A DNA stretch of 60,202 bases from an uncultured Bacilli bacterium. Lineage in GTDB: Bacteria > Bacillota_I > Bacilli_A > RF39 > UBA660. Position numbers and translations under genes: made by a program. How positions within the stretch are numbered: the stretch's first letter is position 1; every line of letters begins with the position of its first letter. The stretch covers positions 1-60,202 of the forward strand of contig CALVSQ010000002.1 in assembly GCA_944359085.1 (NCBI GenBank), in the 5' to 3' direction. Shown here piece by piece: positions 1 to 60,202 of the stretch. Below the pieces are notes generated by a model. That model was not told where the DNA came from, searched no databases, and saw nothing but the letters and a program-made list of their open reading frames with translations.

Positions 1-938
1 TTTTAGATAAAGAAACAGGTGAAATAGAACATAAACATTTTACTGATATAATTGATTATTTAGAAAAAGATGATATATTGGTTATTAATGATACTAAAGT
101 AATACCAGCTAGATTAATAGGTGTTAAGGAAGAAACTAATGCAGTTATTGAAATATTAATGTTAAAAGAAGTAAATAATACTTGGGAATGTTTAGTAAAA
201 CCTGCTAAAAGAGTAAAAGTTGGTACTATAATTAAATTTAGTGATAAATTAAAAGTAAAATGTGTTGAAGTAAAAGATGAAGGAATAAGAATATTTGAAT
301 TTATTTATGATGGTATTTTATACGAAATATTAGATGAGTTGGGTACAATGCCACTACCACCTTATATTCATGAAAAATTAAAAGATCAAAATAGATATCA
401 AACTATTTATGCTAAAAATCAAGGTAGTGCAGCTGCACCTACAGCAGGATTACATTTTACTAATGAATTATTAGAAAAAATAAAAGAAAAAGGTGTTATA
501 ATTGTTCCTATAACTTTACATGTGGGATTAGGAACATTTAGACCAGTTAATGTAGAAGATGTTACTAAACATAAAATGCATAGTGAATTTTATATGATGA
601 GTAAAGAAACTGCTGAAATATTAAATAATCATAAAAAAAGAATTATTGCTGTAGGTACAACAACTACTAGAACATTAGAAACTATAATGAATTTATATGG
701 TGAATTTAAAGAATGTAGTGGATGGACTGATATATTTATTTATCCAGGATATGAATTTAAGGCAATTGATTGCTTAATTACTAATTTTCATTTACCAAAA
801 TCAACCTTGGTTATGTTAGTAAGTGCTTTTACCACTAAAGAATATATTATGAATGCTTATAATGAAGCAATAAAAAACAACTATCGTTTCTTTAGTTTTG
901 GTGATAGTATGTTTATAAAGAAAGATAATTTTAGTTAA
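1..938 (+). CDS. queA: S-adenosylmethionine:tRNA ribosyltransferase-isomerase QueA (5' end outside window)
   Basis: The frame of ORF 78..938 stays open back to position 3 ([38 protein letters not shown]). QueA-like motifs [15 protein letters not shown] and [10 protein letters not shown] are present. Confidence 0.9.
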
Positions 939-950
939 AAGGAGAATTGT

Positions 951-1166
951 ATGAGTCACGAATATTTTAAAGAAAATTTAGAAGCTATTAATGCAGAAAG
1001 TCAACAAAAACAAATGGAAAAAGATTTAATGTATCAAAATATGATATCAGAAGGAAAACAAAAACAAGAAGATTGGAAATTAAAAATGGGATTATATGAT
1101 TTATCTAAAACACCTGATATATTAAAAGATGTTGAACAAGAGAAAAAAAGTTTTAGAACAAGATAA
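951..1166 (+). CDS. small charged hypothetical protein (71 aa)
   Basis: ORF starts 12 nt after the queA stop and is preceded by AAGGAG. It is Lys/Glu/Gln-rich with no motif I recognise. Confidence 0.4.
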   Translation: MSHEYFKENLEAINAESQQKQMEKDLMYQNMISEGKQKQEDWKLKMGLYDLSKTPDILKDVEQEKKSFRTR

Positions 1167-1309
1167 TACATAAATATTATTTATAAAGATAATTAGTCTT
1201 TGATTATTAATAAAATTATATAGTGAAGAATGATTGTTTTTTTTGCTTAATTTTACTAATAAAATATTATATTAATATAAGAATAATTAATTAAAAATTA
1301 ACAAAAATA

Positions 1310-1338
1310 TTGTATACAAAGTTAATTTATAGTATAAT
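1310..1338 (+). promoter_or_regulatory. sigma-A-type promoter of small-peptide mRNA, copy 1 (copy 2 equivalent at 1659-1687)
   Basis: TTGTAT-17 nt-TATAAT at 1310-1315/1333-1338. Copy 2 has TTGTGC-17 nt-TATAAT at 1659-1664/1682-1687. Confidence 0.5.
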
Positions 1339-1401
1339 TATATATAGGGAATATTAACTGTTGGGTACTTGCCGAGTTCTACAAGAAGGAAACAGATAAT
1401 T

Positions 1402-1491
1402 ATGAAGAAAAAAGATTTATTAATCTCATATCTAATCCTAATTATCATTTTATTAACAATATCTTTATTGATATTATGTATAAAAAAATAG
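1402..1491 (+). CDS. candidate type I toxin peptide, 29 aa (MKKKDLLISYLILIIILLTISLLILCIKK)
   Basis: Not in the ORF track because it is too short. AAGGA lies upstream. The peptide has a basic N-terminus, a ~20-residue hydrophobic span and a basic C-terminus. The mRNA 5' end (1347-1369) pairs with its 3' end (1537-1567), which is followed by a T-run. Confidence 0.5.
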   Translation: MKKKDLLISYLILIIILLTISLLILCIKK

Positions 1492-1594
1492 TACTAATCA
1501 AATTGATTAAGTACTTACCAAAACAAATCATAGGTGAGTACTCAACATAGCAAAGTTAAGTATTCCCTTTTTATTGTATGCAAGTTTCCTTGAC
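1481..1594 (-). ncRNA. candidate antisense (antitoxin) RNA, copy 1; ends approximate
   Basis: Minus strand carries TTGACA (rc of 1624-1629)-17 nt-TACAAT (rc of 1601-1606). Hairpin 1490-1515 is followed on the minus strand by a T7 run (rc of 1482-1488). The RNA would be complementary to the peptide mRNA 3' end. Confidence 0.45.
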
Positions 1595-1751
1595 AAATAC
1601 ATTGTATCATAAATTAATATGTTTGTCAAAATAAATTAATTAAAAATTAACAAATTTATTGTGCATAAAGTTAATTTATAGTATAATTATATATAGGGAA
1701 TATTAACTGTTGGGTACTTGCCAAATTCTAAACGAAGGAGGCTAGATAATT

Positions 1752-1841
1752 ATGAAGAAAAAAGATTTACTAATAACATTCTTAATTCTAATTATCATTT
1801 TATTAATAGTGTCATTAATGATATTATGTATAAAAAAATAG
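1752..1841 (+). CDS. candidate type I toxin peptide, 29 aa, copy 2 (MKKKDLLITFLILIIILLIVSLMILCIKK)
   Basis: AAGGAGG lies 10 nt upstream. 24 of 29 residues match copy 1, and all 5 changes are conservative. The 5'-3' mRNA pairing is the same (1696-1718 with 1887-1917), followed by a T-run. Confidence 0.5.
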   Translation: MKKKDLLITFLILIIILLIVSLMILCIKK

Positions 1842-1944
1842 TACTCAATCTAACTGATTAAGTACGAATCTTAAATCAATAAGGTGAGTACTTAACATAG
1901 GAAAGTTAAGTATTCCCTTTTTATTATATGCAAGTTTCCTTGAC
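1831..1944 (-). ncRNA. candidate antisense (antitoxin) RNA, copy 2; ends approximate
   Basis: Minus strand carries the perfect consensus TTGACA (rc of 1974-1979)-17 nt-TATAAT (rc of 1951-1956). Hairpin ~1840-1865 is followed by a T-run on the minus strand. The -35 element lies inside the last codons of the upstream minus-strand GT gene. Confidence 0.45.
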
Positions 1945-1964
1945 AAATACATTATATCATTTTT

Positions 1965-3041
1965 TTATTTTTCTGTCAAAGTTTTCTCAATTATAATTTT
2001 ATTATTAATTAATCTTTTATCTAAAGGACTAATTTCTAATGCTTTATTAATATTATCTAATGATTTTTGATAATCTTTTAAATTATAATATGCTATAGAT
2101 AAGATATCATATACAGTATGATCCCAACTAAATGGTTCATTAATATAACTTTTAGCGTGAGTTTTAATTTCTAAAGCTTGATTGCAATATTTAATTACAT
2201 TATCCCATTCTTTTAATTGATAATATAATAAAGCTAACTCAATATAAGAATCTCTTAAATATGGTGCTTCTACAATAGCTTTATTAAGCCACATTTTAGC
2301 TTCTTCCAATCTATTTAAATTTTTATAACATCTTGCAATAAATCTCATTGATGCACATCTTTCATCTTTCCACAAAGCTGTAGGCAGTGATAAATGTTTT
2401 AATAGCATATCAATAGCTTCATTCCATCTTTGACGAAACATATATTCACGACCTAAATAATGAGTATTTCGATCATTAGTAGGATCTTCCTTAACTGCTA
2501 ATTCTAATAAAGGTAAATAGCTAGATCTAGATTTAGTATTATCTGGAAAATGTTCAATTGTTAAATTATCACAAGTTATAAATTTTTCTTCATTATCACA
2601 TTTTAATATTTCATGAACAGGGTTAACCCATTTATAGTTTTTGCGACTATGTATTTTATCACATAAAAAATTTACAGCTGGTTTTCCATATTCATCATGA
2701 CTCCAAATGTAATTGTATCTTAGTCTTGTAGTATCTTCTTTCCAATTATTTAAAATAATTTCTTTCCAACCTTCAACTAAAACTTCATCTAAATCTAAAG
2801 CAATACAAACATCGAAGTCTTCTGGTATCATTTCTAAAGATAAATTTCTTGCTACATCAAATCGCCATGGATCTATTTTTTTTTGTTTAACTACAATTCC
2901 ATGGCTTTTTAATTTATTGACTGTATCATCTGTAGATCCTGTATCAAGTACGTAAATTCCATCAGCCTCTTTAGCTGATTCATAAAATCTATCGACAAAT
3001 TTTTCTTCATTTTTACAAATTGCATAAACACATATTTTCAA
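1965..3041 (-). CDS. family-2-like glycosyltransferase with C-terminal TPR repeats
   Basis: N-terminus MKICVYAICKNEEKFVDRF..VLDTGSTDDT..LDLDE resembles a GT-A fold with a DxD motif. The C-terminal half has repeated TPR-like helices (RCYKNLNRLEEAKMWLNKAI, ALLYYQLKEWDNVIKYCNQALEI, IAYYNLKDYQKSLDNINKALEI). Confidence 0.7.
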   Translation of the reverse strand: MKICVYAICKNEEKFVDRFYESAKEADGIYVLDTGSTDDTVNKLKSHGIVVKQKKIDPWRFDVARNLSLEMIPEDFDVCIALDLDEVLVEGWKEIILNNWKEDTTRLRYNYIWSHDEYGKPAVNFLCDKIHSRKNYKWVNPVHEILKCDNEEKFITCDNLTIEHFPDNTKSRSSYLPLLELAVKEDPTNDRNTHYLGREYMFRQRWNEAIDMLLKHLSLPTALWKDERCASMRFIARCYKNLNRLEEAKMWLNKAIVEAPYLRDSYIELALLYYQLKEWDNVIKYCNQALEIKTHAKSYINEPFSWDHTVYDILSIAYYNLKDYQKSLDNINKALEISPLDKRLINNKIIIEKTLTEK

Positions 3042-3117
3042 ATAAAATCACCCATTTAATAATATGTTTTAATTGACTAATAAATGTATTTATTTTATAA
3101 TGATTTTGAGGTGACTT

Positions 3118-3996
3118 ATGGTTATAGTTGTATTAGGTCCTACAGCAGTAGGCAAGACAAAAATGAGTGTTGAATTAGCAAAATTATTAAATGGTGAAAT
3201 AATAAATGTTGATAGTACTCAAATATATAAAGATTTAGATATTGCAACAGCTAAAATAAAAGAGGAAGAAAAAGAAGAAATACCACATCATTTATTTGAT
3301 ATAAAAAATATTAAAGAAGATTATACTGTTTATGATTATCAAAAAGATTGCCGAAATAAAATTGATGAAATACTAAGTAAAAATAAAACACCTATTTTAG
3401 TAGGTGGCACAGGATTATATATTAAAGCTGCTTTATATGATTATAAATTTAATGATGAAGTTAATGATCAATTTGAAGATTTAACTAATGAAAAAATATA
3501 TAATAAGTTAAAAGAATTAGATGAAAACATTGATATTCATATTAATAACAGAAAAAGATTAGTAAGGGCTTTAAATTACTGTTTAAATAATAATTTGAAA
3601 TTTAGCGAAAAAGAAAAAACAGATAAATTATTATATGATACTGTTTTTATAGGACTAACTACTGATCGTAATATTTTATATGATAGAATTAATAAAAGAG
3701 TAGATATAATGGTTAAAGATGGATTATTAGAAGAAGCTAAAAAAATATATGATTCAAATATAAGAACTAAAGCAGTTATGACACCAATAGGTTATAAAGA
3801 ATTGTTTCCATATTTTGAAGATAAAAAATCTTTAGAAGAGTGTTTAGAATTAATTAAACAAAATAGTAGAAAATATGCTAAAAGACAATATACTTGGTTT
3901 AATAATCAAATGGATGTTGTTTGGTTTAAAGTTGATTTTGATAATTTTAATAATACAATAAAAGAAGTATATAATTATATTATTTCTTTAAAATAG
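3118..3996 (+). CDS. miaA: tRNA dimethylallyltransferase
   Basis: P-loop VVLGPTAVGKT, then DSTQIYKDLDIATAKI, PILVGGTGLYIKA and a YAKRQYTWF C-terminal motif. Confidence 0.9.
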   Translation: MVIVVLGPTAVGKTKMSVELAKLLNGEIINVDSTQIYKDLDIATAKIKEEEKEEIPHHLFDIKNIKEDYTVYDYQKDCRNKIDEILSKNKTPILVGGTGLYIKAALYDYKFNDEVNDQFEDLTNEKIYNKLKELDENIDIHINNRKRLVRALNYCLNNNLKFSEKEKTDKLLYDTVFIGLTTDRNILYDRINKRVDIMVKDGLLEEAKKIYDSNIRTKAVMTPIGYKELFPYFEDKKSLEECLELIKQNSRKYAKRQYTWFNNQMDVVWFKVDFDNFNNTIKEVYNYIISLK

Positions 3997-5032
3997 GATT
4001 ATTTTTATTGATATCTTTACTAATCAAATTATAAATATTATCAACTAATAATTCATAATTATCATATTTTGTAAGAAGAGATAATTTTACTTCTTTTTTA
4101 ATTTCATTTAAATATTGTCTACCTTTGTTATTGAATCCTAAAATTCTAATATGTTCTAATTTATAATTTTTTTTGTCTAAACAACACAAAATATGAACTA
4201 AACATCTTTTAATTCTGTTGTAAGTATAATTTTTATGTTTAACATTACTAATTAATTCTTCTATATTGTTTGATTTTAAAATATTTTTTTTAAGTAAACT
4301 ATTTAAACTAACATCGATATCTTGATATTTAGTTAAATCTTCGGTCATTATTTTATGTTTAATTATTAAATAAAAATCATTTAAATTTATATTTTTAATA
4401 TAGTTAGTATTAGGAACATATTTTGATATATCATCATTATTATAAATTAAATTTCTAATGCTAGTTGCACTACTTATTTTACCATTTACATTTTTATCGT
4501 GATAATCATTCGTTCTTTTAATTGTAATTGGTTTTATTTTACTATTTAATTTTTTAATAGCTTTTATATAACTAACACCTAATAAATCATTTGGTGTATT
4601 AATTGAAATGTTTATTTTATTTTTTAAAGCAATATCGATTGCTTTCGGATAATTATATCCTTTTTTTAATAAATCTTTTATATCAATATTTGTATCAGCA
4701 ATTTTATATAAAACATCTATATCATTTAATTCACTACCAAAAACTAAATAATCACATTTTAAATTATCTAAAATACTAATTGCTCCATATGCATAAATAT
4801 CAGCAGATTGTGTAGCAAAAGCAAAAGGTAATTCAACTACTAGATCTATACCATAATCTAGAGCTAGTTTAGTTTTGTCCCATTTATTTATAACTGATAC
4901 ATCGCCACGATTTAAAAAATTACCAACTAAAACTAATGTAATAACTTCATTTGGAAATAATTCTTTAACTTTATCTAAATGATATAAATGTCCATTATGA
5001 AATGGATTATATTCACAAATAATACCAACCAT
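3980..5032 (-). CDS. tmcAL: tRNA(Met) cytidine acetate ligase (YlbM/UPF0348 nucleotidyltransferase)
   Basis: N-terminus MVGIICEYNPFHNGHLYHL is the HxGH nucleotidyltransferase signature of the YlbM/TmcAL family. The length (~350 aa) fits. Confidence 0.8.
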   Translation of the reverse strand: MVGIICEYNPFHNGHLYHLDKVKELFPNEVITLVLVGNFLNRGDVSVINKWDKTKLALDYGIDLVVELPFAFATQSADIYAYGAISILDNLKCDYLVFGSELNDIDVLYKIADTNIDIKDLLKKGYNYPKAIDIALKNKINISINTPNDLLGVSYIKAIKKLNSKIKPITIKRTNDYHDKNVNGKISSATSIRNLIYNNDDISKYVPNTNYIKNINLNDFYLIIKHKIMTEDLTKYQDIDVSLNSLLKKNILKSNNIEELISNVKHKNYTYNRIKRCLVHILCCLDKKNYKLEHIRILGFNNKGRQYLNEIKKEVKLSLLTKYDNYELLVDNIYNLISKDINKNNPILKK

Positions 5033-5110
5033 ACAAAATCACCTAAGTAGATTATATCAAATTTATTTACTTTTTAAAATTTTTTTTGTATAATTAAATA
5101 GGTGATTCAA

Positions 5111-5578
5111 ATGAATGTTGATATTACAAGATTAAAAAGTGGTATTGATTCTAATGTTTTAATTGATTTAAATTATTCTTTTACAAAAGAACAATTAGAA
5201 AATACTAATATTTTAGAATTAAATAATGTAAAAATAAAAGGTGAAATAACTAATGGAATAGAGGATTATTATTTAAAATTAAACATTGAAGGAACTATGA
5301 TTTTACCTTGTTCAATTAGTTTAAAACCAACAAAATATCCATTTTCTATCGAAATAGATGATGATTTAAGTGAATTTTTAGAAGAAAATTTAGAAAATAA
5401 TCAAAATACTATTGATATTTTTCCAATAATATGGGAAAATATATTAATGGAAATTCCCCTTAAAGTTGTAAATGAAGATTTATCGGATGTAAAAAAAGAA
5501 GGCGATGGCTGGAAGTTTATAACTGATAAGGAAGAAAGAATTAATCCTGAATTAGAAAAATTAAAAGATTTATTATAG
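5111..5578 (+). CDS. yceD: YceD/DUF177 family protein (23S rRNA accumulation protein)
   Basis: It sits immediately upstream of rpmF, the conserved yceD-rpmF pairing. It is acidic and has a C-terminal ..ELEKLKDLL. I prefer ATG 5111 because the GTG at 5102 is part of the GGTGA RBS. Confidence 0.7.
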   Translation: MNVDITRLKSGIDSNVLIDLNYSFTKEQLENTNILELNNVKIKGEITNGIEDYYLKLNIEGTMILPCSISLKPTKYPFSIEIDDDLSEFLEENLENNQNTIDIFPIIWENILMEIPLKVVNEDLSDVKKEGDGWKFITDKEERINPELEKLKDLL

Positions 5579-5591
5579 GGAGGTGTTATAA

Positions 5592-5771
5592 ATGGCAGTA
5601 CCATTTAGAAAAGTTAGTAAAACTCGTGGACGTAAAAGAAGAACTCATTATGTTATAAATGCTAATACAACAGTTAAATGTCCAAAATGTGGTGAAATGA
5701 TTAAACCACATAGAGTATGTCCAAAATGTGGAACTTACAAAAACAAAGAAGTAGTTAAAACAGCTGAATAG
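5592..5771 (+). CDS. rpmF: 50S ribosomal protein L32
   Basis: Not in the ORF track (59 aa). The sequence is [59 protein letters not shown], preceded by a GGGAGG RBS. Confidence 0.9.
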
Positions 5772-5795
5772 TTGTTTTTTTGTAAAAAAAAACTA

Positions 5796-6224
5796 TTAAA
5801 TAGTTTTTTGATGAGTCAATTGTTTCATATCAATTATACAAAAATTTTTATCTTTTAAATTTTCACAATATTCAAGTTCTTTAAATAATTCGTGAGAATC
5901 TAAACCACTTAATTTAGAATGTTTTATTAGAATTATTGTGTTTGCATCTGAAACGTATGCTTTGAAATGATTAAATTTTCTTTCATACCAATCAGAATAT
6001 TGACGCAATCTTTCTTCTTTTGAATTCTTACCACCTTTATGCAAATAATCGATAATTGCTTCTTCAATTCTTTTATCAATTTTTTCAGGTTCCATAAAAT
6101 CATAGGGAATAACTAATTCTTCTTCTTGGACATTTATAATTTCATGTAAATGTTCCCAAATAGTAGTATATTCTTCTTTGCCACATAAAATATAAACTTT
6201 TTTTCTATTTTTCCATTCTATCAT
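5796..6224 (-). CDS. hypothetical protein (142 aa)
   Basis: Clean ORF with AGGTGA upstream. I recognise no motif. Confidence 0.45.
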   Translation of the reverse strand: MIEWKNRKKVYILCGKEEYTTIWEHLHEIINVQEEELVIPYDFMEPEKIDKRIEEAIIDYLHKGGKNSKEERLRQYSDWYERKFNHFKAYVSDANTIILIKHSKLSGLDSHELFKELEYCENLKDKNFCIIDMKQLTHQKTI

Positions 6225-6274
6225 ATAATATCACCTCGTATGTGGCTATATATTAACATATATTTATATAAAAA

Positions 6275-7399
6275 TCAATTTGTATATCTAATAGTTTCAT
6301 TTGATATATTAAAGATAATTCCTATCATAATCATATAACTTAATAATGAAGAGCCACCATAACTTATAAATGGAAGCGTAATACCTGTAATAGGCATAAG
6401 ACCAAAAGTCATACCAATATTTTGTAATTGTTGATATATTAACATACCAACAATACCAGATATAATATACTTATTAGTTAAATTAGTATTTCTTAAAGCA
6501 AGTAATATTAATCTTATATCAAATAAAGTAATTAATCCTAATAAAATTAAAACTCCAATAAAACCAAAATTATTAGCATACACAGCAAAGATAAAATCAG
6601 TTTGTGGTTCAGGAAAATAGATAGGTGTATTATTAGGTCCCATTCCGATTAAGCCTCCAGAACCGATACTAATCATACCATTTTCTAATTGATACCCACT
6701 ACTATTTGACCAATCTAATAATCTATCAACTCTTAAGAAAAAATCTGTTCCAAATATTTTAATAAATAAATCAGTATTAATAAAATATATACCTAATACT
6801 AAAGCAATAAATAAAATAATAATTGAAAATAAAATGATAAACCATCGATATCTAATACCAAATATAAATAGCATAACAACAGTAATAAGTAAATATATTA
6901 ATACAACACCTGTATCAGGTTGTAAAAATGTTAAGATACTAGGAATTAATACAATAATTCCAACTTTAATTAAAAATCTAAATTCTTCTAAAACAGTAGG
7001 ATTATTATATTCTTCATTAAAATTATGAATCATAGTTCCTATTGTTATAATTAAAATTATTTTCATAAATTCACTCGGCTGAATAGTACCAAGACCTGGT
7101 ATACTAAACCAACATTTAGCATTGTTAATAGGATTAGCAAATAATAATAATCCTATTAATGAAATAATTCCAATAATATAAAATATCCAAATATTTTTAT
7201 AAATAAAATCATTACCAATAAACATAATAAAATAGGCGATAATAAATCCTGCTACATACCATAATAATTGTTTATAGACTAAAGTGTTATTTGATATTAA
7301 ATCTTGAGCACTATTAATAGTTATTAAACTGATAATTATAAACAAAAATAAAACTATTAACAAAATCGTATCTACTTTGTATTTAGAAATTTTCTTCAT
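6275..7399 (-). CDS. SEDS family peptidoglycan polymerase (FtsW/RodA/SpoVE)
   Basis: About 10 TM segments, plus SEDS motifs QPSEFMKI, LQPDTG, PEPQTDFIF and LPFISYGGSS. Confidence 0.85.
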   Translation of the reverse strand: MKKISKYKVDTILLIVLFLFIIISLITINSAQDLISNNTLVYKQLLWYVAGFIIAYFIMFIGNDFIYKNIWIFYIIGIISLIGLLLFANPINNAKCWFSIPGLGTIQPSEFMKIILIITIGTMIHNFNEEYNNPTVLEEFRFLIKVGIIVLIPSILTFLQPDTGVVLIYLLITVVMLFIFGIRYRWFIILFSIIILFIALVLGIYFINTDLFIKIFGTDFFLRVDRLLDWSNSSGYQLENGMISIGSGGLIGMGPNNTPIYFPEPQTDFIFAVYANNFGFIGVLILLGLITLFDIRLILLALRNTNLTNKYIISGIVGMLIYQQLQNIGMTFGLMPITGITLPFISYGGSSLLSYMIMIGIIFNISNETIRYTN

Positions 7400-7496
7400 A
7401 ATTTCACCTATTATTATCTTACACTAAATTTGTAAATTATACAATTAAATATTTGCAAAATAAAAAAAATATAGTATAATTTATATAGGTGATTAT

Positions 7497-7814
7497 ATGG
7501 AACATATATGGCAATATATAATAATATTAGTTATCGCTATTATTATTGCTGTTGCAATTGTAAAATCAAAACAAAAGGATTTTAAGTTAGAAGCTAATAA
7601 ATTAGTAGAGTATTTAGGTGGTAAAGATAACATTATCAATTATGAAACTAATAAATCAAGATTTATAGTTGAACTTAAGGATACTAAAAAAGTAAATAAA
7701 GAAGGTATCCAAAAAATAGGTGCTCAAGGAATAGTTGAAATTGATAATCAATTAAAAATTATTTTAGGAGGACAAGCAGAAAAAATAAAAAAATTTATTG
7801 ATGATTTGAAGTAA
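7497..7814 (+). CDS. membrane-anchored protein with degenerate PTS EIIB(Glc)-like domain
   Basis: One N-terminal TM segment, then LVEYLGGKDNIINYETNKSRFIVELKD. This resembles the EIIB NxxxC(A/I)TRLR region, but the phosphorylatable Cys position is Lys. Confidence 0.45.
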   Translation: MEHIWQYIIILVIAIIIAVAIVKSKQKDFKLEANKLVEYLGGKDNIINYETNKSRFIVELKDTKKVNKEGIQKIGAQGIVEIDNQLKIILGGQAEKIKKFIDDLK

Positions 7815-7835
7815 CTTTGGTTACTTTTTATTTTT

Positions 7836-7852
7836 TTCGACATAATTCGACA
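7836..7852 (+). promoter_or_regulatory. two direct Spo0A-box-like heptamers (TTCGACA, complement of TGTCGAA), 10 bp centre to centre
   Basis: TTCGACA at 7836-7842 and at 7846-7852. They lie just upstream of, and overlap, the weak -35 region of a TATAAT (7874-7879) preceding kinase gene 7897. Confidence 0.4.
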
Positions 7853-7896
7853 AAATAATTAAAAAAAATGTAATATAATGGGTTTAGGTGAGTTAA

Positions 7897-9051
7897 ATGT
7901 TATATCAAGTTTTATTTAATATTATTATTTTATTATTTCCTTTAATAGTTTATTTATTTTATTGTACTTATAGTAACAATATAAATAAAGAACAAAATAA
8001 ATTATTTTTAGATTTAGCACTTTTATCAAGTTTATATTTATTAATTATTTATAATAATGGTAATAGTGATTTAATAATCTTATTTAATATTCCACTTATA
8101 TTTGCTTTTATTAAAAAAAGAACATTGATAAGTATTATTATTACTATTATAATTTTAATGAATTATGCTGATGCTAATATAACAATTTATATAATGGAAT
8201 ATTTAATATATTATTTAATATACATTTTTTATCAAAAAAATATTTTAAATTTATTTATAATAATTAAACTTATTTTTAATTTTAATTTATTAACTAGTAT
8301 TATTTTTGTGATAACAACTTATTTGGTTATATTCTTATATAAAAAAGGTGAGGATATAATAAAATTACATATGAATTTAAAAGAACTAGAAAAAGAAACA
8401 CAATTAAGATCATCTTTATTTAAAATAACTCATGAAATAAAAAATCCGATTGCTGTATGTAAAAGTTATTTGGATATGTTTGATATTAATAATAAAGATC
8501 ATGAAAGATATATTGATATATTAAAAGAGGAAATGGATAAAATATTATTATTGTTACAAGATTTTTTATCAATGAATAAAATAAAAATTCAAAAAGAAAT
8601 ATTGGATATTAATTTATTATTAGAAGATGTTGTTAATCAATTTGAACCTGTTTTAAAAGAAAAAAATATTAAGTTCAAACATAATATATGTGAGGATGAA
8701 GTATTTGTTTTGGGAGATTATAATCGATTAAATCAAGTATTAATAAATATGATTAAAAATAGTATTGAAGCAATAGAAAAAAAAGGAGTAATAAGTATTG
8801 ATTATAAGATAGAAGAAAATTTTAAAATTATTATTGAAGATAATGGTATGGGAATACCTAAAGATGAACTAGAAAAAATAAAGGAACCATTTTATACAAC
8901 TAAAAAAAATGGCACAGGTTTAGGTGTGTCATTATCAATTGAAATTGTAAAAGCTCATAATGGCAAAATTAATTATATTCCTTTAAAAAAAGGAACAAGA
9001 GTAATTATTGAACTTCCTATTTATGAATTATTTAGCCTCGATGTAGACTGA
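7897..9051 (+). CDS. orphan membrane sensor histidine kinase, sporulation (Kin)-type H-box
   Basis: Polytopic N-terminal region. The H-box ITHEIKNPIAV resembles the HEIRNPL of KinA-E-type kinases. HATPase N, G1 and G2 boxes are present (NMIKNSIEA, DNGMGIP, GTGLGVSLS). No adjacent response regulator. Confidence 0.8.
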   Translation: MLYQVLFNIIILLFPLIVYLFYCTYSNNINKEQNKLFLDLALLSSLYLLIIYNNGNSDLIILFNIPLIFAFIKKRTLISIIITIIILMNYADANITIYIMEYLIYYLIYIFYQKNILNLFIIIKLIFNFNLLTSIIFVITTYLVIFLYKKGEDIIKLHMNLKELEKETQLRSSLFKITHEIKNPIAVCKSYLDMFDINNKDHERYIDILKEEMDKILLLLQDFLSMNKIKIQKEILDINLLLEDVVNQFEPVLKEKNIKFKHNICEDEVFVLGDYNRLNQVLINMIKNSIEAIEKKGVISIDYKIEENFKIIIEDNGMGIPKDELEKIKEPFYTTKKNGTGLGVSLSIEIVKAHNGKINYIPLKKGTRVIIELPIYELFSLDVD

Positions 9052-9930
9052 TTTATCATAATTATGATATCCAGTGTGATAGTTTTCTAATTGTTCAGTA
9101 GTAATTAGTAAAAAGTTATCTAAAACCAAATTGCTACCATCATCAGTAATTGGATCATCCCAGGTTAAATCAATGTGATACCAATTGTTATCTAAATATA
9201 CATAATTCCAAATATGACTTTCACTAGAAATTCGATAATTTGGAATTTTTAATTTGTTTAAAAATAAAGCCATAGCATCAGTATATCCACCACATAAAGC
9301 TTTATGATAATAAAGTGGACCAATTGCTTTATGTGAAGGATTATCAATATCTTCTAAGTTAGCATCTAAATATTCTGTATCATAAGTAGTTGTTTCAACT
9401 ATATAATTATGGATTGCAATTATTTTTTCTTTATCAGTCATATTATCATTTAAAATTTCTTTCATTATTTCATCAACTTTTTGATTAGTATCTTTAATTA
9501 CATCATTTTTATATGATTTTTCGATAATAACTTCTATTTTATTAAATGAATTTGAAGTTACTGTTGCTTGACGGTAACTATTATAAGGATGAATGTAATT
9601 GCTTAAATTGATCATTTCATTGGAATTAGTTAAATAATTAATATCATTTATGCAATTTTCATAATCACAATAAAAATAAAAATCATCTTCACCATTATTT
9701 AAAAAAGTATATAAAATATTAATTAATTCTTGTTTATCATTGGCTATAAAATCATCTGTTGCTTGAACATATTCAAATTTATAATCTAATGCATAATCGT
9801 TAGGATTATTTAAATAAACTTTTTTTGAATATACTATTTTTTGAACTAAAAATGTAGTTATTTCATTTTGATAAATAAAAGTTAAAAATAACATTATTAA
9901 TAATGGAATAAGCGCTAACCAACCCTTCAT
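9028..9930 (-). CDS. transglutaminase-like domain protein (secreted or anchored)
   Basis: N-terminal signal or anchor, then a Cys-His-Asp core: CGGYTDAMALFLNKL..HIWNYVYL..WYHIDLTWDD. Confidence 0.7.
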   Translation of the reverse strand: MKGWLALIPLLIMLFLTFIYQNEITTFLVQKIVYSKKVYLNNPNDYALDYKFEYVQATDDFIANDKQELINILYTFLNNGEDDFYFYCDYENCINDINYLTNSNEMINLSNYIHPYNSYRQATVTSNSFNKIEVIIEKSYKNDVIKDTNQKVDEIMKEILNDNMTDKEKIIAIHNYIVETTTYDTEYLDANLEDIDNPSHKAIGPLYYHKALCGGYTDAMALFLNKLKIPNYRISSESHIWNYVYLDNNWYHIDLTWDDPITDDGSNLVLDNFLLITTEQLENYHTGYHNYDKSVYIEAK

Positions 9931-9978
9931 CTAGCATCACCTATTATAATTATATCAAAAAAAAATAAAAAGTAAATG

Positions 9979-10242
9979 TTATTCCATTGCATTTACTTTT
10001 TTTGTTAAACGAGATTTATTACGAGCTGCTGTATTTTTCTTAATAGCTCCAGCTTGTGTTGCTTTATCGATTCTTTTGATAGCTACTTTTAAGTTGTCAT
10101 TAGCTTTATCTTTATCTTTAGCAATAACTGCTCTTTCAACATTTTTACAAGCAGTTTTCATACTTGCTGTATAGTTATTATTATTTACTGTTTCTTTAGC
10201 GATTACTTTGATTTTTTTCTTTGCATTTTTCATATTTGCCAT
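9979..10242 (-). CDS. rpsT: 30S ribosomal protein S20
   Basis: MANMKNAKKKIKV...IKKNTAARNKSRLTKKV is typical of S20. A hairpin plus T-run terminator lies on the minus strand at ~9955-10000. Confidence 0.9.
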   Translation of the reverse strand: MANMKNAKKKIKVIAKETVNNNNYTASMKTACKNVERAVIAKDKDKANDNLKVAIKRIDKATQAGAIKKNTAARNKSRLTKKVNAME

Positions 10243-10346
10243 AGTTAATTCACCTCCAAGCTCTTAAAACATTATAATTTTACCATTTTATTACTAAAAA
10301 AGCAACACTTTTTCGTATAAAACATTAACTTAAATCAATAATAATA

Positions 10347-11369
10347 ATGGTGAATGTTATGAAACATAGTGTTGATTTGTCAAAATATCAAATAAGAACC
10401 GATTTAGCAATCGAATCTATTAAAGATATTAAAAATATTAGTAAAGAGATAATAGAAGATAATATTAAGATTACTAATGTTGTAGTTGATGATAAAGTAA
10501 GTAGTTTAATTAACAAGAAAAAAGGTAATTATATAACAATTGAATTTGATGATGTAACAGATTCCAGTAATTATGAGAAAGTAAAAAAAGTATTTGTAAG
10601 AGAATTAAATAATTTATTAAATTTATTAAAAATTGATAAAAAAGCAAGTTGTTTAATAATTGGTTTAGGTAACTATAAATCCACACCAGATTCTTTAGGC
10701 CCTTTAACAATAAATAATATAATAGTTACTAATCATTTATTTGAATTAGATGAATTATCTAATGAATATAGAAGAGTATCAGTTTTAGTACCAGGTGTTA
10801 TGGGTCAAACTGGTTTAGAAACTAGTGATGTAATATCTAGTATAGTAAATAAATTCAAACCAGATTTTATTATTTTAATAGATGCTTTAGCTAGTCAATC
10901 AGTAGAAAGAGTAAATAAAACAATTCAAATGACTGATACAGGAATTCATCCTGGGAGTGGTATAGGTAATAGTAGAAAAGAAATAAGTTATGAAACATTA
11001 AATATTCCTTGTATAGCTATCGGCGTTCCTACTGTTGTTGACGCAATTACTATTGTAAGTGATACAATAAATTATATGCATAAACATTATACATACTCAA
11101 AATTAAATATAAACAATCCTTTAAATAAATTAATGGCATATAGTCCTAATTATTTAAAAGAAAAAATTGAATTGAATAAAAAAGATAAAGAAACTTTATT
11201 AGGAATTGTTGGGACATTAGAAGAAGAAGAAATAAAACAGTTGTTATTTGAAGTTTTATCACCTATTGGATACAATATGATGGTAACACCAAAAGAAGTT
11301 GACTTTTTAATTGAAAAGCTAGGTAATTTAATAGGAAATGGTCTTAATGAAGCATTACATAATATTTGA
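10347..11369 (+). CDS. gpr: spore germination protease GPR
   Basis: YQIRTDLAIE, GLGNYKSTPDSLGP, IDALA and GVPTVVDA are GPR family motifs. The start may instead be ATG 10359, which follows GGTGA. A GTATA -35-like element upstream is compatible with a forespore sigma factor. Confidence 0.85.
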   Translation: MVNVMKHSVDLSKYQIRTDLAIESIKDIKNISKEIIEDNIKITNVVVDDKVSSLINKKKGNYITIEFDDVTDSSNYEKVKKVFVRELNNLLNLLKIDKKASCLIIGLGNYKSTPDSLGPLTINNIIVTNHLFELDELSNEYRRVSVLVPGVMGQTGLETSDVISSIVNKFKPDFIILIDALASQSVERVNKTIQMTDTGIHPGSGIGNSRKEISYETLNIPCIAIGVPTVVDAITIVSDTINYMHKHYTYSKLNINNPLNKLMAYSPNYLKEKIELNKKDKETLLGIVGTLEEEEIKQLLFEVLSPIGYNMMVTPKEVDFLIEKLGNLIGNGLNEALHNI

Positions 11370-11420
11370 CAATATATGTGAAATATGTTAGAATATCTTA
11401 CATATTTTGGGGGAGATATT

Positions 11421-12146
11421 ATGGCAGTAAGAAAATATGAATTGGAACAACTTTATGTAGGAACATTTAAAGAAAAAAATAGAATCGCTTATTATGATGA
11501 TATGTCTAAAATGTATATTAATTTTTCAATATTAAATAGATCAGAAGATTATGACAAAAGATTTGATGAAGAATTTGTTGTTGATAAACCATTAAGTGAA
11601 ACTTTAGAAAAAGAAAATCTTACAATACTATTAACTGATAGTAATGGCAATAGAAAAAAAGAATTATCTTTTTTTGAAATAAATGATATCTTAATAGCAA
11701 TATCAAGAAAAAAGATTTTATCGTCTTCAACTTTAGCAAAACAAGCAGTTCTTGCCAAAAATATTACTGATTTAATAAGCGATATGTTAGGATTAAATTC
11801 AGAAAATAATCCATCAACTTCACCGATTTTTTTAAGAAATTTTGATATTAGTTATTCAATAGTTCCTGCAAAAAAATTAAAGGAATTTAAACAAAATTTA
11901 TATGAATATATATCTATATCTTTAATGACAGAAACAAATGTTATTGTGAGATTTGGAAATGGTTTAATAGATTACAAAATTTTACGTTCTTTGAATAAAG
12001 CTGGAATTAAGCAAACAGATCAAATGAAACAAAATAGTTTTTTAATTAATATTGGTAACGATGGTAAAATATTAATAAATGGTATTGATATTAATGAATA
12101 TAACAAAAAGCAAAATACTGGTTTTCAAAAAATAATTAAATTTTAA
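11421..12146 (+). CDS. hypothetical protein (241 aa)
   Basis: ATG 11421 is preceded by GGGGGAG. No motif recognised. The ORF-track start at 11385 is less likely. Confidence 0.45.
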   Translation: MAVRKYELEQLYVGTFKEKNRIAYYDDMSKMYINFSILNRSEDYDKRFDEEFVVDKPLSETLEKENLTILLTDSNGNRKKELSFFEINDILIAISRKKILSSSTLAKQAVLAKNITDLISDMLGLNSENNPSTSPIFLRNFDISYSIVPAKKLKEFKQNLYEYISISLMTETNVIVRFGNGLIDYKILRSLNKAGIKQTDQMKQNSFLINIGNDGKILINGIDINEYNKKQNTGFQKIIKF

Positions 12147-12167
12147 AATGGCTAATTGCCATTTTTT
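12147..12167 (+). terminator. intrinsic terminator
   Basis: AATGGC-TAATT-GCCATT stem-loop followed by a T-run. Confidence 0.7.
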
Positions 12168-12217
12168 CTTGTTTTTATTTTAAATATTTATTATAATTAT
12201 TGAAGGAGATGATTGAT

Positions 12218-13099
12218 ATGATAATAGGTTCACATGTTTCATTTAAAAAAGATACTCAATTAGTTGGTAGTGTTAAGGAAGCAATAAGTTATGGAAGTAC
12301 TACTTTTATGTTTTATACAGGTGCTCCTCAAAATACTAATAGACAAGCGATCAATGATGATTTAACTAAAGAAGCTATTAATTTAATGAAAGAAAACAAT
12401 ATAGATATAAACAATGTAATTGTTCATGCTCCATATATAATTAATTTAGCTTCTAATAATGATTTTGCGGTTACATTTTTAAAAGAAGAATTAAAAAGAG
12501 TTGAACAATTAGGTATGACTAAATTAGTACTTCATCCTGGTAGTAGTGTTAAATTAAGCAAAGAAGAAGGTATTAAAAATATTATTGATAATTTAAATAA
12601 AGTAGGAAAAAGTAATGTTTTAATATTATTAGAAACTATGGCAGGAAAAGGAACTGAATTAGGTAAAACATTTGAAGAAATAAAAGAAATAATTGATGGT
12701 GTAGATTATCCATTAGGAGTTTGTTTAGATACTTGCCATATTAATGATGCTGGATATGATTTAAATAATTTTGATGAAATTTTAGATTTGTTTGATAAAA
12801 AAATTGGTTTAAAATATTTAAAATGTATTCATATAAATGATAGTAAAAATGTAATCAATGCCCATAAAGATCGTCATGAAAATATTGGTTATGGAACAAT
12901 TGGTTTTGATAATTTAATTAAAATAATATATCATGAAAAACTAAAAGGTATCCCTAAAATATTAGAGACACCTTATGTATCAATGGATGATAATTCTAAA
13001 GAAAGAATGTATCCACCATATAAATTTGAAATAGAAATGATTTTAAATAAAAAATTTAATAATAATTTAATTAATGATATAAGAAATTATTATAAGTAA
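12218..13099 (+). CDS. nfo: endonuclease IV (deoxyribonuclease IV)
   Basis: IGSHVS, HAPYIINLA, LHPGS, LETMAGKG, CLDTCH, HINDS and ETP are Nfo metal-site motifs. AAGGAG lies 9 nt before ATG 12218. Confidence 0.9.
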   Translation: MIIGSHVSFKKDTQLVGSVKEAISYGSTTFMFYTGAPQNTNRQAINDDLTKEAINLMKENNIDINNVIVHAPYIINLASNNDFAVTFLKEELKRVEQLGMTKLVLHPGSSVKLSKEEGIKNIIDNLNKVGKSNVLILLETMAGKGTELGKTFEEIKEIIDGVDYPLGVCLDTCHINDAGYDLNNFDEILDLFDKKIGLKYLKCIHINDSKNVINAHKDRHENIGYGTIGFDNLIKIIYHEKLKGIPKILETPYVSMDDNSKERMYPPYKFEIEMILNKKFNNNLINDIRNYYK

Positions 13100-13353
13100 C
13101 GATTTTTAAAATAAATATACAAAGATTCTATTTTTTGATAACTTGTACTATCCAATTTTTCTTTTAAATCATCTAATATACCTCTAGGATTACCAAAGAC
13201 AATAGTTCGCCAATTATTTTTAATATGATCATAAATTACTTTTACTTCTTTATCTTTTAAAATAATACCATTTTTTAAAGCAAAATTGTTTACATCTTCT
13301 AAAGTCATTCTATTAACGTATTCATTAATTAATCTTTCTTTCACTTTGATCAC
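13090..13353 (-). CDS. small conserved hypothetical protein (DUF2624-like guess)
   Basis: 87-aa ORF that overlaps the nfo 3' end convergently. The family assignment is a guess from memory. Confidence 0.35.
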   Translation of the reverse strand: MIKVKERLINEYVNRMTLEDVNNFALKNGIILKDKEVKVIYDHIKNNWRTIVFGNPRGILDDLKEKLDSTSYQKIESLYIYFKNRYL

Positions 13354-13420
13354 CGCTATATTATATGTTGTAATGAATAATGTTATGAAAATTAAATAAA
13401 ATATTAAAAGGAGGAATATT

Positions 13421-13963
13421 ATGTATGAACCATATATAACTGATTTTACTATGAATATTCATAATAAAATATTAAATAATTATCTTGATAAAATTAAAGA
13501 TATATCTGATTATGTTTATGCAGTTAACAATATTGATGAATATCCACTTAACAAAAGAGGTAATATTTTATTTAATTTAGGTGGTGTTTTAAATCATCAA
13601 TTATTCTTTAGTATTTTAGGTCAAGGTGAAATGAGTGAACAATTTAAAAATAAAATAATTGAAGATTTTGGCTCTGTTTCTAATTTTAAGGAAGAATTTA
13701 TTAAAAATGCTAATTATGTTGTTGGTTCAGGTTATACATTTTTAGTTTTAAATAAAGATAATAAATTAGAAATTATAAATACTTCTAATGAAGATACACC
13801 ATATTCATATGGCTTAAAACCAATTATGAATTTAGATTTATGGGAACACGCTTATTTTTTAGATTATCAAAATAACAAAACTGATTATATTAATAATTTT
13901 TTTTCAATTGTAGATTTTAATAAAGTAAGTAAAATATATGAAGAAATACAAAAAAATATATAA
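13421..13963 (+). CDS. sodA: Fe/Mn superoxide dismutase family protein
   Basis: GGVLNHQLFF and DLWEHAYFLDYQNNKTDYI match the SOD metal-ligand regions. The N-terminal HHxKHH region is reduced to IHNK. Confidence 0.75.
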   Translation: MYEPYITDFTMNIHNKILNNYLDKIKDISDYVYAVNNIDEYPLNKRGNILFNLGGVLNHQLFFSILGQGEMSEQFKNKIIEDFGSVSNFKEEFIKNANYVVGSGYTFLVLNKDNKLEIINTSNEDTPYSYGLKPIMNLDLWEHAYFLDYQNNKTDYINNFFSIVDFNKVSKIYEEIQKNI

Positions 13964-15986
13964 TTTAAGTACAAAAAATAAAGATATTAAAGAAACAGTT
14001 GAAAAAAGATATAATATTTTAATTATAGTAATAATTTTGATAATGATTATATTAAGTGTCAATTTATTTATTCTTCAAGTGGTAAAGCATGAGTTTTATG
14101 TTAAAAAAGTGGAACAATTAAGTCAAAATCTTGTAACTTCTACAAGTACTCCTCGCGGTAGAATTTATGATAGAAATGGTGAAATAATAGTTGATAATGA
14201 AGCTGTTAAAGTAATTTATTATAAAAAACCAAGCGGTGTAACAACTCGTGATGAAATTGAAATTGCTTATAAAGTAGCTGATATGATTTCAATTGATTAT
14301 AAACAATTAAGTAGTGATAATTTAAAAAAATTTTGGATTTTAAATAATAAAGAAGAATCTGATAAATTAATTACTGATTTGGAATGGCAACAATTAGAAG
14401 AAAGAAAATTAACTTCTTTAGATATAGAAAAATTAAAGTTAGAAAGAATTGATGAACAATTAGATGATTATGAAGAAATTGATTTAAAAGCAGCTTATAT
14501 TTATTATTTAATGAATGTTGGTTATAGCTATGATGAAAAAGTAATTAAAAAAGAAAATGTTAGTGATAAAGAATATGCTTTAATAGCTGAAAATGTTAAT
14601 AATTTAAAAGGTTTTGATGTAAGATTAGATTGGAATAGAGTGTATCCTTATGGCGATACTTTTAGAACAATTTTAGGTAGTGTTTCAACTAATGAAACAG
14701 GAATTCCTTATGAATTAAAAGATTATTATTTAGATTTAGGGTATAGTTTAAATGATAGAGTAGGAATAAGTTATTTAGAATATCAATATGAATCAATTCT
14801 AAAAGGAGAAAAAACAGTTTATCAAATATTAGATGATGGTACTAGAAAAATTGTTTTTCCTGGAAGTAGAGGAAAAGATATTGTTCTTACTATTGATATT
14901 AAATTACAACAAGAAATAGAAAAAATATTAGAAGAAGAAGTTTTAAATGGTAAAAAGTATCCTAATACTAAATATTATAATAGATCGTTTGCTATTATAA
15001 GTGATCCAAATACTGGCGAAATACTTGCTATGGCAGGAAAACAATTAAAAGATGGTAAAATATACGATTATACTCCTGGCATTGTTACTACTCCTGTAAC
15101 AGCTGGTTCAATAGTTAAAGGTGCATCACATGCGGTTGGTTATAGTACTGGAGCTTTGCAAATAGGAGAAAGAAGAGATGATAGCTGTATTAAAATAGCT
15201 GCCACTCCTTTAAAATGTTCATGGACAATCTTAGGTACAATTGATGATATAGGAGCTTTAAAATATTCTTCCAATGTTTATCAATTTCATACTGCTATTA
15301 AAGTAGGTGGTGGAACATATAAATATAATGAAGAATTAAATATAAATCCAACTGCCTTTGATACTTATCGTAATATGTTTAGAAAATTTGGATTAGGCGT
15401 TAAAACAGGGATAGATTTACCAGTTGAAAGTTTAGGTTATACTAGTGATAGTACTTTAGCAGGACATTTATTGGATTTTTCAATTGGTCAATTTGATACC
15501 TACACACCAATTCAATTAAGTCAATATATAAATACTATCGCTAATGGTGGCTATAGAATCCAACCTCATTTATTAAAATCAGTATATAATCCTACTAAAG
15601 ATGGCTTAATAGATTTATTGTATGAAGTTGAAACTACTGTTTTAAATAAAGTTGAGTTAGATAATAAATATATGAACAGAATCAAAGAAGGATTTAGAGC
15701 AGGTGTTGTTAGTGGAATTGCTAATGGTTATGTAGATAGTAAATATAATCCAGCTGCTAAAACAGGAACTAGTGAAAGTTTTATTGATACTGATGGTGAT
15801 GGGGTAGTAGATAAAGAAACAATGAGTAATACTTTTGGTGCATATGCTCCTTATGATAATCCTAAAGTATCATTTGTAATTGTTTCACCTGATATATTTT
15901 ATGAAGAAACATCTAGTTCACGTGCACCTATTAATAGAATTATAGCTAATAGAGTATCTTCTAAATATTTTGAAATGTATGATTAA
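13938..15986 (+). CDS. class B penicillin-binding protein (PBP2/SpoVD-like transpeptidase)
   Basis: N-terminal TM segment and PBP dimerisation region (RGRIYDRNGEIIVDN). SxxK (SIVK), SxN (SSN) and KTG (KTGTSE) motifs are present. Confidence 0.85.
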   Translation: MKKYKKIYNLSTKNKDIKETVEKRYNILIIVIILIMIILSVNLFILQVVKHEFYVKKVEQLSQNLVTSTSTPRGRIYDRNGEIIVDNEAVKVIYYKKPSGVTTRDEIEIAYKVADMISIDYKQLSSDNLKKFWILNNKEESDKLITDLEWQQLEERKLTSLDIEKLKLERIDEQLDDYEEIDLKAAYIYYLMNVGYSYDEKVIKKENVSDKEYALIAENVNNLKGFDVRLDWNRVYPYGDTFRTILGSVSTNETGIPYELKDYYLDLGYSLNDRVGISYLEYQYESILKGEKTVYQILDDGTRKIVFPGSRGKDIVLTIDIKLQQEIEKILEEEVLNGKKYPNTKYYNRSFAIISDPNTGEILAMAGKQLKDGKIYDYTPGIVTTPVTAGSIVKGASHAVGYSTGALQIGERRDDSCIKIAATPLKCSWTILGTIDDIGALKYSSNVYQFHTAIKVGGGTYKYNEELNINPTAFDTYRNMFRKFGLGVKTGIDLPVESLGYTSDSTLAGHLLDFSIGQFDTYTPIQLSQYINTIANGGYRIQPHLLKSVYNPTKDGLIDLLYEVETTVLNKVELDNKYMNRIKEGFRAGVVSGIANGYVDSKYNPAAKTGTSESFIDTDGDGVVDKETMSNTFGAYAPYDNPKVSFVIVSPDIFYEETSSSRAPINRIIANRVSSKYFEMYD

Positions 15987-16011
15987 TAATTGTACATTTT
16001 TTTAAAATATA

Positions 16012-16040
16012 TTGAATTTAGAAAAAAGATATTGTATAAT
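16012..16040 (+). promoter_or_regulatory. sigma-A-type promoter of pilin-like gene A
   Basis: TTGAAT-17 nt-TATAAT. Confidence 0.5.
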
Positions 16041-16060
16041 CTTTACAGATAGGTAGTGAA

Positions 16061-17803
16061 ATGTTTATGAAACAAATTAAAAAAAACGCTTTTACGCTTA
16101 TTGAGTTACTGGCAGTAATAATTATATTGGTAATTATAGCTCTTGTTGCAACACCAATTGTATTAGATATAATAGATGATGCAAGAGTATCAGCAGGTAA
16201 GTCAGAAGCAAATATGATCTTAAGTGGAATAAATAATTATTGTGCTACTGAAGATGTAAAAAGTGAAATGGATAGTAGTTATACTAAAATATGTACATCA
16301 AGTATGAATGTAGATAATGTAAAAGAAATGGTTAATTTAGGAAACGCGGAAATAAAAGAGTTAGCATATGATGGCGAAAAATTAACAACATTGGTTATTG
16401 AAAGTAATAATCATAAATTTACATTATGTTCAGGTAGTACATTTGTTATGGATAGTGAGACATGTGATGGAACAAATAATGGTGGAAATAATAATGAAGA
16501 TGATGATATAGTACAAAAACCTGTAGAAGGTAATTTAATTTCGACGTTGTTAGAAAAATATATTGAAGGTAGTACAACAGGATTAGTGAAAGATGCAACA
16601 AATGAAAATATATATTATTATACTGGAAATAATACTCAAGTAGCAAATAATTTCTTATGGTATGGAGGCCATCAATGGCGAATATTAGAATTTGATACCT
16701 CTGCTAAAACATTAACTTTGATCACTCAACAACCATTAACATCAATCCAAGCTGCAAGTGCAGTATGGGAAACAGAAGAAGCATACGAATTAAGCCACGT
16801 CAACACTTGGTTAAATGAATATTTTTGGAATAGTTTGGATAGTAGTATAAAAAATAATATATTAAATAATTCATTTAATATAGGGATATACGACAATATA
16901 AGTGAAATAACAACAATTAAAAAAGTTGGATTATTAGATGCAGAACAATATAAAAGAGCAGGAGATGAAAGTTCTTTCTTGGATATAGATGATTATTTTT
17001 GGTTAGGTAATAGATATGATTCATCACATCTTCAACTTGTAAATAATAGTGGCTCTTTCTCAAATGATAATTCATCTGTTATTAATGGCATTCGTCCTGT
17101 TATAAAAATTTATGACCTAACAATTTGTGGAGGCGAAGGTACTCTTACTAGTAGTTATTATACAGAAAACAAGACAACAAATACAAGTGATATACAAGTT
17201 GGTGAATATATAAATATACCGACAAATAGTAACTATTGTGGAAATGACAATATGTGCACATTTAGAGTAGTGAGTAAAAATGGAGAAAGAATTAAAATAG
17301 TATTAAATGGGTTACTTTCTGGGCAAGCTTCATTAAATGATGATTCTTTTGCAGAGGTGACGCCAAATTTAAAAATATTTACAAATTATTTAAATGGATT
17401 TATTAAAAGTATAGATAATGAAAATATAACAACAGGTACATATGGTGTTGGTAAGTATGAATATCAAGATAGCTATATAGATACAGTAAGCATAACTATG
17501 ACATCTAAAATAGGCTTGCCAACAATTGGTGAGATGTTTAGTGGAAATGATATAGATTTAGGTACAACAAACACAAAAGTTTTTGTTGATATAAATACTA
17601 TAGAAAACCCTACAAAATCAGATTACTATTGGACAATGAATAAACTTGATTCGGTTTTTTTTCGAAATGTAAATCTACATGGTAATATTAACTATACTAG
17701 GTCGACTGAACTAATGGGGGTTCGTCCTGTTATATATTTGAAATCAGGTTTGACATTTACATCTGGTGAAGGAACAGCCCAATCACCATATGTATTAGAA
17801 TAA
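16061..17803 (+). CDS. large surface protein with prepilin-type N-terminal cleavage/methylation motif and two DUF6273-like modules
   Basis: The leader M(FM)KQIKKNA is followed by FTLIELLAVIIILVIIALVATP. The C-terminal part has two modules ending YFWLGNRY..GIRPVIKI and YYWTMNK..GVRPVIYLKSG. The start may be ATG 16067. Confidence 0.75.
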   Translation: MFMKQIKKNAFTLIELLAVIIILVIIALVATPIVLDIIDDARVSAGKSEANMILSGINNYCATEDVKSEMDSSYTKICTSSMNVDNVKEMVNLGNAEIKELAYDGEKLTTLVIESNNHKFTLCSGSTFVMDSETCDGTNNGGNNNEDDDIVQKPVEGNLISTLLEKYIEGSTTGLVKDATNENIYYYTGNNTQVANNFLWYGGHQWRILEFDTSAKTLTLITQQPLTSIQAASAVWETEEAYELSHVNTWLNEYFWNSLDSSIKNNILNNSFNIGIYDNISEITTIKKVGLLDAEQYKRAGDESSFLDIDDYFWLGNRYDSSHLQLVNNSGSFSNDNSSVINGIRPVIKIYDLTICGGEGTLTSSYYTENKTTNTSDIQVGEYINIPTNSNYCGNDNMCTFRVVSKNGERIKIVLNGLLSGQASLNDDSFAEVTPNLKIFTNYLNGFIKSIDNENITTGTYGVGKYEYQDSYIDTVSITMTSKIGLPTIGEMFSGNDIDLGTTNTKVFVDINTIENPTKSDYYWTMNKLDSVFFRNVNLHGNINYTRSTELMGVRPVIYLKSGLTFTSGEGTAQSPYVLE

Positions 17804-17901
17804 GTAAAAAGAAATTAATTTAAATGAATTAAAAAAACATATTACCAAAAAACAACAAATGTAGTTTTAATTATAATTTTTAATAACATATTTAATTATA
17901 A

Positions 17902-17923
17902 GGTGATAAAAATCACTTTTTTT
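17902..17923 (+). terminator. intrinsic terminator
   Basis: GTGAT-AAAA-ATCAC followed by T7. Confidence 0.6.
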
Positions 17924-18003
17924 AAAAGAAATATAAAAAAACTTTGATTTTTAAGAATAATTTGGTATAATTATGTAAGTGTTTTAAAAGGAGGGATTAA
18001 TAT

Positions 18004-18171
18004 ATGGCTAAAAAAGGAGAAGCAAGAGAAAGAATTACTCTTCAATGTACAGAATGTAAAAGTGAAAATTATCGTACAGAAAAAAATAAACGTAATACAA
18101 CAGATCGTTTAGAATTAAAAAAACATTGTCCTAAATGTAAAACTACAACAACTCACAAAGAAAAAAAATAA
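18004..18171 (+). CDS. rpmG: 50S ribosomal protein L33
   Basis: Not in the ORF track (55 aa). The sequence is [55 protein letters not shown], preceded by a GGAGGG RBS. Confidence 0.9.
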
Positions 18172-18184
18172 GGGGGGGTAAATT

Positions 18185-18742
18185 ATGATAAATGTAAATG
18201 ATATTAAAAATGGTATTACATTTGTATTAGATGGTGATATTTATCAAGTATTAGAATTTTCTCATGTTAAGCCAGGTAAAGGTGCTGCTTTTGTTAAAAT
18301 GAAAATAAGAAATTTAAGAACAGGTTCTACTACTGAAAAATCATTTAATAGTGGTACAAAATTAGAAAAAGCAATGATTGAAAAAAGACCTATGCAATTT
18401 TTATATGCATCAGGTGATTCTTATAACTTTATGAACATGGAATCATATGAACAAATTGAATTAACTAAAGATCAATTAGGTGATGATGTTAATTACTTAA
18501 AAGAAGGATTAAGTGTTGATTTAAGTTTTTATGAGGGTGAATTATTAGGTGTTATGTTACCTGATAAAGTAGAGTTAGAAGTTACACATACTGAACCTGC
18601 TGTTAAAGGTAATACTACAAATAATGCTACTAAAGATGCTACATTAGAAACAGGTTTAGTAGTAAGAGTACCTTTATTTGTTGAACAAGGTGAAAAGATT
18701 ATTGTATCAACTAGTACAGGTAAATATGATTCAAGAGCTTAA
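18185..18742 (+). CDS. efp: elongation factor P
   Basis: FSHVKPGKGAAFVKMKIRNL and the EPAVKG..TKDATLETG motifs are present. Confidence 0.95.
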   Translation: MINVNDIKNGITFVLDGDIYQVLEFSHVKPGKGAAFVKMKIRNLRTGSTTEKSFNSGTKLEKAMIEKRPMQFLYASGDSYNFMNMESYEQIELTKDQLGDDVNYLKEGLSVDLSFYEGELLGVMLPDKVELEVTHTEPAVKGNTTNNATKDATLETGLVVRVPLFVEQGEKIIVSTSTGKYDSRA

Positions 18743-18766
18743 GATAGATTATTCTATCTTTTTTTT
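18741..18766 (+). terminator. intrinsic terminator after efp
   Basis: AAGATAGA-TTAT-TCTATCTT followed by a T-run. Confidence 0.8.
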
Positions 18767-18792
18767 GCACATAAATAATAATTGCAAAATTC

Positions 18793-18821
18793 TTGACTTA
18801 AATAACTAAAAATTATATAAT
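18793..18821 (+). promoter_or_regulatory. sigma-A-type promoter of pilin-like gene B
   Basis: TTGACT-17 nt-TATAAT. Confidence 0.55.
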
Positions 18822-18845
18822 TTTGTAAGAATAGGAGATATGATT

Positions 18846-20435
18846 ATGAATAGAAAGGCATTTACATTAATAGAATTATTAGCAGTAATTATAATATTAG
18901 CTATAGTAGCATTAATAGCTACACCAATAATATTAGATGTAGTAGATGATGCAAGAAAATCAGCAGGATTATCAGAATCAAATATGATATATAGTAGTAT
19001 AAATAATTATTGTGCATCAATAGAGATGAAAAAACAAATGGGAACATTAGGTAGTGAAGATGTAGATTGTTCAAGTAAAACATCATTTACAACTGCAGAA
19101 ATAAGTAAAATGGTTAATTTAGGAAAAGCTACAGTAGAATCAAATAGTTATGCAAATGGTAAATTAACAAATTTAGTTGTTATAAGCAACAAAAATAGAT
19201 ATGTATTATGTTCAAATGGAAGTATGGCATTGGAATCGGATGGATGTGAAGTATCAAAAGTAACATATAAAGATAATAGTGGAGCAAATTACCCAGAATT
19301 ATTAGATAATATGATACCAATAAAATATGATGGAAGTAGTTGGATTTATGCTGATATATATGAAGAATGGTATGATTATGATAAAAAAGAATGGGCAAAT
19401 GCCGTAGTGTTAAATAAAAATGTTACTAAAAATGTAGGAGATAGAATAAATGAAGATGAAATAGCATTATGGTATGTATGGATACCAAGATATACTTATA
19501 CAATATTTAATGGTAACAATGGAAATATAGATCCATTAGAAATACAAATAAAATTTGAAAGTGGAACAAATAGTAGTGGAACAGTAAAATGCGTAGATGC
19601 AGTAAGTGGAAGCGGTGATAGCAGTGAAACATGTACAGATGATGAAAATGGAAGTGTAACTAATAATGTAAGTACCTATACTCATCCAGCATTTACATTT
19701 GGAGAACAAGAATTAACTGGATTTTGGGTAGGAAAATTTGAAGTTAGTGGAAGTATTGACGAAATAACAATAAAACCCAATGTAAGTAGCTTAAGAGAAC
19801 AAACAGTATCAGCATTTTTTACAGCTATTCAAAATATGAGTACAACATATAAATTAAATGGTGATAGTCATATGATGAAGAATATGGAATGGGGAGCTGT
19901 AGCATACCTATCACATAGTAAATATGGAACATGTACCGATGGAAAATGTGTTGAGGTTGGAATAAATGATAGCAATAACTATTATACAGGTGGAGGACAA
20001 TCTAATGTATATAAAACAAATGTGAAACAATCTACAACACAAAATATCTATGGTATATATGATATGTCAGGCGGAGCATATGAATATGTAATGGGCAATA
20101 TGGTAGATAGCAGTGGAGAGTTTTATTCAAGTAGTGCAGGTTTTACTGAAAAACCAAATTTAAAATATTATGATGATTATACGTACAGTACTTCTGAATT
20201 AGTCCAAGGTCGCGGAAAATTAGGAGATGCTACAAAGGAAACATTAAAAACATTTGGAATTGTTAGTGGTGGATGGTATGATGATACGGCAGGATTTCCA
20301 GATTTTTTTAATCGCCCATGGTTTTCAAGAGGTGGTTTATGTACAAGTCCTAGGGCAGGTGTATTTGATTTTGTTGCTAACAATGGAGAAAATACTATTA
20401 ATGGTTCCACTCGTGCAATATTAGTAGCTAATTAA
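18846..20435 (+). CDS. large surface protein: prepilin-type N-terminus plus FGE/SUMF1-like (C-type-lectin-fold) C-terminal domain
   Basis: MNRKA/FTLIELLAVIIILAIVALIATP at the N-terminus. C-terminal motifs HMMKNMEWGAVAYLS, NIYGIYDMSGGAYEYVMG and WFSRGG recall the FGE-sulfatase motifs (EAEWEYAA, GLYDMSGNVWEW, RGGSW). I prefer ATG 18846, 8 nt after AGGAG, over 18840. Confidence 0.75.
   Translation: MNRKAFTLIELLAVIIILAIVALIATPIILDVVDDARKSAGLSESNMIYSSINNYCASIEMKKQMGTLGSEDVDCSSKTSFTTAEISKMVNLGKATVESNSYANGKLTNLVVISNKNRYVLCSNGSMALESDGCEVSKVTYKDNSGANYPELLDNMIPIKYDGSSWIYADIYEEWYDYDKKEWANAVVLNKNVTKNVGDRINEDEIALWYVWIPRYTYTIFNGNNGNIDPLEIQIKFESGTNSSGTVKCVDAVSGSGDSSETCTDDENGSVTNNVSTYTHPAFTFGEQELTGFWVGKFEVSGSIDEITIKPNVSSLREQTVSAFFTAIQNMSTTYKLNGDSHMMKNMEWGAVAYLSHSKYGTCTDGKCVEVGINDSNNYYTGGGQSNVYKTNVKQSTTQNIYGIYDMSGGAYEYVMGNMVDSSGEFYSSSAGFTEKPNLKYYDDYTYSTSELVQGRGKLGDATKETLKTFGIVSGGWYDDTAGFPDFFNRPWFSRGGLCTSPRAGVFDFVANNGENTINGSTRAILVAN
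19267..20279 (+). repeat. ~1.0-kb dispersed direct repeat, copy 1 (partner 36024-37036)
   Basis: The two 1013-nt segments align without gaps and with high nucleotide similarity by eye. They encode the shared YKDNSGAN...SGGWY module. Confidence 0.85.
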
Positions 20436-20442
20436 AAATAAT

Positions 20443-20467
20443 AGATATAGAAATATATCTTTTTTTT
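20443..20467 (+). terminator. intrinsic terminator after pilin-like gene B
   Basis: AGATATA-GAAA-TATATCT followed by T7. Confidence 0.75.
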
Positions 20468-20494
20468 GCAATCTCTTTCTTTTCATGATATAAT
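20466..20494 (+). promoter_or_regulatory. strong sigma-A-type promoter placed for a leaderless transcript
   Basis: TTGCAA-17 nt-TATAAT with an extended TGa. Only 7 nt separate the -10 element from ATG 20502, and there is no SD sequence. Confidence 0.5.
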
Positions 20495-20501
20495 TTTAAG
20501 T

Positions 20502-21134
20502 ATGAAATATGTAATTGATGGTATAGAATATGATGTTATAATAAATAAAAAAAACAACAAAAATACTTATATAAGAATAAAAGATAATAGTATATATATA
20601 ACTACTAATTATTTTGTTAGTAAACATTATATTAAAGGTTTATTAGATAATAATTATGAAGTAATTAAAAAAATGTTACAAAAACAAAGTAAAAAGTTAG
20701 AAAGGAACGAAAATTTTTATTTTTTAAATAAAAAGTATGATGTTATTATTGTTAATACTTTAGATATTGAAATAACTGATGATAAAATATTTGTAAAAAG
20801 TATTGATTATTTAAATAAATGGTTAAAGAAAAAAACTAGTGAAATATTTAAAAGTAGATTAGATTATCTTTATAATAATTATAAAGAAAAAATACCTTAT
20901 CCTACTTTAAGAATAAGAAGTATGAAAACTAGATGGGGTGTTTGTAATAGAAAAAATAATACTGTTACTTTAAATAGTGAATTAATTAAATATGGTTATG
21001 ACCAAATTGATTATGTAATTATTCATGAATTAAGTCATTTTATTCATTTTGATCATTCTAAAAATTTTTGGTTGCAAGTTTCTAAATATTGTCCAAATTA
21101 TAAGGAAATAAGAAAATCATTAAAAGAGGGTTAA
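20502..21134 (+). CDS. YgjP/DUF45-type (WLM-like) zinc metallohydrolase
   Basis: HELSHFIHFDHSKNFW is an HExxH motif in the C-terminal region, and TRWGVC lies upstream of it. Confidence 0.75.
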   Translation: MKYVIDGIEYDVIINKKNNKNTYIRIKDNSIYITTNYFVSKHYIKGLLDNNYEVIKKMLQKQSKKLERNENFYFLNKKYDVIIVNTLDIEITDDKIFVKSIDYLNKWLKKKTSEIFKSRLDYLYNNYKEKIPYPTLRIRSMKTRWGVCNRKNNTVTLNSELIKYGYDQIDYVIIHELSHFIHFDHSKNFWLQVSKYCPNYKEIRKSLKEG

Positions 21135-21138
21135 ATTT

Positions 21139-21531
21139 ATGAAAAAATTATTAGTTTTGTTATGTTTTTTATTAGTAGGATGTAGTAATAGTGTTTATGA
21201 TGATTATGTTAAAGAATTAAAAAATAGTGAAGCATCTAGTGAAATTCCTTTTGATATTGAATTTAATATTGATAATGTTAATGAAAATAGAATAATTTAT
21301 CAAGTTATAATTGATAACCCTAAAGTAGATGCTAGTAATGTTAAAGCATTAGTTATTCATGATGCTAAAACAGAAGATATTTTTCCAAGTGTGGGAATAG
21401 TAGATGAAACAATTAATTTAAATGAACAAAAAGGAATTATTTTAATGGGATATATTAATAAAACAGAAGATATTAATTTTAAGGTTTTAATAGAGACTGA
21501 TCAAAAATATATATATACTTACAATTATTGA
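21139..21531 (+). CDS. lipoprotein (hypothetical)
   Basis: MKKLLVLLCFLLVGCSN contains a lipobox. Confidence 0.6.
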   Translation: MKKLLVLLCFLLVGCSNSVYDDYVKELKNSEASSEIPFDIEFNIDNVNENRIIYQVIIDNPKVDASNVKALVIHDAKTEDIFPSVGIVDETINLNEQKGIILMGYINKTEDINFKVLIETDQKYIYTYNY

Positions 21532-21576
21532 CATTATTAATAAATTGTTTATTATAAAATATAATTGGTGAATAAT

Positions 21577-21744
21577 ATGCAAGTAAAAATATTTGATGAA
21601 GGTCATGAAAAAGATTTAGAAGAAAGTGTTAATAATTTTATTAAAGATAAAGAAATATTAGATATTAAATATCAAGTGGCAATTAGTATAGTAGGGGAAG
21701 AACAATTATATTGTTTTTCAGCAATGATAGTTTATAGGAAGTGA
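21577..21744 (+). CDS. cse60: Cse60-like small sporulation protein
   Basis: Not in the ORF track (55 aa). MQVKIFDEGHEKDLEESVNNFIKDKEILDIKYQV... resembles the B. subtilis Cse60/YteV N-terminus (recalled from memory). GGTGA lies upstream. Confidence 0.55.
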   Translation: MQVKIFDEGHEKDLEESVNNFIKDKEILDIKYQVAISIVGEEQLYCFSAMIVYRK

Positions 21745-23372
21745 TTAGTTTGAAAAAAAATAGTTTTGTTGAAGGAGCGGTAATTTCAACAATAGGAATA
21801 GTTTTATGTAAAATTTTAGGAATAATTTATGTTATTCCTTTTAGGGCAATAATAGGAACACAAGGGGCTATATTGTATAGTTATGCTTATACAATATATG
21901 CAGTTTTTGCCTCATTATCATCAACGGGTATTCCTAGCGCAATGGCTAAAGCTGTAAGTGAATATAATACTTTAGGTTATTATAATGCGCAAGAACGGGC
22001 CTATAAAATTGGTAAATATATTATAGTTATTTTAGGAATAATTTGTTTTTTAGTTTTATTTATATTCGCACCCCAAATATCATATTTGATAATAGGTGAT
22101 ATTGAAGGTGGTAATAGCATAGAAGATATAACATTTGTTATTAGAGTTATATCAACTGCTTTATTATTTATTCCTATTTTAAGTGTTAGTAAGGGATATG
22201 TGCAAGGACATAGAATGATGGCTGTTCCTGCTATAGCCAATGTAATAGAACAATTAATAAGAGTTATTGTAATAGTAGGTGGAAGTTATTTAACTTTAAA
22301 AGTATTTAATCTATCAATAACAACAGCAGTAGGAGTAGCTACTTTTGGAGCAACTGCTGGAGCTTTAGTAGCATACTTATATATAATTAATAAAATAAAT
22401 AAAAGTAGAGAAGAATTAAAAAGAGATGAAAAGCCTAAAAAAGAAGAAGCGAAATTAACTAACAAAGTTATTTTTAAAAGGATAGTTATTTATTCATTGC
22501 CATTTATTTTGATTGAATTTATTAGATCAATTTATAATACTGTTGATGTTTTTACCGTTGTTAAAGGATTAGTTAATTTAGGATATGATGTTAATACTGC
22601 TGAAAATGTTTTAAGTATTGTAACTACTTGGGGATCTAAATTAAATATGATTATTTTAGCGATAACATTTGGTCTTACTATGAGTATTATTCCAAATATC
22701 GTAAGAAGTGCTACTTTAAAAGATTATAAAGATGTATCAATCAAAATAAATCAGTCATTAAAAATAATATTATATACAGCTTTACCAATGACTTTAGGTA
22801 TTTGGTTTTTATCTTGTAGTGTTTGGACAATATTTTATGGTTATGATAAGTTGAGTGTCGATGTATTTAGCTTTTATATATTACAGTCAGTTATTAATTC
22901 ATTTTTCTATGTATTAGTTGATACTACTAATGCTTTGGATAAGCCTAAAATAGCTTTAGGCACATTATTAGGAAGTTTTATTTTAAAAGCAATATTAAAT
23001 GTTCCAATGATGTATTTTGTAAAATTTCTTGGATTTGATGCTTATTATGGAACAATCGTAACTACAATATTAGTTCAATTTTTGGCAGTAATTTATTTGT
23101 TATATAAATTAAATAAAGTTTATAAAGTTAATTACAAAAGTAGTATTGTTCCAGCAATAAAAATAATTCTTATGAATGGAATAATGTTATTAAGCATAAT
23201 GATTGTAAGATTATTTTTAGGTACTTTTGAACCAACTAGACTATGGTCTTTATTAGAAATAATAATATATGCTTTAATTGGTGGAGTTATTTATTTAGTT
23301 TTATCAATTAAAAATAATATGCTAGAAGAAGTATTTGGTAAACAATTTATAAAAAAGATATTTAGGAGGTAA
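21741..23372 (+). CDS. MOP-superfamily flippase (MurJ/SpoVB-like polysaccharide biosynthesis protein)
   Basis: About 14 TM segments. The N-terminus FVEGAVISTIGIVLCKILG..Y.IPF is typical of the SpoVB/YtgP group. The start is uncertain (GTG 21741 or TTG 21750). Confidence 0.75.
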   Translation: MISLKKNSFVEGAVISTIGIVLCKILGIIYVIPFRAIIGTQGAILYSYAYTIYAVFASLSSTGIPSAMAKAVSEYNTLGYYNAQERAYKIGKYIIVILGIICFLVLFIFAPQISYLIIGDIEGGNSIEDITFVIRVISTALLFIPILSVSKGYVQGHRMMAVPAIANVIEQLIRVIVIVGGSYLTLKVFNLSITTAVGVATFGATAGALVAYLYIINKINKSREELKRDEKPKKEEAKLTNKVIFKRIVIYSLPFILIEFIRSIYNTVDVFTVVKGLVNLGYDVNTAENVLSIVTTWGSKLNMIILAITFGLTMSIIPNIVRSATLKDYKDVSIKINQSLKIILYTALPMTLGIWFLSCSVWTIFYGYDKLSVDVFSFYILQSVINSFFYVLVDTTNALDKPKIALGTLLGSFILKAILNVPMMYFVKFLGFDAYYGTIVTTILVQFLAVIYLLYKLNKVYKVNYKSSIVPAIKIILMNGIMLLSIMIVRLFLGTFEPTRLWSLLEIIIYALIGGVIYLVLSIKNNMLEEVFGKQFIKKIFRR

Positions 23373-23374
23373 GA

Positions 23375-24373
23375 ATGAAAATATTAGTAACTGGTGGATG
23401 TGGTTTTATTGGAAGTCACACATGTTGTGAATTATTAGATAATGATTATGAAGTAGTTGTTATTGATAATTTATCTAATTCCAAAGAAGATGTAATAGAT
23501 AAAATTAAAAAAATAACAAATAAAGATTTAAAATTTTATAAAGGTGATTTATGCGATAAAGAATTAGTCGATAAAATATTTAAAACTGAAAATATTGATG
23601 CTGTAATTCATTTTGCAGGATTAAAAGCAGTAGGAGAAAGTGTTAAAAAACCTTTATTATATTATCGTAATAATATTGATTCAACTTTAACTTTATTAGA
23701 AGTTATGAGCAAATATAATTGTAAAAAATTAGTTTTTTCTTCAAGCGCTACTGTTTATGGTAATCCTAAAACGTTACCAATAAAAGAAGATTTTCCATTA
23801 CAAACAACTAATCCTTATGGTTCAACAAAATTATATATTGAAGGTATTTTAAAGGATTTATATAATTCAGATAACGAATGGAGTATTGCTGTATTAAGAT
23901 ATTTTAATCCGATTGGAGCTCATAAAAGTTATTTAATTGGAGAAAATCCTAATGATATACCAAATAATTTAATGCCTTATATTGTTAAAGTTGCAACTAA
24001 AAAATTAGAACAATTAAGTATATTTGGTAATGATTATAATACTGTTGATGGCACTGGTGTTAGAGATTATATTCATGTTGTTGATTTGGCTATTGGTCAT
24101 ATAAAAGCTATTGAATTAATCAATAAAGAAAAAGGAATTGATTTTTATAATTTAGGTACAGGTCATGGATATAGTGTTTTAGAAATAGTTAAAACATTTG
24201 AAAGAGTTAATAATATTAAAGTAAATTATAAAATTACTAATCGTAGACCTGGTGATATAGATGCATGTTATGCTGATTGTTCATATGCATTAAAAAAATT
24301 AAATTTTAAAGCAACTAAAACAATAGAAGAAATGGTGAAAGATTCATATGAATATGCTAAAAGAAATTCCTAA
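23375..24373 (+). CDS. galE: UDP-glucose 4-epimerase
   Basis: VTGGCGFIGSH, SSSATVYG, YGSTK and RYFNPIGAH motifs. Confidence 0.9.
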   Translation: MKILVTGGCGFIGSHTCCELLDNDYEVVVIDNLSNSKEDVIDKIKKITNKDLKFYKGDLCDKELVDKIFKTENIDAVIHFAGLKAVGESVKKPLLYYRNNIDSTLTLLEVMSKYNCKKLVFSSSATVYGNPKTLPIKEDFPLQTTNPYGSTKLYIEGILKDLYNSDNEWSIAVLRYFNPIGAHKSYLIGENPNDIPNNLMPYIVKVATKKLEQLSIFGNDYNTVDGTGVRDYIHVVDLAIGHIKAIELINKEKGIDFYNLGTGHGYSVLEIVKTFERVNNIKVNYKITNRRPGDIDACYADCSYALKKLNFKATKTIEEMVKDSYEYAKRNS

Positions 24374-25298
24374 AGTAGAATTACACGTTCACTTAGATGG
24401 ATCAGTTAGATATGAAACTTTAAAAGAATTTAAAAATATAACAAAAGAAGATGTAATGTGTAATAATTGTAAAAATTTATCTGAATATTTAACTAAATTT
24501 GAATTACCAATAGAAATAATGCAAACAAAAGAAATGTTAACAAGAGTTGCTAAAGAATTAGTAGAAGATTTAAAAAAAGATAATGTTATATATGCAGAAG
24601 TCAGATTTGCTCCTGTTTTACACACTAAATATTTATCTTTAGAAGAAGTGGTTGAAGCGGTATTGTTAGGATTAAAAGATAAAGATTTAAAAGTTAATTT
24701 GATATTGTGTATGATGCGAAATAGTAATTTTATAGAAAACAAAAAAATTATTGATTTAACATACAAATATTTAAATAAAGGTGTAGTAGCTATTGACTTA
24801 GCAGGTGATGAAAAAAATTATAAAACAAATAATTTTAAAGATTTATTTAAAATAATTAATGACTTAAAAATACCATTTACTATTCACGCAGGAGAAGCTG
24901 ATGGAATTGATAGTATTTTAAGTGCTATTAATTTTAATGCTAAAAGAATAGGCCATGGAGTTAGATGTATTGAAGATGAAAAAATTATAAATTTAATTAA
25001 AGAAAAAAATATAACTTTAGAAGTATGTCCTACTAGTAATGTTGATACCAATATATGTGAATATTTTGATCATCCAATAAAACAATTATATGATCAAGAT
25101 GTTTTAGTAACTATCAACACCGATAATAGAACTGTATCTAATATAACGTTAACCGAAGAATATGAAAAATTAAATAAATATTTTAATTTTGGAATAGAAG
25201 ATTTTAAAAAACTAAATATTAATGCTATTAATGCATCATTTTTAAGTGAAGAAGAAAAAAGTAAATATATAAATAAATTTTATAAAACTATGAATTAA
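24348..25298 (+). CDS. add: adenosine deaminase
   Basis: ELHVHLDGS, HAGE and TINTDN (the SxNTDDP region) motifs. Confidence 0.85.
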   Translation: MNMLKEIPKVELHVHLDGSVRYETLKEFKNITKEDVMCNNCKNLSEYLTKFELPIEIMQTKEMLTRVAKELVEDLKKDNVIYAEVRFAPVLHTKYLSLEEVVEAVLLGLKDKDLKVNLILCMMRNSNFIENKKIIDLTYKYLNKGVVAIDLAGDEKNYKTNNFKDLFKIINDLKIPFTIHAGEADGIDSILSAINFNAKRIGHGVRCIEDEKIINLIKEKNITLEVCPTSNVDTNICEYFDHPIKQLYDQDVLVTINTDNRTVSNITLTEEYEKLNKYFNFGIEDFKKLNINAINASFLSEEEKSKYINKFYKTMN

Positions 25299-25387
25299 CA
25301 TAGTTTTTTTACATATTAATTACATGATAAATCAAAAACAATAGATAAAATTTAAGACTTATGATATAATGTTGTTAGGGTGTAATT

Positions 25388-26407
25388 ATGAATATATATG
25401 ACTATACAATTAAACAATTAGAAGACTATTTCATAAGTAAAGGTGAAAAAAAATTTAAAGCTGTTCAAGTATTTGAATGGCTATATCAAAAAAGAGTAAA
25501 ATCATTTGATGAAATGACTAATATAAAAAAAGAAGTTATTAGTTATTTAAAAGAAGATTTTAAAATAAATAGTTTAAAAATATTAACAAAACAAGAAGAT
25601 GTTGATGTAATTAAATATTTATTTAAATTAGAAGATAATAATAAAATTGAAGCGGTATTAATGAAACATGATTATGGTAATTCTTTATGTGTATCTAGTC
25701 AAGTTGGATGTAATATGGGTTGTAAATTTTGTGAAAGTGGTAGACTAAAAAAAGTAAGAAATTTAAATACTAGTGAAATGGTTTTACAATTACTAAAAAT
25801 AGAAGAAGATTTAAATATAAGAATATCACATTTAGTTTTAATGGGTATTGGTGAACCATTTGACAATTATGAAAATGTTATAAAATTTATAGATATAATT
25901 AATACACCTAAGGGAATTGCTTTAGGAAGTAGACATATAACAGTATCTACTTGTGGGATAATTCCTAAAATAAAAGAATTTATTAAAGATGGAAAACAAG
26001 TTAATTTGGCTATATCTTTACATGCTTCTAATGATAAATTAAGGAATCAATTAATGCCAATAAATAAGGTTTATAAATTAGATGATTTAATGGAAACAAT
26101 AAAAGAATATATTAAACAAACTAATAGAAGAGTAACATTTGAATATATTTTATTGAAAGGCATTAATGACAAATATGAAAATGCAGTTGAACTTTCTAAA
26201 TTATTAAAAGGTATGAATTGTTATGTTAATTTAATACCTTATAACGAAACTAGTTATATTGAATTTAAAAAAAGTGATCAAAATACTATTTTAAAATTTT
26301 ATGACACTTTAAAAAAGAACAATATTGGTGTTACAATTAGACGAGAGTTTGGTAAGAAAGTAAGCGCTGCATGTGGACAATTAAGAGCCAATTACAAGGA
26401 GGAATAA
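25388..26407 (+). CDS. rlmN: 23S rRNA/tRNA (adenine-C2)-methyltransferase, radical SAM
   Basis: CVSSQVGCNMGCKFCES is the radical-SAM CxxxCxxC motif. MGIGEP and a C-terminal SAACGQL are also present. Confidence 0.9.
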   Translation: MNIYDYTIKQLEDYFISKGEKKFKAVQVFEWLYQKRVKSFDEMTNIKKEVISYLKEDFKINSLKILTKQEDVDVIKYLFKLEDNNKIEAVLMKHDYGNSLCVSSQVGCNMGCKFCESGRLKKVRNLNTSEMVLQLLKIEEDLNIRISHLVLMGIGEPFDNYENVIKFIDIINTPKGIALGSRHITVSTCGIIPKIKEFIKDGKQVNLAISLHASNDKLRNQLMPINKVYKLDDLMETIKEYIKQTNRRVTFEYILLKGINDKYENAVELSKLLKGMNCYVNLIPYNETSYIEFKKSDQNTILKFYDTLKKNNIGVTIRREFGKKVSAACGQLRANYKEE

Positions 26408-26408
26408 T

Positions 26409-27149
26409 ATGGAATATGCTTATATAACCGATACAGGAAAAGTAAGAGACCATAATGAAGATAGTGTTATTATAAATGAAAATAAGATGGGTGAAGTATT
26501 GTTGGCAGTTGCTGATGGTATGGGGGGTCACTGTGGTGGTGAAATTGCATCTAGTATTGCTATATCTCATATCGGTGATAGATTTAGAAAAATAAGTTCA
26601 GTTGGAACTAAAGAAGATGCAATTAGTTTTATTAAAGAAATAGTAAGTGAAGCTAATGTGTTATTATATAAATATACAAGTGAACATAAAGAAAGTTCTG
26701 GTATGGGAACAACTATTGTTTTAGCTATCGTAACTAAAGATTTCTTATTATTTGGAAATATTGGAGATTCATCAGGTTACGTTTTAAAGAAAGGTAAGTT
26801 ACATAAAATAACAACTGATCATACTTTAGTTAATTTATTAGTTAAATCAGGTGAATTATCTTTAGAAAAGGCTAAAGAACATCCTAAAAAAAATGTTTTA
26901 ATGCGTGCTTTAGGTGCTACTAGTACTGTTGAGATGGATATTTTTGATGTTGAAAGAGATGTAGATGGAATTATGCTATGTAGTGATGGTTTAACTAACA
27001 TGTTAGATGAAGAACAAATTGCTAAAGTATTAACAGATAGTGATATATCAATTGATGATAGATTAAGAAAATTAGTTGTTAAATGCAATAATAGAGGGGG
27101 AACAGATAATATTTCAGTTGCATTTTTAAAGGATGGTGTAAATAAATGA
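26409..27149 (+). CDS. stp: PP2C-family Ser/Thr phosphatase
   Basis: NEDS, ADGMGGH, GDS, CSDGL and GGTDNIS motifs. The gene is coupled to prkC. Confidence 0.9.
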   Translation: MEYAYITDTGKVRDHNEDSVIINENKMGEVLLAVADGMGGHCGGEIASSIAISHIGDRFRKISSVGTKEDAISFIKEIVSEANVLLYKYTSEHKESSGMGTTIVLAIVTKDFLLFGNIGDSSGYVLKKGKLHKITTDHTLVNLLVKSGELSLEKAKEHPKKNVLMRALGATSTVEMDIFDVERDVDGIMLCSDGLTNMLDEEQIAKVLTDSDISIDDRLRKLVVKCNNRGGTDNISVAFLKDGVNK

Positions 27150-28858
27150 TTGTAAAAGGGGATAAAATAAACGATAGATATCAAATTATCAAAACTATTG
27201 GTGAAGGTGGCATGGCTAATGTTTATTTAGCTAAAGATACAATTTTAGATAGATATGTTGCTGTTAAAGTATTACGTGGCGATTTAGCAGATGACGAAAA
27301 ATTTGTAAGAAGATTTCAAAGAGAAGCATTATCAGCTAGTAAATTAAATCATCCTAATATTGTTGAAATGTATGATGTTGGAGAAGACAATGGTAGATAT
27401 TATATCGTAATGGAATATGTACAAGGTAAAACTTTAAAAAGTTTAGTTAAAAAAAGAGGAGCGTTAACATTACCTGAAGTGATCGATATAATGACTCAAT
27501 TATCTAGTGCGATTATGTGTGCTCATGATAGTTATATAATTCATAGAGATATCAAACCACAAAATGTTATGATATTAGATGATGGTAGAGTAAAAATAAT
27601 GGATTTTGGTATAGCTATGGCTTTAAATAGCAATGAATTAACGCAAACAAATTCTGTTATGGGTTCTGTTCATTATCTACCACCAGAACAAGCTAATGGT
27701 AGTGGTTCAACTATTAAATCTGATATTTATTCATTAGGAATTTTAATGTATGAATTATTAACTGGTAAAGTTCCTTTTAAAGGTGATAATGCAGTTGAAA
27801 TTGCTATTAAACAAATGAAAGAACCGATACCTTCTATTTGTAAACAAAATCCTGATATACCACAATCAGTTGAAAATATAGTTTTAAGAGCATGTGCTAA
27901 AAATCCTAAAAATAGATACGATTCAGTAAGAGAAATGTATGATGATATTAAATCATGTTTAACTGAAGATAATTTAAATCAAAAAAGATTAGTATATAAA
28001 TATCCAGAACATGAATTAGAGGAAACGAAAGAAATGCCTAATTTAAGTAGATTAGAAAAACATGAGGAGGTTAAAGAAGTGTCTAAACCAAAAAAGAAAT
28101 CAAAGAAAGACATCGCATTATGGATAACTGGTGGAATATTTGCATTATTAGTAGCTTTGATATGTTTGTTTATAATTATTTATCCTAAATTAGTAAAAGT
28201 TCCAGATGTAACAATACCTGATGTTAGTAATTTAACTGTAGTTGAAGCTGAAAGTAAATTAAAAGAATTAGGATTATTGGTTGCTAGTGATGTTGAGGAA
28301 AAAGAAAGTGATGAAGTTGAGCCTGGTAAAGTAATTGGTACTAATCCACAAGTTGGAAGAACAGTTAAAGAAGGAACAGAAGTAACAATTATAGTAGCTA
28401 AAGAAAGTGGTAATATAACATTAGAAGATTATACTGGTCAAAATTATAAAACAGTTGAAGCAAATTTAAAAAATGCTGGATTAAATGTTATAACAGAACC
28501 AAGAAAAATTGAAAAAGAAGAACAAGGTAAATACAAAGAAGGAACTATCGTAGATCAAAGTGCTAAAGCAGGTGACAAATTAGAACCAGGTGATACAATA
28601 GTTATATATTATGCTGTATTTACTGTTGAATATCCAGATTTTGTTAATGAAAATTATACTGTTGATATGGTTCAAGAATTTTGTGATAAGAATAATGTTA
28701 CATTAAATATAGAATATCAAACAGATGATACTTATCCAGAAGGAACAATTATTAAACAAAATAGAACAGGTGAAGTTATAAGTGGTTCAACACTTACTAT
28801 AACAGTTACTCAAAAAACAGTTGTAGAAACACCAGAAATACCAGAAGGAACAGAATAA
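27146..28858 (+). CDS. prkC: Ser/Thr protein kinase with PASTA repeats
   Basis: GEGGMANVY, VAVK, HRDIKPQN and DFG motifs, a TM segment, and three PASTA-like repeats. Confidence 0.9.
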   Translation: MIVKGDKINDRYQIIKTIGEGGMANVYLAKDTILDRYVAVKVLRGDLADDEKFVRRFQREALSASKLNHPNIVEMYDVGEDNGRYYIVMEYVQGKTLKSLVKKRGALTLPEVIDIMTQLSSAIMCAHDSYIIHRDIKPQNVMILDDGRVKIMDFGIAMALNSNELTQTNSVMGSVHYLPPEQANGSGSTIKSDIYSLGILMYELLTGKVPFKGDNAVEIAIKQMKEPIPSICKQNPDIPQSVENIVLRACAKNPKNRYDSVREMYDDIKSCLTEDNLNQKRLVYKYPEHELEETKEMPNLSRLEKHEEVKEVSKPKKKSKKDIALWITGGIFALLVALICLFIIIYPKLVKVPDVTIPDVSNLTVVEAESKLKELGLLVASDVEEKESDEVEPGKVIGTNPQVGRTVKEGTEVTIIVAKESGNITLEDYTGQNYKTVEANLKNAGLNVITEPRKIEKEEQGKYKEGTIVDQSAKAGDKLEPGDTIVIYYAVFTVEYPDFVNENYTVDMVQEFCDKNNVTLNIEYQTDDTYPEGTIIKQNRTGEVISGSTLTITVTQKTVVETPEIPEGTE

Positions 28859-29682
28859 TGGAAGGAAAAATAATCAAAATAATTAGTAATTCATTTACTG
28901 TTTTAAGTGATAAAGAATATGTTTGTAATGCTAGAGGAAAATTTAGAAATTTAAAAATTACTCCTTTAGTAGGAGACAATGTAGTTTTTGATAGTAATAA
29001 AAAAATTATTTTAAGTATCAAAGAAAGAAAAAACAGTTTAATAAGACCACCAATAGCTAATATCGATCAAGCTATTATAGTAGCAAGTGTAAAAGAACCT
29101 AATTTGGATTTGTATTTGTTAGATAAGTTATTATGTCTAATTGAATTTAATAATATAAAACCAATTATTTGTTTTACTAAATTAGATTTATTAGTTGATA
29201 GAACAAATATAGATGAGTTAAAAAAATATTATCAAAGTATTGGATATCAAGTTTATTATAATAAAGAAGAAAGCATTAAAAGTATATTTAAAGATAAAAT
29301 AACAGTAATAGCTGGTCAATCTGGTGCTGGGAAATCTACTTTATTAAATATTTTAGATAGTAATTTGAATTTACAAACTAATAATATTTCTAAAGCTTTA
29401 GGTAGAGGAAAGCATACTACTCGTCATGTAAATTTAATTAATATACTTGATGGGTGGTGTGCTGATACACCAGGATTTTCTAGTTTAGACTTAAGAGAAA
29501 TGAGTTTGTCTGATATAAGAGATAATTTTATAGAATTTAATTTATATCGTGATAAATGTGCTTATAAAGATTGTATGCATGATAAAGAAGATGATTGCGA
29601 AATAAAAAGAAGATTAAATAAAGATATATTAGAATCTAGATATAATAATTATATTAAATTAATAAGGAAGGAAAGAGTATGA
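28858..29682 (+). CDS. rsgA: ribosome small-subunit biogenesis GTPase
   Basis: GQSGAGKSTLLN, GRGKHTTR, DTPGF and a C-terminal Cys/His zinc motif. Confidence 0.9.
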   Translation: MEGKIIKIISNSFTVLSDKEYVCNARGKFRNLKITPLVGDNVVFDSNKKIILSIKERKNSLIRPPIANIDQAIIVASVKEPNLDLYLLDKLLCLIEFNNIKPIICFTKLDLLVDRTNIDELKKYYQSIGYQVYYNKEESIKSIFKDKITVIAGQSGAGKSTLLNILDSNLNLQTNNISKALGRGKHTTRHVNLINILDGWCADTPGFSSLDLREMSLSDIRDNFIEFNLYRDKCAYKDCMHDKEDDCEIKRRLNKDILESRYNNYIKLIRKERV

Positions 29683-30284
29683 AAATATCTGCCTCATTTT
29701 TAACAATAGATAATATAGATAATGTAAATAAATTGGTTGATTGTGATATTGATTATCTTCATTTAGATATAATGGATGGAATATTTGTTAACAATAAAAA
29801 TGAAGTAATTAATATTACTAATAAAAAACCTTTAGATGTTCATTTAATGGTAAATGATGTTTATAAATATATTGATATATATAAAAATTTAAATCCATTA
29901 TTTATAACATTTCATTATGAAGCTGTTACTGATGTATTAGAAGTTATTAACTATATTAAAAAATTTAATATTAAAGTTGGATTATCAATAAAACCATCTA
30001 CTAAAGTAGAAGAGATAATACCATACTTACCATATTTAGATTTAGTATTAGTTATGAGTGTTGAACCAGGTCAAGGTGGGCAATCATTTATTATGGATAC
30101 AGTTGATAAAATAAGAAAATTAAAAGAATTAAAAGGAAATTATTTGATTGAAGTTGATGGCGGAATTAATGATAATACTATTAATTTAATTAATGATGCT
30201 GACATAATAGTGGTTGGTAGTTATATTACTAGTGGAAATTATGAAGAAAGAATTAAAAATTTGAAGGAGAAAATTTATGGATGA
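29679..30284 (+). CDS. rpe: ribulose-phosphate 3-epimerase
   Basis: HLDIMDG, DVHLM, MSVEPGQGGQ and VDGGI motifs. Confidence 0.85.
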   Translation: MKISASFLTIDNIDNVNKLVDCDIDYLHLDIMDGIFVNNKNEVINITNKKPLDVHLMVNDVYKYIDIYKNLNPLFITFHYEAVTDVLEVINYIKKFNIKVGLSIKPSTKVEEIIPYLPYLDLVLVMSVEPGQGGQSFIMDTVDKIRKLKELKGNYLIEVDGGINDNTINLINDADIIVVGSYITSGNYEERIKNLKEKIYG

Positions 30285-30819
30285 TATTTTATTAGAAACA
30301 GAAACAAGAATGGAAAGTGCAATTGAATCTTTAGAAAAAAGATTAACAAATATTAGAGCGGGAAGAGCTAATCCTAGTATGTTGGATGGAGTGGTAGTTA
30401 ATTATTATGGTGTAGAAACACCTTTAAAACAGCTAGCTAATATTTCAATTCCAGAAGCAAGACAATTATGTATTAAACCTTTTGATAGAGGTTGTTTAAA
30501 TGCTATTGAAAAAGGAATATATGAAGCAAATATTGGATTAACTCCTAATAATAATGGTGAAATTATTATTTTAAATATTCCAGCTTTAACAGAAGAAACA
30601 AGAAGAGAATATGTAAAACAAGCTAAAAATGTTGCAGAAGAAGCTAAAATTGCTTTAAGAAATATAAGACAAGATGCTAATAATGAAACTAAAAAATTAG
30701 AAGTTCCAGAAGATGATATTAAATATTGTACAGAAGAAATTCAAGAATTAATTAATAAATATAATAAAATAGTTGATGAAAAATTAAGTATTAAAGAAAA
30801 AGAATTGTTAAGTGTATAG
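30277..30819 (+). CDS. frr: ribosome recycling factor
   Basis: IRAGRANPSMLD and AIEKGI..LTPNNNGE..IPALTEE.RRE are typical of RRF. Its start overlaps the rpe stop (ATGGATGA). Confidence 0.9.
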   Translation: MDDILLETETRMESAIESLEKRLTNIRAGRANPSMLDGVVVNYYGVETPLKQLANISIPEARQLCIKPFDRGCLNAIEKGIYEANIGLTPNNNGEIIILNIPALTEETRREYVKQAKNVAEEAKIALRNIRQDANNETKKLEVPEDDIKYCTEEIQELINKYNKIVDEKLSIKEKELLSV

Positions 30820-30828
30820 GGGGATTAT

Positions 30829-31956
30829 ATGAAAAAAGAAATTAATTATTCAAAATTAAATGATTTAATTTCATTATCTCATAATATATTAAAAATATTG
30901 TTTGTTTTATTAATTATAGTTGGATTATATGCAATTATTATGTTAATAAAAGAAGTACATATATTACCTTTTGTATTTTCTATTTTAAAGATAATAGCAC
31001 CACTTTTTATTGGAATATTTATAGCATGGTTATTTGATCCAATTGTTACAAAATTAGATAAAAAGGGAATTAGAAGATTAATTGGTACAATTTTATGTTA
31101 TGTTTTATTTTTAGGAATAATATTTTTAATTGTTTATGCAATAATTCCATTATTAGCAGAACAAATAAATGATTTTGTTACAACTACAATACCTTCTTTA
31201 TATGATACTTCTAAACAATGGATAGATAATATATTTAATAATATTAATAGTATTGAAGGAATTGATGCTATTGCAATGCGTAATGAAATATTTAAAAAAT
31301 TAGAATTAATGGCTACTAATTTAGCTAATTCTTTACCTGATATATTAGTGGTATCATTAAAAACAATATTTTCTTGGGTAGGTATATTTGGTATTGGATT
31401 AATTATTGGATTTTATCTATTATTAGATTTTGATAAAAATATTGATACTATTTATACTTTAATTCCAAAAAGATATCGTAAAGAGACTAAAAGATGTTTA
31501 ACAGCTGTTAATAAACCATTAAAAAGATTTGTTAATGGAGCATTATTAGATTGTACAGTTGTATTTGTTATAACAGCTATAGGTTTTTCATTCATAGGGT
31601 TAAAATCACCTTTATTGTTTGCTTTATTTTGTGCATTAACAAATGTAATTCCTTATGCTGGGCCTTATATTGGTGGAGCTCCAGCTGTATTTGTAGGACT
31701 TACTCAATCAACGCCAATTGGAATAGCAATTTTAATATTTATTATTGCTGTTCAAGCAATTGAAGGTAATTTCTTCCAACCTTTAATTATGAGTAAAACT
31801 ACTAAATTAAGCCCTGTAACTATTATTTTAGGGTTGTTAGTATTTGGTCATTTCTTTGGAATTTTAGGTATGATCATTTCAACACCTTTAATAGGAGCTA
31901 TCAAAGAACTAGTTAATTTCTTTGATGAAAAATATGATTTTTTAAATTTTGATTAA
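30829..31956 (+). CDS. AI-2E family transporter (PerM/YtvI-like)
   Basis: About 8 TM segments. The IPYAGPYIGG..P and EGN..QP.IMSK motifs are present. Confidence 0.8.
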   Translation: MKKEINYSKLNDLISLSHNILKILFVLLIIVGLYAIIMLIKEVHILPFVFSILKIIAPLFIGIFIAWLFDPIVTKLDKKGIRRLIGTILCYVLFLGIIFLIVYAIIPLLAEQINDFVTTTIPSLYDTSKQWIDNIFNNINSIEGIDAIAMRNEIFKKLELMATNLANSLPDILVVSLKTIFSWVGIFGIGLIIGFYLLLDFDKNIDTIYTLIPKRYRKETKRCLTAVNKPLKRFVNGALLDCTVVFVITAIGFSFIGLKSPLLFALFCALTNVIPYAGPYIGGAPAVFVGLTQSTPIGIAILIFIIAVQAIEGNFFQPLIMSKTTKLSPVTIILGLLVFGHFFGILGMIISTPLIGAIKELVNFFDEKYDFLNFD

Positions 31957-32008
31957 AACCTAATTAATTATTAGGTTTTTTATGTTATACTATATATGGT
32001 GAACATTT

Positions 32009-32533
32009 ATGGAATATATTAATAGAAATCCTAAAATATTTATTTTATCTGGTAAAGCTAAAAGTGGGAAAAATTATGTTGCTGATATTATAAGCGGTTA
32101 TTATAAAAATAGTATTCAAATATCTTATGCTTATTATTTAAAACAATATGTAAAAAAAATAAGTAATTGGGATGGAAGAGAAGAAACTAAGCCACGTGAC
32201 TTATTACAGTCATTAGGAATCGATTTGATAAAGAAAATAGATAAAGAATTATTAATTAGAAGAGTTATGGAAGATATAAAAGTATATAGTTATTTTTTTG
32301 ATGTTATTATTGTAACAGATGCAAGACTAAAAGAAGAAATAGATATACCTAAAAAAATATTTAATTGTATTACTATTAGAATTAACGGTAGTGATAATAA
32401 TTTAACGGACAAACAAAAGAATCATATTACAGAAATTGATTTAGATAATTACAATTTTGATTATGTTATAGATAATACAAATTTAAGTAAAACAAAAGAG
32501 GAAATATTAAAGATATTAGGAGGAATAAAATGA
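32009..32533 (+). CDS. P-loop kinase-like protein (dNMP-kinase-like guess)
   Basis: The Walker-A-like LSGKAKSGKN is atypical, with Asn in place of Ser/Thr. The gene is coupled to cmk by a 4-nt overlap. Confidence 0.4.
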   Translation: MEYINRNPKIFILSGKAKSGKNYVADIISGYYKNSIQISYAYYLKQYVKKISNWDGREETKPRDLLQSLGIDLIKKIDKELLIRRVMEDIKVYSYFFDVIIVTDARLKEEIDIPKKIFNCITIRINGSDNNLTDKQKNHITEIDLDNYNFDYVIDNTNLSKTKEEILKILGGIK

Positions 32534-33171
32534 TTGTAGCTATTGATGGACCTGCAGGAAGCGGGAAAGGTACAATTGCAAGTATCTTATCAAAAAAATT
32601 AAATTTAGTTAATATTGATACAGGAGCAACTTATCGTTGTGTTGCATTAAAAGCATTAAGAAATAATTTAAAAGTTGAAGATAAGGATGAAATAATTAAA
32701 TTATCAAATAATATTGATATAAAATTTGATTTAAATAATAATGTTTATTTAGATGGTGAAAATGTTACTAAAGAAATTAGAAGTAAAGAGGTAACTAGTA
32801 TTGTATCACCTATATCTAGTATTATTGAAGTAAGAAAAAACATGGTTGATTTACAAAGAAGATTAGGTAATTCTAATAATGTTGTAATGGAAGGTAGAGA
32901 TATAACAACAGTAGTATTTCCTAATGCGGACTATAAATTTTATTTGGATGCAACTTTAGAAGAACGTGTTAATAGAAGATATAAAGAATATCAAGAAAAA
33001 AACATTGATATGAGTTATGATGAAATATATGAAAATATTAAAGCTAGAGATTATAATGATTCACATAAAGAGGTTGGTTCATTGACAAGAACTGATGATC
33101 AAGTTTACATTGATTCTACTAATTTAACTATTGATGAAGTAGTAGAAAAATTTATTGAAGTAATTAAATAG
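32530..33171 (+). CDS. cmk: cytidylate kinase
   Basis: IAIDGPAGSGKGT, DTGATYR, GRDITTVVFP and RD motifs. Confidence 0.9.
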   Translation: MIVAIDGPAGSGKGTIASILSKKLNLVNIDTGATYRCVALKALRNNLKVEDKDEIIKLSNNIDIKFDLNNNVYLDGENVTKEIRSKEVTSIVSPISSIIEVRKNMVDLQRRLGNSNNVVMEGRDITTVVFPNADYKFYLDATLEERVNRRYKEYQEKNIDMSYDEIYENIKARDYNDSHKEVGSLTRTDDQVYIDSTNLTIDEVVEKFIEVIK

Positions 33172-33228
33172 GCTATTTTAGAATAGTCTTTTTTTATTGT
33201 GCATATATTTTATAAAAAGGAGGATTTT

Positions 33229-33507
33229 ATGGACAAGATAGATTCATTAAACAATTTAAATCATAATATAACTATTAATGAAAGAAAAAATATAATAATA
33301 AGTGGTGTGAAAAAAATAGAAAGTTTTGATAATGAAGAATTTTTATTAGAAACTACTATGGGAAATATTACAATAAAAGGTACTGAATTAGAAATAATCA
33401 AATTAGATACATATCAGGGTACAGTTTCAATTAAAGGAACAATAAATAGTTTAAGCTATGATAGTGTAAAAAAAGAAGAAGGAGTATTTAGTAAATTATT
33501 TAAATGA
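33229..33507 (+). CDS. yabP: sporulation protein YabP
   Basis: HNITINERKNIIISGVKKIESFDNEEFLLET..G.ITIKG.EL.I..LD is typical of YabP. AAGGAGG precedes ATG 33229. Confidence 0.8.
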   Translation: MDKIDSLNNLNHNITINERKNIIISGVKKIESFDNEEFLLETTMGNITIKGTELEIIKLDTYQGTVSIKGTINSLSYDSVKKEEGVFSKLFK

Positions 33508-33785
33508 TGACTTTAATTATTCAAATAAAAACTTTTTTAGTTTCTATATTATTTGGAATTTTATTTTCATTATTATTAGATATATTTTATAAACCAAAAC
33601 TTTTTAATATAATTTTATCACTAATAATTGTCATAGTATTTACATTAGCTTATTTTTTAATTTTACTTAAATTAAACAATGCTATAATTCATCCTTATTA
33701 TATTTTTTCATTTGTAATAGGTTTTTTGTTAGAATTTGGAATAAAAAAACTTCTAAAAAAAATTGTATTATTTAAAAAAAAATGA
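33504..33785 (+). CDS. yabQ: spore cortex biosynthesis protein YabQ
   Basis: Small 3-TM protein that overlaps the yabP stop (ATGATGA), matching conserved yabP-yabQ synteny. Confidence 0.65.
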   Translation: MMTLIIQIKTFLVSILFGILFSLLLDIFYKPKLFNIILSLIIVIVFTLAYFLILLKLNNAIIHPYYIFSFVIGFLLEFGIKKLLKKIVLFKKK

Positions 33786-33808
33786 TATAATTTTTTAGGA
33801 GGATAGGT

Positions 33809-34216
33809 ATGAAGAAAAAAGTTTCAAAAGCGTCTAAAAGAAGATTAATGATATTTGGAATTCTTTCTATTATGGCAATAGTATATTTTTTTGTTACTTT
33901 ATTCGGATATACTTATAGTTACATTTCTTTAAAAAAAGAAGAAAATAATTTAAAGAATCAATTAGTTTTTTTACAAGATAAAAAAGCTAATTTAAAGATA
34001 GAAATTCAAAAATTAAATGATCCAGAATATGTTGCTAGATATGCTAAAGAAAATTATTTGTATTCTGCTGATGGAGAATATGTTTTAAAAATAGATACTA
34101 ATGAGGAAACTGAAGATAATGTTGTTACAAATAATAATAATGTATATTACATTATTGGGATTATATTGTTTTTAATCTGTTTATTGATATTTAGAAGAAA
34201 GAAAAAAGAGAAGTAA
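33809..34216 (+). CDS. divIC: septum formation initiator (DivIC/FtsB family)
   Basis: N-terminal TM segment, a coiled coil, and LNDPEYVARYAKENY. Follows yabP-yabQ as in the Bacillus gene order. Confidence 0.7.
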   Translation: MKKKVSKASKRRLMIFGILSIMAIVYFFVTLFGYTYSYISLKKEENNLKNQLVFLQDKKANLKIEIQKLNDPEYVARYAKENYLYSADGEYVLKIDTNEETEDNVVTNNNNVYYIIGIILFLICLLIFRRKKKEK

Positions 34217-34226
34217 AATTCTCTTT

Positions 34227-34772
34227 TTATAGTTTAAAATCATTTGTAATATTGTCGTTCATATTTTTACCATCATAATAAGTTTTCTCTTTATTTTTTG
34301 ATAAAATAGCTACAATATTACTTGGAAATTTTCTAACTAATTTGTTATAATCAGTAATTATGTCGTTATAATATTTTCTTAATGCTGTTATTTCGTGTTC
34401 GCTTTCATTTAAGGAAATATCTATTTTTAATAAGGCATCACTTTCATTTAATTCTGGATAGTTTTCTTTATAATAATTAAATTCATTAATTGCTTCATAT
34501 AATTGTCGATCTAAATCAAAATTAGATAATTTTCTACTTCTTAATTTTACTATTAATCCTAAAACATCTTCTTCTGTATTTATATTACCTTTAATTATGT
34601 TTATTGATTTATTTAATAAGTCAAATCTTTTTCTTAAAGTAGTATCTATATTAGCTTCTACTTCATTTATTCTAATAATGAAGCTTTGAAATTTATTATA
34701 AGTATTAACATACCATACTAAAATTAAACAAATAATGATAATAATTATTAATGTTATAAAAAATGCACTCAT
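34227..34772 (-). CDS. lemA: LemA family protein
   Basis: N-terminal TM segment, YN.F......V.EA...ID..L.RR.DL and a YYN....YN....FPSN pattern. Confidence 0.8.
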   Translation of the reverse strand: MSAFFITLIIIIIICLILVWYVNTYNKFQSFIIRINEVEANIDTTLRKRFDLLNKSINIIKGNINTEEDVLGLIVKLRSRKLSNFDLDRQLYEAINEFNYYKENYPELNESDALLKIDISLNESEHEITALRKYYNDIITDYNKLVRKFPSNIVAILSKNKEKTYYDGKNMNDNITNDFKL

Positions 34773-34814
34773 CTATACTCACCATACTAATTATAACAAA
34801 TATTTTATTAAATA

Positions 34815-35159
34815 TCAATTATTTGGATAAAAATCTGGATCATAATTTATTGGTTCATCAAATGAAATATAATCTACATATATCATTAATAACATTTCCC
34901 AAACACCATTAGTTGGGTCACTTAATATTATGTGATCTCTTCCTGATTGTTCGATGATACCTGTAAATTCTAAATCACGCCACTCATTAGAATCAGGAAA
35001 TGTTTGATGTACTCTAACTTTTTTACCTTTATTTAATCTTAATATATTTTCAATATAAGATTGTTCAGGTGGAAGTGCCATTTGTTGATAATTTGTATTA
35101 CCAGGTGGGGTAGGTTTAACATATAATGGTTGCCCATTGTATTGATTATAATAATTCAT
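34815..35159 (-). CDS. gerQ: spore coat protein GerQ (YwdL-like)
   Basis: SYIENILRLNKGKKVRV..TF...EW......G.IE..GRDHIILSD......LLMIYVDYISFDE matches the GerQ C-terminal domain as I recall it. Confidence 0.65.
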   Translation of the reverse strand: MNYYNQYNGQPLYVKPTPPGNTNYQQMALPPEQSYIENILRLNKGKKVRVHQTFPDSNEWRDLEFTGIIEQSGRDHIILSDPTNGVWEMLLMIYVDYISFDEPINYDPDFYPNN

Positions 35160-35230
35160 AAAATTCTCCTCTCATAATAAAATATATTAAAAATTATTAA
35201 AAATATGATATAATTATAAAGGTGATATAT

Positions 35231-35782
35231 ATGAAAATAAAAGTTGGCGTTTCTAATCGTCATGTTCATTTAAAACAAAGTGATTTAGATATTTTATTTG
35301 GTGGTGAATTAACTGTTAAAAATAATTTGACACAACCTGGTCAATTTGCATGCAACGAAACAGTAACTATTAAAACTAATAAATCAGAAATTAATAATGT
35401 AAGAGTTTTAGGTCCTACAAGAAATTATACTCAAGTTGAAATTTCTAAAACAGATGCCTATAAGTTAGGATTAAATCCTCCCGTTAGAACATCTGGTGAT
35501 TTAGATGGTAGTGAAGTTGTTACTATAATAGGGCCCAAAGGAACTATTGAAACTAATGGTTGTATTATAGCTGATAGACATATTCATGTTACTTATGAAG
35601 ATAAATTAAAATATAATTTACCTGATAAAGTTAATATTAAAATTGATGGTATTAAAAAAGGAATTATTGAAGTTAATTTAAAACCAAGTGAAGTAGCATT
35701 TTTTGAGTTACATTTGGATACTGATGATGCTAACGCATTTTTAATTAAAAATGGTGATGAAGTAGAAATATTAGATATGTGA
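35231..35782 (+). CDS. pduL: phosphate propanoyl/acetyl-transferase PduL
   Basis: The repeated VGVSNRHVHL and IIADRHIH motifs are the duplicated PduL domain signature. Confidence 0.8.
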   Translation: MKIKVGVSNRHVHLKQSDLDILFGGELTVKNNLTQPGQFACNETVTIKTNKSEINNVRVLGPTRNYTQVEISKTDAYKLGLNPPVRTSGDLDGSEVVTIIGPKGTIETNGCIIADRHIHVTYEDKLKYNLPDKVNIKIDGIKKGIIEVNLKPSEVAFFELHLDTDDANAFLIKNGDEVEILDM

Positions 35783-35827
35783 TATAGTAGGAGTTAGATA
35801 ATATGAATAAAATAGCAAATAGCAAAA

Positions 35828-37186
35828 ATGGGGGGGGGGTATTTACAAAATAATAAAGGATTTGCAATATCAGGAATAATATATTCAATACTGATACTAT
35901 TTTTGTTACTTGTATTTAGTGTTTTAGCAATCCTAGGAAGTCGCAAACTGATAATAGATAAATTTAAATTAGAAGTATTAAATAAAATATATGGAAATGA
36001 ATTGGAAAAAGAAAAAGTTGTTTACAAAGATAATAGTGGAGCAAATAGTCCAGAATTATTAAATAATATGATACCAATATATTATGATGGAAGTAATTGG
36101 ATATATGCAGATATAAAAAAAGAATGGTATGATTATGATAAAAAAGAATGGGCGAATGCAGTAGTGTTAAATAGTGGTATTACTAAAAATGTTGGCGATA
36201 CAATAACTGAAGAAGAAATAGCGTTATGGTATGTCTGGATACCAAGATATACATATACAATATTTAATGGTAATAATGGAAGTGTAAATCCATTAGAAAT
36301 ACAAATAAAATTTGAAAGTGAAACTAATAGTAGTGGAACAGTCAAATGTGTAGATGCAGTGAGTGGTTCTGGAACAAGTAGTGAAACATGCACTGATTCA
36401 ACAAATGGAAGTATAAAAAATGGAACAAGCACATATACTCACCCAGCATTTACATTTGGTGATCAAGAATTAAAAGGATTTTGGGTAGGAAAATTTGAGG
36501 TAAGTGGAAGCACAAGTCAAATAACAATAAAACCAAATATTACAAGTTTGCGAAGTCAAACAGTATCATCATTTTTTAATGCAATACAAAATATAAGTAC
36601 AATCTATTCAATAAATGGTGATAGTCATATGATGAAGAACATGGAATGGGGAGCAGTGGCATATTTATCTCATAGTAAATATGGTACATGCGCGGATGGA
36701 GAATGTGTGGAAATTGCTCAAAATAAAAATAATAGTTATTATACTGGTGGTGGAAATTCTAATATTTATAAAAATAATGTTACTCAATCAACTACTCAAA
36801 ATATATATGGTATATATGATTTATCAGGTGGAGCATATGAATATGTGATGGGAAGTATGGTTGATAGCAGTAACAAATTTCTTCCAAGTAGTTCCGAATT
36901 TAGTAAAGCTCCTGATTCAAAATATTATGATAAATATACATATGGTACATCTAATATAACACATAGTAGAGGCAAATTAGGAGATGCAACAAAAGAAACT
37001 TTAAAAATTTTTGGAAATGCTAGTGGAGGATGGTATACAAATTTTACGAATTTTCTTCGATCAAATTATTCTTGGTTCAGTCGAGGAGGATATTGGAATA
37101 ATGATATTGGTGCTGGTACATTTAGTTTTACTTATGACACTGTTACAAATTATGCTGACACTTCTCGTGCAGTTTTATGTAAATAA
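35828..37186 (+). CDS. surface protein paralogue with FGE/SUMF1-like domain; out of frame with its RBS-proximal start (35803) at the G10 tract
   Basis: ORF-track frame gives MGGGYLQNNKGFAISGIIYSILILFLLLVF.., then a module almost identical to gene B (YKDNSGAN...SGGWY). ATG 35828 has no SD sequence. ATG 35803 has AGGAG 9 nt upstream but stops at 35851-35853 with 10 G; a tract of 9 or 12 G would restore the frame. Confidence 0.7.
   Translation: MGGGYLQNNKGFAISGIIYSILILFLLLVFSVLAILGSRKLIIDKFKLEVLNKIYGNELEKEKVVYKDNSGANSPELLNNMIPIYYDGSNWIYADIKKEWYDYDKKEWANAVVLNSGITKNVGDTITEEEIALWYVWIPRYTYTIFNGNNGSVNPLEIQIKFESETNSSGTVKCVDAVSGSGTSSETCTDSTNGSIKNGTSTYTHPAFTFGDQELKGFWVGKFEVSGSTSQITIKPNITSLRSQTVSSFFNAIQNISTIYSINGDSHMMKNMEWGAVAYLSHSKYGTCADGECVEIAQNKNNSYYTGGGNSNIYKNNVTQSTTQNIYGIYDLSGGAYEYVMGSMVDSSNKFLPSSSEFSKAPDSKYYDKYTYGTSNITHSRGKLGDATKETLKIFGNASGGWYTNFTNFLRSNYSWFSRGGYWNNDIGAGTFSFTYDTVTNYADTSRAVLCK
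35830..35839 (+). repeat. G10 homopolymer at the 5' end of pilin-like gene C
   Basis: Ten consecutive G residues in a strongly AT-rich genome. The tract lies between the RBS-proximal ATG 35803 and the body of the ORF. Confidence 0.95.
36024..37036 (+). repeat. ~1.0-kb dispersed direct repeat, copy 2 (partner 19267-20279)
   Basis: See copy 1. The alignment is gapless and both copies are on the same strand. Confidence 0.85.
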
Positions 37187-37216
37187 AAATTCATTGTTTA
37201 AAATAATGAATTTTTT
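37186..37216 (+). terminator. intrinsic terminator after pilin-like gene C
   Basis: AAAATTCATT-loop-AATGAATTTT followed by a T-run. Confidence 0.75.
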
Positions 37217-37288
37217 GTTATATTTAGACAATTTCTTGATTATTAATTTGATTTATAATATAATAATAAATAGTTTGGAGGCATTAAT

Positions 37289-37624
37289 ATGTTATTTGGA
37301 TTTATAATATCATTCCTAATAGTTTATTTGTTTTATTTGTTTACAGTTATATTACAAACTAAAAAATATGATAAATTTAAAAAAAGCAATCAAGTTATGT
37401 ATTTTGTAAAAAAATACAAAATAGATGTTAATAAATTAAATATGAAAAAATTTACTAATATTTTAGGTTTAACTAATTCTTTAATTATTAGTATCGCTTT
37501 TACAGCAACATATTTAGTTGATAATTTGATATTACAATTATTAATAGGTTTAATTATTTTGATACCTCTTATTTTTATTTTTTATGGTTTAATAGGTAAT
37601 TATTTGAAAAGGAAGTGTAAATGA
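37289..37624 (+). CDS. small membrane protein (3 TM), translationally coupled to leuS
   Basis: GGAGG lies upstream. Hydrophobic segments flank a Lys-rich loop. Its stop overlaps the leuS ATG (ATGATGA). Confidence 0.55.
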
Positions 37625-39993
37625 TGAATACAAAAGAAATAGAAAGTAAATGGCGTAAATATTGGGAAGATAATAATACTTTTAAAACTGATGTTTGGGA
37701 TTTTAGTAAACCTAAATTTTATGCTTTGGACATGTTTCCTTATCCATCTGGAGTTGGATTACATGCTGGTCATCCAGAAGGATATACCGCAACTGATATA
37801 GTATGTCGTATGAAAAGAATGCAAGGGTATAATGTATTGCATCCTATGGGATTTGATTCTTTTGGATTACCTGCTGAACAATATGCGATTCAAACTGGTA
37901 ATCATCCAGCAATATTTACTAATAAAAATATTGAAACATTTACTGAACAATTAAAAAAAATAGGTTTTTCTTTTGATTGGGACAGATGTGTTTCTACTAG
38001 TGATCCTAAATTTTATAAATGGACACAATGGATATTTAGTAGATTATATGAAGACGGATTAGCTAAACAAATTGATATGCCGGTTAATTGGTGTCCTGAA
38101 TTGGGTACAGTTTTAGCTAATGATGAAGTTATTGATGGTAAAAGTGAAAGAGGAGGATACCCAGTAATTAGAAAAAATATGAAACAATGGGTTATCGATA
38201 TTCCTAAATATGCAGAAAAATTATTAGATGGATTAAATGAAATAGATTGGCCAGAATCAACTAAAGAAATGCAAAGAAATTGGATTGGAAAATCAATTGG
38301 AGCTCACGTTAAATTTAAAGTTGATGATTATGAATTTACTGTATTTACTACTAGATGTGATACTTTATTTGGATCTACTTATTGTGTTTTAGCGCCAGAA
38401 CATGAATTAGTTGATAAGATATCTACTAATAAAGAAGAAGTAGAAAAGTATAAAAAAATGTGTGCTTGTAAATCAGATTTAGAAAGAACGGAATTAAATA
38501 AAGAAAAAACTGGTGTATTTACAGGAGCTTATGCTATCAACCCTGTTAATAATAAAAAAATACCTATTTGGATATCTGATTATGTTTTAGCTAGTTATGG
38601 AACAGGTGCTATTATGGCAGTTCCTGCTCATGATGAAAGAGACTATGAATTTGCTAAAAAATTTAATATTGATATTATTTCAGTAATTGAAGGTGGAGAT
38701 ATATCTTGTGAAGCTTATACTGGTGACGGATTACATATTAATTCTGAATTTTTAAATGGTTTAAATAAAGAAGATGCTATTAATAAAATGATTAATTGGT
38801 TAGAAGAAAATAAATTAGGAAGTAAACATATCAATTATCGTTTAAGAGAATGGATCTTTGCGCGTCAACGTTATTGGGGTGAACCAATTCCTGTTATTCA
38901 TTTAGAAAATGGTAAAGATGTATTGGATGAAAATTTACCTTTGGTTTTACCAGAATTAGAAGATTATAGTCCATCTAAAACAGGTGCTTCTCCATTAGAT
39001 AAGGCAACTGATTGGGTAGATGTAGAAATTAATGGAGTAAAAGGTAAAAGAGAAACATCTACTATGCCAGGTTCAGCTGGATCTAGTTGGTATTTCTTAA
39101 GATATATCGACCCACATAATGATAAAGAATTAGCTGATAAAAAATTAATTGAACATTGGATGCCAGTTGATTTATATATTGGTGGTCCAGAACATGCAGT
39201 AGGTCATTTATTATATTCCAGAATGTGGAATAATTATTTATATGATAAGGGAATTGTTAATGTTAAAGAACCATTTAAAAAATTAGTTCATCAAGGTATG
39301 ATTTTAGGCGAAAATGGCATTAAAATGGGTAAAAGACACCCTGAATATGCAATTAATCCAAATGATGTAGTTGATGAATATGGAGCTGATACATTAAGAC
39401 TTTATGAAATGTTTATGGGACCTTTAGAAGCTGATAAACCATGGAGTAAAAATGGAGTTGAAGGTGCTCGTAGATTCTTAGATAGAGTTTATAGATTGTA
39501 TGAAGAAAAAGTCAAAGATGTTACTAATAAAAATTTAGAAAAAATTTATCATCAAACTGTTAAAAAAGTTACTCAAGATTATGAATCTTTAAACTTTAAT
39601 ACTGCTATATCACAAATGATGATATTTATTAACGCAGTTTATAAAGAAGATGTTTTCCCTTTAGAATATGCTACAAATTTTGTTAAATTATTAAATCCTA
39701 TTGCGCCATTTATGACAGAAGAAATCTGGCAAATGTTAGGTCATGATAAAACAATCGCATATGAAAAATGGCCAACTTATGATGAAGAAAAGACAAAAGA
39801 AGAAACTTTTGAAATGGTTGTTCAAGTAAATGGTAAAGTAAGAGGCAAAATAGAAGTAAGTATGGACACTTCTAAAGAAGAAATGGAAACTTTATCAAAA
39901 GAATTAGATAATGTTAAAAAATATATAGAAAATAAAGAAATAATTAAGATAATAACAGTACCTAAAAAATTAGTTAATATTGTTATTAAGTAA
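37621..39993 (+). CDS. leuS: leucyl-tRNA synthetase
   Basis: The HIGH region [16 protein letters not shown], the KMSKS-equivalent region (KMGKR) and the CP1 editing domain are present. Length is ~790 aa. Confidence 0.95.
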
Positions 39994-40015
39994 ATTATAA
40001 AAAAGGAGATAAAAT

Positions 40016-41611
40016 ATGAAAGATATACTAATAGGAGGTGCTTGGCCATATGCTAACAATTCATTACATATTGGTCATCTAGCAGCACTTTTACCAGGAG
40101 ATATAATTGCCCGTTATCATAGAGGTTGTGGTAATAGAGTAATTTATGTATCAGGTACTGATTGTCATGGTACGCCTATTACTGTAAGAGCTAAAAGAGA
40201 AGGAATAAATCCAATTGATATAGCTAATAAATATCATAATGAATTTACAAATTCATTTAAATCATTAGATTTTTCTTATGATTTTTATACAGCTACTATG
40301 ACAACTGAACATAAAAAACAAGTTCAAGAATTTTATAAAATAATATTAGATAATGGATATATTTATGAAAAAGAGGAAGAACAAGATTTTTGTCCTAAAT
40401 GTAATGAATATTTATCCGATAGAGAAATAATTGGAACATGTCCTCATTGTGGCGGAAATGCAATGGGGGAACAATGTGATGATTGTTTAAGTCCTATTAA
40501 TCCTAAAGAACTAAAAGATAAAAAATGTAAAATATGTGGTACTAGTACAGTAGTTAAAAATAATAAACATTTATATTTTAAATTATCTGCTTTTCAAGAT
40601 ATATTAAATGAATATGTTGAATCTCATAAAGATGATTGGCGCAAAAATGCTTATAATGAAACAAAAAAATATTTAAATTTAGGTTTAATTGATAGAGCTA
40701 CTACTAGACAATTAACATGGGGAGTAGATGTACCGGTTGAAGGTTATGAAGATAAAAAAATCTATGTTTGGATAGAAGCAGTATTAGGTTATTTAACAGC
40801 TACTATGAAAGTATGTAAGGATAGAAACATTGATTTTGAATCATTTGTAACAGATCATGAAAATTTGATAACTTATTTTGCTCATGGTAAAGATAATATT
40901 ACTTTTCATACTATTATTTATCCTGCTTTATTATCAGCTATTAATCCTAAATATCAATTACCCAAAAAAATTATTTCATGTGAATATGTTAATATGAATG
41001 ATGAAAAAATGAGTAAATCTAAGGGTAATTTAGTTACCATGGATGAATTAGCAAGTACTTACAATAAAGATACAGTAAGATTTTATATGATATTTAATGG
41101 TCCAGAAAAAAAAGATGTTAATTTTTCAAGCGATGATCTTATTTTAACTCATAATAAATTTTTAGTAGGAGTAATTGGTAATTTTATTAATCGTAATTTG
41201 TCATTTATTAATAAAAAATTTGATGGTGTTATTAAAAAAGCAGAAATTGATGTTGATATAATGGCTAGAACTAAAGCTTTATATGACGAAGTAGGTAAAT
41301 TAATTACTGTTGGTGAATTAAAAGAAGCTTTAAATAAAATAGTTGAATATGCTACTTTAGGTAATAAATATTATGATGAAAGACAACCTTGGATTCAAGT
41401 GAAAGAAGATATTAATTCATTTAATGAAACTACTTATACATGTGTTTATATTATGGCTAATTTATCAAATTTATTAAATCCATTTATACCTAGTAGTGCT
41501 GATAAAATAAAAAATATGTTGTCATTAGAACCATTTAAATGGGAAGAGTATAAATTAAATGGTGATATGAAAATAAATAATATTGAATTATTATTTAATA
41601 GGATAGATTAA
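40016..41611 (+). CDS. metG: methionyl-tRNA synthetase (short form without C-terminal tRNA-binding domain)
   Basis: PYANNSLHIGH, zinc knuckles CPKC..CPHCGG and CDDC..CKICG, and KMSKSKGN. Confidence 0.9.
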   Translation: MKDILIGGAWPYANNSLHIGHLAALLPGDIIARYHRGCGNRVIYVSGTDCHGTPITVRAKREGINPIDIANKYHNEFTNSFKSLDFSYDFYTATMTTEHKKQVQEFYKIILDNGYIYEKEEEQDFCPKCNEYLSDREIIGTCPHCGGNAMGEQCDDCLSPINPKELKDKKCKICGTSTVVKNNKHLYFKLSAFQDILNEYVESHKDDWRKNAYNETKKYLNLGLIDRATTRQLTWGVDVPVEGYEDKKIYVWIEAVLGYLTATMKVCKDRNIDFESFVTDHENLITYFAHGKDNITFHTIIYPALLSAINPKYQLPKKIISCEYVNMNDEKMSKSKGNLVTMDELASTYNKDTVRFYMIFNGPEKKDVNFSSDDLILTHNKFLVGVIGNFINRNLSFINKKFDGVIKKAEIDVDIMARTKALYDEVGKLITVGELKEALNKIVEYATLGNKYYDERQPWIQVKEDINSFNETTYTCVYIMANLSNLLNPFIPSSADKIKNMLSLEPFKWEEYKLNGDMKINNIELLFNRID

Positions 41612-41662
41612 TAAATAGGTTTTATAAATATGTTTTTAATATTATCAGAAGAGTTACCAATT

Positions 41663-41697
41663 AAAAAAAGCAAGTTATTTGATTAACTTGCTTTTTA
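41663..41697. terminator. bidirectional intrinsic terminator between metG and the Fem gene
   Basis: An A-run, then AAGCAAGTTA-TTTGAT-TAACTTGCTT, then a T-run. It overlaps the 3' end of the minus-strand gene. Confidence 0.75.
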
Positions 41698-42940
41698 TTA
41701 GATTTTTTAAAGGTACGTAATTTCTATATAAATTATAATTTCTTTTGTGAGTAACTAATTCAAAGTCACCAGCATATTCATACATTTTTGATCCAAATCC
41801 TAATTTAAATTCATCTAATCCATTATATTTTTTATCATCTATAGTTAAATTAGACATTCCGCCTAAATTAAATTTAGTATAACCTTGATTTTTATAAATA
41901 TCAATTATTTGCCAAATTAGTAAATGTTTAGAATTTAAACTTTTAAATTTTTTATCATATCCATCAATTAAAATTGTAATTTCTTTATCTTGTTTTATCA
42001 ATAATAGACATGATGTTATAACACCATCAGGATAGGTTCTTAATAAATTAGTAGCTTTTACTAATTCATTTCTATATTTGTTTAAATATTTATCCATGTT
42101 AATTTTTTTAGTAATTATTTTTTTATTATTTCTTTTTTTCATAATAATTTCATTTAAATAATTTGCTTGTTGATCATAATAGTTTAATTTTTTTTGAATT
42201 ATTTGTAAGTACGCTTTAGTATCTAATTTTGTGTAATATAAATCAATCATATTTCTTTTGTAAAAATATCCATAGCAATCTTTAAAATAATTTAATTCTC
42301 TTTTATATTTTTCTTTTGTAAAATTATATAAATAAGTTAAATCGTTTATATTTCCTTTATAAACTTTTATTCCGTTTCTAATCGCGCTTCTTATTTTAGT
42401 ACGATATTCTTTTTTGATATTTTTAAACAATTCGTTTATTGATATATTTAAATCTAAAATTGCTTCAAATCTTGGCTTTAAAGCTTCAAAGAAATTATTA
42501 TATCCTAAATGATAATAATTGTTTTGTTTCAATGCTTCGTAAATTAATTCATATTTAGGATTTTTATATGATAATTGTTTGTTAAAATCATAAATATTTC
42601 TTATTATAAGTGGATTTATTTTTATCCCCATTACACCTAAATTACTTAAATAATTTTTTAAATTATTTGTGAAATTTTTTAATATATAAAAATCTTCATA
42701 ATCTAATATAAATCCTCTAGGAGCATAAGCGTATTTAAATCCTTCTTCTTTTTTAATTAATATTAAAGAAGCTGCTTTTATAATATTATCTTTAATTAAC
42801 CCTAAAATAATTGAATCAAATCCGTGGTTGTTCATTATAAATCCATATTCTGGAGTTTGATATATTGATTTTAAAGGACAATTTGTTATAAAATTGATAA
42901 ATTCTTGATTAGTTAATTCTCTAAATTCCATAAAATTCAC
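41675..42940 (-). CDS. FemAB-family peptidoglycan interpeptide-bridge aminoacyltransferase
   Basis: About 420 aa. The N-terminus has F.Q...YG, there is a central coiled-coil insert, and the C-terminus reads F.LGG......GL..FK.GFG. Confidence 0.75.
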   Translation of the reverse strand: MNFMEFRELTNQEFINFITNCPLKSIYQTPEYGFIMNNHGFDSIILGLIKDNIIKAASLILIKKEEGFKYAYAPRGFILDYEDFYILKNFTNNLKNYLSNLGVMGIKINPLIIRNIYDFNKQLSYKNPKYELIYEALKQNNYYHLGYNNFFEALKPRFEAILDLNISINELFKNIKKEYRTKIRSAIRNGIKVYKGNINDLTYLYNFTKEKYKRELNYFKDCYGYFYKRNMIDLYYTKLDTKAYLQIIQKKLNYYDQQANYLNEIIMKKRNNKKIITKKINMDKYLNKYRNELVKATNLLRTYPDGVITSCLLLIKQDKEITILIDGYDKKFKSLNSKHLLIWQIIDIYKNQGYTKFNLGGMSNLTIDDKKYNGLDEFKLGFGSKMYEYAGDFELVTHKRNYNLYRNYVPLKNLIKSKLIK

Positions 42941-43019
42941 CTATTAAAATTATATCATAATGTTTATTAAAAGTCATATAAATTGTGTTTAGTAAATATA
43001 ATTTGTGTAGGTGATTAAG

Positions 43020-43871
43020 ATGAAAATTGGACTACCTAAGGGATTATACTATTATTATTGTAAGAAATGGGTTTATTTTTTTAATGAATTAGGTATCGAA
43101 GTAGTAAGTTTTGATACGAATAAAGAAATATTAGAGTTAGGAAATAATGTAGCTACTAGTGAGATGTGCTTATCTTTAAAAATATTTTTAGGTCATGTGG
43201 TTTATTTAAAAGATAAATGTGATTATATTTTAATACCTAAATTAAATTATGGTATTAAAGATCAAATGTGTTCAAATTTTGATTGTTTATATGACTTATG
43301 TAATAATTTGATAGATATTAAAATACTAACATTTGATAGTAAAAAAGAAATTAAAAATTTTATTAAAATTGGTAAAGAGTTAGGCTTTAAAAGAAATGAA
43401 ATAAAAAGAGCATATTTAAAAGCTTCAATTAAATACAATAAAGAATTAAAGAAATTAAAAATAGAAAATATTAATAAATTAAATAGTTCAAATAAAAAAA
43501 TATTATTAGTAGGTCATTCTTATAATATTAGAGATAAGTATTTAAATGAAATTATTGATATTATAAAAAAATATAATGTTGAAATAATATATAGTGATTT
43601 ATTTGATGATGATTATTATTTTTATTTGTCTAAAGATTTGTATTGGAAGTATAGCAAAAAAAATGTATCTAGTGTTATATTTTGTAAGGAAAAAGTTGAC
43701 GGAATTGTATTTTTAACAACTTTCCCATGTGGGTTAGATAGTTTGGTAAATGAGTTAGTGATGCGTAAAATTGATAAACCATATTTAAATTTGATTATTG
43801 ATGACTTAGATTCTTTAGCAGGAATGGAAACACGAATAGAAAGTTTTGTGGATATAATTGAGCAAGCTTAA
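43020..43871 (+). CDS. acyl-CoA dehydratase activase-related protein (DUF2229-like), part 1
   Basis: IGLPKGLYYYY..W..FF.ELGIEVV.S..TNKEIL..G......EMCLSLKIFLGH is typical of the uncharacterised CoA-enzyme-activase domain. GGTGA precedes ATG 43020. Confidence 0.65.
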   Translation: MKIGLPKGLYYYYCKKWVYFFNELGIEVVSFDTNKEILELGNNVATSEMCLSLKIFLGHVVYLKDKCDYILIPKLNYGIKDQMCSNFDCLYDLCNNLIDIKILTFDSKKEIKNFIKIGKELGFKRNEIKRAYLKASIKYNKELKKLKIENINKLNSSNKKILLVGHSYNIRDKYLNEIIDIIKKYNVEIIYSDLFDDDYYFYLSKDLYWKYSKKNVSSVIFCKEKVDGIVFLTTFPCGLDSLVNELVMRKIDKPYLNLIIDDLDSLAGMETRIESFVDIIEQA

Positions 43872-44919
43872 AGTTTCTTTTCCTCATATGGGAAATTATT
43901 ATATTCCTGCTAAATATTTATTAAGTCATATAGTTGATGCTGATATAATTATACCGCCTTTTATAACTGCTAAAACAATTGAATTGGGTAGTAAATATAG
44001 TCCAGACTTTGTTTGTACTCCTTTTAAATATACCTTAGGAACAATGATTGAATCTTTAGAACAAGGTGCTTCTATATTAATTCAATTTGGTGGTGGATGT
44101 AGATATGGTTATTATAGTGAACTACAAGAACAGATATTAAAAGAATTAGGTTATAAATTTGAACTTCTTAATTTAGTGAGTGGTAAAGCAAATATTAAAA
44201 GAATTTATAAAATGATTAAAAGAATTGATAAAAAATTTAATATTTTTAAAGGCCTATATCATTTATATATAGCTAAAAACATGGTTAAATATATGGATAG
44301 AGTAGATGACTATATAAGAAAAAATGTCGGATTTGAAGTAAATAAAAATAGTTTCGATAATTTAAATAAAGAAATGTTAGATAAATTTAGTAAAGTTAAT
44401 AATCCAATTAGTTTATATATTTTATATAAAAAATATTTTCATAAATTCAAAAAACTAAAAATAAATAAACCTAAAAATTGTTTAAAAGTTGGTGTAATAG
44501 GGGAATTATATACTTTAATGGAACCTTTTAGTAATTATTATTTAGAAAAAGAATTAGCTTCATATAACATTGAAATTAAAAGGTTTACTAATGTAAATTA
44601 TTTATTATTTAAAAATAAAAAAACAATAAAAAAAGCTTTAAGAAAATCTAAAAAATATATGAAATATAAAATGTGTGCGGATGCTTCTAGTAATATATAT
44701 TGGACTAAATATTTATGCAATAAAAAATATGATGGTATTATTCATATCAAATCTAGTTTTTGTACTCCTGAAATAGGTTCAATGCCAATAATTGATAAGA
44801 TTGCCAATAATTATAATGTACCTATAATATATTTTAGTTTTGATGCAAATACGAGTGAAGTAGGAATAAAAACCAGATTAGAAGCTTTTTATGATATGAT
44901 AGAAATGAGGAGACAATGA
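43858..44919 (+). CDS. acyl-CoA dehydratase activase-related protein, part 2
   Basis: FPHMGNYYIPAKYLL....IIPP.T.KT.ELG.KYSPDFVCTPFK. It has a TTG start that overlaps the previous gene by 14 nt. Confidence 0.6.
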   Translation: MSKLKVSFPHMGNYYIPAKYLLSHIVDADIIIPPFITAKTIELGSKYSPDFVCTPFKYTLGTMIESLEQGASILIQFGGGCRYGYYSELQEQILKELGYKFELLNLVSGKANIKRIYKMIKRIDKKFNIFKGLYHLYIAKNMVKYMDRVDDYIRKNVGFEVNKNSFDNLNKEMLDKFSKVNNPISLYILYKKYFHKFKKLKINKPKNCLKVGVIGELYTLMEPFSNYYLEKELASYNIEIKRFTNVNYLLFKNKKTIKKALRKSKKYMKYKMCADASSNIYWTKYLCNKKYDGIIHIKSSFCTPEIGSMPIIDKIANNYNVPIIYFSFDANTSEVGIKTRLEAFYDMIEMRRQ

Positions 44920-45857
44920 ATTGTTATTTAGGAATTGATATAGGTAGTATTTCTACTAAAGGAGTAATAATTGATGATAATAATAAAATTATTACTTCTT
45001 CATATATATGGACGGAAGGTAATCCTGTTAATTCTGTAAAAAAATTAATTAATATATTAAAAAATAATTTAGATAAAAAATATGTTGTAAAAGGGATAGG
45101 AACAACTGGAAGTGCCCGTAAATTAATTGGATTATTATTAGATGCTAATGTAGTTAAAAATGAAATAATGGCTCATGCTATTGGAACATTATCTATATAT
45201 CCAGATGTTAAAACAATATTAGAAATAGGTGGTCAAGATTCTAAAATAATTTTACTTAATAATGGAATAATTACTGATTATGCAATGAATACATTATGTG
45301 CAGCAGGAACAGGTTCATTTTTATCTAGTCAAGCTAAAAGATTAAATATAAATATCGAAGATTTTGGGCCTTTAGCTCTAAAAAGTAATAATCCTGTTAA
45401 AATAGCAGCTAGATGTACTGTTTTTGCTGAATCAGATTTAATTCATAAAGCACAGGTAGGATATAAAAAAGAAGATATTGTAGCAGGATTATGTAAAAGT
45501 ATTGTATTAAATTATTTAAATAATGTTGGTAAAGGTAAAAAAATAAAATCTCCAGTTATATTTCAAGGTGGTGTATCTAAAAATTTAGGTGTATTAAAAT
45601 ATTTTAAAGAAATATTAAATACTGATGTTATAGTTGATTCTAATAGTCATTTAATGGGAGCATTAGGAATAGCTATTCTATCTAAAAAAAATAGTTCTAA
45701 TAAAATATATGATTTAAATATTCAAGATGTTTCTTTTGATACTAAAGCTGTAGATTGTGGCGGTTGCAGCAATAATTGTGAAATATTAAGAATTTATAAA
45801 AATAATAAATTAATTGATATATGGGGTAATAGGTGTGATAAGTATATAAAAAATTAA
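44916..45857 (+). CDS. BadF/BadG/BcrA/BcrD-type ATPase (2-hydroxyacyl-CoA dehydratase activator-like)
   Basis: GIDIGSISTKGV, GTTGSAR, EIGGQDSK, CAAGTGSFL and C.VFAESD motifs (cluster-ligand Cys positions), plus a C-terminal Cys-rich tail CGGCSNNCE..RCD. Confidence 0.8.
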   Translation: MNCYLGIDIGSISTKGVIIDDNNKIITSSYIWTEGNPVNSVKKLINILKNNLDKKYVVKGIGTTGSARKLIGLLLDANVVKNEIMAHAIGTLSIYPDVKTILEIGGQDSKIILLNNGIITDYAMNTLCAAGTGSFLSSQAKRLNINIEDFGPLALKSNNPVKIAARCTVFAESDLIHKAQVGYKKEDIVAGLCKSIVLNYLNNVGKGKKIKSPVIFQGGVSKNLGVLKYFKEILNTDVIVDSNSHLMGALGIAILSKKNSSNKIYDLNIQDVSFDTKAVDCGGCSNNCEILRIYKNNKLIDIWGNRCDKYIKN

Positions 45858-45949
45858 TTATATACTTTTTTGTCCAATTTTTGTAAATTGTACAATATAA
45901 TAAATAAATATATAAAAAATGTGGTATAATGATTTAAGTGGTGATGTAA

Positions 45950-47779
45950 ATGAAATTAAGTATTAATCGAATTATATATACAATTATTGTGTTTTTATCT
46001 ATGTTGTTTTTAATTTTTATTATAAGTACTAATATAGTACCATTGAAATATTTATTATTATTATTTGTTATATTTATTTTATATGATGTTGGATTATTTT
46101 TCTTATTATTTAAAAAACATAAAGTAAAAAATATAATAGGATATGTTTTAAGTGGTATTTTAGTTGTTATTATGGGAATTCTATTTTATTATTTAAATGT
46201 TACAATGGGATTTTTTAAAGGATTTGGAACAAATAAATATAAAGAAGAAAACTATTTAGTATTAGTTTTGAATGATAGTAGTTTTGAATCATTAAATGAT
46301 TTATCTAATATTGGTTATACTTTTAATGAATTATCTAATATTAATGAAGCTTTAACTAAATTAAATGAAGAAATTACAATTGAAAATATAAAATATGATA
46401 ATAATGTTGAAATGTTTGATGATTTAATAAATAAAGAAATAGATTCAGTTTTGATTGAAGAATCTTCTATGGCTTTAATATATGAACAAAACGAAGAATA
46501 TAATGGTATGTTTAAAGCTATATATACAATAAATATTAAAACAGAAATAGAGATTACTAAGGAAACAGATGTTACTAATCAACCATTTACAGTCTATATA
46601 AGTGGTATTGATTCTTATGGAAGTATTTCTACTGTATCAAGAAGTGATGTTAATATGATAGCAACTGTTAATTCTAAAACAAAACAAGTATTATTAATTT
46701 CTGTTCCAAGGGATTATTATGTTCAACTAAGAGGAACAACAGGTTGTAAAGATAAATTAACTCATGCTGGACTTTATGGTGTTGAAACTTCTGTTGGAAC
46801 ATTAGAAGATTTGTTAGATGTTGAAATTAATTATTATGCTAGAGTTAACTTTTCATCTTTAGAACAAATTGTTGATGCATTAGGCGGTGTTGATGTATAT
46901 TCTAAATATAGTTTTACTACTTCTCCATCAGCTGGTGGAACATATTATTTTACTGAAGGCTACAATCATATGAATGGTAAACAAGCTTTAGCTTTCTCTC
47001 GTGAAAGAAAGAAACTCCCTATAAGCGCTGGAGGAGATAGAGGGCGTGGAGTTAATCAACAAGCGGTTATTGATGGTATTATAAGAAAAGCAACTAGTCC
47101 AGCAATTATAACAGGATATAGTAAAATATTAAGCTCTTTAAAAGGAACATTCCAAACTAATATGAGTGATAATGACATACAAAAATTAATTAAAATGCAA
47201 TTAAATGATATGGCTAATTGGAATATTACAAGTTATAGTTTAGATGGTACTGATGGAAGTGAATATACTTATTCATATCCTACTCAAAAATTATATGTAA
47301 TGAAACCTATTGAAGAAACAGTAACTGCAGCGCAAGGATTGATTGATAAGGTATATGCTGGTGAAATGTTAGAAAGTAGTTATGATAAAGAAGCTACTGA
47401 TGTTAATGATCCAGTTTATGTTGAACCAAAACCAGATCCAAAACCAGATTCAAAACCAGAAACACCTACTATAATAGGCGAAGTGCCAGTTATTTCATTT
47501 GATGAAACACCAATTATTATGATTAAAGGCCAAATAATTGATTTATTAAGCGATGTAACTGCTACTGACAAAGAAGATGGCCCTTTAACACCTAAAATAA
47601 CATTTAATGGGTTATCTTTTACAGATACTAGCGTACTATTAGAAGGCACTAATGTAATAACATATACTGTTACTGATAGTGACAATAATACTGTAACTAA
47701 AAAAAGAACAATTGTTGTTAAATTGGATTTGAATGGTGATGGTATACCAGATGATGATGTAACTACACCTTCAGAATAA
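45950..47779 (+). CDS. LCP (LytR-CpsA-Psr) family glycopolymer transferase with C-terminal Ig-like domain
   Basis: N-terminal TM segments, then the LCP core FTVYISGIDS..RSDVNMIATVN..LISVPRDYYV..FSRERK. A PKPDPKPDSKPE linker leads to an Ig-like module. Confidence 0.8.
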   Translation: MKLSINRIIYTIIVFLSMLFLIFIISTNIVPLKYLLLLFVIFILYDVGLFFLLFKKHKVKNIIGYVLSGILVVIMGILFYYLNVTMGFFKGFGTNKYKEENYLVLVLNDSSFESLNDLSNIGYTFNELSNINEALTKLNEEITIENIKYDNNVEMFDDLINKEIDSVLIEESSMALIYEQNEEYNGMFKAIYTINIKTEIEITKETDVTNQPFTVYISGIDSYGSISTVSRSDVNMIATVNSKTKQVLLISVPRDYYVQLRGTTGCKDKLTHAGLYGVETSVGTLEDLLDVEINYYARVNFSSLEQIVDALGGVDVYSKYSFTTSPSAGGTYYFTEGYNHMNGKQALAFSRERKKLPISAGGDRGRGVNQQAVIDGIIRKATSPAIITGYSKILSSLKGTFQTNMSDNDIQKLIKMQLNDMANWNITSYSLDGTDGSEYTYSYPTQKLYVMKPIEETVTAAQGLIDKVYAGEMLESSYDKEATDVNDPVYVEPKPDPKPDSKPETPTIIGEVPVISFDETPIIMIKGQIIDLLSDVTATDKEDGPLTPKITFNGLSFTDTSVLLEGTNVITYTVTDSDNNTVTKKRTIVVKLDLNGDGIPDDDVTTPSE

Positions 47780-47825
47780 TTATATAAAATATAAAAAATC
47801 ATAACTTAATTGTTATGATTTTTAT

Positions 47826-48302
47826 TTAACTATTTTTATTTAATAATTCATTAAATATTTTTAAATGTATTTCTTCATCAATTATTATTCTTTTTAATAA
47901 TTCTTTAATATATTTATCATCTATTACTTTAATTAAATTTTGATAATTTTTAATAGCTAATGTTTCAGCATCAATATTTATTTTTAATATATCTTTTAAG
48001 TTGGTATTGTAGTTAACATATTCTGTTGTCCATGAAATATCATTAGATTTATATTCTGGTTTTAAACCTAACATATTAATTGTTTTAGCTAGCATTTCTA
48101 AGTGATGCATTTCAACTATAGCAATATTTTCTAATATTTTACCTATTTCATTATCTAAAATAAATGATTGAAACATATATAGATGAGTTGCAGTATCTTC
48201 ACTAACCATACTAGCATATGGATACATTAATAATTTCGCATATTCAATATTTTCTTTTTCAACTCTAATTTCAGGATATGGTAAAGTTGATTTATAATAC
48301 AT
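47826..48302 (-). CDS. ferritin-like / Mn-catalase (CotJC-like) family protein
   Basis: LPYPEIRVEKEN..YAKLL...Y....SE..A...Y..Q and EMHHLEML, IDEEIHL (ExxH pairs) suggest a di-metal four-helix bundle. Subfamily is uncertain. Confidence 0.5.
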   Translation of the reverse strand: MYYKSTLPYPEIRVEKENIEYAKLLMYPYASMVSEDTATHLYMFQSFILDNEIGKILENIAIVEMHHLEMLAKTINMLGLKPEYKSNDISWTTEYVNYNTNLKDILKINIDAETLAIKNYQNLIKVIDDKYIKELLKRIIIDEEIHLKIFNELLNKNS

Positions 48303-48385
48303 AATTAATCACCTAATTAATTATATTAAAAAAAATAATTAAAATGTATCTTTTTGGGATATAATAGTTATAGGAGAGTGATAAA

Positions 48386-49546
48386 ATGCAAGAAAAATAT
48401 GCGGAATTGTTATTAAAAAGATGTTTAAATATATCTAATCAACCTTTATTAATATCATGTCCTATTGAAGTTTATGGTTTTGTAAGGGTATTAGTTAAAA
48501 AGGCTTATGAAATTGGTGTTAAGGATATATATATTGATTTTGAAGATGAAGAATTAAAAAAATTACAATTAAATAATTTAAGTAATGAAGAGTTAAAAAA
48601 TAGTAGTTTCTTTAATAAAAAAATATTTGATGAATATGCAAAGAAAGATGCTTGTTTTTTAATGTTATATGCTTATGAAGATTTTAGTTGTATCGATAAC
48701 AAAAAATTAGAACTAAGTGCGAAGTTAGTAAGAGAAACTAAACCTATTTATAAAGAAAGACAATTAAAAAATGAAATTGTTTGGTGTATTGCTTCTGTTG
48801 TAACTAAAACATGGGCTGATAAGTTATTTCCAAATGAAGAAGACAATGTAAATAAGTTATGGGATATAATTTATAAAATGTGTTTAATTGATAAGGAAGA
48901 TCCTATTAAAGAATGGGATAATAAGATTAAATTAAATAGTAAAAAATCAGAATTTATGAATAACAAACAATATAAGAAATTAACTTTTAAAAATAGTTTG
49001 GGTACTGATTTAACAATAGAATTACCAAAAGATCATATATGGGCTGGTGGTAATACAGTTATAAATGGTATAGAAACAATTGCTAATATGCCAACAGAAG
49101 AAATATTTACATCACCTTATAAGTTTGGTGTTAATGGTATTGTTTATAGTTCGAAACCATTAGTATATAATGGAAGTTTAATTGAAGATTTTTATTTAGA
49201 ATTTAAAGATGGAGCTATTGTTAATTTTGATGCTAAAGTTGGTAAGGAAACTTTAAGACAAATAATTGAATATGATGAAAATTCTAAATATTTAGGAGAA
49301 GTTGCTTTAGTTGATTATGATTCTCCAATATCTAAATCTAATTTAATATTTTATGAAACTTTGTATGATGAGAATGCTGCTTGTCATTTGGCTTTAGGAT
49401 CTAGTTATTTAGAATGTATTAAGGAACCTAATTTTGATATAGTTAATAAAAGTAATACGCATGTTGACTTTATGATAGGTACTAAAGATTTAGAAGTTAT
49501 AGCTGATGGTGAAATAATCATGAAAGATGGTAATTTTATAAAATAA
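48386..49546 (+). CDS. M29-family aminopeptidase (AmpS/PepS-like)
   Basis: YAELLLKRCLNI..QPLLI, NMPTEEIFTSP, NAACHLALG and HVDFMIG motifs. Confidence 0.75.
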   Translation: MQEKYAELLLKRCLNISNQPLLISCPIEVYGFVRVLVKKAYEIGVKDIYIDFEDEELKKLQLNNLSNEELKNSSFFNKKIFDEYAKKDACFLMLYAYEDFSCIDNKKLELSAKLVRETKPIYKERQLKNEIVWCIASVVTKTWADKLFPNEEDNVNKLWDIIYKMCLIDKEDPIKEWDNKIKLNSKKSEFMNNKQYKKLTFKNSLGTDLTIELPKDHIWAGGNTVINGIETIANMPTEEIFTSPYKFGVNGIVYSSKPLVYNGSLIEDFYLEFKDGAIVNFDAKVGKETLRQIIEYDENSKYLGEVALVDYDSPISKSNLIFYETLYDENAACHLALGSSYLECIKEPNFDIVNKSNTHVDFMIGTKDLEVIADGEIIMKDGNFIK

Positions 49547-49548
49547 TT

Positions 49549-49578
49549 GTATTAAATATCTCTTTTTATATCATAATT
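49549..49578 (+). promoter_or_regulatory. candidate forespore (SigF/SigG-type) promoter of sigG
   Basis: GTATT-18 nt-CATAATT compared with the SigG-type consensus GHATR-18-CATxxTA. There is one mismatch in each element. Confidence 0.35.
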
Positions 49579-49601
49579 GATATGAAAGGAGATATTTTTA
49601 T

Positions 49602-50375
49602 ATGGCACGTCATAGAGTAGAAATTTGTGGCGTGAATACTGCGAATATTAAAGTTTTAAGTAATGAAGAGATGATTGATTTATTTAAAAAATATCAAAGT
49701 GGTGACATGTATGCTAAAGAAAATTTAATTAATGGTAATTTAAAATTAGTTTTATCTATTTTAAGAAAGTACAATAATAGAACAGATAATTTAGATGATT
49801 TGTTTCAAGTTGGTTGTGTAGGTTTAATTAAAGCAATTGACAATTTTGATTTATCACATGAAGTTAGGTTTTCAACTTATGCTGTACCGATGATATTAGG
49901 AGAAATTAAAAGGTATTTAAGGGATAACAGTTCGTTAAGAGTTACTAGAAATTTAAAAGATATTGCTTATAAAGGGCTAAAGGTTAAAGAAGAATTAACT
50001 AATAAATTAAATAGGGAACCGGCTATGAAAGAAATTGCTGAAGCATTAGAATTAGATGAATTAGATGTTATGCAAGCATTTGAAGCAGTTAAAGATGCGG
50101 TTAGTATTCAAGAACCTATTTATAGTGATGGTGGAGATACTATTTATTTAGAAGAACAAATAGCTGATAAAAAAGATAAAGTTGGATTAGATATGAATAT
50201 TATGTTAAGAGAAGCTATTAATAATTTAAAGGAAAAAGAAAAATATATTATTTATAAAAGATATTTTGAGGGAATAACTCAGATGGAGTTATCAGAAGAA
50301 ATTGGTATATCACAAGCTCAAATATCAAGAATAGAAAAAAATTGTTTGGATAATATGAAAAAAATATTAAAATAA
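49602..50375 (+). CDS. sigG: sporulation sigma factor SigG (SigF/G group)
   Basis: The N-terminus RVEICGVNTANIKVLSNEEM is SigG-like. Region 2 (DLFQVGCVGLIKAIDNFD, RFSTYAVPMILGEIKRYLRD) and region 4 (ISQAQISRIEK) are present. Confidence 0.8.
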   Translation: MARHRVEICGVNTANIKVLSNEEMIDLFKKYQSGDMYAKENLINGNLKLVLSILRKYNNRTDNLDDLFQVGCVGLIKAIDNFDLSHEVRFSTYAVPMILGEIKRYLRDNSSLRVTRNLKDIAYKGLKVKEELTNKLNREPAMKEIAEALELDELDVMQAFEAVKDAVSIQEPIYSDGGDTIYLEEQIADKKDKVGLDMNIMLREAINNLKEKEKYIIYKRYFEGITQMELSEEIGISQAQISRIEKNCLDNMKKILK

Positions 50376-50400
50376 TGAATAAATTTTATTAGGTGGTAAT

Positions 50401-50622
50401 ATGCGGTTAAGTGAATTACAATCTAAAAATATTATTACAACAGAAGGTAAATTAATTGGAAATATTATTGATGTTGTAATAGATGGTGGCACAATAAAAT
50501 ATTTAGTTGTTGAAAAAAGTAAGTTTTTAATATCAATGTTTACATCAAAGGATGAAATAGAAGTTAAGTGGAGTCAAATAAAAACAATTGGTGATGATGT
50601 TATTATTGTTGAGTGTCAATAA
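50401..50622 (+). CDS. ylmC: YlmC/YmxH family PRC-barrel sporulation protein
   Basis: MRLSELQSKNIITTEGKLIGNIIDVVID...W..I..IG.DVIIV is typical of the family. Confidence 0.75.
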   Translation: MRLSELQSKNIITTEGKLIGNIIDVVIDGGTIKYLVVEKSKFLISMFTSKDEIEVKWSQIKTIGDDVIIVECQ

Positions 50623-50709
50623 TTTGGTAAATTACACCAATTTTATTGACTCTTATTTTTTTTATGTGGTATACTGGAGGTCCCGCTAAAAAATGGAAAG
50701 GAAAGTTTT

Positions 50710-51129
50710 ATGTTTGAAAAAATAGAATTAAATAAATTATACATAGCAGATTATGTAGATGAAACATTAGAATTTGTGTATGGTGGTATATATAGAAGTA
50801 GTAGTATAATTCATCATTTTGATATAAAAAAAGAAAAATCAATATTTATGGTAGCTACTGATTGTGAAAATAAAATAATAGGTTATATGAATTTGTTTGA
50901 TAATAAAATATATCAACCTCTTAATTCTTCTTTAGAAGATTATGAAGTAAGTTGTGAAAATCCAAATTTAGCTATGGCTACTAATGATGGTTATATTAAT
51001 TTTGAACCATTATCAAATTATTCTTCTAGATTTATAAAACCTTTTATGTCGTTAAAGCTAGCTCGTAAAGCAATTAATGATATAAATAGAAAAGAAGATG
51101 TAAAAGTAAAAACATTAAAACTAGACTAA
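50710..51129 (+). CDS. hypothetical protein (139 aa)
   Basis: Clean ORF with its own promoter-like TTGACT-18-TATACT upstream. No motif recognised. Confidence 0.45.
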   Translation: MFEKIELNKLYIADYVDETLEFVYGGIYRSSSIIHHFDIKKEKSIFMVATDCENKIIGYMNLFDNKIYQPLNSSLEDYEVSCENPNLAMATNDGYINFEPLSNYSSRFIKPFMSLKLARKAINDINRKEDVKVKTLKLD

Positions 51130-51184
51130 TTTGTTATTTTTTGATATAATTAATTAGTCTTTTTATATGAGAGGAGGTTATTAA

Positions 51185-52819
51185 ATGATTAAAATTTTCG
51201 CATTAGGTGGTTTAAATGAAATAGGTAAAAATATGTATGTCGTTAATGTTGATGACGAGTTATATATATTTGAAGCTGGATTAAAATACGCTGATGATAA
51301 AATGTTAGGTGTTGATTATATAATTCCTAATTATGATTATTTAATTAAAAATAAAAATAAAATTCAAGGTATATTTTTATCTCATGGTCATGATGAACAA
51401 ATAGGAGCAATTCCTGATATATTATATGATTTACCTAATATTAAAATATATGGAACTAAATTTACTTTAGATTTGTTAAAAGAAGAATTAAAACAAGAAA
51501 AGTTAAAAGCTGATTTAGTTGAAATTCAATCACATAAAAAAATCAAAGTAGGTAATAATTATATTTTCCCTATTAGTTTATCGCATTCTGTACCAGATGC
51601 AGTAGGATATGTATTATATACTAAAGATGGAGCAATATTTTATACTGGTAACTTTGTTTTTGATTCTGCTATGCAAGGAAATTATAAAACAGATATTGGT
51701 AAACTTGCTTATGTTGGAAAACAAGGTGTATTATGTTTATTAAGTGAATCATTATATGCTGACAAAATAGGTTATACTTCTCCAAAACATAGAAGTTATA
51801 GTTATTTAAGAGAAATTATTAATAGTTCTAAAAATAGAATCTTAATTAATATATTACAAGGGCAAATATTTAGAATTCAAGAATTATTAAATGTTATAAC
51901 TGAAGCTAGTAAAAAAGTTGTTATTTTAGGTAAAAGGTTAGAAAATACTTTAATTAATTCAATTAATAATGGTTATATTAATTTTGATAAATCAAGAATT
52001 GGGAATATTCGTCATTTGGAAAAAGATTCAATTATAATTGTATCTGATGAAAGAGAAAAACCTTTTTCTAATATTAAAAGAATCGTTAAAGGATATGATA
52101 AATTTATAACTTTAACAGAAGATGATACTATTATTTTTGCTTCACCTGTTTATGACGGTATGGAAAAAAGTGCAACTATGGTATTTGATGATATAGCTAA
52201 AAAAGGATGTAATTTAATTACAATGTCAAGTAAACAATTTAATTCATTACATGCTTCAAGTGAAGATTTGATGTTGATGTTAAATTTATTACAACCTAAA
52301 TATTATTTTCCAGTTAATGGAGAATATAGACATCAAGTTGCTAATAGTGAAGTTGCTAAACAAATGGGTATGAAAGATGAAAATATCATTCTTAAATTAA
52401 ATGGTGAAGTTGCTACTTTTGTTAATGGTAATTTAACTGATGATAAAGAATTTGTTAAGGTAGACGATATTTTAATTGATGGTAAAACATTAGGTGATGT
52501 TGGTGATTTAGTTATCAAAGATCGTGAAATGTTAGGGGAAAACGGAATTGTTTTAATTTTAGCTATCGTTGATAAGGCAACTAAACAAATTTTATCAGGT
52601 CCACAAATTGTAACTAAAGGTTTTGTTTATGTTAAAGAAAATATTGATTTAATTAAAGAAGCTAGTAATATGTCTTTAGAAATAATTAAAAATAATACTA
52701 AAGTATCTTATATTGATTATGGTAAAACTAAAAATGAAATAAGAGATAAAGTAGGTAATTATTTTTATCAACAAACAGAATCAAAACCAATAATTTTAAT
52801 TATGATTCAAGAAATTTAA
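51185..52819 (+). CDS. rnj: ribonuclease J
   Basis: A metallo-beta-lactamase motif (SHGHDEQIGA in place of the canonical HxHxDH), a beta-CASP region and an RNase J C-terminal domain. Length is ~545 aa. Confidence 0.85.
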   Translation: MIKIFALGGLNEIGKNMYVVNVDDELYIFEAGLKYADDKMLGVDYIIPNYDYLIKNKNKIQGIFLSHGHDEQIGAIPDILYDLPNIKIYGTKFTLDLLKEELKQEKLKADLVEIQSHKKIKVGNNYIFPISLSHSVPDAVGYVLYTKDGAIFYTGNFVFDSAMQGNYKTDIGKLAYVGKQGVLCLLSESLYADKIGYTSPKHRSYSYLREIINSSKNRILINILQGQIFRIQELLNVITEASKKVVILGKRLENTLINSINNGYINFDKSRIGNIRHLEKDSIIIVSDEREKPFSNIKRIVKGYDKFITLTEDDTIIFASPVYDGMEKSATMVFDDIAKKGCNLITMSSKQFNSLHASSEDLMLMLNLLQPKYYFPVNGEYRHQVANSEVAKQMGMKDENIILKLNGEVATFVNGNLTDDKEFVKVDDILIDGKTLGDVGDLVIKDREMLGENGIVLILAIVDKATKQILSGPQIVTKGFVYVKENIDLIKEASNMSLEIIKNNTKVSYIDYGKTKNEIRDKVGNYFYQQTESKPIILIMIQEI

Positions 52820-52886
52820 ATTGTACTTAGTTACAATTTTTTTCTTGAAATAATTTACTAAATATGATATTATTTATACCTAGGAA

Positions 52887-54302
52887 GTGGTTTTAATGAA
52901 TCTACCAAATTTAAATGATGCAAGAAGAAGAACAAAAGAAAAAGTTGAAATTCTAGATAATTATAAAATAACTGAAGAACAAAAAACATTAGGGTTAAAC
53001 AAAAAATATTTTGTTAAGACTTATGGTTGTCAAATGAATGAACATGATTCTGAAAATATTAAAGCAATATTAGAAGATATGGGATATACTTCTACTAATA
53101 ATATGGAAGATGCTAATTTAATTATTTTAAATACATGTGCAATAAGAGAAAATGCTCATAATAAAGTGTTTGGATTATTAGGTAGAATTAAACATATGAA
53201 ACAATCTAAAGAAGTTATGGTTGGTTTCGGTGGCTGTATGGCCCAAGAAGAAGTAATAGTAAATGAAATACTAAATAAATATAAATGGATTGATTTTGTT
53301 TTTGGTACTCATAATATCTATGATTTACCTAACATAATAGAAAAATCAAAAAATAAACAAGAAATAGATGTATTTTCTATTGAAGGTGATGTTATTGAAA
53401 ACATTCCAGTTAAAAGAGATAGTAAATATAAAGCTTGGGTTAATATTATGTATGGTTGTGATAAATTCTGTACTTATTGTATAGTACCTTATACTAGAGG
53501 AAAACAAAGAAGTAGATTACCTAAATATATAATTGATGAGGTAAATGAATTGATTAAAGATGGCTATAAAGAAGTAACATTATTAGGTCAAAATGTTAAT
53601 GCTTATGGTAAAGATTTAGATATCGATTATAATATGGCTAATTTACTAGAAGATGTAGCTAAAACTAATATTGAAAGAGTTAGATTTGTGACTAGTCATC
53701 CTTGGGATTTTAATGATGATATGATTGATATAATAAGTAAATATAAAAATATTATGCCTTATATTCATTTACCTTTACAATCAGGTTCTGATAAAATATT
53801 AAAATTAATGGGTAGAAGATATACAAAAGAAGAATATCTAACTTTATATAATAAATTAAAATCTAAAATACCTAATTGTTCAATTACGACTGATATTATA
53901 GTAGGTTTTCCAAATGAAACTAAAGAAGACTTTTTAGATACGTTAGATGTAGTTAATAAGTGTAAATATGATGGAGCATTTACTTTTATCTTTTCTCCTC
54001 GTATTGGAACACCTGCTTGTCGTATGAAAGATGATATATCTTTAGAAGAAAAAGAAGAAAGATTACAAACATTAAATAATTTAGTAAATAAATATTCTAA
54101 AGAAAATAATGATAAATACTTAAATAAAATAGTTCCTGTTTTATTAGAAGATTATAGTAGTAAAAATAGTAGTTATTTAAAAGGATATACTGATACTATG
54201 AAATTAGTAAATGTTAAAGCAGATAGTAGTTATCTAGGAAAAATAGTAAATGTCAAAATAACTTCAGTTAAAACATGGAGTATGGATGGCGAAATAATAT
54301 AA
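52887..54302 (+). CDS. miaB: tRNA-i6A37 methylthiotransferase
   Basis: YGCQMNEHDSE, NTCAIRE, the radical-SAM motif CDKFCTYCIVPYTRG, and a C-terminal TRAM domain. The start may be ATG 52896. Confidence 0.9.
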   Translation: MVLMNLPNLNDARRRTKEKVEILDNYKITEEQKTLGLNKKYFVKTYGCQMNEHDSENIKAILEDMGYTSTNNMEDANLIILNTCAIRENAHNKVFGLLGRIKHMKQSKEVMVGFGGCMAQEEVIVNEILNKYKWIDFVFGTHNIYDLPNIIEKSKNKQEIDVFSIEGDVIENIPVKRDSKYKAWVNIMYGCDKFCTYCIVPYTRGKQRSRLPKYIIDEVNELIKDGYKEVTLLGQNVNAYGKDLDIDYNMANLLEDVAKTNIERVRFVTSHPWDFNDDMIDIISKYKNIMPYIHLPLQSGSDKILKLMGRRYTKEEYLTLYNKLKSKIPNCSITTDIIVGFPNETKEDFLDTLDVVNKCKYDGAFTFIFSPRIGTPACRMKDDISLEEKEERLQTLNNLVNKYSKENNDKYLNKIVPVLLEDYSSKNSSYLKGYTDTMKLVNVKADSSYLGKIVNVKITSVKTWSMDGEII

Positions 54303-54387
54303 TTTTATCAAGAATGAGGGAGAGAATTAGCTCAGTGAACTCATACCAACCTATTAGGTTAGGTGGTAAAGCTAATAACGATGAAAG
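54303..54387 (+). promoter_or_regulatory. SAM riboswitch aptamer (S-box/SAM-I clan, reduced P4)
   Basis: P1 is TTTTATC/GATGAAA, P2 is ATGAG/CTCAT with an internal AGTGAA kink-turn-like element, then ACCAACC, and P3 is AACC-TATTA-GGTT followed by AGGTGG. A 7-nt pseudoknot pairs ATTAGCT (54326-54332) with AGCTAAT (54370-54376). It lies upstream of metK. Confidence 0.6.
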
Positions 54388-54389
54388 AA

Positions 54390-54415
54390 AAAGACTCTTT
54401 CATGGAGTCTTTTTT
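54390..54415 (+). terminator. riboswitch expression-platform terminator
   Basis: AAAGACTC-TTTCATG-GAGTCTTT followed by a T-run. ATGAAAGA (54381-54388, the 3' strand of P1) is complementary to TCTTTCAT (54396-54403), which gives an antiterminator alternative. Confidence 0.7.
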
Positions 54416-54442
54416 CATATAATATAATTGGAGGTAATTTAA

Positions 54443-55522
54443 ATGAAAAAATTGATAACTAGTGAATCAGTAACAGAAGGTCACCCAGATAAAATATGTG
54501 ACAAAATAAGTGATAAAATATTAGATATGGCTTTAATGGAAGATATTAATAGTCATATGGCTGTAGAAGCAACAATCAAAGATAATTTTATTTTAATATA
54601 TGGTGAAGCTAATACAAAAGCAAAATTAGATTATGAAGAGTTAGCTAAAGATGTACTTAAAGATATTGGATATAATGATGATTTTGAAGTATTGGTTAAA
54701 GTTAGTGGCCAATCACAAGAAATTAATAATGCTGTTTCTAAAAAGAAAATATGTGCAGGAGATCAAGGAATAATGTTTGGTTATGCAACTAATGAAACAA
54801 AGGAATTTATGCCTTTACCTATTTTACTTGCTAACAAAATAACAAAACAACTAGCTTTAGTTAGAAAGAAAGATAAAAATTCTATTTTAATGCCAGATGG
54901 TAAAGCTCAAGTTACAGTAGAATATGTAGATAATATTCCTAAAAGAATTGATACAATAATTGTTTCATCTCAACATAAAAAAGATGTTACTCAAGAAGAA
55001 TTAAAAAAATATATAAAAGAAAATGTAATCGATGAAGTTATACCTAAAGAATTAATGATAGATACTAAAATTTTAATTAATACAAGTGGTTCTTTTGTAA
55101 TTGGTGGACCATTTGGTGATAGTGGTACAACTGGAAGAAAAATAGTGGTAGATACATATGGTGGCGTTGGTAAAGTAGGTGGTGGTTGCTTTAGTAGTAA
55201 AGATCCATCTAAAGTAGATAGAAGTGCTGCTTATTATGCAAGATATGTAGCTAAAAATATTGTTTATCATAATTTATGTGATAGATGTGAAGTAGAAGTA
55301 TCTTATGCTATTGGATTAGAACAACCTATTAGTGTTAATATTGAAACATTTAATACTAATAAAGTAAGTATGGAAGAAATAAACGATTATGTTAAAAATA
55401 ATTTTGATTTTTCAGTTGATAACATTATAAAAGAATTAAATTTATTAAGACCAATTTATTATGATATAGCAAGTTATGGTCATTTTGGTTATGATAATTT
55501 ACCATGGGAACAAATAAAGTAA
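54443..55522 (+). CDS. metK: S-adenosylmethionine synthetase
   Basis: SESVTEGHPDKICD, GAGDQGIMFGYA, GGPFGDSGTTGRKIVVDTYGG and KDPSKVDRSAAY motifs. Confidence 0.95.
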   Translation: MKKLITSESVTEGHPDKICDKISDKILDMALMEDINSHMAVEATIKDNFILIYGEANTKAKLDYEELAKDVLKDIGYNDDFEVLVKVSGQSQEINNAVSKKKICAGDQGIMFGYATNETKEFMPLPILLANKITKQLALVRKKDKNSILMPDGKAQVTVEYVDNIPKRIDTIIVSSQHKKDVTQEELKKYIKENVIDEVIPKELMIDTKILINTSGSFVIGGPFGDSGTTGRKIVVDTYGGVGKVGGGCFSSKDPSKVDRSAAYYARYVAKNIVYHNLCDRCEVEVSYAIGLEQPISVNIETFNTNKVSMEEINDYVKNNFDFSVDNIIKELNLLRPIYYDIASYGHFGYDNLPWEQIK

Positions 55523-55618
55523 TTTATTTGTTTTTTAATACTAAAAATAATATTAACGAACAAAAATCTTTATATTTTTCATTTTCTAAAATAAGTCCAA
55601 ATTAGGTCAAAATTATTC

Positions 55619-55646
55619 TTGATTTAAATTTGTCAAGTGATATAAT
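55619..55646 (+). promoter_or_regulatory. candidate promoter upstream of the fibre-like/RHS gene pair
   Basis: TTGATT-16 nt-TATAAT with an extended TGa. It lies ~160 nt upstream of ATG 55805. Confidence 0.35.
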
Positions 55647-55804
55647 ATGGTAAAGTCAAACAATGTAAGAAAAGCGGCATATGTCGTTTTTTTTGTTTGA
55701 TTAAAGGAGATGATTTTATTGATTGTATCATAATATAGTAATTAAATAATTTTAATTGGACTATTATATAGTATTTTTTTGAAAGGAAAGAGAGGAAAAT
55801 AAAT

Positions 55805-56503
55805 ATGGAAGAAAATGAACTTTATTTTAAAGATGCGTTTTCACAATCTGAAGGGAAAACAAATCTTACAATTAACAATTTAACTGCAGCTTGTATAAGC
55901 TCTAGTAATAACAAATTTAGTTTAGATAGTGAAGGAAATTTAGTTGTTAATACAATTCAAGCAACAGGAAATACAAGCACAGGAACTGGATATGATATAG
56001 ACAAGGTATATCCTATAGGCGCAATATATATGAGCGTAAATAGTACAAATCCTAATATTTTATTCGGAGGAACATGGGAACGAATAATGGACAAGTTTCT
56101 ATTGTGTTCAGGTGATACTTATGCTAATGCATCAACGGGAGGTAATGCAACAACAACTTTAACAGTGGACAATTTACCATCACATACACACACAGGATCT
56201 ACTTCTTCTGATGGATCACATACACATACAGGAACTACATCTACAAATGGCAATCATATTCACAAATTATATTATAGAAATGTTTATAGTAGTGGTGATA
56301 CATATAATGCTATTTGTCGTCCAACTGCAGGAACAGGAATAAATACATATATGGATGAAGCTGGATCACATACGCATAGTTTTACAACTGGTTCAAATGG
56401 AACTCATACTCATAGTTTTACAACAAGTTCAACTGGTAGTGGTGCTGAATTTAATAATATGCCACCTTATTTAGCTGTATATGTATGGAAACGTGTATCA
56501 TAG
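55805..56503 (+). CDS. phage tail-fibre/baseplate-like protein with five HxH motifs
   Basis: VYPIGAIYMSVNSTNPNILFGGTWERI.DKFLL..G...G..GGNATTTLTVDNLPSHTH, then repeated SHTHTG, SHTHTG, NHIHK, SHTHSF and THTHSF, and a C-terminal NNMPPYLAVYVWKRV. This is the pattern I associate with Gram-positive prophage baseplate or tail-collar proteins. Confidence 0.65.
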   Translation: MEENELYFKDAFSQSEGKTNLTINNLTAACISSSNNKFSLDSEGNLVVNTIQATGNTSTGTGYDIDKVYPIGAIYMSVNSTNPNILFGGTWERIMDKFLLCSGDTYANASTGGNATTTLTVDNLPSHTHTGSTSSDGSHTHTGTTSTNGNHIHKLYYRNVYSSGDTYNAICRPTAGTGINTYMDEAGSHTHSFTTGSNGTHTHSFTTSSTGSGAEFNNMPPYLAVYVWKRVS

Positions 56504-56519
56504 ATTAAAAGGTGATTTT

Positions 56520-59500
56520 ATGAAAAGAGAACTAAAGAATTTAAGAAAAAGAAATGAAAAACACTTTTTAAATGAAGATGGAACTATTGAAGCTATTTTG
56601 TATAATGATAATGTACATTATTTAAAAGATGGTGTATATGAAGAGATTAATAATACATTAATAGAAGAAAATAATCGTTATCATATTGTTGGTAATGCTT
56701 TTAATTTATCTTTTTCAAAGCAAAATGATGAGAACTTATTAGAATTTATTAAAAATGGACATTATTTTAAAATGAGCTTAAAGGATTCTTTTAAAGTTTC
56801 TAATAAAGAGTTAAAAAAAGATAACAAAATAAGAAAAAAAGGAAGTATTAGTTATAATGAAGTATTTGAAAACACAGATTTAAGTTATCAAATATTACCT
56901 CAAAAAGTAAAAGAAACAATTGTTTTCAAAGATAAAAATTCTATCAAAGACAAAATTGTGTTTGATATAAAAACAGATTTGGAATTGACCTTAGAAAATA
57001 ATAAAATTGTATCAGAAGATTTTACTATTTTAGATTCATTTATGATTGATAGTAATAATCAAATAAATAAAGAAATTTATTATATTTTAAATAAAGTTCC
57101 TAATGGTTATGAACTTATCTTGGTTTTAGATAAAGTATGGTTGGAATGCAATGATAGAAAATATCCTGTTTATGTAGATCCAACTATAACTACAGAAGAA
57201 TCAAATGATTGTCAAGATACATTTATTAATAGTAAATATCCTAATACTAATTATGGTGATAGTGAAATTTTAAAAACTAGCATTTTAACAGAAGATGAAA
57301 TATGTCGTTCTTTAGTAAAATTTGGTTTGCCAACAATTGCTACTGGTAGTAATGTTGTAAATGCTAAATTGTATGTCCATGAAGTCGATTATGGATATTG
57401 GGGACAATATAATGATTCAATTATAACAATACATGAAATAACAGCAAACTGGAATGAAAATACAGCGACTTGGAATAATATGCATGATAAATATGCTAAA
57501 AGAGTAGAAGATTATAAATATAGTTCTGATAAAATTTATATTAATGCTCTTTTTAAACCTAATTATGTTAATTTTGATATTACCAATTTAGTTAAAAGAT
57601 GGTATGCAGGAACTCCAAATTATGGTTTAATGATAAAAACTTATAAAGAACAATTACTTGATAACCCTTTTTTTCACGATTTTTGGTCAAGAGAATCTAT
57701 TGTTGACTCTAAAAATCCTAAACCAATATTAGCTGTAACATATAGAAATAAAAATGGCTTAGAAAATTATTTGACATATCAAAGTCAAACCTTGTCTAAT
57801 GGAACTATTTATGAGAACAATTATAATGGAAATGTAACGTTTGATTTTCACTTAGGAAATACAGTTGGTGGAGATTTACCAGTATCTTTAAATTTATTTT
57901 ATAATACTAATGATGTTATTTTAAATAAAAATTATGGAATTGGCTTAGGTATGAAATTCAATATGTATCAAATTATACAACAATCAGATTTAACAGAAGA
58001 AGATGTAAATTTATATGAATATATTGATGAAGATGGGACACTTCATTATTTTATTCCCAAAAGAGATGGTGATAATATTGTGGCTAATACATTTGAAAGT
58101 GAAGATAATCCATCTTTAAAATTGATAATTTCTGAAAATTTGTGTGAATTAAAAGATAAATATGGAAATTGTAAAACATTTACTAAAAATGGTAATGTTT
58201 TTTATTTGACAAAAATTAAAAATTTAAAAAATAAAGAAATTAATATATCTTACAATTCTTCAAAAATTTCTAGTATAACCGATGCAGCAGGAAAACAAAT
58301 AACAATAACATATAGTGATAATAGTGTATCTATAAATAGCCCTGTCAATAATACTGTTTTAACATTAACTAATGGCAAATTAACTCGTATAGAAGATAAT
58401 TTTGGCTCACTTTATATTACCTATAACAATAATAGTATAATTAATCTTATTACAGATATAAATGGGAAAAAAATAGGATTTGAATATTATGATGTAATTC
58501 CATATAGAGTCAAAAAAGTTATTGAATATGGAATTAACAATAATATTGGTAAAACATTAAATTTTAATTATGGCTTTGAAGTTACTCAAATAGATGATAA
58601 TAAAGGAATGCGTAATACTTATACGTTTAATGAGTTTGGTAATACTATATCTATAAGTAATTTAGGTATTGGACAAAACATTAATGATTGTTATGGTACG
58701 GAAATGTCATATGGTTCTACCGGTCAACATATAAATAAGTTGTTATCAAAAAGTGAAAAAGTAAAGTCTGTCAATAACTTAATTTGGAATTCTGGGTTTG
58801 AAAAAGAATATAATATTTTTCATGGCGATGATAATTTAGAAGTTAGTATAACAAACGAATTTAGTTTAGATGGTAATAGATGTTTGAAATTTTCTGGGTA
58901 TGGTAATTCATATGCAAGTATCCCAGTGATAGATGCAGGAAGCTATACATTTAGCTTTTATAGCAAATCATATTCAGAATATAGTGTTTGGTTAGTATCA
59001 GGAACGAATTCGTCTCGTATTTTGGATGTAAAACCAAGTATTGAATTTGAAAGGCATGAATTGACTATTGATGATGTACAAGCTTTATCTGATGTTGAAA
59101 TAATTATTGTTATTCCAGGAGGATTAATAAGTAATGTATATTGGGATAATATACAATTAGAAAAGGGTAAAGTTGCAAATTATTATAATTTAATTGATAA
59201 CAACAATTTTTCTTATAATTTAGCAGGTTGGATTTATGATAATCCTAGCAATAATAATACTGAATTTACTCCTAGTGATATAATTACTTTTAAAAGTATT
59301 GGTGATAGAACTGATGGAATTATAACATATGAAGATGGAAGTAAAGCATTAAAAGTAGTTTGTGATCCTGATGAATCAAGACATATTAGTAGATATATCG
59401 ATATCAAAGGTTCTGAAGGAGACATTATACATTTTTCTTTTTGGTATAAAAATTCAGGATTGTCTAAAATGTTTACATATCCAGAAGGCCGTCATAATAC

Positions 59501-60202
59501 TGTTCAATTTATACTTTGGCCTGCTAACGAAGAAGATGCTGGAGATATGTTTTATTATGCAGATTTAAATTCTAACAGTGATGAATGGCAATATTATTCT
59601 GCTACATTTGATGCACCATATGAGTTTAATAAATTTAGAATGTCTATTGTATCTTTTAATTCAGCTAATGAAATATATGTGACAAATTTTAATTTGTTTA
59701 AAGTAAATGGAATATTAGGCAATTCTTATGATGAAAATGGTAATATTATTGCAACTCATGATAAAAATAATAATATAAATACATTTAAATATGATAAAAA
59801 TAACGAATTAATTAAAATGACTAATCCAATAGGAGATAGTTTGAATTATGAATATGATAATGAAATAACTGATAGGATTTTATCAGGAATATCTCCCACT
59901 GGAATAACAAATAGTATAAAGTATGACGATAATAGTAATCCGATTTTTACTAGAATAGAAAATAAAACTAAATTAAATCTAGAAAATGGTAATTATTATA
60001 TTAGGTCAAAAGGAACAAATAAATATTTAAAAATCGATAGTTTAAACAAAAAGTTAATATTAAAAGAAGATTCTTGTAGTCATGCTAAATGGTCAGTTAC
60101 AGTAAATGATGATAATACTTTAACAATTACACCATTGATAGAAAATATTTGTTACATTAATACTTTTAATATTAGTGATTTAATTTTTACTTTTGAAAGT
60201 CA
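56520..60202 (+). CDS. DNRLRE-domain / YD-repeat (RHS-type) giant protein, 3' end outside window
   Basis: Absent from the ORF track because the frame stays open to the window end. GGTGA RBS upstream. The N-terminus is RNEKHFLNEDGT. The DNRLRE-like domain reads DTFINSKYPNTNYG...CRSLVKFGLP...AKLYVHE...ITANWNENTATWNN. Two CBM4/9-like jelly-roll modules follow (NLIWNSGFE..., NLIDNNNFS..GW), then YD repeats (FKYDKNNELIKMTNPIGDSLNYEYDNE) and a ricin-like stretch at the end. Confidence 0.75.
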   Translation, partial: MKRELKNLRKRNEKHFLNEDGTIEAILYNDNVHYLKDGVYEEINNTLIEENNRYHIVGNAFNLSFSKQNDENLLEFIKNGHYFKMSLKDSFKVSNKELKKDNKIRKKGSISYNEVFENTDLSYQILPQKVKETIVFKDKNSIKDKIVFDIKTDLELTLENNKIVSEDFTILDSFMIDSNNQINKEIYYILNKVPNGYELILVLDKVWLECNDRKYPVYVDPTITTEESNDCQDTFINSKYPNTNYGDSEILKTSILTEDEICRSLVKFGLPTIATGSNVVNAKLYVHEVDYGYWGQYNDSIITIHEITANWNENTATWNNMHDKYAKRVEDYKYSSDKIYINALFKPNYVNFDITNLVKRWYAGTPNYGLMIKTYKEQLLDNPFFHDFWSRESIVDSKNPKPILAVTYRNKNGLENYLTYQSQTLSNGTIYENNYNGNVTFDFHLGNTVGGDLPVSLNLFYNTNDVILNKNYGIGLGMKFNMYQIIQQSDLTEEDVNLYEYIDEDGTLHYFIPKRDGDNIVANTFESEDNPSLKLIISENLCELKDKYGNCKTFTKNGNVFYLTKIKNLKNKEINISYNSSKISSITDAAGKQITITYSDNSVSINSPVNNTVLTLTNGKLTRIEDNFGSLYITYNNNSIINLITDINGKKIGFEYYDVIPYRVKKVIEYGINNNIGKTLNFNYGFEVTQIDDNKGMRNTYTFNEFGNTISISNLGIGQNINDCYGTEMSYGSTGQHINKLLSKSEKVKSVNNLIWNSGFEKEYNIFHGDDNLEVSITNEFSLDGNRCLKFSGYGNSYASIPVIDAGSYTFSFYSKSYSEYSVWLVSGTNSSRILDVKPSIEFERHELTIDDVQALSDVEIIIVIPGGLISNVYWDNIQLEKGKVANYYNLIDNNNFSYNLAGWIYDNPSNNNTEFTPSDIITFKSIGDRTDGIITYEDGSKALKVVCDPDESRHISRYIDIKGSEGDIIHFSFWYKNSGLSKMFTYPEGRHNTVQFILWPANEEDAGDMFYYADLNSNSDEWQYYSATFDAPYEFNKFRMSIVSFNSANEIYVTNFNLFKVNGILGNSYDENGNIIATHDKNNNINTFKYDKNNELIKMTNPIGDSLNYEYDNEITDRILSGISPTGITNSIKYDDNSNPIFTRIENKTKLNLENGNYYIRSKGTNKYLKIDSLNKKLILKEDSCSHAKWSVTVNDDNTLTITPLIENICYINTFNISDLIFTFES

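Follow-up and report, generated by a model that had tools for sequence, protein, structure and literature searches.

The window (the whole stretch of DNA analyzed, 60,202 nucleotides) carries near its beginning two adjoining units, each with a short open reading frame (ORF) and transcription signals on both strands, and the question they raise is whether each unit encodes a toxic peptide together with an antisense RNA that silences it, or something else. The first-pass annotation had read the pair as a duplicated type I toxin-antitoxin (TA) module. That reading is supported by a conserved ORF, covarying RNAs, a retained antisense promoter, decay that strikes the toxin first and an architecture known from Gram-positive systems (PMC8594479). 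We therefore consider it probable that each unit is a chromosomal type I TA module of a previously unannotated family; that the peptide is toxic and that both RNAs are transcribed is what we infer.

Structure of the two units

The head-to-tail arrangement of two units of about 350 bp at 1285-1980 was confirmed by blastn, which aligned them over 349 nt at 86% identity (E = 9e-114; repeat families D1-D3); no third copy was found elsewhere in the 60-kb window by the same program. All five parts that the first-pass annotation had described for each unit were found where it had placed them. The units and the features of their plus strand are as follows.

1285..1633, + strand: unit 1, complete module; direct repeat with unit 2; nhmmer family-profile match 1310-1630, score 242.6
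1634..1980, + strand: unit 2, complete module; direct repeat with unit 1; nhmmer family-profile match 1658-1981, score 251.3
1310..1338, + strand: toxin-1 promoter, TTGTAT-17-TATAAT (-35 at 1310-1315, -10 at 1333-1338; read from sequence)
1659..1687, + strand: toxin-2 promoter, TTGTGC-17-TATAAT (-35 at 1659-1664, -10 at 1682-1687; read from sequence)
1347..1572, + strand: predicted toxin-1 mRNA, about 226 nt, ends deduced; RNAfold -58 kcal/mol, z = -6.4
1347..1373, + strand: 5' leader 1, the 5' arm of the closing helix; pairs with 1533-1567 (RNAfold)
1385..1392, + strand: Shine-Dalgarno (SD) sequence of ORF 1, GAAGGAAA; a local hairpin hides part of it (fold)
1402..1491, + strand: ORF 1, 29 aa, MKKKDLLISYLILIIILLTISLLILCIKK (ORF list)
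1533..1572, + strand: 3' arm 1, the toxin terminator hairpin plus U5 (folds, energies)
1696..1922, + strand: predicted toxin-2 mRNA, about 227 nt (5' arm 1696-1722, 3' arm 1883-1917, U5 1918-1922); RNAfold -59.9 kcal/mol, z = -6.5
1734-1741, + strand: SD sequence of ORF 2, GAAGGAGG (read from sequence)
1752..1841, + strand: ORF 2, 29 aa, MKKKDLLITFLILIIILLIVSLMILCIKK (ORF list)
1886-1915, + strand: toxin-2 terminator-like site (terminator scan)

Reading of the sequence bore out both of the toxin promoters proposed earlier. Their -35 elements match at only 3/6 positions, which explains why they are missing from the promoter-scan output. Across the family the -10 element is TATAAT in 43/55 units and the -35 element is TTGTnn (among the matches listed). 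The two 29-codon ORFs share 24/29 residues, as had been claimed, and encode peptides with a basic N-terminus, a hydrophobic core of about 20 residues and a C-terminal Lys-Lys, a build that is, judged by sequence, of the single-pass membrane peptide type. Each unit thus has what is generally expected of a type I toxin gene, a hydrophobic membrane-type ORF of <60 aa with its own SD, the SD of copy 1 (GAAGGAAA) being weaker than that of copy 2 (GAAGGAGG). The two copies diverge chiefly in loops and spacers, a divergence that may restrict each antisense RNA to its own mRNA.

The predicted toxin mRNA and its closing helix

The start of the predicted toxin-1 mRNA was deduced from the -10 box and its end from the terminator hairpin and the U5 at 1568-1572. 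Folding 1347-1572 and 1696-1922 with RNAfold, a check proposed in the first-pass annotation, gave a closing helix between the 5' and 3' regions of both mRNAs (z = -6.4 and -6.5), and 0/200 shuffles folded equally well. The earlier claim of pairing between the transcript ends therefore stands for both copies, but the helix has about 27 bp rather than about 23, and the terminator hairpin is itself the 3' partner, with both of its arms paired to the 5' leader.

The helix is a property of the family. In 55 sequences (among the matches listed), 92.7% of cells were paired and 13/27 pairs changed on both sides; none of 500 shuffles reached the observed values, and slid controls were at most 50% paired. 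It was also present in 96% of 80 metagenome units, with every peptide class represented (among the matches listed), at -33 kcal/mol versus -13 kcal/mol in shuffled controls. Mean energies were -7.8 kcal/mol for the local terminator hairpin and -31.7 kcal/mol for its duplex with the 5' leader, and G·U exceeded A·C by 139:39 in the plus-strand helix (among the matches listed). In two exceptions, L007 and L058, the 5' UTR is unrelated and there is no closing helix.

The SD lies outside the closing helix in both mRNA folds. Since RNAalifold gave no consensus for the 5' UTR because of indels, masking of the SD was scored sequence by sequence instead; its unpaired probability was 0.32 in the family versus 0.54 in control genes (p = 0.002; among the matches listed).

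The predicted antisense RNA genes

The opposite strand of each unit carries a complete predicted antisense gene.

1481..1594, - strand: predicted antisense RNA 1, about 114 nt; complementary to toxin mRNA 1481-1572; fold z = -3.3
1831..1944, - strand: predicted antisense RNA 2, about 114 nt; fold z = -4.7
1601..1629, - strand: antisense-1 promoter, TTGACA-17-TACAAT with TG extension; 11/12 positions
1951..1979, - strand: antisense-2 promoter, TTGACA-17-TATAAT with TG extension; 12/12 positions
1482..1515, - strand: antisense-1 terminator, hairpin 1515..1490 plus U7 tract (fold)
1865..1841, - strand: antisense-2 terminator, hairpin followed by T7 (terminator scan)

The promoters, earlier called near-perfect and perfect, matched at 11/12 and 12/12 positions, and the hairpin and T7 that had been said to end an antisense RNA of about 110 nt are in place, at a predicted length of about 114 nt. 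The region contained two terminator-like sites versus 0.0 expected, and the U7 tract of the antisense-1 terminator is encoded by the Lys-Lys codons of the ORF. A complementary antisense gene with its own promoter and terminator, the other general mark of a type I system, is thus present in silico. The RNA is perfectly complementary to the last codons of the ORF and the whole 3' UTR (92 nt). Antisense RNA 1 folds into a 5' GAAA-capped hairpin, a hairpin B and the terminator, and hairpin B consists of the toxin 5' leader sequence plus a loop.

Among the matches listed, 91.6% of cells in the antisense family structure were paired and 18/30 pairs were compensatory; the terminator hairpin covaries in the family, and in 41/53 sequences a C·A mismatch on its plus strand is a U·G wobble on the minus strand. 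The minus-strand hairpins had G·U : A·C of 151:39 (among the matches listed). As G·U is favored over A·C on opposite strands in the two structures, selection appears to act at the RNA level on both strands, which indirectly supports the predicted transcription of both RNAs. The antisense promoter was kept in 54/55 ORF-bearing units, as TTGnnn with 17-nt spacing and, in 53/55, a TG-extended -10 (among the matches listed); the exception, L023, has the ORF and lacks both the 3' arm and the antisense promoter. RNAalifold proposed a long-range helix on the antisense alignment, which was rejected as spurious because of a repeated AGUACU motif, and the hairpins were defined by single-sequence folds and pair counting in place of RNAalifold.

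Database and literature searches

No Rfam family matched, at E <= 10 for the window region and at E <= 1 for six loci; chance matches to miR-430, SSRC38 and MicX, together with the neighboring tRNAs, were dismissed. Pfam, NCBIfam and PDB returned no match to the peptide, only sub-threshold transmembrane-segment noise that included weak, below-cutoff similarity to the transmembrane segments of SecE and MgtR, in agreement with the earlier statement that the peptide fits no named family. Viral collections contained no match to the peptide pattern, to the 5' leader or to the motif at the antisense 5' end, blastn against PLSDB and INPHARED (plasmid, phage) found none, and a protein word search with a 40-aa extended ORF gave no candidates. 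Gene callers miss the peptides: ten variants were looked for among about 15 billion predicted proteins, and none was present.

The literature searched contained no match to the unit, and no type I TA family for uncultured genome-reduced gut Bacilli/Mollicutes-like lineages was found in the databases and literature searched. The paper describing T1TAdb covers 24 families, with no mention of Tenericutes, Mollicutes or Mycoplasma (PMC8594479). No earlier type I TA family seems to have been described for those lineages.

Conservation and decay across the family

The unit was found in at least about 55 GTDB species-level genomes and at least 120 metagenome loci, and the hosts were gut Bacilli, Tenericutes or Mollicutes MAGs throughout (among the matches listed), the closest being Candidatus Faecisoma merdavium (among the matches listed). 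The ORF 1 peptide recurs identically in L095, L096 and L104, and that of ORF 2 in copies 2 and 3 of L104. With pN/pS of 0.17 across about 55 species and codon-position entropies of 0.30, 0.09 and 0.39 at positions 1, 2 and 3 (both among the matches listed), the ORF evolves under purifying selection. One RNA scaffold carries five or more divergent peptide classes, all basic-hydrophobic-basic. The class A peptide is nearly invariant over about 50 species (among the matches listed), and its unit is mostly single-copy and flanked by housekeeping genes, with no enrichment of mobile-element genes. Contigs carry 1-3 copies, multiple copies being diverged and in tandem arrays (among the matches listed).

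Had relatives failed to keep peptide and structure together, the proposal of a TA module would have fallen; the unit is conserved as both, with an intact ORF, compensatory changes in helix and hairpins, and the antisense promoter in 54/55 units (among the matches listed). Where units have decayed, the toxin gene is the part lost (among the matches listed). It was inactivated in 19/99 antisense-anchored units (among the matches listed), through two ATG>ATA changes, two nonsense changes, SD/ATG deletions, and 5' truncations or antisense-only remnants. The antisense promoter was missing in 1/55 ORF-anchored units versus toxin loss in 19/99 (Fisher p = 0.002; among the matches listed), counts that are not independent events because each of the two sets was collected by way of one partner and the units in them are related by phylogeny. 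This lopsided loss, like the avoidance of sense read-through described below, lends indirect support to the predicted toxicity. Together the units, which number more than 150 in at least five peptide classes and include helices that covary on two strands, toxin genes knocked out in nature and antitoxins left without a partner, form a comparative set that defines RNA structures and specificity loops open to testing, with no prior experiment needed.

The high conservation of class A across species, its usual single copy and its housekeeping neighbors without enrichment of mobile-element genes could also fit a small membrane protein that is beneficial and non-toxic, such as an accessory component of a membrane complex, and whose level is tuned by a cis-antisense RNA with no TA pair involved. 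The unit's absence from the phage and plasmid collections searched and the below-cutoff similarity to SecE and MgtR point the same way. Nevertheless, we regard this explanation as unlikely, since the genomic position varies between species, tandem arrays hold two or three diverged copies, one RNA scaffold is common to the divergent classes, units have repeatedly lost the ORF to start-codon changes, nonsense mutations or truncation but kept the antisense gene, and the orientation strongly avoids sense-strand read-through. Such shifts of position, tandem copies, class divergence, ORF loss and orientation are typical of a selfish or toxic cassette and not of a core subunit.

Comparison with known type I systems

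Overlap of the antisense RNA at the 3' end is a feature that the units share with type I TA systems of Gram-positive bacteria (PMC8594479). Our best reading, by analogy, is that the design of the predicted system would be closest to that of bsrG/SR4 of the B. subtilis SPβ prophage (also bsrE/SR5 and yonT/SR6). A small hydrophobic peptide with a basic C-terminus, a convergent, 3'-overlapping antisense RNA with the stronger promoter, and a toxin mRNA closed by a long helix between the 5' end and the 3' region, with the SD in a short local duplex, are common to bsrG/SR4 and the units (PMC3834814). In bsrG mRNA that helix, P1, joins nt 1-35 with nt 232-262, and the SD is in a short duplex (PMC3834814). 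The first-pass annotation had likened the end pairing to the fbi of hok/Sok; 5'-3' closure is indeed shared, but P1 is the closer analogue because the closing helix here excludes the SD.

The BsrG/SR4 architecture (3'-overlapping antisense RNA, 5'-3' helix, SD in a short duplex) is therefore present in full, whereas homology to the BsrG peptide or the SR4 RNA is not detectable (Pfam, NCBIfam; Rfam at E <= 10). Further differences are that the leader here pairs with the terminator hairpin itself and not with a region upstream of a separate terminator, that the antisense RNA has about 114 nt versus about 180 nt in SR4, and that the family is chromosomal, beside tRNA and housekeeping genes, rather than in a prophage. 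Nor was the SD-extension switch of SR4 reproduced by modeling. Constrained partition-function modeling of 55 mRNAs with the antisense region blocked gave no overall change in SD accessibility (p = 0.83; among the matches listed), which rose in some subfamilies and fell in others. A switch in which the antisense RNA frees the leader to complete SD sequestration was rejected as the general mechanism on this result; in the models it is borne out only in those subfamilies that have a CCUCC anti-SD. The models thus give no support to direct control of translation by the antisense RNA.

In txpA/RatA (B. subtilis skin element) the antisense RNA similarly covers the 3' portion of the toxin mRNA together with the last part of the ORF, and control there is thought to be RNase III-dependent mRNA decay (PMC3834814, PMC8594479). 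TxpA, however, has 59 aa, about twice the length, and is unrelated in sequence, and neither the RatA covariance model nor the TxpA peptide family matched the units (Rfam, Pfam, NCBIfam). With hok/Sok of plasmid R1 and aapA/IsoA of Helicobacter pylori the units share a conserved, covarying 5'-3' lock of the full-length mRNA (PMC6733600), and this long-distance interaction covaries here as described above. In those Gram-negative families, by contrast, the peptides are unrelated, the mRNA 3' end carries an anti-SD and 3' trimming activates the mRNA, and the antisense RNA binds the 5'/ORF region, while here the target is the 3' arm of the helix; there was no Hok_Gef match, SD-sequestering helix or 5'/ORF-acting antisense RNA in the units. 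Convergent genes, membrane peptides of about 30 aa and shared terminator regions also characterize the Gram-positive fst/RNAII (par of pAD1) and SprA1/SprA1AS systems (PMC8594479). Their RNAs, however, interact functionally at the 5' translation-initiation region and not within the overlap, and their peptides carry Fst/PepA1 motifs, whereas the peptides here have no relative in the Fst/Ldr superfamily or elsewhere in Pfam, NCBIfam or PDB.

Proposed mechanism

From this anatomy, the plus strand of each unit would yield an mRNA of about 226 nt for the 29-aa peptide. Energetics and covariation suggest that after termination the 27-nt leader would invade the terminator hairpin and form the closing helix (about -31 versus about -8 kcal/mol), leaving a compact, probably stable mRNA with its SD partly masked by a short local hairpin. 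The minus strand would supply the antisense RNA of about 114 nt from the stronger, TG-extended promoter. This RNA and the leader would then be rivals for one 3' target, with the antisense RNA favored (about -61 versus about -32 kcal/mol). Their duplex would probably nucleate at the hypervariable loops and push the leader off. If bsrG/SR4 and txpA/RatA are a guide, the toxin mRNA would then be open to attack by RNase III and further RNases, so that no peptide is made. If the supply of antisense RNA fell, the peptide could be made and might damage the membrane. An RNase III signature was not found in the 60-kb window, a result that is uninformative.

Genomic setting

The stop codon of the glycosyltransferase gene (1967..1965) lies in the spacer of the antisense-2 promoter, whose -35 covers the Leu-Thr codons of that gene, consistent with the earlier placement of this element in its last codons. 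The accompanying remark that read-through from the gene could add antisense transcription proved to be one instance of a family-wide rule: the antisense-side neighbor is co-oriented with the antisense RNA in 38/46 loci (p = 9e-6; among the matches listed), and such neighbors read into the antisense RNA and not into the toxin. In 83% of loci the unit lies immediately next to the 3' end of a co-oriented gene, and in 33-37% a co-oriented tRNA directly adjoins it (both among the matches listed); all 36 adjacent tRNAs of the metagenome set share the antisense-side orientation (among the matches listed).

These abutments (83% of loci, tRNAs in 33-37%, among the matches listed) are also what would be expected if the unit were a transcription-boundary cassette, a terminator working in both directions, or an insulator, that follows tRNA and protein genes and in which the ORF is secondary or incidental, and each unit does hold three intrinsic-terminator-like hairpins, besides a terminator-like hairpin and U-run overlapping the antisense promoter. 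A terminator, however, has no need of a 29-codon ORF with pN/pS 0.17 and an SD or of two conserved promoters; tRNAs without the unit have simple, unrelated terminators, and the promoter-embedded terminator is absent from the window copies, all of which makes this explanation very improbable. We give almost no credence to a MITE-type non-autonomous repeat, with the arms as terminal inverted repeats and the ORF as a chance frame in AT-rich DNA: a 27-bp imperfect inverted repeat does bound a segment of about 226 bp that occurs at many genomic sites with a preference for tRNA 3' ends, but there are only 1-3 copies per contig, in tandem and not dispersed (among the matches listed), the promoters are conserved outside the inverted repeat, and the reading was rejected on the coding signal (codon-position pattern, low pN/pS) and the strand-specific G·U bias (139:39 in the arms, 151:39 on the opposite strand in the hairpins), an RNA-level signature.

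Returning to the type I TA module, we offer only tentatively, as doubtful, the further idea that it is a cassette specialized for landing right behind tRNA genes (after the encoded CCA) and other 3' gene ends, bringing a terminator fused into its antisense promoter and a leader that is a weakened copy of the antitoxin competing for the 3' target. In that case the terminator hairpin, the leader mimic and the antisense RNA would compete three ways in controlling the toxin, a competition coupled to transcription of the neighboring tRNA or gene, with no recombinase in the unit. The oriented association with tRNA 3' ends and the terminator/promoter fusion raise the questions of how such small cassettes move and whether antitoxin supply is coupled to neighboring transcription.

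In family units a terminator-like hairpin and U-run overlap the antisense promoter. The window neighbors QueA, orf71, the glycosyltransferase (GT) and MiaA show synteny only in the very close relatives L059 and L104, and the position of the unit is otherwise not conserved between species.

Organization of the two units in the window

The two units lie head to tail at 1285-1633 and 1634-1980 (86% identity over 349 nt), with an ORF of 71 aa that follows queA on one side and a convergent glycosyltransferase gene on the other. [quoted passage not shown] The plus-strand features are as follows.

Plus-strand promoters and ORFs of the two units
1310-1338, plus strand: toxin-1 promoter, TTGTAT-17-TATAAT, -10 perfect and -35 weak
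1402-1491, plus strand: ORF 1, 29 codons, with SD
1659-1687, plus strand: toxin-2 promoter, TTGTGC-17-TATAAT, -10 perfect and -35 weak
1752-1841, plus strand: ORF 2, 29 codons, with SD

The minus-strand promoters are TG-extended and near consensus, matching 11/12 positions in copy 1 and 12/12 in copy 2, and the minus-strand terminator of each unit is a hairpin with T7 behind it. The region yielded two terminator-like sites where shuffles gave an expectation of 0.0. The C-terminal Lys-Lys codons of the peptide supply the U-tract of the antisense terminator (A7 at 1482-1488 and 1832-1838). In the RNAfold structures of both predicted mRNAs, the 5' leader pairs with the 3' end over ~27 bp (z = -6.4 and -6.5); this helix is referred to here as the closing helix. 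The proposed pairing is supported, with the correction that the 3' partner of the leader is the terminator hairpin itself, both arms of which are paired by the leader. Since the glycosyltransferase stop codon falls within the antisense-2 promoter, the glycosyltransferase mRNA must read into antisense 2, in line with the read-through suggested earlier. The terminator embedded in the antisense promoter of other units is absent from the window copies.

At the upstream edge of each unit (1285-1302 and 1634-1651) there is an A/T-rich motif, AATTAATTAAAAATTAAC, found elsewhere only in the close relatives L032, L059, L095 and L104. It may represent an UP-like element, or else mark a duplication junction.

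Extent of the family and genomic setting

One genome per GTDB species was scanned with a degenerate peptide-level DNA pattern, M-[KR]3-[DE]...C-x-[KR]2-stop, which gave at least 119 loci (metagenome loci carry the numbers L121 to L240, genome loci lower ones). Among the matches listed, about 60 loci contained a near-identical 29-aa ORF with the consensus MKKKDLLISFLILIIILLIVSLMILCIKK, in MAGs labeled uncultured Bacilli, Tenericutes, Mollicutes, Mycoplasma sp. and Erysipelotrichaceae that came from rabbit, goat, deer, mouse and human gut. As every member of this set had been recognized by an intact ORF, metagenome contigs were scanned separately, and independently of the ORF, with the antisense 5' motif GTCAARGRAAYTTGCATANAATAAAA, which is located outside the toxin mRNA, and at least 120 loci were found. 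Units are called ORF-anchored or antisense-anchored according to the scan that found them.

An nhmmer profile of the unit identified 79 copies among the genome loci listed, with tandem arrays of two or three copies at L104, L032, L040, L063 and L095, and one MAG with a dispersed pair (L061 and L090). Among the matches listed, the genomic position seen in the window was common only to its closest relatives, and elsewhere the neighbors were housekeeping genes of many kinds, e.g. MutS, ScpB, UvrD, tRNA synthetases, Dus, TsaD and DNA ligase. The neighbors of the units showed no enrichment of any mobile-element family, and the unit was not found in IMG/VR, PLSDB or INPHARED.

The peptide ORF and its classes

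Judged by its pattern of substitution, the 29-aa ORF is a real coding sequence: 44 distinct coding sequences, drawn from loci with an intact ORF, gave pS 0.30, pN 0.05 and pN/pS 0.17, and per-site entropies of 0.30, 0.09 and 0.39 at codon positions 1, 2 and 3. An intact small hydrophobic ORF ending at the expected place was also present in 80 of 99 distinct antisense-anchored units, the 99 being those metagenome units among the matches listed that had enough upstream sequence. These 80 fell into at least five peptide classes, all sharing a layout that runs from basic to hydrophobic to, usually, basic.

Examples of the peptide classes
Class A: MKKKDLLISF...
Class B: MKTKTFIIKVLKLIAIILFLLIIMIVVIKK
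Class C: MNKKDFLILFLLIIIYLLIALLFTITK
Class D: MTKREFSLFIIILLLFLVVIILLLK
Class E: MRKSEKYLCTIIILLIIVILIILIKIVPTV

In the metagenome units L146 and L165 the toxin stop codon is mutated (e.g. TGA>TGG), and the peptide is six residues longer, running into the antisense-terminator region. Two genome loci, L007:3156-3536 and L058:1398-1778, kept a class A ORF, as well as the antisense half of the unit, behind an unrelated 5' UTR with a different promoter and a weak SD; as the 5' arm is absent, they cannot form the closing helix. L058 is labeled Muribaculaceae and is probably a mis-binned contig.

Two predicted structured RNAs from opposite strands

The closing helix and the antisense hairpins were examined in alignments of 55 predicted toxin mRNAs and 53 predicted antisense RNAs. 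The 27 pairs of the closing helix were standard in 92.7% of cells, with changes on both sides in 13 pairs; none of 500 shuffles reached any observed measure, and slid controls paired in at most 50% of cells. A strong duplex of leader and 3' end was likewise found in 96% of the 80 ORF-bearing metagenome units, in all peptide classes, with a mean of -33 kcal/mol versus -13 kcal/mol for shuffled 3' segments. The predicted antisense RNA has a four-base-pair, GAAA-capped 5' hairpin, a hairpin B and a terminator hairpin, in which standard pairs made up 91.6% of cells and 18 of 30 pairs had compensatory changes.

Each of two hairpins has a C·A mismatch position on the plus strand (48/55 sequences at columns 252:268) that is a U·G wobble on the minus strand (44/53 and 41/53 sequences). 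G·U exceeded A·C by 139:39 in the plus-strand closing helix and by 151:39 in the minus-strand hairpins. None of these counts, for the closing helix or for the hairpins, is phylogenetically independent. Selection on RNA pairing produces such a bias of G·U over A·C. The bias points to a functional RNA on the plus strand and another on the minus strand, and it speaks against a DNA-level inverted repeat.

The toxin 5' leader (GGGAAUAUUAAC and UGUUGGGUACUUGCC) is in essence a loopless version of antisense hairpin B (GGGAAUACUUAAC-loop-UGUUGAGUACUCACC). It departs from the hairpin by transitions that make wobbles of Watson-Crick pairs, and this mimicry persists in diverged classes. In the antisense consensus the stems are conserved and the loops and inter-hairpin spacer are most variable, and it is mainly in these loops and the spacer that the window copies differ from each other, a pattern that fits loop-based recognition that may insulate paralogues. 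Among ORF-anchored units the toxin promoter had TATAAT in 43/55 and a weak -35, TTGTnn, while TTGnnn with 17-nt spacing and a TG-extended -10 was kept in 53/55 antisense promoters. The SD was mostly paired, with a mean unpaired probability of 0.27-0.32, whereas 23 control genes from the window gave 0.54 (p = 0.002).

Four genome loci (L050, L024, L052 and L114) have a 3' UTR lengthened by an insert of ~15-20 nt (columns 217-232 of the toxin mRNA alignment) that duplicates the GATTAAGTAC hairpin arm and forms an additional AGUACU-type motif between the two hairpins.

Position behind tRNA and other genes

Of 46 genome loci, 38 had the flanking gene on the antisense-promoter side running in the direction of the antisense RNA and hence toward the toxin gene (binomial p = 9e-6). 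Selection against transcripts that continue into the toxin sense strand readily accounts for this bias. In 17 of the 46 the flanking gene was a tRNA whose end lay 16-46 nt from the unit (L113, L086, L071, L053, L061, L029, L088, L081, L079, L027, L050, L103, L115, L118, L093, L036 and L101). A tRNA gene likewise ended 52-87 nt upstream of the antisense start in 36 of 110 antisense genes among the metagenome matches listed; all 36 were co-oriented with the antisense RNA, and 17 different anticodons were represented. About one third of the family units among the matches listed stand directly behind a tRNA gene.

For many different tRNAs, the encoded CCA is immediately followed by the junction, and there is no recombinase in the tRNA-adjacent 350-bp unit. 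From the CCA to the antisense start, units behind different tRNAs have a conserved sequence, which consists of an optional small hairpin module followed by an intrinsic-terminator-like hairpin and U-run, AAAACGACTTGTCAAAAAGTCGTTTTT, lying over the antisense promoter (e.g. L086:2553-2650, plus strand, L132, L139 and L215), the -35 occupying the 5' arm and loop of the hairpin and the U-run the spacer. The conserved module GATTGATAGGAAACTCGAACTTTTCGAGTAACAATAG often precedes this hairpin, and the window copies have neither. tRNAs lacking a unit were followed by unrelated, ordinary terminators.

Decay of units and nature of the family

The toxin gene was inactivated in 19 of the 99 antisense-anchored units. 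Two had independent ATG>ATA start losses (L141 and L201), two had nonsense mutations (L150 and L212), an SD/ATG deletion was found in L173/L217, and thirteen were 5'-truncated or antisense-only remnants, one of which, L230, adjoins the C-terminal end of a fragmentary IS3-like transposase ORF. Further remnants occurred at genome loci (L040:5347-5455, L050:3506-3622, L063:5941-6059, L072:5669-5782 and L118:869-966), along with one frameshifted copy (L032:2-306). The antisense promoter and 3' arm were missing from only 1 of 55 ORF-anchored units, L023. The difference between 19/99 and 1/55 is significant (Fisher p = 0.002) for two sets that are different collections, each conditioned on one partner. 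This asymmetry is what would be predicted if the toxin is untenable without the antitoxin and the antitoxin is harmless alone.

Orphan antisense genes, both the five remnants at genome loci and those in the metagenome (L162, L184, L190, L210, L229, L230 and L240), kept the promoter and hairpins, with the toxin promoter and ORF deleted or truncated. At L023:4717-4944 (minus strand) unrelated sequence stands in place of the 3' half, and the toxin -10 is weakened to CATAAT; this may be a decaying locus or one covered in trans by another copy.

The conserved ORF, the two predicted structured RNAs and the asymmetric loss together support the type I toxin–antitoxin interpretation made at first pass, and we consider it likely, with some room for doubt, that the units form a true family of this type. 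Most of that room is taken by a non-toxic small membrane protein regulated by antisense RNA.

As a type I toxin–antitoxin system, the units would work through a 3'-overlapping antisense RNA that is made from the stronger promoter and pairs with the toxin mRNA in a long duplex without mismatches; by analogy with bsrG/SR4 and txpA/RatA, the duplex would trigger decay of the toxin mRNA (PMC3834814). The terminator would refold into the closing helix after transcription, since leader and 3' end pair with a mean of -31.7 kcal/mol versus -7.8 kcal/mol for the 3' hairpin alone, and the antisense RNA could displace the leader because it pairs with the same 36 nt at -60.7 kcal/mol. The closing helix would probably protect the ends, giving a stable toxin mRNA, and gate access of the antisense RNA.

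Relation to known systems

With bsrG/SR4 the units share a predicted 3'-overlapping antisense RNA, a stronger antisense promoter and a putative duplex with the toxin mRNA. The likeness extends to mRNA architecture, as a long 5'-3' helix (P1) pairs nt 1-35 of bsrG mRNA with nt 232-262, and a 4-bp duplex holds the SD (PMC3834814). In bsrG, antisense binding raises SD masking, whereas modeling of 55 mRNAs here gave no consistent effect of this kind (p = 0.83), and translational control by the antisense RNA is therefore not claimed. The predicted 3' overlap and proposed mRNA decay resemble txpA/RatA. A long-distance 5'-3' interaction is shared with hok and aapA (PMC6733600), although here the 5'-3' helix does not hold the SD.

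Rfam gave no family match to the window region (E ≤ 10) or to six related loci (E ≤ 1), and no Pfam or NCBIfam family reached the cut-off for six peptide classes. No relative was found in the PDB and no homologue in a word-based protein search, none of ten peptide variants was present among about 15 billion predicted proteins, and the peptide strings were not found in the literature searched. Because searches of RNA, protein, structure and literature collections gave no match, the family is filed as a new one of a known kind that would function like bsrG/SR4 and lies outside any named family. The description of T1TAdb, with 24 families, never mentions Tenericutes, Mollicutes or Mycoplasma (PMC8594479). 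The present family has an unusually rich comparative record and a link to the ends of tRNA genes.

Host and window background

An ENA metagenome scaffold matches the window at 99.9% identity. The QueA proteins of the window and of Candidatus Faecisoma merdavium (L104), assigned by NCBI to Mycoplasmatota incertae sedis, share 98% identity. UGA is read as stop in some family members, which makes the code the standard bacterial one. No tRNA genes are present in the 60-kb window. The 71-aa ORF downstream of queA (951-1166, plus strand), for which no Pfam hit is on record, is kept at 89% identity in L104. The G+C content of the window is very low, about 23-25% by one estimate and 20-28% by another, its GC skew is strongly positive across almost the whole length, and the cumulative skew climbs steadily.

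Follow-up and report, generated by a model that had tools for sequence, protein, structure and literature searches.

A phage-fibre-like protein encoded beside a signal-less RHS toxin homologue in uncultured gut Bacilli

A 232-aa protein that resembles the stem and head of phage receptor-binding fibres is encoded directly upstream of an RHS gene in an uncultured bacterium of the class Bacilli, and the same pair of genes recurs, co-oriented and tightly spaced, in related genomes. RHS proteins with such a neighbour lack the predicted Sec signal peptide that most of their close paralogues keep, and about half of the partnered loci have lysis genes within 10 kb. Our preferred reading, to which we give roughly even odds as a whole, sees in the fibre-like protein a dedicated partner for a separate clade of RHS polymorphic toxins in gut Bacilli with small, low-GC genomes. 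The DNA analyzed here, referred to as the window, is a stretch of 60,202 nucleotides that makes up an entire contig of a 68%-complete genome; the RHS gene at its end is therefore cut by the contig end and not broken.

Domain architecture of the two proteins

The fibre-like gene (55805..56503, plus strand) encodes 232 aa, including all of the peptides that a preliminary description of this DNA had quoted from it. Its product consists of a stem (approximately residues 11–52), a linker, and a gp10_C-type head (residues 66–232), and contains no hydrophobic N-terminus. The tail-collar or baseplate-like core first suggested for it was borne out by profile searches: Pfam Gp10_C (PF21939) matches residues 66–231 (E = 3e-21; 77.3 bits, cut-off 27), the top match in a PDB profile search is the C-terminal domain of T4 gp10 (2FKK; E = 2e-9), and 15 of the 18 PHROGs families found at E ≤ 0.1 belong to the tail category; an NCBIfam search returned no family. 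Residues 20–125 share 38–42% identity with annotated antireceptors of Lactobacillus delbrueckii phages (Ld3, c5, and LL-Ku) and also match the short tail fibre gp12 of KVP40. The protein collection contains about 4,700 relatives of similar length, and some database relatives are labelled “microcystin-dependent protein”. Homologues that share as little as 39% identity with the window protein have equal length, full-length coverage, and intact frames. Structure prediction with AF2 yielded an unusable monomer from 20 sequences (pLDDT 42.5) and a model of moderate quality from 73 (pLDDT 68.4). A Foldseek comparison of the fibre model found nothing in the PDB at E ≤ 0.001, with T4 gp10 ranked first at E = 0.1, and VIA-align reached Z ≤ 3.4 with an rmsd of 5.2 over 46 aligned residues. 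Because the models are poor to moderate and the fold matches insignificant, homology rests on sequence, which identifies the protein as putatively derived from a phage receptor-binding fibre similar to T4 gp10/gp12, of which it would retain stem and head.

Five HxH motifs had been reported in this protein, and all five are present, starting at residues 127, 139, 151, 189, and 201. Together they hold every histidine of the protein (10/10), and five motifs were reached in none of 10,000 shuffles (shuffle mean 0.39). The motif, a feature of metal-binding trimeric fibre tips of the T4 gp12/gp37 type, is similar to the metal site in the short fibre gp12. Two of the five units are encoded by a tandem duplication of 36 nt (56362..56436, plus strand; 2.1 copies, 84% matches, score 108). 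H127 and H129 are at least 90% conserved across 73 homologues, and individual family members carry from one to five motifs. In the same 73 sequences, the majority-residue fraction is 0.73 in the stem, 0.75 in the head core, and 0.81 in the C-terminal strand; it falls to 0.30 in the HxH-rich insert of the head (residues 130–210), a hypervariable region that is 31–86 aa long.

The RHS reading frame begins with an ATG at 56520, 17 nt past the last base of the fibre stop codon, and its product starts with MKRELKNLRK. All of its features lie on the plus strand. Alignment places the conserved RHS N-terminal domain at residues 1–231 (56520..57212), right after the initiator methionine and without a signal peptide. 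It is followed by a carbohydrate-binding-type DNRLRE/CBM96 domain (residues 232–407, 57213..57740; NCBIfam NF033679, E = 9.5e-32; Pfam CBM96, E = 1e-16), a region with weak similarity to a domain of phage head spike fibres (residues 939–1058, 59334..59693; NCBIfam NF048003, E = 5.5e-5, 23.8 bits, cut-off 36), and the first YD/RHS repeats (residues 1070–1110, 59727..59849; TIGR01643, E = 9.6e-5; Pfam RHS_repeat, E = 1.4e-6). The contig ends within an insert of about 125 aa (first part at 59922..60200) that has weak similarity to beta-trefoil, ricin-type lectins; RicinB_lectin_2 matches this insert with E = 0.023 in the window and E = 5.7e-4 at another locus (L016), both under the cut-off. Complete RHS homologues reach E = 4.5e-27 with RHS_repeat, and 10 of 48 C-termini match four Pfam families, Tox-WTIP, Ntox44, GIY-YIG, and DUF6973, three of which are toxin or nuclease domains. 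With its repeats, the variable toxin C-termini of its relatives, and a probable C-terminus next to an immunity-like gene on another contig of the genome (C54, below), the downstream gene qualifies as a predicted RHS/YD polymorphic toxin. Pfam scans of the window protein and three complete homologues found no PAAR/VgrG, LXG/WXG, or SpvB/TcdB domains, distant versions of which could escape such scans. Searching the genome with Pfam RHS_repeat gave zero matches, the window's own copy being missed too, and a custom RHS HMM found the window copy alone.

Conservation and modular evolution of the gene pair

The fibre-like gene lies, as first described, between metK (TIGR01034, E = 7.5e-145) and a YD-repeat gene that starts 17 nt downstream with its own ribosome-binding site. 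metK is itself preceded by miaB, RNase J, ylmC, and sigG. The ribosome-binding site, read directly from the sequence (AAAGGTGA, 56508..56515, plus strand), sits within the 16-nt intergenic gap and places an AGGTGA in front of the RHS ATG. No terminator-like site occurs in 55300..56800, and so there is none between the two genes. About 160 nt 5' of the fibre-like gene is a promoter-like site (55619..55646, plus strand) composed of TTGATT, a 16-nt spacer, and a TG-extended TATAAT; it matches 10 of 12 consensus positions in addition to the extended −10 TG, which is weak evidence alone because the scan found 13 such sites where 12.2 are expected from shuffled sequence. An RNA-library contig from a relative of about 93% identity starts at 55669, a weak hint in favor of this promoter, and spans both genes; as metatranscriptome contig data with possible DNA contamination of the library, it falls short of proof of a single transcript.

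Housekeeping genes occupy the 55 kb upstream. At E ≤ 1e-8, the 48 ORFs of at least 100 aa in this stretch include no match to PHROGs of terminases, portals, capsids, tails, tape measures, or integrases, in line with the earlier remark that capsid, portal, terminase, tape-measure, integrase, and lysis genes are missing nearby; the sole structural PHROG match upstream is an isolated “virion structural protein” at 34230..34772. The housekeeping flanks, these 48 ORFs without a phage-core match, and the absence of the pair from the best 80 viral contigs do not fit a virion tail fibre, which would be encoded among phage structural and packaging genes.

To place the pair in a wider context, 80 related loci in species-representative genomes were surveyed, of which 68 encode a stem and 12 a head only; judged by record titles, none of the 68 comes from a cultured carrier. 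A co-oriented RHS gene of about 2000 aa lies directly downstream (same strand, start at −60 to +1500 nt) in 65 of the 68 stem-bearing loci. In two of the three unpaired loci the contig ends in less than 110 nt, and the third has an RHS gene 4.2 kb upstream. RHS genes are absent from all 12 head-only loci and from beside the head domain in the best 80 IMG/VR loci, where the domain sits within longer proteins (median 459 aa). The chromosomal context varies within the genus, which points to mobility: the pair follows metK in two genomes (G000 and G013) and a spoIVA fragment in another (G015), and is found elsewhere in G018 and G022. Comparison across genomes, which measure about 1.1–1.4 Mb in carriers, shows the predicted genes to be a conserved, co-oriented, and tightly spaced pair. 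Some loci contain two different fibre genes in tandem, and others a gene of 111–135 aa (cluster c9) between the fibre and RHS genes. Neither Pfam nor PHROGs matches the c9 representative or its copies in G018 and G022, and PHROGs does not match the N-terminal extension of about 190 aa found in long fibre forms. RHS domains were absent from the best 120 longer relatives of the fibre protein (407–2000 aa) in a search for fibre–RHS fusions that spans proteins of up to 2000 aa.

The preliminary description had read the gene as a domesticated fibre in an operon with the RHS gene and not as a leftover, and had called for a neighbourhood survey; the recurrence of the RHS adjacency, its varied contexts, and its absence from the best 80 viral contigs strongly support that reading. 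Neither of the outcomes set against it there, homologues confined to intact prophages with an RHS adjacency unique to this genome, or a decaying prophage, was found. It is extremely improbable that the gene is the remnant of a decaying prophage that came to lie next to an RHS gene by chance. The head domain is common to phage fibres, and the window ends inside the RHS gene with the downstream side beyond view, but the tight spacing of the genes, the housekeeping genes upstream, and the intact frames of full-length, distant homologues speak against a remnant, which the neighbourhood survey contradicts.

Within the pair, stem identity tracks the identity of the RHS N-domain in pairwise comparisons (Spearman 0.47). 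The corresponding values are 0.13 for the head core, 0.06 for the variable region, and 0.08 for the C-terminal strand, and these non-tracking parts of the head lie nearer to the RHS gene on the DNA than the stem does. By these measures, the fibre protein evolves in a modular fashion, with a stem that co-varies with the RHS N-domain and a head that is exchanged independently; loci L044 and L035, for example, have a stem in common but different heads.

Signal peptide loss and neighbouring lysis genes

The RHS protein had initially been likened to WapA. As a toxin carrier it fits this description; the Sec signal peptide of WapA, on the other hand, is missing throughout the partnered proteins. A hydrophobic segment, scored as a 12-aa window with KD ≥ 2.0 within the first 90 aa, is present in none of 58 partnered RHS proteins, compared with 25% of all ORFs longer than 150 aa. 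In a class-wide sample of 37 RHS loci that share the N-domain, the sole signal-less protein belongs to the window's own family and has a fibre gene 10 nt upstream. The other 36 paralogues carry a presequence of 40–110 aa before the N-domain, which is hydrophobic in 32 and ambiguous in 4, and none of these 36 has a fibre gene within 3 kb. The beta-trefoil-like insert is present in all 49 partnered RHS proteins versus 1 of 28 with a signal peptide. The comparison shows that partnered RHS proteins lost the predicted Sec signal peptide kept by most close paralogues and gained a beta-trefoil-like insert.

The exact coincidence of fibre presence with signal loss also fits a different role, to which we assign a minor share of the probability: the fibre protein could be an export or assembly adaptor that chaperones or mounts the signal-less RHS protein and is not a target-recognition subunit, much as EagR/VgrG serve the Rhs proteins of the T6SS or small partner proteins serve the LXG toxins of the T7SS. 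The co-variation of the stem with the RHS N-domain would suit such an adaptor. The C-terminal domain of T4 gp10 acts within the baseplate as a connector and does not bind receptors, so the fibre head could equally be an adaptor, and targeting could be left to the carbohydrate-binding modules of the RHS protein itself (DNRLRE/CBM96 and the beta-trefoil-like insert). However, the distal head is hypervariable and exchanged independently of the RHS N-domain, and some loci hold different fibre genes in tandem; variable, exchanged, and tandem heads typify proteins that determine receptor specificity, not chaperones. Nor is a dedicated exporter conserved beside the pair, a C39 ABC exporter being present in three loci only.

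Further differences between the two types of loci were found among their neighbouring genes. Hydrolase genes of the M23 or GH25 type are found within 10 kb in 32/66 partnered loci versus 0/32 signal-peptide RHS loci, holin or holin-like genes show the same distribution (32/66 versus 0/32), both kinds occur together in 28/66 versus 0/32 and at least one of them in 36/66 versus 0/32, and a same-strand lysis-type gene is present within 3 kb in 32/66 versus 0/32, a comparison that is biased because the partnered loci also supplied the sequences behind the lysis-gene HMMs and for which the Fisher p of 1e-7 overstates the link because the genomes are related. No lysis genes were found near the pair in G018 (14 kb downstream) or in the stretch examined of G428. 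Overall, the comparison shows that predicted phage-type genes for holins, peptidoglycan hydrolases, and regulators often flank the partnered RHS genes. A single ancestral event may lie behind the joint occurrence of signal loss, fibre gene, insert, and lysis genes.

The window copy of the RHS gene stops at the contig end, before its C-terminus; a second contig of the same genome, C54, provides a probable C-terminus and an immunity-like gene. The RHS C-terminus on C54 is recognized by BLAST to another RHS end only, and is 37% identical to the RHS end at locus L087 (E = 4e-10). It is followed by the immunity-like gene, an activator, a TM protein, a Phage_holin_6_1 protein (E = 1.3e-16), and a GH25 muramidase (E = 1.6e-29), the activator being 79% identical to a G015 gene that follows the RHS and immunity genes there. 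We infer from this synteny, and not from the assembly, that C54 belongs with the window RHS locus.

Virion proteins are likewise signal-less and released by holin and endolysin, and the two proteins might thus be structural parts or cargo of a phage-like particle, for example, an RHS-bearing fibre module of a prophage or tailocin whose other genes lie elsewhere. In three loci (L063, L067, and L079) the pair indeed comes directly after prophage tail genes and a lysis cassette, and a PHROGs family (phrog_10385, 2333 positions) matches RHS C-terminal fragments. We nevertheless regard a particle as improbable: the best viral contigs lack an RHS gene next to the head domain, comparison of the RHS N-region with phage records produced one unverified contig, carrying a signal-peptide RHS without a fibre, and one partial hit, most loci including the window are flanked by housekeeping genes, and the genomes are small. 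Even less probable is a purely intracellular role in abortive infection or phage sensing, with the fibre as decoy or sensor and the RHS toxin killing the infected cell. Both proteins lack an export signal, and two loci (L016 and L017) have an Abi_2 gene (cluster c52) no more than 10 kb upstream, but carbohydrate-binding modules, cognate immunity genes, orphan toxin-end arrays, and polymorphic C-termini are hallmarks of interbacterial competition.

A possible lysis-released bacteriocin and its relatives

The preliminary description proposed that fibre and RHS protein may work together in targeting or adhesion, and raised a metal-lined trimeric needle as a structure to look for; the link to phage lysis cassettes changes the likely mechanism. 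We see about even odds that the fibre protein forms the trimeric subunit by which a lysis-released RHS bacteriocin finds its targets. In such a system, the fibre protein would trimerize like its phage relatives and dock on the RHS protein via its conserved stem, and the exchangeable HxH-rich head would decide which neighbouring cells get bound. The RHS N-domain may not be the docking site, because paralogues without a fibre partner share it. The complex would leave the producer not through Sec but by holin/endolysin-mediated lysis or leakage of a subpopulation, a route that can be likened to those of colicins, tailocins, Tc toxins, and large clostridial toxins. The variable C-terminal toxin would then kill the target, and the downstream immunity gene would shield kin. 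Somewhat more tentatively, the loci could define a class of phage-derived protein bacteriocins, each with a Sec-free RHS cocoon, a trimeric gp10/gp12-type fibre with a metal-stapled head, its own holin and endolysin, and a phage-type activator. If so, they would amount to a Gram-positive equivalent of tailocins and Tc toxins that lacks a tail, is widespread in uncultured gut Bacilli, and has its target range set by swapping or duplication of fibre heads.

Several known systems share parts of this arrangement. WapA of Bacillus subtilis and Streptococcus suis, the latter as described in available excerpts of PMC12704120, is likewise a giant YD/RHS protein with a DNRLRE N-terminal region, a polymorphic toxin, and a downstream immunity gene, but also carries a Sec signal peptide and repeats that anchor it to the wall. 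What sets the partnered clade apart, besides its missing signal peptide, is an upstream fibre gene, the beta-trefoil-like insert, and frequent lysis cassettes. Tc (ABC) toxins and type 10 secretion in Yersinia entomophaga combine, according to excerpts of PMC10847048, a signal-less RHS-cocoon toxin and a phage-derived holin/endolysin with release by lysis of a subpopulation and a separate receptor-binding subunit, the last two of which are likewise proposed here. In contrast to Tc toxins, the present loci have no TcA-like pentamer and no SpvB/TcB domains, the separate subunit is a small phage-fibre-type protein, the carriers are gut commensals of Gram-positive type, and the toxins look directed against bacteria. 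The PaLoc of Clostridioides difficile, as outlined in parts of PMC6200909 and PMC12485765, similarly joins big signal-less toxin genes to a phage-type regulator (the sigma factor gene tcdR), a holin (TcdE), and an endolysin-type gene (the TcdL endolysin remnant), but its toxins are glucosyltransferases and not RHS proteins, and it includes neither a fibre partner nor an immunity gene. The VgrG–PAAR–Rhs assemblies of T6SS, in which an Rhs toxin is mounted on a trimeric phage-derived protein, are similar by analogy only, since PAAR/VgrG domains and a T6SS are lacking here and the phage ancestor is a fibre or baseplate head domain and not a spike.

On the fibre side, homology to the T4 gp10/gp11/gp12 family (Gp10_C; 2FKK) and to “microcystin-dependent” or tail-collar proteins extends over nearly the whole protein, but the fibre described here is a standalone protein of about 200 aa, outside virion gene sets and fixed beside an RHS gene. 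Exchangeable receptor-binding heads are shared with the antireceptors of the L. delbrueckii phages and with tailocin fibres; antireceptors, however, are long virion proteins of phage genomes, and the fibre protein has no virion-attachment part. Available excerpts of Zhang et al (2012; PMC3482391) give “tail-fiber” only as repeats within toxin polypeptides, and a search of the accessible literature found no paper on a fibre-like partner of an RHS toxin.

Export and delivery of RHS toxins in Gram-positive bacteria are unsettled even for WapA, as the S. suis paper (PMC12704120) states, and the locus offers a natural experiment on how 230-kDa RHS toxins get out of the producer and onto targets: in one clade the RHS scaffold persists, the signal peptide has apparently been lost, and a gene for a phage fibre has been gained, in many cases along with a lysis cassette. 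Should the fibre direct the toxin to its targets, the pair would give abundant uncultured gut bacteria a strain-specific weapon of modular build, and would be a candidate scaffold for retargetable protein antimicrobials. The proposed mechanism would also extend lysis-type (“type 10”) release to antibacterial RHS toxins of Firmicutes and would give a concrete job to a large family of stand-alone Gp10_C or “microcystin-dependent” proteins. Metagenome runs of 13 studies, on chicken guts and on other gut samples, contain the window stretch itself.

The fibre gene and its chromosomal setting

The fibre-like gene (55805–56503, + strand) encodes a 232-aa protein that contains all the peptides quoted in the preliminary description. 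Residues 66–231 match Pfam Gp10_C, the C-terminal domain of baseplate protein gp10 (E=3e-21), and 15 of the 18 PHROG families matched at E≤0.1 belong to the tail category. With a 20-homologue profile, the best solved relative is the T4 gp10 C-terminal domain (2FKK; E=2e-9, profile positions 19–209). Residues 20–125 have matches in annotated Lactobacillus delbrueckii phage antireceptors and in gp12 of KVP40. The five HxH motifs noted earlier are indeed present, start at residues 127, 139, 151, 189, and 201, and contain all ten histidines of the protein; none of 10,000 shuffles of the protein reached this number. Two of them stem from a 36-nt tandem duplication in the gene. Comparison of 73 homologues revealed that the stem (residues 11–52), the core of the gp10_C-type head (66–129), and the C-terminal strand (211–232) are well conserved. 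The HxH-rich residues 130–210 are hypervariable in sequence and in length (31–86 aa), and homologues carry one to five HxH motifs.

The gene is preceded by sigG, ylmC, RNase J, miaB, and metK. As had been stated, phage genes are absent nearby: none of the 48 upstream ORFs of at least 100 aa resembles a gene for phage structure, packaging, or integration. A phage remnant, to which the tail-family matches might point, is the less likely reading in this setting. Farther upstream, a 181-aa ORF (34230–34772, − strand) matches PHROG 1383 (“virion structural protein”; E=2e-13), but it is isolated, its surroundings lacking further phage genes.

The RHS gene starts at 56520 (+ strand) behind an AGGTGA site and encodes a DNRLRE/CBM96 domain and YD/RHS repeats. 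The window spans one complete contig of a 1.13-Mb genome (24% GC, 68% complete), and the gene is therefore simply cut at residue 1227. A scan found no terminator-like site between the two genes. The stretch is present in gut metagenome runs from 13 studies, chiefly of chicken gut. In one metatranscriptome run, a 4678-nt contig from a relative (~93% identical) starts at 55669, just downstream of a promoter-like site (55619–55646), and spans the fibre gene and the junction into the RHS gene; this contig is consistent with co-transcription, without proving it. Between the promoter-like site and the fibre gene, a short GC hairpin is followed by eight T (55671–55700; AAGCGGCATATGTCGTTTTTTTT). It was not called by the terminator scan and may act as a leader element or as a weak terminator of metK.

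Recurrence of the fibre–RHS pair

Fibre homologues occur in 5 of 29 other genomes of the genus. The gene order metK–fibre–RHS is retained in G013 (fibre identity 92%), the pair follows a spoIVA fragment in G015 (89%), where the RHS protein is complete at 2017 aa, and G018 (63%) and G022 (40%) carry it in yet other chromosomal contexts. Upstream of the G015 pair (L011:5702–8451), a 527-aa large serine recombinase directly precedes a 300-aa SpoIVA from which most of the ATPase domain is missing (profile positions 196–237 alone are left), resembling a sporulation gene into which a skin-like intervening element has inserted.

A species-level pattern scan (one genome per prokaryotic species) yielded 460 relatives, of which the best 80 loci were analyzed with 10-kb flanks, using ORFs of at least 60 aa and an HMM built from four RHS proteins. 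The stem is present in 68 of these 80 loci. In 65 of the 68, an RHS gene of ~2000 aa starts on the same strand between −60 and +1500 nt downstream; two of the exceptions have <110 nt of contig left, and the third has its RHS gene 4.2 kb upstream. None of the 12 head-only loci contains an RHS gene, and five are flanked by an upstream tape-measure gene or a downstream holin gene. Likewise, the best 80 IMG/VR loci match almost only the head (residues ~65–232, ≤48% identity), in proteins of median length 459 aa, and none has an RHS neighbour. Given the recurrence of the pair and the missing RHS neighbours at viral loci, neither a confinement of homologues to intact prophages with an adjacency unique to this genome nor a decaying prophage, the two alternatives raised in the preliminary description, holds. 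It is also less likely that the fibre protein is a virion component, although its head is shared with viral proteins. By this comparison, the fibre and RHS genes are shown to form a conserved two-gene module.

Upstream of the pair, about six loci (L026, L030, L035, L038, L061, and L017) contain genes for conjugation (VirB4/TraG-like ATPase, PrgI, coupling protein, TrbL-like), and some copies may be carried on integrative conjugative elements.

Partnered RHS proteins and neighbouring lysis genes

RHS proteins encoded directly after a fibre gene begin immediately with a conserved domain (MKEIELI.KRK.REKHFL.EDGT). Within the first 90 residues, 0 of 58 show a hydrophobic window, compared with 25% of all ORFs >150 aa in the same loci. 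An N-domain profile search of 399 genomes of the phylum sample matched 36 genomes, in which 37 loci were examined. The sole signal-less RHS among them belongs to the window's own family and has a fibre gene 10 nt upstream. The other 36 carry a presequence of 40–110 aa, hydrophobic in 32 (four are unclear, partly from uncertain starts), and none has a fibre gene within 3 kb. These signal-peptide paralogues align with partnered RHS proteins almost end to end, except for a ~125-aa insert at HMM positions ~1140–1250, present in 49/49 partnered but 1/28 signal-peptide proteins. It lies inside the RHS repeat region, starts within the window at 59922–60200, and has weak beta-trefoil (ricin-lectin/fascin) similarity (RicinB_lectin_2, E=5.7e-4, below cut-off). 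The C-termini are polymorphic: 10 of 48 match Tox-WTIP, Ntox44, GIY-YIG, or DUF6973, and the remainder have no Pfam family. Comparison shows a partnered clade that has lost its signal peptide and carries a lectin-like insert. The only long match to the RHS N-region among phage records (L099; MT835902.1, “UNVERIFIED: Bacteriophage sp.”, 15.7 kb, 48% GC) is a 2178-aa signal-peptide RHS gene on an unannotated contig, in which visual inspection reveals no evident phage genes and which seems to be of bacterial, not viral, origin.

Clustering of neighbouring genes and scanning of cluster representatives identified Phage_holin_4_1 together with further small membrane proteins of holin or holin-like type, M23 peptidases with matches to PHROG endolysins, a muramidase of GH25-LysM type, a sigma-70 region-4 protein, and a phrog_248-type activator. 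They are found next to the pair, and their two typical arrangements are holin–holin–M23 followed by fibre and RHS, or fibre, RHS, and immunity followed either by small membrane proteins and M23 or by M23, holin, and activator. One set of lysis HMMs, run on both kinds of loci alike, detected an M23 or GH25 hydrolase within 10 kb in 32 of 66 partnered loci, a holin or holin-like gene in 32, and both in 28, compared with 0/32 signal-peptide loci in each case; the HMMs were built from the partnered set, and the compared genomes are related to each other. A same-strand lysis-type gene within 3 kb was found in 32/66 partnered loci, and about half, those of G018 and G428 included, have none nearby. 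Comparison shows phage-type lysis and regulator genes to be frequent beside partnered RHS genes.

Such genes also occur on C54, a separate 3492-bp contig of the same genome. It encodes, in order, an open-ended fragment that shares 37% identity with the very C-terminal end of another RHS (E=4e-10), an immunity-like membrane protein with 36% identity to a member of the G018 immunity array, a 161-aa activator (79% identical to the gene after RHS and immunity in G015), a small membrane protein, a Holin_LLH-type holin (Phage_holin_6_1, E=1.3e-16), and a GH25 muramidase (E=1.6e-29). Because the assembly contains only one RHS N-terminus, C54 most probably represents the 3′ end that the RHS locus of the window lacks, as judged from synteny rather than assembly.

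We propose that the fibre protein would trimerise, dock on the RHS protein via its stem, and select the target surface with its head, and that the complex may leave the producer through holin and hydrolase action. Such release would resemble that of colicins and tailocins and that reported for Tc toxins (PMC10847048) and large clostridial toxins (PMC6200909). Intracellular defence, with which a signal-less RHS could also be reconciled, is less likely given the carbohydrate-binding modules, immunity genes, and polymorphic C-termini. We found no description of a fibre–RHS pairing in the literature; in the relevant passages of Zhang et al, 2012 (PMC3482391), tail-fibre repeats are mentioned only inside toxin polypeptides. 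All components of the system are of known kinds, and what appears to be new is their combination and the replacement of Sec export.

Modularity and variant architectures

Stem identity tracks RHS N-domain identity (Spearman 0.47) across 63 fibre–RHS pairs, which are not independent. No such tracking is seen for the head core (0.13), variable region (0.06), or C-terminal strand (0.08), although these parts lie nearer to the RHS gene on the DNA than the stem. In some pairs, the RHS N-domain is shared to 80% and the stem to 86–98%, but the variable region to only 15–18%. This pattern is only suggestive of a conserved part for attachment linked to an exchangeable one for specificity. The main rival reading, in which the fibre protein would act as an adaptor for export or mounting and not as a targeting subunit, is compatible with the matched stem; the exchangeable region fits better with targeting.

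In six loci (L027, L038, L064, L066, L072, and L089), a single RHS gene is preceded by a tandem of two different fibre genes, and L090 contains two complete pairs 8 kb apart. About one-third of RHS-linked fibre proteins are long forms (~350–490 aa) with an extra N-terminal ~190 aa (..LFEG.NYIYTNY..; e.g., L016:9473–10050) that has no PHROG match. In six loci (e.g., L070:9654–9998), a related piece of ~110 aa is encoded by its own ORF immediately before a short form; the window has neither. Finally, cluster c9, absent from the window and without Pfam or PHROG matches, comprises conserved proteins of 111–135 aa whose coiled coil leads into an HTH-like C-terminus (..YYEI.VKG.NVTKAIDKV...STIWKNYYPKVK). 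Its genes lie between the fibre and RHS genes or adjoin the fibre gene, with copies in G018 (L012:8540–8881), G022 (L013:8462–8797), and 10 survey loci (e.g., L061:10645–11049).
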